DNA of 64,000 nt. Origin: Lytechinus pictus. Lineage: Eukaryota. The notes under the pieces are model-generated. The model was not told the origin of the DNA. It worked only from the letters and a program-made list of their open reading frames with translations, and did not search any database. This document shows, one piece after another, positions 1-64,000 of this stretch; position 1 is the first letter of the stretch; each line of letters opens with the position of its first letter. Both the position numbers and the translations under genes were made by a program. Location of the stretch: positions 31,868,001-31,932,000 of the forward strand of contig NC_087245.1 of assembly GCF_037042905.1 (NCBI RefSeq). Direction: 5' to 3'.

Positions 1-147
1 CCTAAAGTGCATTACGAAAATGACCCAGCATAAACTTTACATAAAATTAAACTTAGCGATTTTGATCATTAAACTAGTGATATAATAATAATGAAATATA
101 TAGATATTAGATATTCTCCCTGGTTTTAAAAATTTTAGACACTTTTG

Positions 148-305
148 CACTGTAAAACTGACCTTTAAACTGACACCACTTGGTCTCCCTAGAGTACCAG
201 ACCCTATGGTGTTAAAATTACACCTCAGAGATTGAACATAACACCAAAGAGTGTAAATGAACAACCAAAGGCGTTGCAATAACGTCCATGTGTTGAAGTA
301 ACACA
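148..305 (-). mobile_element. Truncated CACTG-type (CMC/EnSpm-like) MITE, same family as 29867-30102 in opposite orientation
   Basis: Starts CACTGTAAAA; the body matches the reverse complement of ~29945-30102 (gagattgaa.ataacaccaaag.gtgtaaatg). Confidence 0.75.
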
Positions 306-372
306 ATGGTATATCGCAAAACTTGATTATTACGAAGCATGATAAATTTTCTTAAAAGTAAATTTAGTATTG

Positions 373-452
373 CACGGCCTCTCTGAAAACCAGCCATTGG
401 CTGATCGAGGGCTTTTTACCGTGTTTAAATAAAATAAATCAAATCAAATCAA
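373..452 (+). mobile_element. 3' terminus of a CR1/L2-group retroposon (stem-loop plus (AAATC)n tail)
   Basis: Hairpin cacgg-cctc..cagc..gctg..gagg..ccgtg followed by aataaaataaatcaaatcaaatcaa. Confidence 0.65.
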
Positions 453-2442
453 GTACTAATTGTCGGGGAGGGGGTGGTGGGCCCTATTTTATGCAAACGA
501 CCGTTTTAATTAGGATTTATTTTGGATCACTGCCATCTCATGAGCGTGATAAAATTCCCGCTTTTTAACTTTTTTAAGAGAATCTCGCCAGCAGGCATAT
601 AGCTAAGATGTAAATGTATGTTTGTAGAGGGGGCGGATTGTAATCTGATATTTTCCAAAGAGCACACATTAACATGATTTCAGGGAATGACATTTTAGAT
701 GTAGGAGCTGATTTCCCAACAAAACATGGTTGAGCGAACGTGAGGAAATAGTAACTGAAATCACGATTATAATCATTACCAATAAATGATATGCCGGTAT
801 GACTCCACGAATCTATCTTTAGTTTGCTCTGTTCATTACAATGACATCGTTGCGATCAGGCACTTGTTAAACATCAAAGATAGAGGCAATTAGATTTATA
901 TTAAAAGAATTAGCTGTAGAAACTAGAAAATGAAGCTTATAGGGGTAGGGTGTATGTATCCCCAATTGCGGCAGGGGGGTGGTTGGGTGGGTGGCCTGTA
1001 CAAAATCCCCAATGTATTGACCGATGCATGGATGTGAACCCCCCCCCCAAAAAAAAAAAAAATACCATGAAAAGAATTGTCATTAACATGTTTTACTAAT
1101 AAAAAATAAATAAATCAACCAATCAACCAAGAAATATATATTTTATAGAGACGACAAAAATGAAACAAATATAACAAATATAAAAAAATACATTGATAAC
1201 CGAAAATTCAAGATTTACAAGAGCATTTGCCTTTATGTATATTTACTGAAAAAATTGTCGCCCACCGTTTATAACGACGCTGCCGATACCATTCCTCTAT
1301 CAATGCACATGCCCATTTTTGTTCCCCCCTCAAGGCTTTAAGGCCATTACGGGTAACACGTCTACGAACAGTGCAGTGGGAGATTTCGTGGAAGGAAATA
1401 AAGAAATCAGAACTTTTTTCTGATTAAGCTATCAAATTATCAAGCAACATTGGTAACATGTACGTGTGTTTGAAATGTAAAACTTTTTACTTGTCAATCG
1501 AAAACACACACAATTTTATTACCTTTTCCCCTACCTCCTTCCCGTTTCCATCCCCTCTCTAAAAGATTCAAAAACTTTATAAAAACTTATCGGTCGAAAC
1601 TAAATGAAAAAACACTTATTTTGTCTTGAGCAGTTGTAACTTCACTTTCTTTTCTGAAATACATGTACATGCGTCACTTTTTCTCTTGTTTATTACTACT
1701 CTGACCCACTTTCCAATAAAAAAGGGGGCCACCGTGCTTTTGTGACTTATATTCGACATTTCCAATCTGAGCTGAAATCCGGGCCAGAAATAGCGCAAAA
1801 ACATGAAAATTAATATGGGGCATGACAAGAACTGTCATTGGAAATGATTGTAGATGGATCGAGAGGGAAATCGATTTGCGTTTGATGGTTAAAAAAGAAA
1901 AAAACAAATACCAAGAAATGACGCCAGAGATCTGAGTTCTGGTGATGGGACTTTGATTCATTAACAAGGGAGGAGGCAGATAAGGAGAAAGAGAAACAAG
2001 GAGAAAGGAGGGGGGGGGGATACAGAAAATAAGACGAATATAAAGAATAACCAGAAGATAAAGATAAAGTAGAAGATAAAGAAGAGAAACTTAAAGTAGG
2101 AGAGAAAAGGGAATAGGAAGAAAAAAGGAGGAGTAAAAATGAAGATGAAGATGGTGGTGGTGAAGAATAAGAATAACAATAACATATCAAAGAAATAATA
2201 AAAAAATAGAAGAAAAAAATCGTTTTCGGATTTACAAGCCAGTATAATCTAAATCATAAGAGTCCACTAAGATGTACTTTTTTCAAAGAATTAATGGACG
2301 GTTAATCAACTGCTCGATTCCGTCCCCATAAAAGTCGTCCATCTAGCTTTTATCGTTAACAACATTTCGTCTGCTGTCTGGTACAAAGATGGCGAAGGCC
2401 CTGAAGGTGGGGATCGGGGAAGGAAGGGAAGGGCACCCTATG

Positions 2443-2840
2443 ATAAATACCAGTTGTGGTAACGATCTCAAAATGAGTTCGAACAGAATCCAATGAAATT
2501 ACCAACAAAGTGTGTGTATGTATAAATAAAAAATGTGTGCCAGGTAGCTTTGGAAGAAAATGTGTAATTGCTGAGAAAATAATTAGCAAAATAGACACGG
2601 AATTCCATATAAATGTCGGGTATTTTTCGAAGCAATATTAATACTCTGTCCCACATATGCTTTTCTGTGTCTGTTATCATCAGAATTATCGATCTTGAGC
2701 TAAGACTTCATGATTTTGCAAAATTAAGTTTACATTAATGTACCAGATGTCTAGATGTAAGATAATATTTTGACAATTAAACTTGATTTAAAAGACTTTC
2801 TCACTACATAATTGTTAGCTGCAACTGTCTTGTACATTTA
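2443..2840 (+). mobile_element. Kolobok-like non-autonomous DNA transposon, copy 1 (copy 2 at 55299-55688)
   Basis: About 390 bp colinear with 55299-55688 (ttgtggtaacgatctc.aaatgagtt.gaacagaatccaatgaaat; tgtgtaattgctgagaaa; ctgtcccacatatgc). The superfamily call rests on decayed TTAA-like ends. Confidence 0.7.
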
Positions 2841-3249
2841 GGCCTAAGTTTTGTAATCGCAGGGAAGCTCAAATCATGCTCAAAGCAGGGATGTAACCAT
2901 GAGGTAATTCGCATTGAAAATGTCACCCGACACCCACTTAGCATCTCCCATAAACAAACTAGAATTGAAGAGACAACATCAAACTCTCGCCAAGACGTGA
3001 TATTGAACCTTTCCCCAGCCGCCCAGCTGCTTTCGTAAACTGACCGATACATGCATAATACATAGCCACTCTCGTAGCCCGGAGAAAACATGTCTCCTTC
3101 GAAAGCGTGGATGAAAGTTGATGATGAAATTATTTTTTAAATGGCGCGAAATCGTTTCCCTCACGCTGTTGATACATGCTAATGATCGATACGACTTATT
3201 GCAGTCGTAAAACTTATGTTCCTTTAAGGACGTTCCACAGTTGAAATGA

Positions 3250-5035
3250 AGTCCATGTCATTTTCATCAAATTTTGCAGAGAGCTACTTTGGTATCTATG
3301 CATTATGAAAATGCAAAAATAATATAGGTTCATGTGCTTATTTTTTTTCCAAGGGTCTTCAAATTCGCCGTATTTGAATGATATGCAATCTTGCGCAATC
3401 AAGAGAATTATTCCACTCTTAGACCTCACGAATTCACCAAATGAGTTTAAATCCTCTTTGCTCAGTGGATACCGCATCAAACTTCATCAAATTTTCAGGA
3501 TATATAACAAAGTGAATACCAAAGTAAGAAAAAATCTTTTAATTATGGTAAAACTATATCTATTTGGAGTCAGCAGCGCCCTCATTTGGCAAGAATGGTG
3601 CAAAAACTCGGAAAAAACAAATCTTCAAAGACGTGAATCTACTCAAAAATTTAAAAAGTATTTTGTAAGCTGCACTTTTTTCAAAATCCATGTCATTTTC
3701 ATCAAATTCGGCTAAACTGTAGAGGAATGCTTATCGAAGGTGTAGGGAAGTTAAAAATATGAGGTCCATGTGCTCGTTTTTTAACTATGAGTGTCCAAAG
3801 TGATGCGAGTTGGCATAAAAATCGCCCAAAACGTGCAAAAGACTAATAATGCCGTCTAAAATGCGAATGGTTCAGTAGTTTTGCCCTCAAACATTCAAAA
3901 TCCATGTCATTATCATCATACTCTCCAGATTTGTAGAAGCATATCTTTTGAATACATTAAAATATTAAAAATATGATGTCCATGTGCTCGTTTTTAAACT
4001 ATTTGTGTAGCAAGTTTTCTTGAAAATCGCCTAAAAAGCGCCGGAAATATGCAAAAGTCTCTTGATACCCTCTAAAAGGCAAATGGTTCCATATTTCGCT
4101 CCCAAACATTCAAAATCCATGTCATTTTTATCATACTCTCTAGATTTGCAGAGAAATATATTCTGATGACGTTAAAATATTAAAAGCATGGGGCCCATGT
4201 GCTCGTTTTAAAACTATCAGTGTCCAGACTATTGCGAGTTGGCTTGAAACAGCCCAAAATGCGCCGAAAACAAGCAAAAGTCTGTTAATACCGTCTAAAA
4301 TGCGAATGGTTCCGTAGTCTTGCTCCCAATCATTGACAATTCATGTCGTTTTCATTATACCTTGCACATATATACTTTAGCACCTAAATATTACAAATAT
4401 GCAAAAATCAACATGGGTCCATGTGCTTCATTTTTTGCTATAGAGCTTCAAAGTTAACCCAAAATGGACGATGTCTTTAAGAATTGCGCATCCAAAAGAA
4501 TTTGGCCTTTTTAGACCTCAAGAGATCACAACAATGAGTTTAAAGCCCTATTACTCAGTCAAAATCCAAGAAAATTTCATCGAATTTTGCAATATGATTA
4601 ATAATTGTATCCGTAAGATGAATAACTTTCCATATTGCTGTCAATTGTTTGTTCATTTAAGTCTAACAACACTCTCAGTTCTTAGAAATTGCGGGAAAGA
4701 TATTCAACCTAAAACATTTCAATAACAAACTTGAGAAGTAAAAGAAATGCTGCACTTTATTCAAAACCCATGTCATTTTTACCAAACTTTGCAAAGTTGT
4801 AGAGGAAGGTATACCTAAGAGGTGCAAACATTAAAAAACATGGGTTCATGTGCTTGTTTTCAAACTATCAGCACTCTTATTAGAGCACAATTGTTTCTTA
4901 AACAGTATCTATGTGACGAAAAATTCCGAACCACTTTTCCATTTATTCAAACTCGGGGTCATATTCATCATACTTTGCAGCATTACATAGAAACTATTTT
5001 GAAATTGTAGAGGAATAAAAAAATGGTCCATGGAA
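3250..5035. repeat. Degenerate ~214-bp-period complex array with paired conserved boxes, probably the internal part of an old DNA transposon
   Basis: Box CCATGTCATTTTCATCA at 3253, 3688, 3902, 4117, 4341 and 4768, each followed 77-78 bp later by (C/T)CATGTGCT at 3330, 3766, 3980, 4195, 4419 and 4846. Confidence 0.85.
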
Positions 5036-5949
5036 TAATTCCAGTTTATTTGCTTCATAAAATGCGCAGATCATGATGCGCACAAACATAACTGTGGAAC
5101 GTCCTTAAGCCCCTTTCACAATTGTTGGTGCGACTGCTTACAACCTTTGCGATTGTGTGCAACATAATATTGTGACCAAATGATCGCAGACGATCGCAAA
5201 AGCAATTGCTAAAGCCCGTGGCCGTGCGCATCTTTTGCCGGAGGGGGGCTGGGTGGCAGGACGCGTAAACTTCTAAAAAAATCGAAAGTGAAGGAGTGAA
5301 GCAACCGAGCTTGTCATTTGGACTCTTGCATTTGTAAAGTGAAATAGGGGGCAACTGCCCCCTGCCCTGCCCCTCTGCGTACCGCCATGATTGTCTAATA
5401 ATTTAGGTTATGGATTAAAAAGTCTGGCGGTAATAATGAGTCAAATCGAGAATGATTGAATGTGCAGTCATTGAACCCGTCTATTCGTCGTACATCTTGT
5501 CCGCCGGCTTGGCAGCGAAAGTCGATTTCGGCAGATTTTCTCTATTTTAAGATGCTTTTATATGCTTCATTTATTTACATGGACCTTCATTCTATCTGTG
5601 TGATTGGAAAAGAAAATACGTTCACAGAGTGACTGCCCCTTTTTTGTTTTGGATGATATTGTGTCCATATAAGGCTTTCTCGAACGTAGTGGTCCTTCTT
5701 CACCCATCAGAGTGAATTTATAAGGATTTTAATACTTAAACACTTTACAATGTAGCTCCTTTTTTAAACAAAACGGTTATAAAAAAAAACACAATGAAGA
5801 AAAGAAAATCACTCTCTCAGTCTCTATCTCTCCCTCTCTTTCTCCCCCTCCTCCCCTCTTCATATGTCATTTTCGCTTTAATTCCCTTCTCGTATCCCTC
5901 TCCTCCGATCTTCCTTTAATCGTACTTTTATCCCCCTCTGTCTTATGTA

Positions 5950-8900
5950 TATTTATCTTCTCTTACTTAGTTTTCCAATACACCTTTACACTCCAAGTAC
6001 AACACAATGTGTAATTATTTCTAATTATCTTCTCTTACTTAGTTTTCCAATACGCCTTTACACTCCAATTACAACACAACGTGTAATTATTTCTATTTTA
6101 ATATCTTCTCTTACTTAGTTTTCCAATACACCTTTACACTCCCAATTACAACACAATGTGTAATTATTTCTAATTATCTTCTCTTACTTAGTTTTCCAAT
6201 ACACCTTTACACCCCAATTACAATACAATGTGTAATTATTTATATTTATCTTCTCTTACTTAGTTTTCCAATACACCTTTACACTCCAATTACAACACAA
6301 TGTGTAATTATTTTTATTTATCTTCTCTTACTTAGTTTTCCAATACGCCTTTACACTCCAATTACAACACAACGTGTAATTATTTCTATTTTGATATCTT
6401 CTCTTACTTAGTTTTCCAATACACCTTTACACTCCAATTACGACACAATGTGTAATTATTTCTATTTATCTTCTCTTACTTAGTTTTCCAATACACCTTT
6501 ACACTCCAATTACAACACAATGTGTCATTATTTCTATTTTAATATCTTCTCTTACTTAGTTTTCCAATACACCTTTACACTCCAATTACAACACAATGTG
6601 TAATTATTTCTATTTATCTTCTCTTACTTAGTTTTCCAATACACCTTTACACTCCAATTACAACACAATGTGTAATTATTTCTATTTATCTTCTCTTACT
6701 TAGTTTTCCAATACACCTTTACACCCCAATTACAACACAATGTGAAATTATTTCTATTTATCTTCTCTTACTTAGTTTTCCAATACACCTTTACACTCCA
6801 ATTACAACGCAATGTGTAATTATTTATATTTATCTTCTCTTACTTAGTTTTCCAATACACCTTTACACCCCAATTACAACACAATGTGTAATTATTTCTA
6901 TTTATCTTCTCTTACTTAGTTTTCCAATACGCCTTTACACTCCAATTACAACACAACGTGTAATTATTTCTATTTTGATATCTTCCCTTACTTAGTTTTC
7001 CAATACACCTTTACACTCCAATTACAACACAATGTGTAATTATTTCTATTTATCTTCTCTTACTTAGTTTTCCAATACACCTTTACACTCCAATTACAAC
7101 ACAATGTGTAATTATTTCTATTTTAATATCTTCTCTTACTTAGTTTTCCAATACACCTTTACACTCCAATTACAACACAATGTGTAATTATTTCTATTTA
7201 TCTTCTCCTACTTAGTTTTCCAATACACCTTTACACCCCAATTACAACACAATGTGTAATTATTTCTATTTATCTTCTCTTACTTAGTTTTCCAATACGC
7301 CTTTACACTCCAATTGCAACACAATGTGTAATTATTTCTATTTATCTTCTCTTACTTAGTTTTCCAATACGCCTTTACACCCCAATTACAACACAATGTG
7401 TCATTATTTCTATTTATCTTCTCTTACTTAGTTTTCCAATACACCTTTACACTCCAATTACAACACAATGTGTAATTATTTCTATTTATCTTCTCTTACT
7501 TAGTTTTCCAATACACCTTTACACTCCAATTACAACACAATGTGTAATTATTTCTATTTATCTTCTCTTACTTAGTTTTCCAATACGCCTTTACACCCCA
7601 ATTACAACACAATGTGTCATTAATTCTATTTATCTTCTCTTACTTAGTTTTCCAATACGCCTTTACACTCCAATTACAACGCAATGTGTAATTATTTCTA
7701 TTTATCTTCTCTTACTTAGTTTTCCAATACACCTTTACACTCCAATTACAACACAATGTGTAATTATTTCTATTTATCTTCTCTTACTTAGTTTTCCAAT
7801 ACACCTTTACACTCCAATTACCACACAATGTGTAATTATTTCTATTTATCTTCTCTTACTTAGTTTTCCAATACACCTTTACACTCCAATTACAACACAA
7901 CGTGTAATTATTTCTATTTATCTTCTCTTACTTAGTTTTCCAATACACCTTTACACTCCAATTACAACACAATGTGTAATTATTTCTAATTATCTTCTCT
8001 TACTTAGTTTTCCAATACACCTTTACACCCCAATTACAACACAATGTGTAATTATTTATATTTATCTTCTCTTACTTAGTTTTCCAATACACCTTTACAC
8101 TCCAATTACAACACAATGTGTAATTATTTTTATTTATCTTCTCTTACTTAGTTTTCCAATACGCCTTTACACTCCAATTACAACACAACGTGTAATTATT
8201 TCTATTTTGATATCTTCTCTTACTTAGTTTTCCAATACACCTTTACACTCCAATTACGACACAATGTGTAATTATTTCTATTTATCTTCTCTTACTTAGT
8301 TTTCCAATACACCTTTACACTCCAATTACAACACAATGTGTCATTATTTCTATTTTAATATCTTCTCTTACTTAGTTTTCCAATACACCTTTACACTCCA
8401 ATTACAACACAATGTGTAATTATTTCTATTTATCTTCTCTTACTTAGTTTTCCAATACACCTTTACACTCCAATTACAACACAATGTGTAATTATTTCTA
8501 TTTATCTTCTCTTACTTAGTTTTCCAATACACCTTTACACCCCAATTACAACACAATGTGTAATTATTTCTATTTATCTTCTCTTACTTAGTTTTTCAAT
8601 ACACCTTTACACTCCAATTACAACGCAATGTGTAATTATTTATATTTATCTTCTCTTACTTAGTTTTCCAATACACCTTTACACCCCAATTACAACACAA
8701 TGTGTAATTATTTCTATTTATCTTCTCTTACTTAGTTTTCCAATACGCCTTTACACTCCAATTACAACACAACGTGTAATTATTTCTATTTTGATATCTT
8801 CTCTTACTTAGTTTTCCAATACACCTTTACACTCCAATTACAACACAATGTGTAATTATTTCTATTTATCTTCTCTTACTTAGTTTTCCAATACACCTTT

Positions 8901-11100
8901 ACACTCCAATTACAACACAATGTGTAATTATTTCTATTTTAATATCTTCTCTTACTTAGTTTTCCAATACACCTTTACACTCCAATTACAACACAATGTG
9001 TAATTATTTCTATTTATCTTCTCCTACTTAGTTTTCCAATACACCTTTACACCCCAATTACAACACAATGTGTAATTATTTCTATTTATCTTCTCTTACT
9101 TAGTTTTCCAATACGCCTTTACACTCCAATTGCAACACAATGTGTAATTATTTCTATTTATCTTCTCTTACTTAGTTTTCCAATACGCCTTTACACCCTA
9201 ATTACAACACAATGTGTCATTATTTCTATTTATCTTCTCTTACTTAGTTTTCCAATACGCCTTTACACTCCAATTACAACACAATGTGTAATTATTTCTA
9301 TTTATCTTCTCTTACTTAGTTTTCCAATACACCTTTACACTCCAATTACAACACAATGTGTAATTATTTCTATTTATCTTCTCTTACTTAGTTTTCCAAT
9401 ACGCCTTTACACCCCAATTACAACACAATGTGTCATTAATTCTATTTATCCTCTCTTACTTAGTTTTCCAATACGCCTTTACACTCCAATTACAACGCAA
9501 TGTGTAATTATTTCTATTTATCTTCTCTTACTTAGTTTTCCAATACACCTTTACACTCCAATTACAACACAATGTGTAATTATTTCTATTTATCTTCTCT
9601 TACTTAGTTTTCCAATACACCTTTACACTCCAATTACCACACAATGTGTAATTATTTCTATTTATCTTCTCTTACTTAGTTTTCCAATACACCTTTACAC
9701 CCCAATTACAACACAATGTGAAATTATTTCTATTTATCTTCTCTTACTTAGTTTTCCAATACACCTTTACACTCCAATTACAACGCAATGTGTAATTATT
9801 TATATTTATCTTCTCTTACTTAGTTTTCCAATACACCTTTACACTCCAATTACAACACAATGTGTCATTATTTCTAATTTAATATCTTCTCTTACTTAGT
9901 TTTCCAATACACCTTTACACTCCAATTACAACACAATGTGTAATTATTTCTATTTATCTTCTCTTACTTAGTTTTCCAATACACCTTTACACTCCAATTA
10001 CAACACAATGTGTAATTATTTCTATTTATCTTCTCTTACTTAGTTTTCCAATACACCTTTACACCCCAATTACAACACAATGTGTAATTATTTCTATTTA
10101 TCTTCTCTTACTTAGTTTTCCAATACACCTTTACACTCCAATTACAACGCAATGTGTAATTATTTATATTTATCTTCTCTTACTTAGTTTTCCAATACAC
10201 CTTTACACCCCAATTACAACACAATGTGTAATTATTTCTATTTATCTTCTCTTACTTAGTTTTCCAATACGCCTTTACCCTCCAATTACAACACAACGTG
10301 TAATTATTTCTATTTTGATATCTTCTCTTACTTAGTTTTCCAATACACCTTTACACTCCAATTACAACACAATGTGTAATTATTTCTATTTATCTTCTCT
10401 TACTTAGTTTTCCAATACACCTTTACACTCCAATTACAACACAATGTGTAATTATTTCTATTTTAATATCTTCTCTTACTTAGTTTTCCAATACACCTTT
10501 ACACTCCAATTACAACACAATGTGTAATTATTTCTATTTATCTTCTCCTACTTAGTTTTCCAATACACCTTTACACTCCAATTACAACACAATGTGTAAT
10601 TATTTCTATTTATCTTCTCTTACTTAGTTTTCCAATACACCTTTACACTCCAATTACAACACAACGTGTAATTATTTCTATTTTGATATCTTCTCTTACT
10701 TAGTTTTCCAATACACCTTTACACTCCAATTACGACACAATGTGTAATTATTTCTATTTATCTTCTCTTACTTAGTTTTCCAATACACCTTTACACTCCA
10801 ATTACAACACAATGTGTAATTATTTCTATTTTGATATCTTCTCTTACTTAGTTTTCCAATACACCTTTACACTCCAATTACAACACAATGTGTAATTATT
10901 TATATTTATCTTCTCTTACTTGGTTTTCCAATACACCTTTACACTCCAATTACAACACAGTGTGTAATTATTTCTATTTATCTTCTCTTACTTAGTTTTC
11001 CAGTACACCTTTACACTCCAATTACAACACAATGTGTAATTATTTATATTTATCTTCTCTTACTTAGTTTTCCAATACGCCTTTACACCGCAATTACAAT
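5950..11100. repeat. Tandem satellite, 72-bp unit with 76-bp variants, about 70 copies
   Basis: Unit ATCTTCTCTTACTTAGTTTTCCAATACACCTTTACACTCCAATTACAACACAATGTGTAATTATTTCTATTT; period checked at 7441 to 7513; head-to-tail with no unique spacers. Confidence 0.98.
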
Positions 11101-12532
11101 ACGACGGGGAATTCATCGTTCCACACCTGATTAGCTCACCTGGGGAGGTGCAAATAAATGAATATTGATCCAAGCTTCGATGAAGTTCGGGATGTGTTTT
11201 CATATCGCTAATTACCATTTAACCTTTCAGCAAATGGTCCTGAAAAACTCTCACGTCGTTGCCTCTTTCATTCTATTTTATTTTCACCCTTTTCTTTTCA
11301 TCCTTTATTCAATTATTTTGTTTCCACAAAGCCTTTCCCCCTTCCACTATCATTTTTATTATCTTCCCCAAATGTGTGTTTCTATTTCCGTCGACGTAAC
11401 TGTCTAAAGAGCAAAAACGTGAAAGACCCCCACATGGAAGTGTAAAACAAAGACACAATATCTGTTTGTTATTCTACGAATTATCAATGAAGGTATATAT
11501 TAAGATTGTCAGGAACGAGGGTGTTAATAGATCACCCTTTTCCCCTTCATTTGATTAAACCCCCTCTCCCTTTCAGGTAAAGTAATTACAATGCAAAAAT
11601 GATGTTTTAACTTTTAAGCGCGTTAAGCCCGGTACTCCACCAATTATTGTTTAAAAGTAAGGTTTTTACAATTGGTTTTAAAATTTAAACAATTAAAAAC
11701 GTTGTTTAAAATGCTCAACAACTTGTTGTAACGTCCTTGAACCACCATGACAACGTTTTTTTTTATTGGGTATAACCATGACACTGGAGAAACATGAATT
11801 GAACAAACTCTATCTCAACTCTGCTACAGCCCAAGGCTGTATTCATATTTGGTGGTTTCGTTAATTTAATAACTTTTATTTCTCCCCGCTTTTCATAACT
11901 GAAATATGCAACTTATTGAAAAAAAATATGTCGGGAAAAATCAATAGATATGCCAACATGATATGCCAACATGATAATACTAGAATAAAATGTAATTTAT
12001 TGTTGCGTCAGACGTAATATGATTATATATTTCTGTCAGTGTAAGTTCTTTTTATTAGATCGTGTTATTTCGATTAATATCTGATATCTAACTCTTGGAT
12101 AGAATCGTCAATTACCTACAATCTTACGTTAAATTAATCGTACGTCATTTTGTCCGACAAATTTTCTTTTCACACATTAATTTCAAAAGTGAGCAAACGT
12201 TATTGATCGGCTAGGGAAATTTGAACTTAAATCAATGATCTTGCAGAAAAAGAATATTATGAACGAAATCACCCCTGGAACTTAAGTCTTTTTCAAATTA
12301 CAACACTCGAAGTGTAATATCAATGTCAGATTGATACCAATATAATTATGCAGGCAAAAGTTTAATCGTATACAGCCGGCATTTCATAATGGGACATTCC
12401 ATTATACGGTCGACATTCCATCAAAGTTTAGTAAAGCTATTCCCTCAAATTCACGTCAGTGAAAGCGAAGTGGCGGACTTTATAGAGATATTGTAACAAA
12501 AGAGTAAATGCTTTCATAATAATTTTTACCAT

Positions 12533-12712
12533 TACTCTAAAAATGAAGTGCTAATTTAGCTCTTAATGAGCTTGTATAGTGACTGCACTTCGGAGTGCTG
12601 ATTTTTCACGTTCAAATTTGAACTAGACAAATCAGCACTCGGCGAACTGCAGTCACTATACACATGATACAAGCTCCTTAAGAGCAAAATTAGCACTTTG
12701 TTTTTTAGAGTG
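12533..12712. mobile_element. Fold-back MITE (CACT-type, CMC/EnSpm-like)
   Basis: ACTCTAAAAA..AAGTGCTAATTT.GCTCTTAA.GAGCTTGTAT is mirrored at the right end (ATACAAGCTC.TTAAGAGC.AAATTAGCACTT..TTTTTAGAGTG); inner arms gtatagtgactgca/tgcagtcactatac and gagtgctgattt/aaatcagcactc. Confidence 0.85.
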
Positions 12713-12921
12713 GCATAATGTTTATCTTTTAAATAAGAGTGCTAACCGAATACAAACGAAAAAATATATGGGGAACTATATAAACAGACAATTATTATTT
12801 CGACTTTAACAGGACAAAGAATTCAGAAAATATAATTTTTATTGTAAATTTCTTGGATTGGATAATCTGAAGGACATTTTGATATAACTCGAAATTATAT
12901 TTTAAAAAATCAATATTCTTT

Positions 12922-12970
12922 CACTGTAAAAAATGTTAAGTGCTAAATTAGCACTTCATTTTTTACAGTG
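12922..12970. mobile_element. 49-bp minimal CACTG MITE, TT/TT 2-bp TSD
   Basis: CACTGTAAAAAATG..AAGTGCTAA-A-TTAGCACTT..CATTTTTTACAGTG. Confidence 0.75.
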
Positions 12971-13613
12971 TTGAAAATGCATCAGAAGGGAATAAAATCT
13001 CAAGTTAAGTTTTGATGAATGATCACTGTGTACCAATGGAGCCTTTTTTATCATACAAAATTCACGATTTTCATTTTTCCAAATTTACCGGCAGCCAATC
13101 AGATTTCAGTAGCTTTTAACTGTTATTGCCAATTTGCTTCCATAACAAGTTTCATGAAACTGGACGCAGATAGGACTCTATAAAAATCTGATTCTGTCAC
13201 AATGTAGGGGTGGAATGTTCTTTTTTCTTAATTAATATTTTTTACTCTAAAATCTTTGATATCTTTCTTGTGTCTCCTTTCCCGTATCTTTATACTAACT
13301 ATTTTGTGAAAAAAACCAACAACGTCGGAGGCACTTAATGGCGGCTAAAAGACCCCTAGATGTTTTTTACTGCATAAACGTCCCTAAAAACATGCACTAA
13401 CAGCGTATCCGAAACGGGACTGCACTTTCATAAGGAGTGTCTGAATAGCAGCTCAGATTCGGCAGTGAAAATGATCTCCATTACTCTCCGATGAGATTTC
13501 CTATCCACAGGCATGTCTCTCTCATAGTAAAAGATAAAATACTCAATGAACCATCTCCCCACTTAGTCATATTGGCTGGTATCTAGAAATTGATCCTATG
13601 TCTTAAAGGTGCA

Positions 13614-13896
13614 GGCTCGTTTTCTGAAGTGGGGTCTTACTTAAACCACAGTCTAATTCTGTCTTTAACCTATGGGTAGTCATTACTATGTGGCACAAAC
13701 TTCTTAAAGTTGAAATTCTTTTTGAAAGTGATGTTAACATATTTTCTCAACGTTTAAATCTTGGGTAAAGAACATAGTAAAACAGGAGAAACGCATGTAT
13801 GCAATATCAAAAATTGAAACAGTTTTGGCTTCCCATAATTTTTTAGTACCGAGTCAGACCATGGTCTAAGATAGAATGGGCTTGAGAATCAGGGCC
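13614..13896. mobile_element. Decayed PIF/Harbinger-like MITE
   Basis: Imperfect TIRs GGCTCGTTTTCTGAAG / CTTGAGAATCAGGGCC with inner accac.gtctaa and agaccatggtctaa motifs. Confidence 0.5.
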
Positions 13897-16161
13897 ACCA
13901 TGTCTGTATGTCGCAAAAAGACAATGTATATATATCCCTTACGTTTGAGCTAGGAAGCTCTGGTCGGAATGGTCCGCAGGGAGTGGAGAAGGCGCATTCA
14001 TTGTGAGCGGGCGAGATGACAGGGGTCCCGTAACACCAAGGTTAGCGTACACTTGATTTTCACAGTTGATTGTACATTGTAGTCAATACAATCAATCGTA
14101 GAAAAGTTTCTAAGATCATTGCTAAGCTTTATTTTACGGTCCTCAAATAATAAATCATGCTATGAAATAGAAACACTGCGCGCTCGATGTAATAAGCGTA
14201 AGATATAAGTTGAATAGCATTATTATCAGCAGTAGCATTGCATGAATAATTAGACCGTTCTTAAAGACTCATATCTTTGTTTGTTTAAACAATATTTCAA
14301 CAGGGTACCCTTTCAGCAAAAAGCTGGTATTAAAAGGGGCCCTAAAAGCATGAAAACAAAACAACGATTTTACAAATGATTAAAATATACAAAGTAAATA
14401 CATTATATATACATATTTGGAACGTCTGAATCATTAAAGTAGTTGAAACACGAGAATCATTGACAGTATAACAATTGCCGGACATGATAAATGATTTGAG
14501 CTCTTTTTTATTTTTACTAGAGAGGGTGGTTAGGGGTGAAGGAGTAAGGGGGATAGGGGTGAGAAATTAAACAGCAAGGTTTGTAATATCAGTGTATTTT
14601 ACGATGAATAAGATCATGAAGATGCTATCAAAATTTGATCTCTCTTGATAAAGTAAAAATTCTGTTAATAATAGTCTAAGAAACTATTGTCATGTTGATG
14701 ATATTGTTCATGGGTGCTTTATTAATATTAATGTATCAGGCAGATAAAGGACAAACAATATGAATATCTTGAAAATATGCATGGTAGAAATGCATCATAT
14801 ATACATATTCATATAAATAGATAGCGAGTGTACTTTAATCATGATAATGTATATTTTTAGATCAATCTATTGAATGAATAAGATCAGTGATTATAATGAA
14901 TATAAAATCGTAATGATAAAAAATGTATGATAATCTCATAAATAAGTGTATGAATGCATGAATTGATAAATGATCAGAATAACAGAACCAATGTTTAATA
15001 GAATAAATTAATAAATATTATCAGTAATCAATAATAGTATTCCGTACTTAAATGACGTACGATTTGTTACGCTATTTTTAAATATGTATTGGATTCCAAA
15101 TGACTTGGGCTCTAGACGAATTAAAGAGCCCTATTTATTTTTGGGATAAATTGATTAATAAATACTCGTATATGAATGAATAATATAGAAACGAAATATA
15201 TCAGTGTACAAAACGTTCAAGGCATGACTTTTAGATGTTGGCTCTCGACCAGATTTTTTTACCCACGTTTTTATGCGCCCGACATGGCCTCTTTTCCAAC
15301 CCACAAGTGATCCGTTAAAAACCTCTTTCATTATTTTCTCCCCAAGCATTTCTCTATCACGACAAGATGTCTAACATGTTGATTTATGTGTCCCTGTATT
15401 GCTAGGTTTCCTATATTGAAAGGGAGTTAAAAAGCAATTTTCAAGAAATAAATCACAATCCTGATCAAAAGGGGATTGTTTCTTTTAATCAAAAGTGGAA
15501 ATTTATGATATACCGTTTTCATGAACGAAAGAAACAAAGAACAACATACATAAAGACATCGTCCAATTTTAAATGTTATACTTTATAACATCCGCACTCG
15601 AACTGCACAGACAATTGTATCTATCATTTTTCGAGGACAAACCATGTTCCAATTTTATATACTTTCAGTATATAGCAAGCACCACACTGGTACAATATCT
15701 TTCTAGCCGTCAATCAAGAGAAAATAGTGTTACAGGAAATTGAAATAAATTGATATGAAATCTTTTGAATATTTTCTTTGGTGAAAGCTGAAAATATTCT
15801 TGATTGTTGGTATCGCGAATGACACTTATTCTGAAGCACAGAGAACAATAAATCATTTTCAGAGAGCAAAATGATCGAATTTCAGTTTTTACGATGATTA
15901 CTCCCATATACCTGGTTTCATCAGGCTGATGGGAATTTAAGGAGAGTGAATGTTAAAAACAAAATAAAAAGTAACGAAAAAAGATAAGAGAGGGGGAAGG
16001 GTGATTGAATGATACATAAGAGGGATTGAAAATGGAAAGAGACATACGGAGAGAGACTACGGAATGGAAGGGAATGGAATCTAGAATAGAGGGAGGAATG
16101 GAGAGGGAAAGCGAGAGAGGGAAAGTGAGAGAGGGGGGAGGGGGATGGAAGAGAGATAAAG

Positions 16162-16340
16162 CAGTGGCGGATTCAGCTAGGGGCTCATCTTGCCCGTGCC
16201 CCCCCCCCCCACTTTGATAAGCACCAACATTGATGTTTTAGGGGAATATGTCATGCATGCCATGTCACATATTTTTTGTTTGCTATTTTTTTTCCTGTAC
16301 AGAAATGCCCCCCCCTTGGAAAACCCTGGATCCACCCCTG
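16162..16340. mobile_element. hAT-like MITE with degenerate 8-bp TSD
   Basis: TIR CAGTGGCGGATTCAG / CTGGATCCACCCCTG; flanks AGATAAAG / ACATAGAG (6/8). Confidence 0.7.
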
Positions 16341-16940
16341 ACATAGAGTGGGGGGTATGAAATTGGGAGAGGTATACTAGATGAAAAATGGATAGTGAGC
16401 GATACGGAGAGAGAGTGGGGAGGAAGAGAAAGAGAGGTGGAGAGAGGGAGATGGCGGAAACTCTTTAGAAGTTATAACGATATTCTTCTTTTCCATGAAT
16501 ATATCTTTTATCTATAGTTACTCTGAAACTCCGAATCCCCCTGCTTTGACATATCACTTAAATTTCTTTTTTCTCCTTGAAATATAATGCTTTTGAAAAT
16601 TGCATATCCATAATACTTAACCAAATCAATCAAAGTGATAATGAAAGCCTCTGCAAAGTTAAAAGTACTTCCATTCAACTCGTGAAAACGTGTCTACACT
16701 TTGAGTGAAGAGTATAATACTCTCATTTGCGCGGGAAAGCTTTTGCAATTACGCCGCTTCATCCATCAGCAACATGAACCTGCACACCTCCGCATTCTTT
16801 TGTATGAAACTCTTCTTTTTCTCGAATTTAAAGAGCACATTAATGTGAAATTGAGGTTGTAATGGTAGACCAACTTATACCCGACGTCATATTATTGTGG
16901 AGCTCAAATGGGGTATTATTTTTACGAAATAGAGTGTATA

Positions 16941-17409
16941 CAGTGCGTCAATAACAAGCTTACACTTTGAAAAAAAGTCCTGGGAACTTAAAAAATTTAC
17001 AACATGGGGATATTTTTTTATATAATTTATTCTTTGGTTTAGGTCTCATCTATTAAACGAAAGTTACAGTTTAAACAGAATGTTACACTTGAGTGAGCAC
17101 TGTCCATATTTGTAAAGCAAAAATCAGTTTGCGCAGAAATGCTCATTTTTACGCCGTGTCGAGGAAAAAAGGCGAAAACTGACCGTGCGATACATTTCTC
17201 ATACATTTCTTGTGCATTTTTAGCCAATTGCAATAAAACAGATACATTTAATCGTTTTTTAACATTGCCATCCGATTAACATTTCAACCCTAGGTAAGCA
17301 TAACATTTACCTTTCTTTGTGTCAGCTGTATCCGATGACATAATGAATGTAAACAAAAGTTTATTTCAAACATCTCCAGCATTTTTTCACTAATTTTTTA
17401 TACGCACTG
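16941..17409. mobile_element. Tc1/mariner-like non-autonomous element (TA TSD), internally deleted relative of 30257-31622
   Basis: TA-CAGTGCGT...ACGCACTG-TA; 17120-17395 matches the reverse complement of ~31343-31622. Confidence 0.8.
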
Positions 17410-17544
17410 TATAAAGAGTTGTTTCTATGCCGTCTAGAATTAGTATGATGTTCATTAATGGCTTGTCATCGCCTCATCATATCTATTACAAAGAGGATGA
17501 AAGCGAAGGAGAGGCGCGTGTTTGCGTTTCCAACCATATACCTA

Positions 17545-17733
17545 CACTATAAAAAACAGAGTAAAATTTTACCCAATATTGGGTAGAAAGGGAACATGCA
17601 CGTTTGCTGGGTATTTTTTTTCCCAAATATTGGGCTATTTCAACACGACATTGCGTAAAATTTATTTTTACCGAACCAACATGCATGCATGTTCCCATTT
17701 TACCCAATATTGGGTAAACCTTTTTTTAGAGTG
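17545..17733. mobile_element. CACT-type MITE, TA TSD
   Basis: TA-CACTATAAAAAA...TTTTTTAGAGTG-TA; subterminal palindrome TACCCAATATTGGGTA at both ends. Confidence 0.85.
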
Positions 17734-19396
17734 TATTATCAATGACATTAACTTCTCAGTTAATTTGGTGACTATGTTCCAGTCCTAAACAAAAGATAGG
17801 AAGAAAAGTAGCTTAAATTGAAGAGATTATATTTCCCTTTTTTTCAATAATTGATCCCGTTTATATTATCACTTTCTAACCTTTTGCTCAAAGAAATCTG
17901 ACGGCGCGCCGCGACAGTGAAAATTATATTTTGAAGTGCTTTATGTGTGTGTGAATGGGCGGGATGTGTGTTTGCAGGGAGGGGGGATATGTCAAATGAT
18001 TTACGTAAGCCAAACTGAACTCAATAAGAACTGTCTGGGTGCAACTTTGAATGGTCTCCAAATAGTTTATATATCCCATCTGTCCTTAAGTTGCTTATTT
18101 GCTTCTCTAAATATTATTAATTTTATATCTATCCTTTTATTTGTTTACTATTAATTTACCTTAAGCTCATGATTAATCTCTTGCCTTTGTATTACCCTCA
18201 TTCATAATTATGTTGATCTTTTATCAATTTAGCTGACCGCTTCCATTCCAAGTATTCAAATTGGTTAAGAAATGTCCCACAGGATACATACAAGTACATG
18301 TAACTGGTATATATAAAAATATACATTTCATTGATTTTATTGGAAGGCTCTCATTCCCACTTCTTTCTCACACACTCTCTCCACCGTCTCCTTCTTTCTC
18401 TCTCTCTGATTATCCCTCCTTCTCTGCATGCCCCCCTTTTACCTCTCACTCTCTGCATTTATCTCTCATTCACATTAATATACAGTTTCACTTTTTCATC
18501 TTCTTTTCTCTCATGTCTATTTCCTATTACCAGAAATCAAATTACATTATAGATTGCCACGATTTGCAACACTATACCCCCCTCTCTATGCTTCTCTCCG
18601 ATTCGTACCCCTCTTCACTTCCCTCCCTTCTCCCCCTCCTTACATGTTCCCTCTCTTTCACTTTCCCAATCCTTACCCCTTCTTCCTAATTTTTCATCAA
18701 TGTTGCCCTGAATCAAACATTCTGTGCTCGGAGTATTTCCTTTCTCAGCGCAATCTGCGTTGTTTCATCAAAATAGGTCGATGGAATAAAAACACAATAT
18801 AGTCTACAGAAAAGCGCCAGGGATAGCCACGTGATCCGTTCCAGAACTGTTATGACACACCTCATAACCTGGGGGATTAAGAGGGGTGTAATGTAACCCC
18901 CTCCTAAGGCTAGAGAATGGGAGCATGAACCCCTTTGCTCGAGCTATTAAACGTGCCCTCTTTCCCCGCCATATTTTTAGCTTCATTCAGTGCACGTATT
19001 GATGATAGCTAGATCGATGGGAAACATAGAGCATGACTTTTCGACACCTTCTCTACAACTAGGCCAAGGACCGGTGTCTCCGAGGGTGTGATACTATGAT
19101 ACACACTTCAACAGAAGTCTTTCTATACAACTCGAGACTGTGTCCTCTTTATCACTGAGAAATTAGTTACCGATTGATGATTGAACATAGGTTTACTTCT
19201 CCTACTCTGACTCTAAAATCTTTCTTTTTTTCCTCGCTGTAAGCTGAATACAGTTTTGAGATGGTGTCTTTCTTCGTGCTGATTTTATCTCCATCATCAT
19301 CACAATCGTCATCATTGCACACTACCACAATTTCAACCACCTATACTTCTCTAAGTCAGTAACTACAAGTACTGTAACTTTTGCTGCTACAAATAC

Positions 19397-19440
19397 TGCT
19401 GCTGCTGCTGCTGCTACTACTACTAATACTACTACTACTT

Positions 19441-19471
<31 letters not shown>

Positions 19472-19519
19472 TACTACTACTTCTATACTACTTCTACTTC
19501 CATACTTCTACTACTACTA
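19397..19519. repeat. (GCT)n/(ACT)n compound microsatellite
   Basis: Visible directly; ACT-rich sequence resumes after the gap. Confidence 0.9.
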
Positions 19520-19782
19520 CACTGTTAGACAAATTATCCTTAAAATAAAAGAAGTTCCTGCAGCAGAGTCTCGAGAACACCTGCAATCCTACCAGATTGC
19601 GTAATCTTACAGGAAATTGGTATTTGGTGTATGAATCTTACAAATTTCCTTGAATAAAACACCCTTTTCACCTTTTTAAACAGACCTGTTCTGCTAAATT
19701 GCAGAAAAATTCCTGTTTTATGAATTTACAGAATGATTCTGTTATTGCTTTCTGCAAAATCTTTTTTCCCTGTAAAATCACG
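19520..19782. mobile_element. Left part of a CACTG-type MITE inserted in the (CTA)n tract, running into the gap
   Basis: TA-CACTGTTAGA start; recurrent ttacag/ctgta motifs; right end not visible. Confidence 0.5.
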
Positions 19783-19956
19783 NNNNNNNNNNNNNNNNNN
19801 NNNNNNNNNNNNNNNNNNNNNNNNNNNNNNNNNNNNNNNNNNNNNNNNNNNNNNNNNNNNNNNNNNNNNNNNNNNNNNNNNNNNNNNNNNNNNNNNNNNN
19901 NNNNNNNNNNNNNNNNNNNNNNNNNNNNNNNNNNNNNNNNNNNNNNNNNNNNNNNN
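19783..19956. other. Assembly gap (174 N)
   Basis: Run of n. Confidence 1.
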
Positions 19957-20804
19957 ACTACATCACTCCTACTACCATCAATACTACCACTACGTCTTCA
20001 TTTACTTCCCCTGCTTCTTCTTTTTTGTTTTGTTACTTATCCTTCTCTTACTACGACTACTACTTCTCCATCTTCTTCTTCCTCATAATCATCATCATCT
20101 TCTTCTTTTTCTTCTTCTTCATCTAATGCCATATTGCTAGTACTATGACTGCGATATAATGAAACCAGGCAAGATGGCCGGAAGAATTGATGTCATTTTC
20201 ATATTGATTGAATAAATAACAAGAGTATTAAAAGTTAAGACCTCCCAATGCTCTTTCTTAAAATACATTTCTTCATGTTTCTTCCCTTTTTATTCGCATT
20301 CTCTTCACCCTCTCATCGCTTCTTGAAAATCCATAGGGAACGTGGTTGCCCCTGTTCCCCTTCAGCACCACTCCTTACCCCCCCCCCCCAAGAACCAGAT
20401 GCACCCCACCCGAAATCCGCACAACCACTTTCAATTCTGATATTTGCATCATACCCCTAGCTTCTACCACCTTCAGTCACCCATGACCTATTTTTTCTGA
20501 TGGAATTCTGTTCTATTTTCGAGTACTCACCTTGTTACGTATAACTCTTTCCTATCTGTCATCGAGATATAATAAGAACGGTTTACCGAGCGCTGCTATA
20601 CCCTTAAAAATAATACCCCCCTCAGGAAACTTCGTGCTCAGGATCGGAGTTTTAGAGTATCTACATTACACGAACGGTCTTTAATGCATTAAACTATTTC
20701 TACGGATACATTAATGACCCCCCCCCCCTCATCCATCCAGACCGTTTGAAGTCACAAAAGTATGCCGTTCATTGGTGCCATGCCAATCTCATATCAGTCT
20801 TTTA

Positions 20805-21015
20805 GGGCGTTGCAAGAAACTTGCGATCAATTGCAAGTCTATTTTCGTTCCCGAAATCAAGCACATGCCGTGCAATTAATTGCAAATTTGCGATTGATCG
20901 CCATTCTGCTCCTTGAAACAAGGAGTGTAATCTAATATGCTATAGTTAGAGGTGATCAATCAATTGTAAAGATAATATTTGCGATTGATTGCAAATATTG
21001 TCTTGCAACAGCCCC
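20805..21015. mobile_element. PIF/Harbinger-like MITE, TTA TSD
   Basis: TTA-GGGCGTTGCAAGA...TCTTGCAACAGCCCC-TTA; inner ttgcgatcaattgcaa / ttgcgattgattgcaa. Confidence 0.75.
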
Positions 21016-21139
21016 TTAGAATGGTTGCTGTCATAATTTGTTTTGTAGAAAAAAAGAAAATTTGAAAAGCGTTCAAAACTAAACATTGGGTAATTATATT
21101 TGCCTTTCTTGAATAATAATAGGCATACTATTATCATGA

Positions 21140-21321
21140 TTATTACCCCGGCTGTAGCTTGAGCTGCCCTTGACAGCGGGTACCCATTCACCTCACCTTG
21201 GTTGAGTGCAGCAGAATGTTGGTCAATTTCTTGCTGAATGAAATTACACCATGGCTGGGATTCGAACCCACCGTCCCCGATTTTCAAAGCCAGGAAACTA
21301 CTCCACTGGGCCAAAACGCTC
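21140..21321 (-). mobile_element. tRNA-derived SINE
   Basis: Minus strand reads box A TGGCCCAGTGG, box B GGGTTCGAATCCC, then a central domain cagcaagaaatt..gctgcactcaaccaaggtg..aatgggtacc. Confidence 0.8.
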
Positions 21322-22088
21322 ATATAAGACTAATAATCAACTTTGGGGAAAATGAAGAATTCAGTATTTTAATTCTAATGTGCTCACATATCTTTAATTC
21401 TTGTTAAAAGTATATGTTGCTAATCAAAACATCTAATTTTCAGCATTCTCCCAGCAATGACTGACTCTTGGCCCCTTCTATATTGTCGCTATAAAGGGCA
21501 ATTCCACACTAGAACTTCAAAAATATCATCAATTTCAACATGCTTTCAATGATACCTAAATTTCATGAAAATTATGAATTTTAATCAAAAGGGAAGTCAG
21601 ATATAGTTTTTTTTTAGGGAAACATTGGAATTTCCAATTTTCAATAATTTTCCTGATTGAATAGTCAAGTACAAACACTGCCTGAAACCAATAATTGAAC
21701 AAGCACAAGAAGATTGAAAATATTGCAGGTCAATGGAATAATGTATCATTGATGGTTCCAAATAATACCTACAACATTTTCATGATCCTTAATAGGGGCA
21801 GCCCTGATTTTCCGTACTTTATTGGAAATGTCCCGTACGACACACGAAAATGCAAAAGTTTATCCAACACTTTTGTTTTTGATGATGCAATCTTACGATA
21901 TCAGTTTCTCTATCTTTGACCCATAGGTGATTGATCCTATAAGGATCTAATTACTACCCTTCATTTTTCAATAACTGTCCTGTTAAAAATTATCCCGTTC
22001 GACACACAATACATACTGCATTTCATTGCAGGATTTGAATTCAGAAACTATAAACAGTAGGCATATTTGAATTTAAGTAATTGATATA

Positions 22089-22167
22089 ATAATAATAATA
22101 ATATCGGCATATTTACCCAGGGTAGCCACTTCAGTTCCGAAAACTGTTCTCCCAGCGGGCCCTGCTA
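22089..22167 (-). mobile_element. SINE/LINE 3' tail fragment, shared with 51439-51520 (+) and 52677-52810 (-)
   Basis: atatttacc.agggtagccact.cagttccgaaaactgttctcccagcgggccc is nearly identical at both minus-strand sites, preceded by (AAT)n. Confidence 0.8.
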
Positions 22168-22982
22168 TCAAATTGATTTGACATTAAGTGAACTAAATAG
22201 GTATTTTTTCATCTCCAGAGAACATGAAATAGGTGATTTTAATCATTTTAGTTGAATTCATGTAGGCCTATTCTTTTATGAATCCCTTCAGCTAAACTGG
22301 TGATTTCATTGGTCAGAGCTGGTTAATTTCTTTGTCATTGAGCATGAAAAGAAAATCTTTATAATTAATTTGCCCTAGCATGAAACAGGATTGCCTCTTG
22401 CATGCTAAATTGTGAATTTATTATAACATGAACAAAAAAGATTTACATATCAATCATCTATTTGGACCTCTCTTGATGATCACTATTTTTATATATATAT
22501 ATCGAAACTCCTTACTTTTCTCAAGATGTAAAAAAAATACAAAAGTAAAATCGTATTTCTTTAGAAAAAATATAATGTTGTGGAATTACAAGTGGACAGT
22601 TGTGACATATACATGTATATAAATTTTATATGAAAAATCATAACACTTTAGCCCCATAATTTACACAAACACAGTTTCATTCATTCATTCATTTATTCAT
22701 TCATTCATTCATTCAATGTTTAAATAATACAATTGGAAATCATCGCTAAATTCACTAAAATTTAACTTCACACAAAACCCCAAATTTTATCTCTTAAAAA
22801 TGCTGTGAACCGTTGAACATTTCTCATCATGAAAAAATGATGATATATTGCTCCCGATTTTATATATAACGGATATTGGAATAAGGTTACATACATTGTC
22901 CTGAATGACTAGTTAAGGCTTTTCATTAAAAAGGAAGAATTTAGGTGCAATGCTCCTTTTCTGATTGATATAAAGTTAATTG

Positions 22983-23081
22983 CATGGACCTATCCACGGA
23001 GGATTATCTATTGTTACTGGGGGTGCTGTGACAATGCTCAGCACCCCCAACAATAGAATAATCCTCCGCGGATGGTCCATG
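22983..23081. mobile_element. 99-bp palindromic hAT-like MITE with perfect 8-bp TSD
   Basis: GTTAATTG-CATGGACC...GGTCCATG-GTTAATTG; the whole element folds back. Confidence 0.9.
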
Positions 23082-23823
23082 GTTAATTGTTTTATACAGG
23101 CTCTCCCGTACAGCTTTATTTAGTGTCCCGTAAGAAAAACAAGTGATATTTGTGATATATTAACATATATATTCAGCCAATGGCGGTTTCCAACATGATA
23201 AATGTCTTTCGTTTGATAGGATTATCATTATCAGCCATATTGATTGCTTAAAGAAGTTAAAGAGACATAAAGTAAGAAAGCTTGCCTTTAATTTAGAGAT
23301 GTCCGTACGACACATTTAGAGTGTTCCGTACGCCACAGTGTTCTCGAAAATTTTAATTTGCTTTATTTATTCATGAATGTTCATTTTGCATTCTTTCTAT
23401 GTGTGTTTTGGGATGATTGAATATCGATTTGAGTCCAGTTTTTATTAAAATTATATATGCAACTCACAGACTTTAAGAGTACAAACTTAAGGTTTCCAAA
23501 AACGTTTTTTCTGCGTCCAGTACGACACATTACTATTTTAAATCTGTATTATACAGGATGTGAATTCGAGTCATATAAAGTCTTGGTTAGTACTTGAGGA
23601 TCACCTATAGTTACTGGAATATTTTTTGTTTTTCTTGTCGAAAAACTGTCTAATGTTATCTGAATGTCTCATACGACACGTATGGAATCATCCTAAATGT
23701 TCAAATGCTTTCGTGCTGCCATTAATTTTGTCAAATAAATAACATGAGTAAATGATCTCGGTAGAATTTCATGAAAAGTTTAGTTCGTGACTTTTGCTTA
23801 CTTATTTGCATTCAGTCAATCAG

Positions 23824-23979
23824 GGAAGCGTTTCATCAGCATTTTTGTCGGACAAGTTGTCGGATCTGACAACTTTCTTTCATTTTGATTGGCTGAGAAG
23901 CACTGTTACTATGATAACTGTCGGATAAAATAGGACTTGTCAGATAAAACGTCATACAAATACTCTTATGAAACACTCC
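23824..23979. mobile_element. Harbinger-like MITE nested in a related older element (~23760-24055)
   Basis: TIR GGAAGCGTTTCAT / ATGAAACACTCC; family fragments at ~13090-13165, 54140-54200 and 58490-58578 share gattggctga.aagcactgtt or ccaatcaga..tttcagtagctt. Confidence 0.6.
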
Positions 23980-24474
23980 AATGATGCACAGATTTTAGTA
24001 GCTTGTAACATCTGTCGATGAACGTCAATGACCAAACTCTTCTGAAACACTTTCCAGATCAGCTTTGGATCTTCAAAGCTTAAGGGTATTAAAGGCAGTC
24101 GAAGATGGATACACGGTATTACCGGGTCTAAGAATAGAGTGTCTTGTTCAGGAATCCAGTACCTTCCTAGATATTAAAGCACAGGTAGCATTTTGTAGTA
24201 GGAGGAAATGCATTTCGACGCCCATGCGCTATGAGTTTGCATCTGATGGAAATATCAGAACTTGAAATTCAAGTTTAAATACAATTTAATTGACAAACGC
24301 TATCGTTTCATCGGCATAATCTGTAGGAAGAATGTGAATTTGAAAGGGTGCAATAGAAAGAAAGAAAGAGAGAGAGAGGGAGAGAGAGAAGAAGAGAGAG
24401 AGGATGAGGGGGGATAAGCTGAATAAGTATAAATAACATAATCGCCATAATCATTAGTGAAGATACTGTTTTTG

Positions 24475-24560
24475 AGTTATCTAAGGCATCTGACTTCACA
24501 CATAAAAGACCGGGTTCGATTCACGGCACGGCGCCTACGCCCCTGGGCAATATCTACATT
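24475..24560 (+). mobile_element. Decayed tRNA-derived SINE head
   Basis: Box-B-like CCGGGTTCGATTCACGG followed by cacggc.cct..gccc.tgggcaa; similar to 36465-36510. Confidence 0.5.
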
Positions 24561-25332
24561 ACACCTTTCTTATTAAAAAGCGAAAATACCAAATGCATTA
24601 GGGAAGCACATATTTGCAAGTATAAAAGGAAATGATAAAATTGTGGTTTATTTCGATAAAATGCAAATTGTGTTAATAATGTGATCAATATGGATATGTT
24701 CATATCTAATAGAGATATCAGCTTTCCGAGTCAAATACCGAAAAGGAAATGATATAAAATTAGTTTTTGCATAATACATTGAAATCTTTCACAAAATTAG
24801 CTCGTTCATTTTTTAGGGTCAAATTTTGTCCTCACTCGCCCCTCTCTCTCTCCTACTATTTAACTTTTCCCTGACACCATTCTCTTCCCCCTCAGTTTAA
24901 AAAAAAACTATTTCTGTGGCTGCTCTTAAGGGTTTGCATGTTGAAAAAAAAATATGTGAAAAGAATATCAATAAGATTATTATTGGCATCGTCGTGATTT
25001 TAAAGAAAAATGAAGAGATTTCAATACCAAAGAAGGAGATTGTGTAGACGGGGTGCTAAGACTAGGGATGTCTCTGAGAAATAAGACGCAGATCATTTAT
25101 TTCCCACACCCTAGGGTGAACCGATCTTTTTAAATGATTGCTGGGAGAGTTAAAAGTAGATGGTTTCTCTTTTGACTTGATGACTATCCTACAGCATATG
25201 TACATGGTCGTAGGAAATAGGGGCAAAGGTATTATAGCAGAGAAGGAGGGATGAGAGTGGTGAGGAATAGATGAAGATGAAAAAATAATAGGAGAGAATG
25301 GGATGTAATGATGCCAGAATGGACGGGCGAAA

Positions 25333-25418
25333 AGGAAAGAAAGAAAGAAAGAAAGAAAGGAAGGAAGAAAGAAAGAAAGAAGGAAAGAAAGAAAGAAAGG
25401 AAGAAAAGAAAGAAAGAA
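25333..25418. repeat. (AAAG)n microsatellite
   Basis: Visible directly. Confidence 0.95.
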
Positions 25419-25923
25419 ACAAATCGGCTTAGACAAGGAATCTCACAGTGAGAGGAGAGAAGAGAGATAGAGAGAGAAAGAAAGAAATAAGGGGAGGTAG
25501 GTGGGGTGGTAAATAAGAGAGAGAGGGGGGGTGATGAGAGAGAGACACACACATACACAAAGAAGGGAAGAGATAGTCGGAAACAGGAGGTAAAGTTGAT
25601 TGAAATATATATAAACAGAAGAGAAAATTAAACATAAAAAATGCATTATCATATTGGTAATTTCACATCTACCGTAGATATCACAATATTGCATTCTTCT
25701 CTTGATATGAATTAATAAGCGACGTGTAGCTCTTTTGTGAGAAATGTATCATTATTTCTTCTAAATGAAGGAAATGTCTAGAAAATTCATATTAAGTTTT
25801 CTATTTTGCATGACCGAACTGACTTGTGCAAGTACCAAAAAAATATTTACTCCAAATGTTACGATGTTTTATTCAAAAATCAGGTGGCAGACAAATCGTG
25901 AGATGTGCGATGGACTTTACGCT

Positions 25924-25928
25924 CACAC

Positions 25929-25968
<40 letters not shown>
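25924..25968. repeat. (CA)n microsatellite
   Basis: Visible directly. Confidence 0.95.
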
Positions 25969-25971
<3 letters not shown>

Positions 25972-28113
25972 CCCTCACCCTCGTCCACACACGCTCATCC
26001 CTCAGACCCTCACACGCACACGCCTCACTTTGAACATAAAGAACTCCCTTCAAAAAAATACCTCACACTGCCCCTTTGCAATCAGGTTTTCATTCATCGC
26101 CTTCGCATATGGTTTGCTTATGTGTTTATGCCAAGAGTTAGTCAAACACGGAGTCAGTAATGAGGGGGAAACGTCACTGGATCTTTCTGCGTGATCAATC
26201 AATGTAAAGAAGGAGTTTATTTTGTTTGAGCCTGCTCGTTCGTACCAGAGACTAAGCAGAACGGAAAAACGTAACAATATGTGACATGTTCGAGATGTTT
26301 GGGCCACCAAGGTCGATTCAAGTTTTTTTTTGACATGACATTTTATAGGCCATCGAGGACTCTTTTACAGAGTAGATTATGTTTCTCATAACGTGAAATT
26401 CAAGTCTATCATTCTGGACACGAAGCAGTGAATTTCATATTAATTCTGGGTACATTACACATGTGATAATAATGATTCGCCGTGTTTTATTCTTATCATT
26501 TCTAAAATTTCTTGCAGCCCGGGTTTGGTTTCGATGTTATTTAATTTTTCATCAGAGCCAGGTGCACGCTATACGCGATCCGATTACACTCCGATTTTAG
26601 AAAAAAATGGAATATCAATTGATATGAATATTCCAACCTGTAAAACATCAACGATCAAAACAAGAATAAAAAATATCAAATATAGATACAGATTTAAGAA
26701 GAAGGCTCAATGACTGTTTTACTAGGCGCCTCGAATTCACCGAAGAATCATTTGACTTTTCCGTCCATTAGACGCTTTAAGAAACACCAGATTGCCCGTA
26801 TCCAAAACCATATATTGACGCCACTGATCACTAAGTGCTCCAGCCTCAAGCCAGTAAAGGTACCTGATTAAAAGGAACAAAAAACCCCACTTAAAGTGGT
26901 ACTTCAGATACAAGAAGCATTTTGACCCCCTTTGTAAAACAGAAAATGAAATAAAATGATCACTCTTTCAAAATATTTCAATGAATTTCTCCCTAAGGGG
27001 ATTTTTTTTAGTTGCCCTTTTGATTTTTGTGTTGATTTGAAAGTAGCGAATGTTTAGCTCCAAGCAAAATTACTCAAAGTGAATCCGCAAATGTGATTAA
27101 AATGGAAGATAGTAGATGTTTCTTACCGAAAGAGGGACATACAACATGAACTAGAGATTTTTTATACGGTTTACTTCTTTTTCTCTCTCCTAAAAACGTA
27201 CAAATATTTAATGACATTTTTCTTTTCAAGCTTGTCAGAACATACTTAGATTATTACAATATTAATTTGTAACTAATTGATTTTACAATCGAGAGGAAAA
27301 GAAAATTGCCATGTTGTTTAAGTGCTTATAAAACAAAGGGGAAACAAACTGGCCAGCATTGTAAGGTCTCTAATTGTCTGTGTGTAAAAAAACCCCAGCC
27401 ATTCTTTTGAGAAAACTATTAATAAGACAGAGAATGGATTAGACAATGATTTTATTTGTGTAGAGAAACTAAAATGTTTTGAGAGGAAATTACATTTTTA
27501 ACTACTTAGTATCATAATTATTGCGGTATGAATGTATTGGTTGGTTTGTTAGAATTCAAGTTGTCCAAGGCCTGGTGTACAAGACTACACTGAACAGAAA
27601 TTTCATGGGGAGGGGGGTAAACATGTTGTACAGTGATACAACTGCTCCAAACAACCTCGAGCCTGAAGATGATTGTTGTTGGAATCTGGTTACCATCTAC
27701 TGCCATCAAGCGGCAGTAAAGTGACAGTTTGTTTTCATCGCTGTCCAACCATTTACAGTATATACAATCAACACATCATATTTTTTTTTTATATTACGTA
27801 TACCATGGAGCTTCCAGGCGTATACATATGGCATCCATTTCCGCAGCCTCATTGAATCGAAAAAAAAATGACATCTTACTTCTTCGCATTTAGAACAAAT
27901 TGATGAAATAACTTTATGTACATGTACACAAAAATAACACTAAATTGGTGAAGGTTAGCTAAATATCATTTTGTTTTCATCAAACCTTTTTATAGATATT
28001 CCGATCTGTATTATCATGTACGTTACTCTTTTGCTACGATAGTGGTACGACAGTCGACGAAAATGGGAGTTTGAAAGTTTTATAAAGCATCTTGATTTTT
28101 CTTTAATATACGA

Positions 28114-28314
28114 GGACAATTCCATGAAATTATCAACCTTTTTGTACGTCCGACCTCATTTTTCTCAATTCTTACTTCACTTCATAGACTGACCAAGTCA
28201 TGGTGCTTTGAGAACATTACGGACTGTCAAAAGAACAAGAAATCAGAGACAGAAAATTTCATGAAGGTCCCACATGATAATAGGGGTCGGACGTACATAT
28301 TTTATGGAATGCCC
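28114..28314. mobile_element. MITE with ISL2EU/Harbinger-like ends
   Basis: GGACAATTCCATGAAAT..TGTACGTCCGACC / GGTCGGACGTACA.ATTTTATGGAATGCCC. Confidence 0.7.
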
Positions 28315-29866
28315 ATATATCAAAAGGAATTATATAAACAATAATGGAAAGGAGTAGAAATCAATATTTTTTTTATATAGCAAGTCTATATTAAATCAAT
28401 TCAATTGATTTTGTAGAATAAATTTATAGTTTGTATGTATTGATAAGTAGGGTAACCAACATTTTGGGTATGGAGGCATGCGGATTGGCGATTGTTATGC
28501 GAAATGAAATGTTGGGTATACCTCGCAAATGACTCGAGTTTGTCTCGTTTTCTTCTGCATTCATTACTGTTAATGAAAACCCGTCAAAATATAAATGCAA
28601 AGTGTAAACATTTCATTACAGGATAAGGAGACAGAAATAACGTAATATACATATCTTATCCAGCTTTGTATAATTTCAAAAGAATGGTTTTCATTATAAG
28701 CAATAATGTTTCAAATGTGGTCAAGGGGACGTCATTGCGGTGGCTAATTCTTAAAACAGAGGGCGTATTATAATTACGAACGTAGTTGTAGCGAAAGCAG
28801 TTCTGAAATTGTGTAGTAAAACGTGACGCCTGTTCATACTAGGATTCTATCGAGTTATATAAAGTTGATTATGATAATAAATGTCCTTTCTTTGTAAATA
28901 AATAATCGCTAGTAATCAATAGAATTGTCATTCATGATAATTATTAACCACTTCTAATGATGATGCTACTTACATCAAGTTAAACCTGCGGTCATGCTCT
29001 TTGTAATGTTGGTTATTGAATGACGTCTTATTTTTTCCCCCGCAAATTACCGAAAGATTGCATTATTATTCCTTTTTTAAACTATAGATTAGCATTCAAA
29101 TTAACGATTGTGAAGTTTTGTTTTATTGTTTGTTTTATCTAAACACGGTCAAAATCGCTCGCTATCAACTGGTATTTTGTTAAAGCGAGTTTGTTGCAAA
29201 ATCATATATTCAAAACAAAACAAGCAGAATAATGATAATTCATTTTTAGATTAAACTCAGTTGTAATAAATGAAGTTGTCTTTAAAAGATGAAATGGAAA
29301 AAAAGGAAAGACAAACTGTTAAAATATTAATAGTGAAAAAGTAATGAAAATTATTAAATCAATAAGACGGTGGGTGAATCTATACTTCACTATGGCTTAC
29401 TTTCAAAGATGTTTTACAATTTCTTACAAAAAATCATGTTAAGAGAAATAAGTTAGTAAAGATGAAAGTTATTTCTGTTCTGTCCGGAGAAATTTGACAA
29501 GCAAAAAAAAAAATGTTTTCACTACAAAATATTGGTCATTTTGCTTACATATCTCCGTTTTTTAACACTTACAAGAATTCCAGGGGTTGTTGCCTATGGA
29601 GAATAATACACGCAGCACTCCCAGGGGAAATTGTTGGGGTGCTTAAGCATCCTCAATACCCCCCCCCCCCCCGCTTCCCAGTGCCATGGTAAACGGGCAA
29701 CGAAAATGTGTAGGACAATAAAGATCATCTTTTGCCTACATGTTGACAGATGTAACAGTCATGATGCTGTCATTCAAATATGCATAGAAAGATAGAAATT
29801 AGGAAATAAGAGAGAGAGGGGGCGGGGGAGATGGGGACGAGATGTTGAAAGAAAAGAGAGAAAGTG

Positions 29867-30102
29867 CACAGCAAAAACTGTGGTGTTAACCGGTGTACAG
29901 AGAGGACCACACCAGTTATTTTACACCGATGTTGAATTGGTGGTGTTAGTTTTACACCTATAGATGTCATTACAACACCTTTGGTTGTTACATTTACACG
30001 CTTTGGTGTTATTTTCAATCTCTAGGGTGTTTTAACACCTCGGGGTGTGGTCCTCTATTAACACCAACTGGTGTCAGTTTTAACACCGCAGTTTTTACAG
30101 TG
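29867..30102. mobile_element. CAC(A/T)G-type MITE, TG/TG 2-bp TSD (CMC/EnSpm-like)
   Basis: CACAGCAAAAACTGTGGTGTTAA / TTAACACCGCAGTTTTTACAGTG; inner agaggaccacacc / ggtgtggtcctct; many ACACC/GGTGT motifs. Confidence 0.85.
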
Positions 30103-30256
30103 TGGAATAGGAGATGAATATCGATAGGGGGGGGGGGTGGTGAGGGTGGAAATACAGTGATATAATTTTAAATTTTGTAGCATATAGTTATTGATATAAT
30201 GGCACTCAAGATTACTGTACAATAAAAAGCAACAAGATATTGAAAATAGGCGTATA

Positions 30257-31622
30257 CAGTGCGTATCAAAAAAAAGTTTACACACATACCCTTTTTACAC
30301 AGGATTTTCTTAACCCCGGACTATCGCTAACCCCGTACTATCCTTAACCCCGTACTATTATTTTTCCTTTTCACACATGCCAAATTGTTATCGCTAACCC
30401 CGGATAAGGAATGCTTGCTTTTCACACACGAAACTCGCTAACCCCGGACTAGTGGTTTTTGTCGATCATTCGTAGTACAAGTACTTCACTCGTACCTTTT
30501 TACACACGCTAAAATTTCCTTAACCCCGTACTATAGGTGGGGCTAAATTGCCATTTAGCCCCACCTATAGTACGGGGTTAAGCTTAGCCCACTTTCGTTT
30601 TACACTAGCGATCTTAACCCCGTACTATCGCTCTTAGCACCGCAATTGCTGGGATAACCCTGCTTTTTTGCAGGGCCAAATAATCCCGTACTAAAGGTGG
30701 GGTTAGCCCACTTTGCAAAAATGCTGTGTAAAAAGAAAGTGGGCTAAGCTTAACCCCGTACTATAGGTGGGGCTAAATGGCAATTTAGCCCCACCTATAG
30801 TACGGGGTTAAGGAAATTTTAGCGTGTGTAAAAAGGGTATTAGAAAAAATCCTGTAAAATTATACATTTGTAATATCCTGAAGATTTTTCCACATTTTAA
30901 CATTGGTACAGATCCATTCATTGACAAGCAAATGACGATATAACTGTCAAAAAATATTTCCGCTTGAGTGAGCACCACTTACTTTTGAAAAGTTAGTGAA
31001 AAATGATTTGTGCAGAACTCTGAAATAGTAATGCGAATAAAAGTAGACCTTAATCATGATGTAAACGTGGAATTTAGCTAGTAACATTGATTTGAAGATA
31101 TATTTTACCTTTTTTAACTTGTTTCCTTGCCCAAAACACTTCGAAGAGTGCATTACGCCCCACCTCACTCCCCCACACACCGAGGCCATCGTGACAATAT
31201 TTGCTTTACACTGAGCTGTGAATTACATGAAATGGCTTAGGCTTGATTTTCATTTTGTTAATCATTGTCAAGCTTGGGAAAAGTGTGGAGAAACAAGTAT
31301 TAAATGAAAAATGAAATGTAAACCCACTTTGAATTAAAAAACCTTAGTGAAACATTGCTGGAGATGTCTGATACAAACTTTTGATTAGATTCAGTTATGT
31401 CCTCAGATCCAGCTGGAACAAAAAGGGTTAAGTTTGTGCTTACTAAGTGTTGAAATATTAATTTGGGTGGCAAAATTGTTACAAAATACTTGAATGTATC
31501 CGTTTTATTTCAATTGACTAAAAGTGCAAGGGAAATGTATGAGAAATATTTCGCAGAGTAATTTTGATTTCGCCCTTTCCCCTTGACACAGCGTGAAAAC
31601 GGGCATTTCTGCGCAAACAGAT
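30257..31622. mobile_element. Tc1/mariner-like non-autonomous element, interrupted by the 30287-30839 MITE and truncated at the 31623 fold-back
   Basis: TA-CAGTGCGTATCAAAAAAAAGTTTACAC start resumes as gaaaaaatcctg at ~30843, like the left end of 16941-17409; the distal part is homologous to that copy in reverse. Confidence 0.7.
30287..30839. mobile_element. Young MITE built from TAACCCCGTACTA repeats with nested palindromes
   Basis: Perfect terminal IR TACCCTTTTTACAC / GTGTAAAAAGGGTA; ~110-bp internal IR (30493-30605 vs 30726-30839). Confidence 0.88.
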
Positions 31623-31662
31623 TTCTTCAGGAGTTTACAATGTGTGGTATCAGATACCACAC

Positions 31663-31714
31663 ATTGTAAACTCCTGAAGAAGACGGAGGACCGTCGAAAA
31701 TTTGAGTAAACAAT
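31663..31714 (+). ncRNA. Minimal type-I hammerhead ribozyme motif (Penelope-like-element type)
   Basis: Core CTGAAGA (31674-31680) plus an extra A; stem II GACGG/CCGTC with AGGA loop; GAAA (31696-31699); palindromic AATT stem III; NUH site TTT (31701-31703); stem I ACTC/GAGT extended by ATTGT/ACAAT; AATAAA follows. Confidence 0.65.
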
Positions 31715-31791
31715 AAAAAAATTATTGGCAATCAAAGCATTATCTTCAGCATTATTTTGTTACCTTACAGAAGCCAATACGTGAAACTTTA

Positions 31792-31855
<64 letters not shown>
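31792..31855. repeat. (CA)n(TA)n compound microsatellite
   Basis: Visible directly. Confidence 0.95.
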
Positions 31856-31860
<5 letters not shown>

Positions 31861-32165
31861 CTAATTGGAACTCGCTTGAACGCGAGAGAGAGAGAGGTGG
31901 GGAGACAGAAGACGGGAGATAAAGAAAGAAGGAAAGAAGAGAAGCAAATTATGAGACGGGACTCAGAAATGTCCCGAACGACACGCAACATTTTCACCTC
32001 TAATTCACCCATGGACAACATATTTTTGTTGGTTGTCATTTTTTAATATGACTTTCCAGTATTACTTTATTATTACCACAAAACAAACTGAAGTTCTTCG
32101 TTTGTTTGGACATTAGGTTTAACAATGTTGTGAAAATGGCTGATTTTTCTAGTATGGAATCGCCC

Positions 32166-32259
32166 TACATTAAGTTCTAATCACAAGATTATGCCTGGGA
32201 CATAATGCTCTATAGGGTATTATGTCGCAGGCATAATCTTGTGATTATAACTTAATGTA
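32166..32259. repeat. 94-bp spacerless near-perfect palindrome, possibly a tiny TA-flanked MITE
   Basis: 47-bp arms with 43/47 Watson-Crick pairs. Confidence 0.85.
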
Positions 32260-32802
32260 TCGCATTGGTAGGACGTCGCACAAATAATTTAGATAAAATT
32301 GAAAATGCTTGACGTTATATAGATTAAAAGCGTATTACATTGGAGTATTGCTTCTCATGTTTCTTAGGTGACTTAAGATTAATTTCCCGGTGGATAAAGC
32401 GTAGTGTAATACAAACCGAAGGGGATGGCATGATTGCACCAGATTCCGGATTACAGTGTAAACCATAAGCTGGTGTTTACAAATAAAATGACAAAATGTT
32501 GTAGTAGCGTAGTGTTTCGGACTATCACAACATATTTTTGTTCATTCTTGTTCTATAATAATCACTTATTTTTATAAAACTATGCCCATTTTGTAAGTGG
32601 AATGTATTCTGGAAACTTCACCAGGCAAAACCAGTAATGCGGTCTATAATGTTTTATGACCAAAGTTAATTATGCATCATTCACTTTTGTTTTAAAGAAA
32701 AGTAAATCCATATTTTATTGTTCAAAAAAGAAGATACTACGAAAATTCATTTTGCCCAATTGATCGTGGGACCGGCAGCCTCTGTGCAGCGCCAGATAGT
32801 AT

Positions 32803-33302
32803 ACAAATAGCGAATAGGCATGAGTGCGATGGTGCGAGATTTCGCATGAGGTGAAAGAAAGATGCTCTATTCAACGAGGCGTTAGCCGAGTTGAATAGAG
32901 CGTTTCTTTCTTTCACCGAATGCGAAATCTCGCACCATTGCACGAATAAGAATATTCGCTATTTGTGTTGTACAACGCCTCGGAATTTAGCGAAAATATG
33001 AAAAAACAAGAGTTTTTCCCTGCAGTAATCTATGAAAAAGGAGCAAAATATTGCAAGCAAAAGGAAAATCCGACAAGCGCACATGCCCTTGGGCAGCATT
33101 GCGCATTTAGCCAGCAGGTTTATACGTGTATTGCACCTTCATTTTTTACTGAGCGCAATGAATGAAATCGTATTGTGACGTCATCTCCTAAAGCCGTGCA
33201 ACGGTACATTTTGGATGGTACGTCTTTTGTGCAACGGTACGAATGTTTGACATTCAGCCTCCCATTTGCTCGCGTACAACAAGCTAAGTAGGCGTTGTAC
33301 AA
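32803..33302. mobile_element. Non-autonomous element with two adjacent inverted-repeat pairs (Crypton-like)
   Basis: Long hairpin 32803-32966 centred on CGAGGCGTTAGCCGAG, then a second IR pair TTGTACAACGCCT (32968-32980) / AGGCGTTGTACAA (33290-33302); no TSD seen. Confidence 0.6.
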
Positions 33303-36300
33303 TAGATACGATACATTACCGTCGCTTTTGATTGAAATTATTTAAACAGTATTACGTCATTCATAATTTAGTATAAGTATTTTTCTAATATTTGGACTAC
33401 TAAGTTCAAACTAATTTCAATGGTTCTTGTTGCTTTTCCAACTCATAAATAGTGTACACTTGCACGACCCCTTTACTTAGAGTCAAGTCAAGGAGCAGTC
33501 CCACAAATTCTGTACAGATTGAAAAGAAATTAACGAATGGATTGAACGAGAAACCTACCATTGTGACGTCACCATTTATTTTACCGCCCTTTCTTGTTTT
33601 TTTCCGAGGCTTGCTCTGTAAATCCACCGGGAGAGACTCCCGACATCGGGATCAGTTATTATGCTTGTTCAATTCAAAGTCGGTCATTCTACACTAGCGA
33701 TCACTTAAGTGTTGATTTCCCTGAAAACGAAATCCATATCACCTTACGAGTCAAGTTACAATGAATGTTCGTTGAACTTTCGACACTACTTAAGTGCCCC
33801 CTCAACCTATCACCAGTTCTCTCTCTCTGTTTCTTTATCCCAATCTCTTTGTTCTTTTATTATTCTACAGCCTTCATTCTATCTCAGTGGGGTAATGAAC
33901 AAACAATATTGAGGGGCAGATATGGCGTATGGGGCAAAATTTATAAAAATCTATCACAGAGATCCAAATTTGTGATAAATTTTTGCATGATATTCGGAAA
34001 ACAATAAAATATTTCACCCTTCTCTTTTTCCTTTTTCTCTTTTTTTTATTAGTCGTGATATTTTATTATTATTATTATTTTTTTTTTTTTTTGGGGGGGG
34101 GGGCAAGAGCCCCAAGCCCCCATCTGTACGCCACTTCTCTATATCATCGTATAGCCTACCATCTCCCCCTCCACAGAATATTAACAAATACATAAAATCA
34201 AACAATCCTTCAATCTTATCTATTTGTAAAAAAACATCATGTCTTATTGAGTAAGATGAAATTTATTTGTTCTGACGTGGTCAATATTTTCAAATCCTTT
34301 CTTTCACTGTAGTCATCCGTTGATCAAATCTTTCAATGCCATTCTTCCAGACTTTAACCGTGATCAAAAGGTATCATCTTTTTGCCGTGACAAGGCAACG
34401 ATTCAAAAGACAGATCTTAAAATGATAACGCGTCTTTTGACATATCCGACATTTCCTTTCATGCTTGTTGCTTCTTACACCGAAGTCCACTTAAGTCCAC
34501 AAGGTCATGTTTGTGACTGTTCAAATAAAATCTATGTCTTTATAATAATAGAAACCATCGAACAGAATATGGCTGCTTCGGTCATCCTTACGTTGTATTG
34601 TGATGAGACTTCTTTCCAATACTTTGTCGTGTTTGGATATAGCATAGCCTCCATCCATAAATATTTTTACTGCTGAATCAAAGCCCCCCCCCCCCCTCTT
34701 CCACAATAAACATGAAATAAAAAGAATAAATAAATTAATAAATAAATAAACGATGATGATAAAATGTACTGTATGTGACAAGACGAAATATTTTTTTAAT
34801 TAACCTTCTTAGGAGAGACTGGCTATCACTGATGAGTATGATTGGCTTAGGAAACATTAATGTGCCCAACTCGGAAACTTTTGATAAAAAATCATAATTA
34901 CTAGGGGAATTGTCGTTCGTTAAAAAGTCATTATAGAGAGGTTATTAATGTTATTAAGATCAGCATATTTTATTGTTTTACAAGTATGAAAATATTGACA
35001 ATCTTACATGAAAAATAACAGAAGTCGGGGTACTCACCATGTAGTGTTTATAAGCACAGCGTAATACAAGAAAGATACTACAAGTCGTAGAAAAGGTACA
35101 ATGTATAAGTTTTGGTATAATATTCAAAATAGGACCGATAAAGTAAAGACCGACAGTAAGTGCATGGGATACAGACAATAAAAATGTATAGATATGCATT
35201 CAAAACAGCTAACTTTGGTAGAGGAAGTGTGGTATAAATGTAGAGAGATGAAAATGATGGAAAAAAAATTGAATTTGCAATAAGTTTTGCGACATTAATT
35301 GCTCACATTAACATGTTTTTACATCATATAGTAATTTCATGCACATAGTGATATTATAAGTTTTCTCTGTAGAATAAGGACTCATCTACTTATGAAGATG
35401 TATACGATATACGAGAAGATGAAACTAAGAGAAAGGACAAAGTGTATGAATTTTATGCATGATTTGAATATCTCTTATAATTACCCCATTTGGATAAACA
35501 ATCCCCTTTTCATTCCAAGTAGAAACAGTGTGGATATAACGAATGGTCATGTATAACTAATGAAATGACGTAAATTAAAAATCTTGAAAAAATTGTTCAA
35601 AAAAGGGTGAAACCCGACTCATAACCTTTCAGTTCGCCTCACTGTCGAGCAGCAGTGATGTGCAGTAGTCACACGCACACAAAACCGATACAGACCTATG
35701 AATGGTATTACATTATTACCATTGGCGTACCATCGGTCGGTTTGGAGTCAGTTTCGTTAGTGTGACTGAGGCAGTGTTAGTGAACCCTCGATATATTCGT
35801 TGAGGAAATATTTACGTAGTCTGATACACGTCGTAAAATCAAATCTAAATAATGGACACTTGAGATAAACTAGAACGTCACGATTTGGTTCAATGAGCAA
35901 CTTTGAAAACAGGTTTCCAGATTTAGTTTCACTTGAAGTTCAAGACTTTCGGTTACTCTATTTTTTAAGAGTCGGCAGTTTTAACTGAATGTACGGTTTT
36001 TTAATCAATATTTTAATATAAAACTGTTAATTACTTTATTACCCTAAATGTAGGCTCTTAACTCTTTTAAAGAGTGTGTGTGTATATGTTGGTGAGAGAG
36101 AGTAAGAAAATTAAATTAATTTTCTTACTCTCTCTCACCAACATAGACACACACACGCACACACACCCATACATCAGCAACCACGCACTATTTCCACACA
36201 CCCACACTGTCCTACATCAATCACTATCATTTCTTATTCAACTATTCCTCACCTATTTTATCTCTGTTATATACAGACACACATTCACGCACACACACCC

Positions 36301-36334
36301 TCACACACTTTTTGTTAACAGCTAAACTGATTAT

Positions 36335-36570
36335 TACCAAGAATGCTTAAATAATTCCCATTTATGTAATGTGGGATAAAAGAACTCAGTTGCCTTGCTT
36401 GCTCAAAGGAGGTTTAGTTAGTCCATGGACTAACTAAACCTTTGAGAATACCGGCCATAAAGTCAGGGGTTCGGTCCCCGACCACGGCACCTTTGCTCTT
36501 GAGCAAGCAAGGCAACTGAGTTCTTTTATCCCACATTACATAGATGGGAATTATTTAAGCATTCTTGGTA
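36335..36570. repeat. 72-bp inverted duplication enclosing a 32-bp perfect palindrome and a SINE box-B fragment
   Basis: Arms 36335-36406 and 36499-36570 (1 mismatch); AGGTTTAGTTAGTCCATGGACTAACTAAACCT at 36410-36441. Confidence 0.9.
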
Positions 36571-37879
36571 GTGTCTCGCCGGGCGCCAAAGATCATTCGA
36601 CCGCGCCACCCCCACATACACGCACACACACATACACCCACACACACACACCTGATTTTCATCTCGCAACCTTCGAACTTCCTATAATTTACATCGCTTT
36701 TTATATTCTTTTGCCCCACTACTACCCCCCCTCTATCTTTCCATCCCCCCTCTTTCTCTTGTCCTCCATTTCCTATTTCTAATGACGACACAAGTTGTTG
36801 AAATAACCGCTCGATAGGGTTACTAAGAACATGGAGTAAATATAGGTCCATGCTAAGAAAGAACGTAAAACTCGCTGCTACGATCATATTTCACTTCCTG
36901 TCAGAAAGCATCAACAATAGTGAAATAAAAGCTTTTCCAGCTAACCTTTTTTTTTAATCATTTCGAATCAGCTTTAAGAGGTTAATAAAGCTCAAAATGT
37001 ATATATTTGAAGATCAAAATAGCTTTGAATGATAATAAACTATTTCGAGGGATCTCGGGGGAAAAACAGATTGGCTATTAATGGCCAATCTAAAACGGGT
37101 CTATCCATGCGATATATAATTTTGTATTACATGCATTGAATTCAATAATTTGTTATATTTTATATATTTATTTGATCATGTAATGTTTATTTTGTTTATA
37201 TTTGTGTATTTTTTTAATCGTGAATAAAACCAAACCAAACCATTGCTAATCAAACGCTTTTCATTCATATCAAAGCGCTTTATATCGTAGTTAATATAGA
37301 ATATATAAAACACAAATGAAATTAAAATCATATATAATAAAAAAAAAAAACAATCAAAGAAAGTGTAATTAGAAATATGTCTAATTTGTCTTTTCCTGAA
37401 CAAGATAATGTTCTTCTGTGTCTAACAAACACACCCCAAAGCAATTTTCACTCTACTCATCAAAATATGCAATTTGCTTTTTATAACTCAATTTTATTTT
37501 TGAGTATGTAGTTTTAGATAACAGCTCAATATCAGATTAAGCTTACTTTGTGTCGGTTGACAAATAATGTAGGCATATGTCATTATATTTCAAAATATGT
37601 GAATACAAATAGATCAACTGTGATTGAAAGATAATATGAATAATGAATAGTTGAATAAAAATGAGAAACAAAAAAATAAAACATCGAATAGGAGGAATCA
37701 AGGGAACTCCCTGGTTTTTAAAAATATCAACACAATAGTACATTGACCCGTAAGTATGGCTACCAGTATCCATAGAATTTCATATCTGACATCAGCGCTG
37801 AATTAATCATGTAATTATGGTGAATTTTTTTACGGTCAACGACAGACAATGATTGAGTGTGTCTCGTTTAAAATTTGGC

Positions 37880-38320
37880 CATCAGAAAGGTAACCATTCA
37901 ATCTGGGCATTGGTATAATATGCGTCTATATTTCAACCTTATAATCCGCCTATTCGGTCAAACATAATATATCGGATGGTTTGAATTCACTTGATAGGGG
38001 GAGCAAGGTCGTTACGTATCCCCCAATTCTATTTTAATTCGTCCATCACGAATGAGTTGCGATTCGACTGATAATTAGGGACACTTTGCGCTTAATGAAG
38101 TGGGAAAGTGAAATATCAGGAGTCAGACCTTCTGATTAAGTCAGTAGTCCTCCTAACTGGAGTTCAGACATTCTCGAAGCGCCTCTGGTTGTATATTTTT
38201 AGCATGGCTTGATCTTCCTAAGGCATATAGTCCAACAGGTTATGTAGATTACCGTAAACATTGTAGAAGCGCTTGCGGATCACTTACCCTTAGGAAATTC
38301 ATGAGGAATCTTTTTACCAG
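37880..38320 (-). mobile_element. Possible highly decayed LINE fragment (ORF1 end plus endonuclease start)
   Basis: Minus-strand frames give SSEFKPSDILCLTE*AD (cf. DIICLTETW), LNGY downstream and RFLMNFLRVSDPQALL upstream; stops and frameshifts throughout. Confidence 0.35.
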
Positions 38321-39623
38321 CGTTCAGGGAAACTCAAAGATTAAACTATTCTACCTTGAGTTCATGAGTGAACGACTTCATTTCAGTGTCGAATCTCGTT
38401 TGCCTCTCTTTGCCCCACTCCCTTTAAATGTGAAATCTGCATTGCTTCAATAAAACAAAACCAAAAATATATATGTGCAATATTTACCGTGTACATCAAG
38501 GTGCATGCTGAGTTCCACCGAACAAGGATAATGTAATCCGTAAGATGCATCATTAAATACTAATTAGCAAGTCTTAGTTCATTTCAAAATTTATTAAAGG
38601 TTTTCATATCTTATTTTGTAACATGTTGACCTTTTTAAACGCAATGAACTTTTAACTCATGTATAAATAAAGTCAACAATAGGCTAACCTTCTTGAAATA
38701 TCTTTTTTTTCTGAAAATGATGTACTTTGCAAATAAAGCTGTATTTGAAAGATTTTGAAACTTATTGGGACAACCAATTATATTTATGATTGCATTATAT
38801 TTTGCCCCCTTTTCGTACTGTCATTCTCTCTCCCCGATAGATTTCAGGTACTACTTTTTGAAAGCGAGATGTTTATAGTTTGGAGATCCGCATAAAAAAA
38901 TATGTAAATCCCATTAATGAGATTTTAAGATTGAATTCATCTTAAGCAGGATGCATTTATGAAAAAATCGAAGTGTAAAAATTGATTTGAAGTAATTTTA
39001 CTTCAATATGAAGGAAAATGAAATTCGATGATAATTATATTGTCATGCATTGATTGAAACTAATGGACAGCATGACAAAATTGAAGGGTAACGACAAACA
39101 TTTTTATTGATTTTATAGCATTAGTACGCCCTATTTACTTTCTATATTCCCCTTACCCCCTTTCTCTCCCCCCGCCCCCTCTTATCTCTTCGGTCTCTCT
39201 CCTCTCTTTCTCTATATCTCTAACACTCTCTTTATCTATAACTTCTTCTCTCTCTTGATTTCATTAACGTTTCTTTGTGCTTTTAAAGCCCATTGTACAC
39301 CACCCTTGCCATCGCCCATGCTCCAAAGTTTGTGCTTGCGTTAAAGGCGTAAACATTGTTATAAAATTGATTTTAATGAAATCAAAATAACACTTATTTG
39401 TCTGTTTTTGGTAAAGGGTGACCAAAAGCCCTTCGAAGGATACCAGAGTAATCAATATTTAAAGTTTTTATTTTGTGACGTAAAAATAGCTCCACCTCAG
39501 GTCCTCAAATATTTATATCTGGCCAGGATCATGACCCATAATGCAACAGTCTGAGCAGCGTAGTCTTGTAATACAGGCCCACCTGAATAATCACACACCA
39601 ATTCACTGCTCACTATATTCATA

Positions 39624-40045
39624 GGTAAATTGCCAATTCGTCTAATGCCAAGTCATCCACTCACCACATGGTCTACCTTCATTTAGTCTAATGCCATTCC
39701 GTCCATCAACATTTCGTCTAACAACCATTTGGTCCAATAACCGTAGTCAAATCATCACTTCGTCTAATCATCAGTTCGTCTATGACTATTTCGTCTCATA
39801 CCCCTAATACCCAGTTCGTCTAATATACATTTAAGTTTGATTTCGCCCTGTTAACACTTAGTCCAATTAGACAAATGTTATATGGACTTAATGGCTATTG
39901 TACCAACTGATTATTAGATGAAATGGTGAGTGGACGAAATGACAATTAGACCATGTGGATAGTGGTCGAACTGATGGTAGACCAAATGATAGTAGACGAG
40001 TTGGTAATTGGACGAATTGGCATTAGACCGATTGAAAATAACAGG
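39624..40045. mobile_element. Fold-back element with opposing arrays of ~16-bp subrepeats
   Basis: The left half repeats TTCGTCTAAT-like units and the right half ATTAGACGAA-like units; outer IR TGCCAATTCGTCTAAT / ATTGGACGAATTGGCA. Confidence 0.8.
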
Positions 40046-40431
40046 TACTTTTCCGCCAAAAAAATAATTTCTATACAGAAATTAAAATCATATGCTATTT
40101 ACCTCAGAAATTACCTTAAAATTATAGTATAAGCCTAGCTATTTATAACACACTGCAAATGAGAAACTACACAAGTCATGAAATGCCCCTGAATTGAAGC
40201 AAACCATGTCCTAGAATTTCATTGCGCCGTCATCAGCTGGGCAAGCTGTTTTTTGTCACTGAAGTCTGGTTGTCTTGATGTCCTGAATTTAAACCTGATT
40301 TTCTTTTCTATCTCTGTATCTATTATCTCTCTTTCTCTCTCTCTCTTTCTCTCTTTCTATCCCCATCCCCATCAACAGCAGTTTTATCTTTCTTCTTATG
40401 AATAGGAGTTACTTTTGCAATTTTCATATCC

Positions 40432-41867
40432 TACTAGCACTTTCCCAGAGGATATGAAAATTGCAAAAGTAACTCCTATTCATAAGAAGAAAGATAAAAC
40501 TGCTGTTGAAAACTATAGACCTATCAGTGTTTTAAGCATAGTATCCAAAATTCTAGAAAAGGCGGTATGTGTTCAGATCGAAAAATATTTTAAAGAAAAT
40601 GATATGATTTACGAATATCAGTCTGGTTTTCGACATGACTATTCGACTGAGACATGCCTTATTCACTTGACTGATTATCTGAGAACTAATATTTCTAAGG
40701 GACAATTTGTTGGGATGGTACTCCTAGATCTTCAAAAAGCATTTGATACAGTTAATCATGGCATCTTATTGAAAAAATTACAAATAATGGGTTAAAACCA
40801 GGCTACTGTAGCATGGTTCAAATCCTACTTGTCGAGTCGACATCAAGTAGTGGCTATTCGCAATATTTGTTCCAAAATTATGCCTATAACGTGTGGAGTT
40901 CCACAGGGAAGTATTTTAGGCCCAATTCTATTTTCAACTTATATCAATGACATGTCTATTTGTATAAAAGCTGACTGTAAATTATTATTGTATGCAGATG
41001 ATAGCGTACTACTTTGTTCAAATTCCAACCCAAAATTTGTTGAGGAAACACTTAGCGAACAGCTGTCTACATGTGTCGATTGGATGACTGATAATAGATT
41101 ATCGTTACACTTAGACAAAACCGAGAGCATTCTGTTTTGTTCTAAACGTAATTATAAAACTTCATTTGAATTTGAAGTATCATACAATAATAAGATAATT
41201 CAGAGGAAAGAATCTGTAAAGTATTTAGGCATTAAATTGACTAGATCCCTTTCATTTTCATCTTTAGTAGAATCAATCGTGAAAAAGGCGAATGCCCGTT
41301 TGAAATTTCTGTACGGGTATCAAAGTTGTATGGATCAAAAAGCAAGGCGTATTCTCTGTTTTGCTCTTATTCAGAGTTTATTTGACTATGCTAACCCTGC
41401 TTGGTTTAGTGGCATAAGCGAACTCGATAAAAAGAAGTTGAAAATTATACAGAATAAAATGGTTAGATTCATTAACTGTTCTGGTCCCAGAACCCATGTT
41501 GGCTACACCGAACTCTCTGGAGCAGGTTTTCTTGAAGTCAACAAAAGATCAAAACAGCTTATTTTGCACCACGTGCATAAAATCTATCACAATAGATCGA
41601 ATCATTACATTGGATCAAACTTTAATCTAGTTACAGAATTACATACATTGTAACTATAATACAAGAAACAGCCATTTCAACTTTTGCTTACCAGAAAGGG
41701 TAGGTAGTATTGGTAACTCCTTTTATTACAATGCTATAAAACATTGGAATTCCCTTCCCAATGATATAAAGGAAATAGGAAACTTTTTGCATTTTAAGAG
41801 GAAATTGAAAGAATATCTTTCACTTGAGAGTCAAAGAGAAGATACAAATAATATGTTATACGGTTGA
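40432..41867 (+). pseudogene. Disabled LINE ORF2 (reverse transcriptase) reading frame
   Basis: ORFs 40415-40795 and 40829-41653 are in the same frame and separated by one TAA (40793-40795; reads through as G*NQATVAWFKSYLSSRHQ). An apparent 7-bp insertion (acattgt, ~41645-41651) shifts the frame, which then continues NYNTRN...KLKEYL to TGA at 41865-41867. Confidence 0.88.
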
Positions 41868-42404
41868 TTTAGCCTGAATACGGACCACGTTCTTTTCTCT
41901 TCTCTACCAGGTATTATTATTTATTTTACATAGTTTGATTGAACCTTCGATATGTCCTTTCCTCTATTCTTTCTATTTCTTTGATCTCTTCCTTCTATTC
42001 CCCTCTTCGTGTTGTTATTGTTGTCGCCGTTTTTGCTGTTGTTCTTCTTATTATTTTTCTTCCTCATCCTTTTCTTCCGTCTCCTTCTCCGCCTCCTCCC
42101 CTTTCTTTTTCTATTCCTCCTCCTTCTTCTCCTTCTTTTCTTCTTCTTCTTCGTTATATTGTTGTATATATTATCTATATATCTTATTTATTGTTAATAG
42201 TAAATTCTGATTTTTTTGCTTTTATGTAAATAGTTTAATTTTACCATTTTATTATCTTAATTCTGTATGTCGAGGACCCCACTGGAAATAAGCTTTCGAG
42301 CTTTCGTGGGTCATCCTGTGCAAGCCTGTTGTTTTAATGCTACTGTATATAATTTATGTTATGGTGACTTGCCAAATAAAATTAATCAATCAATCAATCA
42401 ATCA
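40432..42404 (+). mobile_element. 5'-truncated non-LTR retrotransposon of the CR1/L2 group (Crack/Daphne/L2-like) with 3' UTR stem-loop and (AATC)n tail
   Basis: RT motifs FP..MKIAKVTPIHKK, NYRPISVLS..SKILEK, YQSGFR..YSTET, LDLQKAFDTVNH, GVPQGSILGPILF..YIND, YADD and KYLGI; C-terminal HNYNTR..SF.Y.AIK.WNSLP; 3' hairpin gaggaccccac..aagc tttcga gcttt..gtgggtcatcct (~42272-42317); aataaa plus (aatc)n tail ending ~42404. Confidence 0.93.
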
Positions 42405-43344
42405 AAGCACCTTCGCCCCTTTTCCCCATCTATCGTTTGAATAGGAATGTGCCTTCAGTAAGTCGCACTATTTTCGTTTTGGGTTCTAACACAAATAGAT
42501 TCCCTTCCGCTGCGGCAGGCTCATTATATGGCAACATATAAGGAGGGGGAGTCTATTGTAATTTACAATTGATATAACTTTCTTCAGCGCAAATGTTCTG
42601 GGGTTTATTTTCTGATGAGGAGCATACCCCACTCCAAAATAAACTTTTATTCACATATCCAAAAGTTCACCTGATTGCATGAACTTTAAAGGCAACCCCC
42701 CAAAAAAAAAATCAAGGGGAAATCACCTAGGTTTCGTTTCATGCACTGATCACTTCATTTTAATCATCCCCACAACAATCGATCCGTGCCCAAAATAAAG
42801 ATAAAACGTTTCTGTTGAGAATGGCCTACTTAGGGTCACATTTTCATTTGGTGGTGTAGCCAAAGGGCGGATTGGGACGGTCTGTGAACTAACGTCAAAG
42901 AAATTGATAGGACAGGCCTGGTATAGAGTTGACATCGATTTAAGAGCTCGCCAACAACGGGTGTTAGGAAGAAGATAGAGTCTGGGACGTATTGAGTTTT
43001 CGCACACGAAGACAACGAGATCTGTTTCGTTCTCTTTTTTTTTTTGGGGGGGGGGGGCTGATCTGGCCTACTGTTGCGCTGTAGCGTGGTGTTCGCTGTC
43101 TGTCGTCGGCCCACAAATTCTAAATTTCTTCTTTTTCGTCATGTTATGTCCGATTTCAGTTCCGTTTGCTTTATTTGAAATAACTATTATGGGATACAGA
43201 ACTTCTACACAGAGCTTTTAACCTCATTCAATATGCTGGTATATGTGTATGTAAACATATAAACAATTGCATCTTCTGTATTTTGTTAACCTATTTGATT
43301 TTATTTGCTCCATCTGAAAGAGTTGCATGAGGTTCACCAAACTT

Positions 43345-43645
43345 TTTGATTTGATTTGATTTGATTTATTCATTTTCACATTCCAATAACAAAAATATAT
43401 ACAAGTGTAATCATTTTTTTTCTTAGCATAACATAACAATAAGCAAATGACATAATTAATAACATATGCATATATACAATCTATAAATGTAATTGAAATA
43501 TATTTATACCTGATAATTTTTTTTTTTAAATTATAAAAACAAATAGCAGAACAAAATTATATATATACATATTTCGACACAATACATTTTGAAATGTGGG
43601 AGACCTTCATCTTAAGCTCAGAGCTTGAAATGAATAAAGGCCTCA
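43345..43645 (-). mobile_element. 3' UTR remnant of a CR1/L2-group LINE
   Basis: (TTTGA)n plus tttatt tail on the + strand and hairpin gagacctt..aagctcagagctt..aaggcctc at ~43600-43643. Confidence 0.6.
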
Positions 43646-46600
43646 AAGGAAAGGGGAAGGAAAATCAGACAAACAGTGCAATAAAAGAGACTTATCTTTT
43701 ATTGCACAAAATAGGAATATTACCAAAAATGTAGATAGGGAAAGAAAAATTAAAATGAGGAAGTTATAATCATGTTGATAAAAGTGAAAGTGCAAGTGCA
43801 AGTGTACGATAGTGCAAGAGCGGGGGGTGGTTGTAATATCGGTTCTACCCAGAATTCTGAATTTTTGAGTAAAAAATACTGGCACTTCCTCATTTTACGT
43901 TATCATTATCAATAAACATGTTTTTTTTTATTGTCCAAGTGTCAACTGCCTAAAATTGAAAAATTAATTGCGTTGATTTCTTTGCCATATAAGATGAGAA
44001 CCATATCATTGATGCGCTAATCTAATTTCCCTTTTTATATTTCTCCTAGCACTGAATTTAAGGATTTTGCTACAGTTGTACATGTAAGCGTAGGACATAA
44101 TTATGAAACAAAACTTGTTGGAAATTTTTTATTTTGAAACAGTTGACGAGTTAAAAGAACGAACACAAGAGCATGACTGTGCTCCCTCCTAAGCCCCCCC
44201 CCCCTCATTATGCACCTGCACTCTTCATTAAGATAGGGTGACTAAAAATAATTTGTAACTGTTTTGCTTAGCTTACAATAGTATATTCTGTTATGTCCTC
44301 TATTTATTTTCTTTGTTAATTTGTATGTGGAAAATTAAAAAAAGAACATACATATGGAGTATTTATCGAAAGGGAGGTGTTAGTATTAGATATTTATTTC
44401 AGCCTGTATTCTTGACAAATGAAATTTTAAAAATGGGGAAATAAAATCTTTATCAATATCCTGGAACCTTTTTTAACTGACATCTCATCTAGAAGCTCAA
44501 TAAACTACATTTTCCCTCTTTTTTCGCATCTCCCTTATTCAGTGATCATGTTTCCATACTGCACTTCTTGTTATTAAACGGCGTTTTGCGTTTCGAATTT
44601 CTTTCTCTTCTCTATTCCAAATGTCCAGTATTAATCTATGGTAGTCTTCACGAGGCAAACTGTTTACAAACCTCTTGTTATCGGATTACAAAGGTTCTTG
44701 GAAATCTGATCAACATAGTTGATTGGGACGAATCTTTCTCACAGCCTCTTCTCATTTTGCTGTCCTCTTTATCCTGTCAACCATTTTCTTCCATTTCCTC
44801 TTCCTCCCTTTCAGTCTCCGCCCCAATGCCGTATTTCTGATACATTTTGAATTCTCTTTCTGCTCCTTCCTGTGTCTCTCTCTCTCCTTTTCTCTGTTCC
44901 CTCTCTCGTTGTAACATTTATTTCTTTCTTCCCCCTTCCCCTTTTCACTTCTCCAGCTCTCCCCCTCTCTCTCTCTCTCTAAGACTCTCTCCCTGTCCCC
45001 ATCTTTCTCCCTCCCCCTCTCTCTCTCCATATCCCTCTTTCATTGTCTGTATTACAACCCAAAACGGGGTCGTTACATATCTGAATATCTTACTTATGAT
45101 GAAAAATGCTGCTTTGCATAAATATTGGTTTATGTAGGATTGAGTTTAAAGCTCCCAAATGGTGCGAATAGAAAAGAAAATGTCACCCCGAGTCAATTTG
45201 CCTTGTATCCAGATCATATTTCGATTTCCAGTTCCGATCAAATAGGATTCCATGGCAACCATTATTCATTTGTATGGATATGGAATTAATAGTTTAAAAA
45301 GGAAAAAAATATCGGGATAGTTATGCTTGGACTTATAATAAATTATATTTAGGGCCTACAGAATTTACCACATGTTTCTTTTAAAGGTAGTATTAACCTT
45401 TGGTATATCTAAATATCATTCATTGTTATATTTTGAATTCGTCTGATAAATTGAAGGGTCTAGAAAGAAAAATTATCCATGGTTCTATTCCGATCATTTG
45501 ACTTCCTTCGGTAGATAATAATAATGATAATAAAAATGATTTTTAAAAAATCAGATCTCAAATTCTTGTGTTTCTTTTTGATAAGCACGAAATGAGCCTA
45601 TACCTCAAGAAACAACAAGTGAAAAAAAACGAAATAACGGTTATTAAACTTAACTTTTAACACATTTATATATGAGAATAAACGTCCAATTTATATAATT
45701 CAGATCATGTACATCTACGAAGGTTTTCAAGGTTTTAGTTAACAATCAAAATTCCATCGATAGCTCTTACGTTACATATAAATAGATATAGGTGGTTTTG
45801 AGCGGAGATTGTCGGATGCATAAAGTCGTGTTTTTTTTTGCATTGAGCAAGGGCAAGGATTCGAAAAAGACTAGAATTATAAGATTGCATCGGTATCAAC
45901 TAATGCCTTGGAATATTTTTAATCGATTTTGGTTAAAACCCAATCTCCACCAATTAACCATAGCATTTGTTATTTCTTCCCAGTGCCATCTACCCCCCCC
46001 CCTATCTCTCTCTCTCTCTCTCGCATTCTTTATCTATCTATCTATCTTTCTATTTATCTCCTCGTTCCTTTTGTTTCTATTCCTATCACCCTTTTTTATT
46101 CTCTAAAACCCCGTATAAATGACAAAGAAATGATAACAGAGAAGTTACATTTTATATTTGTGCCTTGGATGAAATATGTTCAATGATTTGTAAACATCAG
46201 TCAAGGATTTATTTTATCTTAATTTCACAGTATGATTTTGTTCACCTATGCCTATCGAAAAAAGGGGAATCCACGAAGGGGCGGGGGAGTCACGTGACCC
46301 CTAAAATTTCATGGTCGGTTGAATTCTATTACTGTCATACAAAACCTATGTACCATTTACTTCACAAATATGTCATAACTTTATTTGCATTCTGCCTCCA
46401 TAATAATTCATTTATATCATATTAAGCAGCCATTAAAAAAATGATTACTGAAACCTTGAAACGGTGCTTGAAACGTCCATTTTTATGTTAGTATATTGCA
46501 TGAAAGGTGCATGCAGGAGAAAATATATTTGCCTTCTTACTTCGCTTTCCGTTGAAGGGGAAAAAAACTGATCTGACTGCCATTTCATTTTTCATGGCTG

Positions 46601-46699
46601 CTAGCCTACCATCCCCCCCCCCCCCGAATGTTACATTTTCAGGATTATGAAGAGATTGCGTTGTTATTGTACACACAAAGCAACTTTTATCAGAATAAA

Positions 46700-47059
46700 T
46701 TAATTCAATGAGAGAGTGGGTATAGATTTTTAGAGAGCAAGAGATGAGCGAAATTGATAAAGCGCCCTATACTTGTCTGCGCGTACGCCGGGTGTCTTGC
46801 TATAGCAGAACTGTGCAGCATCGTGTGCAAAATAAAAAAGAACCGCCACCAAGCACGTTGAACAAACTCATCCAAGTTCATCAACATATCTTTCAAAGAA
46901 AGCGTGTTTACATTGTTTGTTTATCTGTTTATCTGTTGTCCTTGTGGCATGTGCCTGCGTTATTATACGCACACCACGATGCGTGAGCACCTGTCGAAAT
47001 TACTTGTTGACATTGAAAACTTCTGCAAATAATCATTGCTAATCATCGCTCCCGCCTGG
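46700..47059 (+). promoter_or_regulatory. Candidate core promoter / 5' UTR of the GABA-B-like gene
   Basis: Repeat-free and locally richer in GC and CpG, directly upstream of the signal-peptide ATG. Positional inference only; no TSS can be fixed. Confidence 0.35.
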
Positions 47060-47296
47060 ATGTTCTGCCTTGTCTACCTAGAGATGTTTTCTCTGTTGTT
47101 TGTAATTGTTTCTTGGCTGATTTCCCGAGCTGGAGCATCCATGCCACTCTACATCCTTGGACTCTATCCGATGTCGGGGGACTGGGCAGGGGGCCAGGGG
47201 CAGCTCCCTGCTACTCGCCTCGGTTTTGAGCACATCAATGATAATCGAAATCTCTTGCCGAATTACACTCTAGTGCTCCAGCCGCATGATACGGAG
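47060..47296 (+). CDS. First coding exon of a GABA-B receptor-like (GABBR1-like) class C GPCR: signal peptide plus start of the Venus-flytrap domain; gene is 3'-partial
   Basis: Translation MFCLVYLEMFSLLFVIVSWLISRAGA-SMPLYILGLYPMSGDWAGGQGQLPATRLGFEHINDNRNLLPNYTLVLQPHDTE resembles the GABBR1 motif [46 protein letters not shown] (recalled). The hydrophobic leader ends in an A-G-A cleavage motif. The exon ends at a strong donor GAG|GTATGT (47297) in phase 0, just before the expected conserved Cys. Alternative ATG at 47084. Confidence 0.9.
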
Positions 47297-50200
47297 GTAT
47301 GTTTTAAATTGTAAATATAATCATGTTCCATTCCATTGTTCAAAGAAGTGTAGGGGCCTATTATGACAATAGCTAGATTTATGGTAGCGCTTTATACCTG
47401 ATAATACATAGTGCAACACTATGATAACCCCTGCTTTACCTCGAGCTACCACTTCTATAGTGACTTTGAGGCATTGATAATCTTGAAATCGCTAAAAAAA
47501 TGCTTGATTATGTCCGATTTATTTTCTATAATGAACGATTAGTAAAATCACGTTCGGTAAACTCAATGTATTAGGTTATTTCATGTTCTTTTTTGTTTAA
47601 CTCTGCTCTGATTTTAAGCTATAAACTGCAGTAGTTCATATTTTAATGAAGAGTTGAATTATACACATTTGTGACCATTGGCCGTCTCATTGATTTTATT
47701 TTTATCTCCATTTTATTTGTTATAAGCTGGAATTATCTATTTCCCTCATCTCTTATAAATTCTAGGTTACCATGCTTACATTCTCATCCATTTATTTTGA
47801 TTATGTGTGTGAGTAATCAAACAATATATTGATAAAAGTTGAATGATATGCTATAATCGGATTACAGTATCACTTACGTTGAAATGATCGATAAAATTAT
47901 CATTCATATTTTATCGAGCCGTAGGGAAAATATAATGCTCTAGTAAAAAAGCGAAATGAAATTATATATTTCTATATCATATTCATGACATAGTCACAGT
48001 GAAACCGGATAATGTCGTTAAGAATTCATCTCAAATTTCTTCAACGCCGAGTTTCTATACTGTCGACCGCCTTTTCAAGAACGTCACGGTATTTGCTATT
48101 TGTAGCTGATCGCACATTTCCATATTTCGGAAAGATTTACTATTATTCTCTCTTACTATTTTTTTTCTCAAAGCCTGTTAGTCGTACAAATCTTGCGATA
48201 TTATGCCATATTGATGCATTTGAGTTTGACTTGGTGGAGTATTTTTTTTTAATGTTGATCCCAATACTTTAATTAGGCAACCATTCTTAGGGGGTTGAGT
48301 GTAGTAACGTGCAATATTGGGGAATATTTTGTGAGAGATATTCACCTGACACACACCCACACATCCTTACACCCACACACGTATACAATGTGAATCTTTA
48401 TTTTTTTTAGAAAATATGCCATTCTGATATAACGTCGGACAAAATACTCTTTCCAAAAAATCTCTTATAACATTCACGAAATTACCAATCTGCTGCTTAG
48501 TGGAATACGTAGTCTTTCGAATTCAAAAGTCCTAGATGTAATGTATGATTATCTTAAAAGAAATTTTGTATTTGATTTTGTATTGTGTCTTTATTTTTTT
48601 TTTTAAGTACTGAGGTGACAAAGAGCAAATGCAAAGGAATTCATCCTCACTTTTTTCCAATTAGGGGTTCTACTGGGTTCATCTTTAACATCCCTCATTT
48701 CAAATTCAAATCATCTCTTTAGCACTTTGCGAGCGCTTCCTTCACAATTACCTAAACGGCTTCATAATCACTTAAATGGCATAAATATCAGTCGCCCGTG
48801 GGTGTGATATCATATTCGTTTTCTTCCTTTGTTTTAAATGAACTGTAAAATATTTGACTTTGCAAATCAGAGTTTAATATCCTTGCTTTCTATTTTGTTT
48901 CTCGACAAATGCATGAGTGCTTCCTTTAGACTCGAGTGATTTTTTTGAAATACTTAATTATTTCACTCCAATCATTTCTTTTTCTCTCCATCTCTGTTTC
49001 TCTTATTTCCCCCTTCCCTCTTACACACACACACACACCCAAGCGCGCACACACGCCCGCTTTCTCTCCCTCTCTCTCTCTTCCCTCTCCTACTTCGAGA
49101 TTGCAAATCAGTTTAATATGCTTCCTTTCTAGCTCGTTCAATGACAAATGCACTGAGTGTTCTGTGTATGATTAAGTTAATTGTTTGTTTACTTCATTCT
49201 CTCCCTACCTGTCTCGCTTTCTTCCCCTCCCCTCACACACACACCCTCACCCACGCACTCACACTCTTCCTTCTACTTTGATCCTCTGTCTCTCTTTCAT
49301 TCTCTCTATCCTCCTTCCTTCTTTCTTTCACCCTCTCTTTCCCGCTGACGCTTAAAGGTGACTTAACTAGGCATATCGTTAATTGTTGCATGGTTTTATG
49401 GGATGATAGATGAACCCTCCTATAAAAGTGAGAACGGTAAACATATTCGCTGGCATTGGTTGTAATATCCAGGCACAAATCCTAATTAAAGGTTTTATCA
49501 ACAAGTGGGTCTCCATATAAAACTAGCACATTGCTCTATGATTGATTAAAAAAAATAGGTCACTAGTAAGGCATAGGCATGTTTTTTTAATTTACCAAGA
49601 GCGAGAGAATCATAATTATGTACGCTAGTCGTTGTAAGATGCGCGGTTAGACCACTTAACATTAAATCTTAACATTTAAAATAATTTAACAAAAAATGAT
49701 ATCAAAATGGAAGGACAAAATAGATTCATATCTACTGCAGATACACATAGGCATTTAAAATCATTTCACAAAAAATAATATCAAAATGGAAGGACAAAAT
49801 AGGTTAATATCATGTTAGTATACATAACATCCGTCACACCTCTCTCTGTGTGTAAGCTACGCGGAACAGTTGCGAGCAGGAATATCCAACACACACAAAA
49901 ATTACTGTAAGCAGACAAACATTTCAGCAGATTTTTCTTACATGCTGGGCACGTTCTACTTACGGTCTACTTGCGTGTTTTCCTGTGACCTTCGTGCCAT
50001 GCAGGTGCGTGGGTGGCGTGTAGGAGATTCGAAACTGATCTGTGTTAGTTACGGGTGACATGCGGACGCTGCAAGGCAACTGCGTCACGACAGCGTGATA
50101 CCTGCGAGGTATGAACCGGGGTGATAATGACCTCATTATCTTGGTCGCAGCCAACCTTAAATAAGCACCAGAAAGGCAGTAACTTACCCTCAGTATGCGC

Positions 50201-51260
50201 GCGATTTTCACGCTCCAACTCGCCAGCGATACAATAATGTTCGCAGTATCAACTCGGTAATTTGTCAGTAAACACCCTCCGGGGGGGGGGCACTCCGGCA
50301 CGTATAATGACAGTATGGGGTGGGCACTTGAAGGGGCATCACACGTTGAAAATAATTTAATCTAACAATATTAGAGTAAAATTGAAATTGAACATGCAAA
50401 ATACTAAAAATTTTCATCAAAGTATTTGTATTTATTTTTTGTAAGGGGAGGGGGGGGGGTGCTTTCATTAAAACAATTGACTTTTTGTGCCTTCTTATCG
50501 CGTATCGAACATTATTTAGTCGCCCATTGAAAATCCATTCCCCTCCTAACGCTTTTCAAAGGGGAGGGGGTGTAATAAATTCATTTCCTCTTTTAATACA
50601 AAAATCAGGGTTTGATTTGTTCTTATTTTTTACATTTCAATCATAACGTGGTAGATAGCCGCAAACAGGCCTTTTGAATTAATAAACCACTTCCGCGATT
50701 GTTCAAACCAGCATGCAAGTCTTAAAACATCAAAATAGTCCTAAGATTCTACACTCTTCCGGTAAGTAGTCGAAAAGGTTATGTTTCTTTTCACGATAAG
50801 TATGTTGTGCCACTTACGCTATTCATAAATAATAGTATTCGAGTTCCCGTGGGACTCGGCAAAGTACAGCAGATGGATGCCTAACAGTTCGTCAATGTAC
50901 AACATCGGCCCCTGGGAATTCGGTCCCTACCCGAACATAGATGGCTGCGAGCCGGAGAAACATGATTTTACATTCTGACGTGTTTTGTGCACTCATAGGG
51001 AAGATTGACGAGTCGCCAATCCCGTCGGGAGTGGAACCATTATTGTGGCCTGAATACCAAGCGATGAATAATTATTAATGCATGGTTTCTACTCTGGCGT
51101 TAGATCGTTGTGGGACGTTCACCTCGGATTTGAAATTGTTTTTCGAGGGATAGGATGTTGTGCTGAAAATTGAACCAGGAAAAGATGCAAACTTTTTCCC
51201 TTTCCCCTTTTCACTTTGCGACGTTTTGAGGAAAATTTGCACCGAACGTGTGATGATATT

Positions 51261-51520
51261 GACCAGAAAAGGTGGCTCAGTGCAGCGATTGAGGGCCCGC
51301 CTCATGAACTGAAGTTAGTGGGCTCGTTTCCCGGCCCAGTCATACCAAAGAATCTTAAAAAATGGGACCTTCTTCCTCCTTATCAGGCGCTTGACGGATG
51401 TATAAGAATAGAGAAGGGTAATGATAACATTATCTATTGCAGGGTCCGCAGGGAGAACAGTTCGTTGAAGCTGAAGTGGTTACCCTGGGGAAATGAGAAT
51501 TATTATGTTATTATTATTAT
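51261..51520 (+). mobile_element. Apparently full-length decayed tRNA-derived SINE with Meta-like central domain and LINE-like tail
   Basis: Box A GGTGGCTCAGTG; decayed box B gggctcgtttccc; domain GTCATACCAAAGA.TCTTAAAAAATGGGACC; tail gcaggg.ccgc.gggagaacagtt..ctgaagtgg.taccctggg; then (TAT)(TGT)(TAG)n. Confidence 0.7.
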
Positions 51521-51958
51521 TGTTGTTGTTGTTAGTAGATGTAGTAGTAGTAGTAGTAGTAGTACTAGTAGTACCCTTAGATCATCAGTAATTAAGTTTG
51601 AGTGTATTAGTTTAAGAACAATAAATTAGGTGATTTGGTTACTCTAATGGGAGTATATATTCATTCGGCCTTAGTGTGTATAGACAATAAAAAAGGAGTA
51701 GGGTCTACACTTCTTTGTAACTCCACTAATGAAAGCAAGGAACACATCTGCAGAGGGAGAAAGTCAAATATATATTCTGCATCGGAACTAAAATAGGAAT
51801 TTATTCCTTTTTACTTCTTAATCGACGTAGGCATAAAACAATTATATCGTTGCAAATGCGTTCGATCTTCAAGATTTATTGACACTTGGAATGTTTGGCA
51901 ATAAAATCATGTGCTCTTATCCGATGAAACTGCTCAGAACTGTTGAGTCAATAGTATA

Positions 51959-52316
51959 CCGGAGAGTCGGGTAAATAAGGTCGCCTGCTAGTTTTTAGCT
52001 CCCTGCTGAAGAATGGTCGGGTCAAATGGACGACCGTTCGTGTAGTATTTGAGACAGTTTCTTAGCACAGATATTGAGCATCGAGAACGTCTCACAGCCC
52101 AGTGCACATGTCAAGGAGGAGCACAAACCCAGCAGCACCTCATAATCAACATTTTGAAAGTAGCATAAGCTGATTGGTTCTAACATTTCTAATGGATAAT
52201 GTCGGTCTACTCTAGATCTGGTAATAGACACCTAATCACGTTTCTACTGCATTACATTAAAACCACATTGCTGGAATTATTTTAAAAAAAGTCGCCTTAT
52301 TTACCCCACTCTCGCC
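51959..52316. mobile_element. MITE with ~19-bp TIRs (Tc1/pogo-like, uncertain)
   Basis: GAGAGTCGGGTAAATAAGG (51962) / CCTTATTTACCCCACTCTC (ends 52313). Confidence 0.65.
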
Positions 52317-52676
52317 AACTAAATTTGATACCGTCACGTCTTCAATGAACTGCCTCGCCTCAAAACTCTTCATTCCATCTGCCGACTTTGAACAGCTCCG
52401 GCCATGATAGCTTACTCACTAAAGAAAGAAAAATCCCTCCTCTCATTAAGCTCGGAATGATCTCTCATATGATGCCTCGATTGTTGTAATGGTTATCCGT
52501 GATAGTCTGTCGAAACATTCAACTAAATACCTACCTTTTCTGTCTCAATGATTTGAGTATAATATTTCTGCGTACCTATTAAGTGCGCCTTGAGCATCTC
52601 TAACGAGATGGATATGACGCCTTATACATTGCATTTATTATCATTATTATTATTGTAATAATTATAATAATCGTAA

Positions 52677-52810
52677 TAATAATAATAACGGTATATTTAC
52701 CAAGGGTAGCCACTCCAGTTCCGAAAACTGTTCTCCCAGCGGGCCCCGTTATTATTATTACCCGGCTAAGCTAGGCTACCGATTCAGGTGCACACAGCTT
52801 TTTTGAGGAA
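52677..52810 (-). mobile_element. 3' part of a SINE with the same tail family as 22089-22167, tail-to-tail with an L2-like 3' end at ~52580-52655 (+)
   Basis: Same tail sequence as above; to its left aagtgcgccttgagcat..gacgccttatacatt..(TAT)n, typical of L2-like ends. Confidence 0.7.
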
Positions 52811-55298
52811 TTATTTTTATGTTATACTCACATGATGGGGAATCTTCATGGAAAAAAAAGGGTGGAGGTCGGTGTAATTAGAAGGGATGTATTTGAAAAC
52901 TGAGCCACCATACAGGGGTAGTGGTCGAGTTTAAAGACAATCAAGAAAAAAGTAAAGCATGGCCCTGGGGAAAGCGGGGTGATGAAATTTAATATGGTTA
53001 GTATGCAATAATATAGAACTTTTCCCAACTAATGTTTATTCTGGACTCTTTTTTTTTTCTCAACGAAGTAGGACCCCATTTACAAAATCGTTCCCAGGCC
53101 CATAAGTTAGAGTTTGTTAATTTTCTTTGTAGATATATCTTTATAGATTTTGGGAATCGGGTGGTTGGTATAATCTTCCGGTCAAGGGGAGTATCTCCGA
53201 TGAAGCAGCCCTAGATGTGGTTTGTGGGAAGCGTGCAATATGAAACAAATCACGTCGAGTCTGAAGTACAATCATCATTGACTTGTCATCTCATCCAGGA
53301 GAGATTAGACAGAGTGGCTTTCAAGGCTTGTTGAATCCACTCATTAAAGACCAGAGGAATGGCAAATGAATTATAGGTGCATCAATCACGGCTGCCCATC
53401 CCACCGCTAGAGTTTGATTAATGGCATAGGTCAGGGATGGCTAGCCAGCCAGCAAGCCAGGACAGCAGGGATGGCCTGGATTCGGTTTACCCGATGTGAC
53501 AGTAGGCCTAGTCACATAAAAATATAACATAATCATGATGATAACAATAACGGTATAAATACCAGGGTATCCTACTTTAGACGTGGGTTCCTATAGAAAG
53601 TGGGGGTAAACTTTGTTGCGCATGGATTAAAATTCCAAATATATTTATGCTATCACGACCCAGTGTCTACACGCCATATCACGAGAGAAACTCCGATTAA
53701 TTTACCATGACTTCGCAGGGGCCATTGCGGGGGGGGGGAAATAACTTTCGCCGTATACGTGCAGCTCACTACGCGCAAAAGCTGTATTTTTATGGAGCTC
53801 GACCCCGGAAGTTTTGTGCGAGGTCCTAAGGTCACTCCCTTGTGCAGTCCGCACGGGTAATTTACTCCGACCGACTAGTCGGGATAGCGAAATACTCCTG
53901 GGGGAAAAACAGGAGTATCTTGGCCGGAGTAAGGTCGGAGTAACTTACCACGACAGATGGGCACTACTCCGACCTTTGCCTCGACCTTACTCCAGCTGGG
54001 CTTCTACCTACCCTTTCTCCGGCTTTACTCGACCAATACAGCTTGCCTCTGACCGAGGCTATTGTCTGCAATGAGGATAATGCTTACAGTGAGTACCGCC
54101 ACCCGAGACTGTCACATTGATAGCAGACCGATCGGGGGGGGGGGGGCGTTTCATTGAGTTTGATTGGCTGAAAAGCACTGTTATTATGGTAACTGTCAAA
54201 CTCGTTCTCTCCCTTTCTCTTCTCTCTCAATCTTCATTATAAGTTCGGTAATATTTGCTTGCATGTTTATTTAAATTGTGTTTGCAAATAAATACTCGTA
54301 GATATATATCTTTTCCATGCCAATGCTTACTAGTGACCTATTTTTTCAATCAAAGAAATAGGGCAATATTGATGTTTGTTATGTCAGCGGTTCCGTTATG
54401 TTTCATAAAAGCAAATGAACTCGGTGAATCATTATCTGTCTTGATCGAATCTGTGACCCTGATGATCTCTTAAATAACTGGTGGCGTGATAAAATCGAAA
54501 TGATCTTTGCGTCAATGAAATGTGGAAAGACCTGAAAACAACCATACATTAAAGGACACCTAAAAAAAAACACTATGTGGGCCATTTTGTTCGTTTTGCC
54601 AATTCAATTATAAACAAAGTTGATGAGACGTTCCTGTGTCCTTGGCTGTCCTGATACTTTCTAAAGCATGTAATGAAGATGGCATAGTTGGTAAATAATC
54701 GAAATGCTGCCGTTGCTGGTGCAAACTGCTTCCAAACAGAAATGTATTTATAAACGCCGCTCCAAGGAGATGAACGGGAAAGTCACAGTTGCATATTAAG
54801 AAATGATGATACACCTCTTCTCCTGATCATTCGCTTTATATTGCATTCAATATAGGCAAAGCTTCAAATCTCAATTTAAAATCATAATATCTTTGTATGT
54901 AATAAAAATTGATTATGATATATGTATAGATTTATAATGTCGATCAGATTACTCTGTGAGTATGTATAGTTGCTTTTCTCGAGCGATTGAGAAGCAATGT
55001 TAGTCCAAAATTGTAGAGAGCAACGTACTTTAAAGAGACACTGTTGACGATGCATGTATGGATTGGGACGTCAGTTTAATACTACTAATCCCCCATCATT
55101 TTTTTGTCGGATGATGGACAGTAGAGATTACTTTTGGTCAGTTTCAACATGGTGTAAAACCCGTGTTTTAACGAGGAACTTCTCTTGTTGAATAAATAAA
55201 CGGTCATATTGTGTTTTATGCCCTTGAAGGGCTTATACTGTGAGTTATAAGTGATCTTTGACAAAGGACGATTTTTAAAGATAAATAGGGTCCTACCA

Positions 55299-55688
55299 AT
55301 TGTGGTAACGATCTCGAAATGAGTTGGAACAGAATCCAATGAAATGACCACTCAACTGTTTGTATGTATAAATAGAAAAATATATGTGCCAAATGACTCT
55401 GGGTAAAAATGTGTAATTGCTGAGAAATTAGCAAAATAATCACGGAATTTCATAAAATGGCGGGTATTTTTCCAAACAATATCAGTGCACTGTCCCACAT
55501 ATGCCTTGTTTGTGTTAGTGATCATCAGAATGATCTGTCTTCAGCTAAGAGTTTATGATTTCACAGAGATAAGTTCATTTCAATGTACCAGAACTAGATC
55601 TATGATAAAATGGTGCCATTTAAACTTGATTTTAAAGAATTTGTCATGAAATAATTGTTTGCTGCAATTTCTGTATTTTACATTTAAT
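55299..55688 (+). mobile_element. Kolobok-like non-autonomous DNA transposon, copy 2
   Basis: Colinear with 2443-2840; ends ..tacatttaa. Confidence 0.7.
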
Positions 55689-55999
55689 GGTGCCTTTTTT
55701 GTCGAATTTCAATAGCGACCCTTTATACACGTAATCTGGTAAGAAAATGGACATTGACTGAGACTAATCGCCGGCGATAAAAGAAATTTCTAATAAAGTT
55801 TTTTTTTTGGTACTTAACTATTTTGACAAGATTTTTTAATGTTTTTTAAATGGTGAACTTATGGTTTGATAGCTTTTCAAAAGGCTTTACGCCTATGCAA
55901 TGCTTCCACTGTTCAAACACGTTACCGGTCAATCAACGGAAAATCTAGTGTAGGCACATTGTGCACCTACCCTTTCTTTATCCAACAAAATAGTGACAA

Positions 56000-56912
56000 G
56001 GGGGACCTTTTTCATATCATTTTCTTCGTTATAGTGGAGTGACTATCCTTATCATATCATTTTGCTTCTTTATAGTGACTGTGACTCCCCTTTTCATTTC
56101 GGTGTGCTCCTTCATAGTGGAGTGACTACCCTTTTCATATGATTTTCCTTCTTTATAGTGAGAGTGACTCCCCTTTTCATGTAGATGTGCTCCTTTATAG
56201 TAAGAGTGACTCCTCTTTTTCATATCATTTTGCATCTTTATAGTGAAAGAGACTCCCCTTTTCATTTCGGTGTGCTCCTTTATGGTAATAGTGACTCCCC
56301 GTTTCATTTCGGTGTGCCACTTAATAATGAGAGTGACTACCCTTTTCATATTATTTTTCTTCTTTATAGTGAGAGTGACTCACCTTTGCATGTCGATGTG
56401 CTCCTTTATAGTGAGAGTGACTACCCTAATAGTGAGAGTGACTCCTCTTTTCATGTCGGTTTGCTCCTTTCTAATGAAAGTGACTACCCTTTTCATGTCG
56501 GTGTGTTCGTTTATAGTGAGAGTGACTACCATTTTCATGTCAGTGTGCTCCTTTATAGTGAGATTGACTCCTCTTTTCATGTTGGTGTGCTCCTTTATAG
56601 TGAAAATGACTACCCTAATAGTGAGAGTGACTCCTCTTTTCATGTCGGTGTGCCCCTTTATTATGAGAGTGACTCCCATTTTCATGTTGGTGTGCTCCTT
56701 TATAGTGAGAGTGACTAGCCTAATAGTGAGAGTGACTCCTCTTTTCATGTCGGTGAGCTCCTTTATAGTGAGAGTGGCTCCCATTTTCATGTCGGTGTGC
56801 TCCTTTATAGTGAGAGTAACTCCCCTTTCCATGTCGATGTGCTCAGTAATAATGGGAGTGGCCCCCTTTTAAGGCCCTTTTTCCCTTATAACGAGAGTGA
56901 CCCTCCTGTTTA
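56000..56912. repeat. Minisatellite with 42-bp unit and interspersed 21-bp half units
   Basis: Unit ~TTATAGTGAGAGTGACTCCTCTTTTCATGTCGGTGTGCTCCT; explains the 14-aa and 7-aa periodic ORFs on both strands. Confidence 0.95.
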
Positions 56913-57441
56913 TGTAAGTGATATCCAGATTTATGGTTAGAAATTTGATGACAAAAAGTTATCTCATTTGAGAGTGAGATCTTCGTTTATTTAATAGCTT
57001 TTCACGAAATTCTTTAAAAAAATCAACATCCCTTTTTCCCTCGCCTTTTATTAAATCTTATATGAAATATGGCTCTTCGCCGAGGACCGATTAGACGTGG
57101 CATATCACATATTCATGTCAGAATTAAAATGCCCCACCAACCTTCAGGAATAAAAAATTTAAAGACAGGCCGGGGTTATTTTACCAGGTCTCTTATTTTT
57201 TTTTATTCATTTGATTATATTTGTCAAGAAGATATCACTAACCCTCTTCCTATCTTTGATGCTGCGTCATGTCGGTTTCTGTTCATTAATTATTATGTGA
57301 TTGCATCATTTATTAACATTCATCGCCGCCTCGCCGGGTGCGTTGTCACGGATTTAAAGCATGATCTAGAATGCGTTCCTATCTCCTGAACTTGCCTGCA
57401 TTTCTCAGGTTCACCTCGGGGCTTAATTCAGAATACATCTG

Positions 57442-57712
57442 GGCCCCGTTGTACAAAGAGTTACGATTGATCCGATCAATCGTAACTCTATGGAAATCCA
57501 TCAGTGTCATAATTTTTTCTACAGGAAATTTGCAAAATGTCCTTTGTAATCAAAGGAGAACACCCCAAATTGTCAAGAAATCAATGAATTTATGGATATG
57601 CATTCATATCTAGATTTTTTTTTTAACAAACATGCATTTCGTATGTTGACTTTGCTGGCTTGCCATAGTTACGATTGATCGGATCAATCGTAACTCTTTG
57701 TACAACGGGGCC
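57442..57712. mobile_element. PIF/Harbinger-like MITE with perfect 46-bp TIRs and CTG TSD
   Basis: CTG-GGCCCCGTTGTACAAAGAGTTACGATTGATCCGATCAATCGTAACT ... exact reverse complement ...-CTG. Confidence 0.92.
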
Positions 57713-58628
57713 CTGGTGTGTCTTGAGAGATTCTTTCTTCACTTCGTGCTTTACTTTATAAGTCAGGGAGCCAAGGGTCCTTACTGAAATAGAATGACAA
57801 TCCCCAACTCCACTTTTCTCAGCAGACAGCCTGTTTACTATGCTATTCAAATTATGGAATATTCCTTTCATGTTGACAATAACAAGATATGTAACATTCT
57901 CCTGTATTGACTACTACGGATTAGAATATCATAACAATTACTACAACATTGTTGATGATGATAACGATGACGATAATGAAAATGATGCTGATGATGATAA
58001 ATAATAAATACAATGAAATAATCTCCCCAAATCTTTACAGATACAATCTCACAATTAGCAGAATCTCTATCAAAAAGTAAGTTTCTTGTCAAAAAGACTA
58101 AGCATCTAATCATTTAAACGTATTTCATATTAAAACAAATACCCTTCTATTAAAAAAAAAAACGACCATTGACCCTATTAGTGGCACTTGTCATTAATCA
58201 TATATTCAAGTTCGATTTTTTAAATAGAAATTAGAGTGTTACAAAACACCCGAGTTATCAACGAGAAGCATTTATCAGACTTCACAGCTCTAGTGAAGAA
58301 CAAATTATTTATAAATTTGTCGGTATGCCAACCAAACCTCCGGCAACGTTTCGGGCTTTTCTCAAGGAGTGTATGAAATTTATTTTATTTTCATCAATGT
58401 TTTTATGGTATAATTTTTAACGATATTTCTTAAGAATTAATGGAGAATTCATGTTGCTATCTTTGGTAGATGTGAACCTATTTCCACTGATTGTGTTATA
58501 AGCTACCGACATCCGGTCATCTGATTAGCTGAGAACAAACTTGAAAATTATGAAGAAGACGCTTTATGAAACGCTCCCATGTGCCCTATGGTACAAAGCA
58601 TAGTGGTTGATGGTACAATCGATCCATA

Positions 58629-58842
58629 CACTGCAAAAACACCGGTGTTAATTTAACACCAGCCCGGTTTATATATCGGTCCACACCAGAGACACCGGTT
58701 TGGCGTTAGGCTATTGCCAATTTGGCATTTAAGCAAGACCAATTAGTGTTAAACCATAACTGGTATTGTTTCAACGCTTCTCTGTTGTGGACCGATATAG
58801 ATACCAGGCTGGTGTTAAATTAACACCGGCGTTTATGCAGTG
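58629..58842. mobile_element. CACTG-type MITE, TA TSD (CMC/EnSpm-like)
   Basis: TA-CACTGCAAAAACACCGGTGTTAATTTAACACCAGCC / GGCTGGTGTTAAATTAACACCGGCGTTTATGCAGTG-TA; inner tatatcggtccaca / tgtggaccgatata. Confidence 0.88.
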
Positions 58843-59079
58843 TATACATTTATAGCTTATTCCACATGGGGTCTAATGATCAATGAAACCAGACGTCAAA
58901 ATCAGCGTTAAAGCACTACACAATGTGTTACACGGGACCATACCAAATGATGTATTTCCCCAATTCTAAAATCCGGAGCATAAAGCAAATTGACTGTTAA
59001 ATGTAAAGATGAAAATAATCTCTCTTAGTCAATCTTTTATTTTTATAATAATTTGCTTCTGGAGCAAAATATTATTTTG

Positions 59080-59505
59080 TATAAGAGGATTATCTTTTCA
59101 GAATACTTTGTGTAGGTTATAAGAAGATTAAATTATCTTCTTGTAGGAGTTTAACGAAGATGAAATTATCTTCGTGTAGGTTAAACGAAGTTGAAATTAT
59201 CTCCTTGTAGGAGCTTAACGAAGACAAAATTATCTTCGTGTAGGTTAAACGAAGTTGAAATTATCTCCTTGTAGGAGCTTAACGAAGACAAAATTATCTT
59301 TGTGTAGGATTTAAACGAAGATGAAATTATCTTCATGTAGGTTAAGCTATGTTAAACGGAGATAAAATTATCTTTGTGTAGGATTTAAACGAAGATGAAA
59401 TTATCTTCATGTAGGACTTAATTGAATATGAAATTATCTTTATATAGGTTATACGAAGATGAAATTATCTTTATATAGGTTATACGAAGATGAAATTATC
59501 TTTGT
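59080..59505. repeat. Degenerate 31-33-bp tandem array, reverse-complement relative of the 60.3-62.4 kb array
   Basis: Unit ~AAACGAAGATGAAATTATCTTCGTGTAGGTT, about 13 copies. Confidence 0.9.
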
Positions 59506-60285
59506 ATATCATCTGTGCATACATATCTTTATTTATTTATATCTATTTGTATTTATTGAATCGCATTGATACAAATGTACACATCGGCTGGCAAGAAAAG
59601 GGAAAGGAGAAAAAGAGGAAGGAAGAAAGAGAAACGTAATTGGGGTAGGAAATATTGTATATATTTTATTATATTATATTAAAGATATTATATTATATAA
59701 CATAAGAAACACCCTTTTTTCATGAATTTATGAAACATAATTTGCTTAGGGGTCTATTTTTTCACCATTCCTGGTGATCGCATTGTCTGTTTAATGAGAT
59801 ATATAACCCTGTTAAAAAAACTAAAACATCCCATTTTCAAGTCAATATACACCAAATATATTTCCTCGCACTTCGAGTCATTATTGTTTTATGTAGTGAA
59901 ATATGCTTCTTTTTCATGACCACTTAAAGTGATTGCCCCCCTTTTAAAGTCTGAATATAAAACATTTCCAGTCCTTGCTTACGTTCGCATTAAACAGTAA
60001 ATCTTTTCAAAGTGAATGAATCTTTGTTCATTTTTCTTCAAATGTTCATCATATTCATTCCATAATATTTATTTCACATTTTTGCACTTAACAACCACTT
60101 GTATCACTTGTTCTCTCTTCTACACATTCTCTCAAATCACTCTATTTAATGACTATTGGCAATTCAATGTATGTTTGCAAGTCTCTAACAATAAAAGAAA
60201 CAAACGGGAACAGCATATCAATTAATACAACCATTTAATAGGAATAACAGATCAAATAAATATATCATACAAATCTATTACAATT

Positions 60286-62458
60286 ATAAGGATTAGTTCA
60301 TCCTGCTAATACTACAGCAGGATTAATTTATCTTTATTTCAAAGCTACATGAGGATAAATTTATCTTAATTTCAAAGCTACACGAGGATAAATTTATCTT
60401 AATTTCAAAGCTACGCGAGGATAAATTTATCCTAATTTCAAGGCTACACGAGGATAAATTTATCCTAATTTCAAGGCTACACGAGGATAAATTTATCCTA
60501 ATTTCAATGCTACATGAGGATAAATTTATCTTAATTTCAAAGCTACATGAGGATAAATTTATCTTAATTTCAAAGCTTCATGAGGATAAATTTATCCTAA
60601 TTTCAAGGCTACACGAGGATAAATTTATCTTAATTTCAAGGATACACGAGGATAAATTTATCTTAATTTCAAGGCTTCATGAGGATAAATTCATCCTAAT
60701 TTCAAGAATACATGAGGATAAATTTATCTTAATTTCAAAGCTACATGAGGATAAATTTATCTTAATTTCAAAGCTACACGAGGATAAATTTATCCTAATT
60801 TCAAGACTACACGAGGATAAATTTATCCTAATTTCAAGGCTATACGAGGATAAATTTATCCTAATTTCAATGCTACATGAGGATAAATTTATCTTAATTT
60901 CAAAGCTACATGAGGATAAATTTATCTTAATTTCAAAGCTTCACGAGGATAAATTTATCCTAATTTCAAGGCTACACGAGGATAAATTTATCTTAATTTC
61001 AAGGATACACGAGGATAAATTTATCTTAATTTCAAGGCTTCATGAGGATAAATTCATCCTAATTTCAAGAATACACGAGGATAAATTTATCCTAATTTCA
61101 AATCTACATGAGGATAAATTTATCTTAATTTCAAAGCTACACGAGGATAAATTTATCCTAATTTCAAAGCTACAAGAGGATAAATTTATCCTAATTTCAA
61201 GGCTACATGAGGATAAATTTATCCTAATTTCAAAGCTACACGAGGATAAATTTATCTTAATTTCAAAGCTACATGAGGATAAATTTATCTTAATTTCAAA
61301 GCTTCACGAGGATAAATTTATCCTAATTTCAAAGCTACACGAGGATAAATTTATCTTAATTTCAAGGATACACGAGGATAAATTTATCTTAATTTCAAGG
61401 ATACACGAGGATAAATTTATCTTAATTTCAAGAATACACGAGGATAAATTTATCCTAATTTCAAAGCTACATGAGGATAAATTTATCTTCGTTTCAAAGC
61501 TACATGAGGATAAATTTATCTTAATTTCAAAGCTTCACGAGGATAAATTTATCCTAATTTCAAGGCTACGCGAGGATAAATTTATCTTAATTTCAAAGCT
61601 ACACGAGGATAAATTTATCTTAATTTCAAGGCTACATGAGGATAAATTTATCCTAATTTCAAGGCTACACAAGGATAAATTTATCCTAATTTCAAGGCTA
61701 CACGAGGATAAATTTATCTTAATTTCAGTCTACATGAGGATAAATTTATCCTAACTTCAAGGCTACATGAGGATAAATTTATCTTAATTTCAAAGCTACA
61801 TGAGGATAAATTTATCTTAATTTCAAAGCTACACGAGGATAAATTTATCCTAATTTCAAGGCTACATGAGGATAAATTTATCCTAATTTCAAAGCTACAC
61901 GAGGATAAATTTATCTTAATTTCAGTCTACATGAGGATAAATTTATCTTAATTTCAAAGCTACATGAGGATAAATTTATCTTAATTTCAAAGCTACACGA
62001 GGATAAATTTATCCTAATTTCAAGGCTACATGAGGATAAATTTATCCTAATTTCAAAGCTACACGAGGATAAATTTATCTTAATTTCAAGACTACATGAG
62101 GATAAATTTATCCTAACTTCAAGGCTACATGAGGATAAATTTATCCTAATTTCAAGGCTACATGAGGATAAATTTATCTTAATTTCAAAGCTACACGAGG
62201 ATAAATTTATCTTAATTTCAAAGCTACATGAGGATAAATTTATCTTAATTTCAAAGCTTCACGAGGATAAATTTATCCTAATTTCAAGGCTACACGAGGA
62301 TAAATTTATCTTAATTTCAAGGCTACACGAGGATAAATTTATCTTAATTTCAAGGATACACGAGGATAAATTTATCTTAATTTCAAGGCTACACGAGGAT
62401 AAATTTATCTTAATTTCAAAGCTACACAAGGATAAAATTACCTTAATTTGAAAGCCAC
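60286..62458. repeat. Tandem minisatellite, 33-bp unit, about 65 copies, each with a palindromic core
   Basis: Unit GAGGATAAATTTATCYTAATTTCAARGCTACAY; the core AGGATAAATTTATCCT is a perfect 16-bp palindrome in the C variant; degenerate units at both edges. Confidence 0.98.
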
Positions 62459-62575
62459 AGCAATGACACAATTCACCTTAGAATAATTTAACACTTGGTA
62501 ATTTCATTGGGTGGCAAATGACATTTATCAATAAATTTGCATCGGACTTGTAGACAAGAGTAAGTTTTTCATTAA

Positions 62576-63090
62576 AGGTCAAGTCCACCCCAGGAAAATG
62601 CTGACTTGAATCAATAGAGAAAAATCAAACTAGCATAGTGCTGAAAATGTCATCAAAATCGGATGTAAAATAAGAAAGCTATGACATTTAAAGTTTCGCT
62701 TATTTTTCACAAATCAGTAGTATACAATATTTTTTATTTTTTTATAGATTTGACAATAAGGACCAACTTGACTGAACCATGGAGTATTAAACAGTGCTAA
62801 TTCCACATGTTCAGGGAGGAATTAATCGTTGTACCACTTGACAATGAGAAGAAAATTAGAATATTTCATATAATAAAATACAAAAGAAATAGTGAGTGGA
62901 TGACGTCACTGTCTCCTCATTTGCATACCCGCCAGGATGTGCATATAACTATTTTGTGAAATTAAGCTCAACTTTAAAATGTCATAACTTTTTTATTTTA
63001 CATCCAATTTTGATGAAATTTTCAGTGTTATGCTTGTTGGATTTTTCTCGTTTTATTCAAATCAACTTTTTGTAGGAATTAACTTGTCCT
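62576..63090. mobile_element. Kolobok-like non-autonomous DNA transposon, TTAA TSD
   Basis: TTAA-AGGTCAAGT...ACTTGTCCT-TTAA with ~115-bp imperfect subterminal inverted arms (catcaaaatcggatgtaaaataa / ttattttacatccaattttgatg). Confidence 0.85.
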
Positions 63091-63200
63091 TTAACTTGTG
63101 GCCTGTGGTGCATGTTAAAAAAAATTATGTAAACAACATGTATGTAACTATGTACCCGGGTTAACAAATTTGTTAAATAATCTGTGACAGCTCTCCTGTC

Positions 63201-63369
63201 CTGGGCGTTGTGGCTTGCGCCTGTAATCCAAGCTGTGGGGAAGTTACAAATTGATGCAGAGGTTCGAGCCCTAGTCACGTCTTTCAGATTGTGATGTTAA
63301 AGGTCGGTCCCAGACGTAAATAATCATATCTGCTTGATACACGTCTGACAAAACTCAAATACACACACA
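63201..63369 (+). mobile_element. SINE-like retroposon with 7SL/Alu-like head, box B, Deu-domain-like body, 3' stem-loop and (CA)n tail; 9-bp TSD
   Basis: TCTCCTGTC on both sides (63192-63200, 63370-63378); head GGGCGTTGTGGCTTGCGCCTGTAATCCAAGC; GGTTCGAGCCC at 63261; GTCTTTCAGATTGTGATGTTAAAGGTCGGTCCC; stem CAGACGT/ACGTCTG (63311-63317/63341-63347). Confidence 0.75.
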
Positions 63370-64000
63370 TCTCCTGTCTTCCAGAGACTTCTCACTGTCC
63401 TTCCCAATTCAGTTGTGGTACTTCTGAGTTCTGTAATGACATTTAAGAAGAAAAAAAATATTTTAACTCTATACAGCAATTAGTTTTTGTGTCAAATTTT
63501 GAAATGCAAAGGTTTTTCATATTGTAATATGAATGATTTGTACTGATAGTAATCAATTTTATTTACATCACATTCACTGTTAACCTTAAGATGGGCTAGC
63601 TTTTGTGGCTACTCCATGGCCAGATGGTTGTATACATGTACCCAACCCTTGCCCCCCCCCCCCCCAAAAAAAAAAAAAAAAAAAAACCTGCAGCTGAACG
63701 AGCACAAAATTTCAACAATGGTAATGTGAGATGTATTCTGCAAAGCGATTTTGCTTACTTTTCTAAACTAAGACAAGGCATAACATAAGTGATTTTGTGT
63801 CTCGCCCACTTATGAAAATAACCAGAAATATCATGATTTGCAAGGGCACGCAATATATATAATTATTATTATAATAATTATTTATAATCACGTATCAAAT
63901 TTTAGTATTTGTTAGATAATAATTTGTATCTATAAATTGTTCTTCAAAACGGCATTTTGTAACATCACTAATCGCAGGTACGTACTGTAACAAAGCGGTT

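Follow-up and report, generated by a model that had tools for sequence, protein, structure and literature searches.

The present analysis of a 64,000-nucleotide stretch of Lytechinus pictus DNA (the window) points, with a probability of roughly 0.88, to a young short interspersed element (SINE) with a hybrid head, in which nucleotides 1–45 of the animal's own 7SL RNA precede the rear portion of an older SINE, which appears to have supplied the box B (of the tRNA type), the core (probably a Deu/Nin one), the 3′ stem-loop and the terminal (CA)n. The 7SL-headed family amounts to about 1,400–1,800 copies in the 812-Mb genome. An earlier note, made from the letters of the window, had proposed a 7SL-headed SINE fused to a Deu-like core in an invertebrate genome. 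The fusion is supported by the match to the species' own 7SL RNA, by the SRP covariance model and by SINEs that combine this body with a head of another kind. That the host is an invertebrate is shown by the bindin encoded by the genome (Pfam PF02084, 237 bits), an echinoid marker.

The copy in the window is a 169-bp unit at positions 63201–63369, flanked on both sides by the identical 9-bp repeat TCTCCTGTC, as read directly from the letters (Table 1). The direct repeats that the earlier note had described around this unit are indeed exact, and the box B, core, stem-loop and (CA)n that it had placed after the head are all located, at 63261–63369. There is a single occurrence of the head motif in the window, against none in 100 shuffles. 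The hairpin of the tail folds far better than shuffled sequence (z = −4.9), with 0 of 200 shuffles equaling it, and this stem-loop is presumed to be the recognition element for the reverse transcriptase of a partner LINE. With respect to the family consensus, which begins one base earlier with ACTGGGCG, the window copy is without the initial A; it has GTGGCTTGC where the consensus has GTGGCGTGC in the helix 3 loop, and in the core, for which the family consensus is GTCTTTCGGATGGTGACGTTAAAGGTCGGTCCC, CAGATTGTGATG replaces CGGATGGTGACG. The changes in the helix 3 loop and in the core are private to the relatives of the host repeat in which the copy resides.

Table 1. Features of the SINE copy and of its surroundings, in window positions.
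Feature	Positions	Strand	Remarks
Left target-site duplication TCTCCTGTC	63192–63200	+	flank recurs at at least 12 paralogous loci
GC-rich 7SL-derived head, consensus positions 2–45	63201–63244	+	RF00017 model positions 2–43, 18.7 bits, E = 0.0033
Head contents: helix 2, helix 3 and its loop, UGUAAU turn, helix 4	UGUAAU turn 63222–63227	+	
A-box equivalent GGCGTTGTGG	63204–63213	+	inside the 7SL-derived head
Linker, tRNA-type box B and acceptor-like GTCAC	63245–63278	+	alignment with contigs L126, L131 and L120
Box B GGTTCGAGCCC	63261–63271	+	homology to non-7SL-headed SINEs starts here
Conserved core, putative Deu/Nin-like domain, beginning GTCTTTC	63279–63311	+	identical in L126, L131 and L120
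3′ stem-loop, 7-bp outer arms and inner hairpin	63311–63347	+	fold z = −4.9
Stem arms CAGACGT / ACGTCTG	63311–63317 / 63341–63347	+	
Tail ACAAAACTCAAATA, then (CA)4	63348–63369; (CA)4 63362–63369	+	
Right target-site duplication TCTCCTGTC	63370–63378	+	direct reading
Host repeat of more than 3 kb carrying the SINE copy	61701–64000	.	at least 12 loci, 90–97% identical
33-bp satellite, 44 units, 92% match	61000–62449		partly inside the host repeat
Abundant repeat of about 375 bp	62721–63094		3,956 first-look candidates, 91–93% identical; within the host repeat

The 9-bp duplication and the flanks of the window copy recur at 12 or more loci, from which it follows that one insertion took place in the ancestor of the host repeat and was then copied along. 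The window copy is a passenger in a larger repeat, not an independent insertion, and has no special importance of its own. Within the same region, the 33-bp satellite is the cause of the matches to the Rfam models mir-1302 and mir-282 in the window, which are spurious. The repeat of about 375 bp may be a MITE, because inverted arms of about 142 nt lie at roughly 62572–62713 and 62953–63094. Just downstream of the host repeat, at 63655–63687, there are 13 C followed by 23 A.

The genome contains seven full-length 7SL genes, recognized by the Rfam Metazoa_SRP model with 272–283 bits. They begin with ACCGGGCGTTGTGGCGTGCGCCTGTAATCCAGCT, with the exception of L037 (contig 12), which begins with ACTGGG. 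The SINE consensus begins with ACTGGGCGTTGTGGCGTGCGCCTGTAATCCAAGCT, its first base corresponding to position 1 of the 7SL model. The alignment of the head to the species' own 7SL, proposed in advance as a check, bears out the 7SL assignment: the consensus is identical to L037 at 30 of 30 nucleotides from +1, and over SINE nucleotides 1–45 the two agree in 41 of 46 alignment columns (about 89%). The SINE and L037 also have in common a U3:A43 pair in helix 2, where the other six 7SL genes have C3:G43, which reads as a compensatory difference specific to the L037 paralog.

The covariance model leads to the same assignment. For a consensus-like copy, the local match to RF00017 covers model positions 1–44 with 32.5 bits (E = 3.8e-7) and spans helices 2, 3 (loop included) and 4 as well as the UGUAAU turn. 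The window copy gives 18.7 bits (E = 0.0033), a match that is absent from a 2-kb cmscan at E ≤ 10 and appeared only in a narrower search. The SRP covariance-model check suggested beforehand thus comes out positive for both copies, and the Alu-derived Rfam model mir-1268 matches the SINE head as well. A head that resembled a tRNA more closely would have spoken against the original proposal; in the SINE, however, ARAGORN finds no tRNA and there is no match to the Rfam tRNA model RF00005 at E ≤ 10. The 5′ end derives from the 7SL 5′ end, as in SINE1 elements, and of the tRNA-related 5′ region of SINE2 elements there is only a tRNA-type box B with an acceptor-like remnant.

As judged from sequence comparison, what the SINE has of the SRP Alu domain is its 5′ half alone, about 45 nt. 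SINE1 elements are characterized by retention of the 7SL 3′-terminal region, and hence of a complete Alu domain, and by A and B boxes that both come from 7SL. Here, the RF00017 match ends at position 44, and box B belongs to the part that is homologous to non-7SL-headed SINEs. A search for the 7SL 3′ end in SINE nucleotides 45–100 gives a local alignment no better than those of shuffles (p = 0.5). An alignment of the SINE beyond nucleotide 45 with the S domain (p = 0.014 under mononucleotide shuffling) is taken as chance, because the same segment is common to SINEs whose heads are not 7SL-like. The SRP Alu-domain layout that had been read from the window therefore holds for the 5′ half, i.e., helices 2–4 and the UGUAAU turn, while the 3′ half is missing. 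SINEBase asks for at least 60% identity to tRNA, 5S rRNA or 7SL over at least 60 nt (PMC3531059); the 7SL overlap of 45–46 nt falls short of this length, though its identity is about 89% (41 of 46 columns). Despite the short overlap, we consider the 7SL origin unambiguous on the evidence of the alignments.

In the predicted fold of the head there are two hairpins, the ones that the 5′ end of genuine 7SL also forms. Neither the fold of the head (z = 0.9) nor that of the whole element (z = 0.1) is better than those of shuffled sequences, so that the 5′-domain structure is taken solely from the covariance-model homology. Departures from 7SL in the head region include a one-base insertion, CCAAGCT in the SINE vs CCAGCT in all seven 7SL genes, and a helix-4 loop that, in the youngest subfamily, is without one of the two C residues that form the SRP loop–loop pairs.

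Searches of the whole genome, allowing up to two mismatches, give 1,418 matches for the head motif, 1,803 for the core motif and 1,443 for the tail motif, and the reversed control of each motif gives 0. A search with the SINE itself yields more than 1,622 first-look candidates, the 46 scored among them having 81–100% identity. The worry expressed in the earlier note that the element might exist as a single copy is thereby removed, the family being multi-copy with common ends and different flanks. SINEBase defines a SINE as a short (<1 kb) interspersed repeat with at least 100 copies (PMC3531059), a description that covers the present family, with its consensus of 167 nt plus (CA)n, built from 55 copies, and its 1,418–1,803 interspersed matches.

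A positional sample of 30 copies along the first contig was chosen only by the exact core, and the 7SL head is present in 26 of these. Of the remaining four, three are preceded by unrelated sequence or by a partial SINE, and the fourth, L052, has the head behind a MITE-like insert. Divergence from the consensus, measured on 25 near-full-length copies of the positional sample with the selected core excluded, is 1.6% on average (range 0–4.2%), which indicates that the family is young. Independent copies have unrelated flanks and (CA)n of variable length, and 5′ truncations occur at many positions. Target-site duplications of at least 8 nt are found in 9 of 55 copies, vs 2.8% of shuffled flank pairings; they are short or absent in many copies.

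Two variants of the element were also observed. Dimers and head-to-tail arrays of up to six units are present at L024 (contig 18: 3952126–3953140), on contig 2 (17634180–17634605) and at L039, which suggests tandem amplification into a small satellite. A subfamily represented by seven loci with different flanks, L052 and L073–L078, has its core separated from box B by an additional segment of about 165 nt. This insert has terminal inverted repeats, is MITE-like and occurs alone as an abundant repeat in the genome. These seven loci were considered as an older subfamily, a view that was rejected: once the 165-nt insert, the source of their low identity, is set aside, what remains of the SINE agrees with the young consensus.

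The body of the SINE is also found behind other heads. A degenerate core word retrieves 28 loci from metagenome contigs, three of which (L126, L131 and L120) carry the same body from box B through core and stem-loop to the tail, with about 95% identity to the 7SL-headed SINE. Their heads differ, being unrelated to 7SL and showing A-box and B-box motifs of the tRNA type. Neither ARAGORN nor the Rfam tRNA model gives a significant tRNA match for these heads, and a tRNA derivation is suggested by the motifs and by the literature. The presence of the same body, at about 95% identity, behind non-7SL heads points to a head swap. L126 ends in (CA)n and L131 in (CAAC)n. The flank of L126 contains an interspersed repeat that is also present in the L. 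pictus genome with 86–91% identity, so that L126 probably stems from another echinoid; L131 has only the SINE body in common with the L. pictus genome. A genome search did not find the L126-type head in L. pictus. The three contigs are labeled as marine or environmental metagenome and have animal SINE copies inside, probably of echinoderm origin; the animal SINEs show that eukaryotic DNA is present in those metagenome assemblies.

The core is probably of the Deu/Nin type; it is conserved across SINEs with different heads, and a sea-urchin DeuSINE, SINE2-3_SP, is on record with a tRNA head and the partner CR1Y_SP (PMC3747384). A text search with words from the core returned nothing relevant. 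Among 20 sites that appeared to have the tail only, there is no partner LINE with the SINE tail, all 20 being SINE copies with mismatched heads or 5′ truncations. L052, with its differing upstream sequence, was considered as a partner LINE and rejected: it has no ORF of at least 120 aa in the 8 kb upstream and is a SINE copy with the MITE-like insert. Among sequencing runs, the window and the SINE body are found at shares of 0.29 or less, and no run with them is on record as RNA.

The surroundings of the 7SL genes show two further features. A conserved T-arm-like hairpin, in which the B-box motif GGTTCGAGTC is followed by GGTGTC, lies 10–40 nt after the T-run of six of the seven genes (L031–L036, contigs 10 and 1). 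The flanks around it are otherwise diverged, and L037 is without it. The hairpin may be a downstream TFIIIC site, and its B box, located after six 7SL genes, fits the idea of a promoter composed of a 7SL A-box equivalent and a tRNA-type B box. On contig 10, L031, L035 and L036 form a 7SL cluster at about 7.91–7.92 Mb. A diverged 7SL-headed SINE (81–89% identical) is located 38 nt upstream of each of the three, on the same strand, and breaks up the upstream region that 7SL genes otherwise conserve; SINE and 7SL gene have evidently been duplicated in tandem as one unit on this contig.

The simplest reading is a head swap in which 7SL nucleotides 1–45 would have replaced the front half of the head of a tRNA-type SINE and left the B box in place, by way of either DNA recombination or template switching, a route that has also been proposed for SINE1-1_EBu of the hagfish (PMC7245038). 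Pol III transcription would then rely on two elements, an A-box-like segment from 7SL and, some 55–65 nt downstream, the B box of tRNA type. A LINE of the stringent type, probably of the CR1 clade, would copy the SINE RNA through the stem-loop/(CA)n tail, and, by analogy with Alu, SRP9/14 may be bound by the 7SL 5′ domain, which would take the RNA to ribosomes. The window copy arose by a single insertion into the larger repeat, followed by passive multiplication with that repeat.

We have also considered alternative origins of the head. It could be a degenerate head of a tRNA-derived SINE whose likeness to 7SL and Alu is due to convergence on an A-box-like sequence for Pol III, as the canonical tRNA-type box B behind it, a body common to SINEs with tRNA-type motifs and a weak match to the tRNA-like mascRNA (12.7 bits, E = 6) might suggest. 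However, the identity to L. pictus 7SL RNA at 30 of 30 nucleotides, counted from the start of transcription, the paralog-specific compensatory pair, the E value of 3.8e-7 with the SRP model and the failure of both ARAGORN and Rfam to detect a tRNA make such convergence extremely improbable, and the 7SL identity together with the SRP model match effectively refutes a tRNA-derived head. It is also very unlikely that, instead of a single SINE lineage with a fixed 7SL module, we are dealing with 7SL retropseudogenes that have been truncated or with the outcome of repeated gene conversion by 7SL genes. The junction after nucleotide 45, the CCAAGCT insertion, the body and the tail are common to all sampled copies, and the SINE is without the S domain and without the 7SL 3′ end, both of which are expected in retropseudogenes. 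These findings outweigh the identity that the head still has to a living 7SL gene, the location of a SINE copy 38 nt upstream of three 7SL genes and the precedent of 7SL retrocopy expansions in marsupials and guinea pig (PMC7245038).

With the hybrid head as the preferred reading, a more demanding proposal is that the 45-nt 5′ domain and the tRNA-type B box suffice for both Pol III transcription and SRP9/14 recruitment, so that, in a sea-urchin lineage, the new head could have ousted the ancestral one, of tRNA type, from a tail-specific SINE of the CR1 type. We put this forward tentatively and consider it rather doubtful; if true, it would be the fourth independent, and the first invertebrate, invention of riding on SRP and would define a minimal Alu-like module. 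The competing view, that the 7SL head is a promoter donor or a passenger and that mobilization proceeds via the LINE-type stem-loop/(CA)n tail alone, without SRP9/14, is a serious one, to which we give somewhat less than even odds. It is favored by the relatives with non-7SL heads, whose identical type of body and tail implies that the body can spread without 7SL, by the strongly structured tail hairpin, by the missing 3′ half of the Alu domain and by the helix-4 loop of the youngest subfamily, with its missing loop–loop-pairing C. On the other hand, the UGUAAU turn and helices 2–4 are intact, and the 5′ domain of the SRP Alu portion alone binds SRP9/14, as established by structural work. In addition, 26 of the 30 core-bearing copies sampled in this genome are 7SL-headed and none of the L126-type heads is found in it, which would fit an advantage of the 7SL head. 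A different kind of objection, concerning novelty only, is that the family is real but already catalogued, as a sea-urchin SINE2 (tRNA) or DeuSINE entry of Repbase or Dfam, such as a relative of SINE2-3_SP, in which the 7SL derivation of the head may have been either recorded or missed. We regard this as unlikely, though far from negligible, given that sea-urchin SINE libraries have existed since 2005, that reviews list the sea-urchin DeuSINE SINE2-3_SP with a CR1 partner and that automated Dfam libraries span many assemblies. Against it stand the statements of SINE specialists in 2020 and 2024, who know 7SL-derived SINEs only from supraprimates, hagfish and shrew mole, the full-text literature on 7SL, sea urchin or echinoderm and SINE, in which no such report was found, and the description of SINE2-3_SP as tRNA-headed, which fits an L126-type relative better than the 7SL-headed family.

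The origin of a SINE from 7SL RNA is regarded as extremely rare, and specialists in 2024 counted three 7SL-derived lineages, all of them vertebrate (supraprimates, one shrew mole and hagfish). In the searchable full-text literature, 7SL-derived SINEs were not found to be described for echinoderms or for other invertebrates. Within that literature, the present element would be the first Alu-like, 7SL-headed SINE outside vertebrates.

Among the known systems, SINE1-1_EBu of the hagfish (Ebu1-1; Kojima 2020, PMC7245038) likewise combines a 7SL head with a body and a tail that were already present in a SINE of tRNA type, hagfish SINE1 having arisen as a chimera of 7SL RNA and a tRNA-derived SINE (PMC7245038). 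It is likewise young, with 2,363 copies in the hagfish vs about 1,400–1,800 here; it depends on a non-L1 LINE that recognizes a specific 3′ tail with a terminal microsatellite, a dependence that we infer for the sea-urchin element, and in both cases the duplications are of variable length. In contrast to the sea-urchin SINE, which has only 7SL nucleotides 1–45 and takes its box B from the tRNA-type part, SINE1-1_EBu has a complete Alu domain, made up of about 96 nt from the 5′ region of 7SL, with a 7SL-derived box B among them, and about 44 nt from the 3′ end. Its tail is RTE-derived with (AAC)n, whereas that of the sea-urchin SINE consists of the stem-loop and (CA)n and its partner is probably CR1-like, and its host is a vertebrate rather than an invertebrate.

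Alu, B1 and Tu of supraprimates and Urop of the shrew mole also start at 7SL +1 and have helices 2–4 and the UGUAAU turn. Unlike the sea-urchin SINE, which is without the 7SL 3′ end, they keep both 7SL ends after a central deletion of about 183 nt, and they have A-rich tails and use L1 with no specific 3′ recognition sequence; the tRNA-type box B, the conserved core and the specific tail set the sea-urchin SINE apart from them. SINE2-3_SP (Repbase; Nishihara 2006) shares with the present family, as far as its listing in two reviews goes (PMC4824008, PMC3747384), a sea-urchin host, a Deu/Nin-type domain and, with CR1Y_SP, a CR1 partner. It is reported as tRNA-headed, unlike the 7SL-headed family, the comparison being one of descriptions only. 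SINE2-3_SP is plausibly a tRNA-headed sister or ancestor of the 7SL-headed family and may be the L126-type element.

The sea-urchin lineage would extend 7SL-derived SINEs to invertebrates and would add a structurally minimal case, in which only the 5′ domain (helices 2–4 and the U-turn) comes from 7SL and the B box is borrowed from a tRNA-type SINE. The question of which part of the Alu domain is needed for the success of a SINE thereby becomes testable in a tractable animal; earlier work reportedly held that nothing less than the entire folded Alu domain would do. It also becomes testable whether SRP9/14 helps SINEs whose LINE, instead of poly(A), recognizes a 3′ tail of specific sequence. 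Since this body exists behind other heads and the 7SL-headed form is dominant in this genome, a natural head-swap comparison is at hand.
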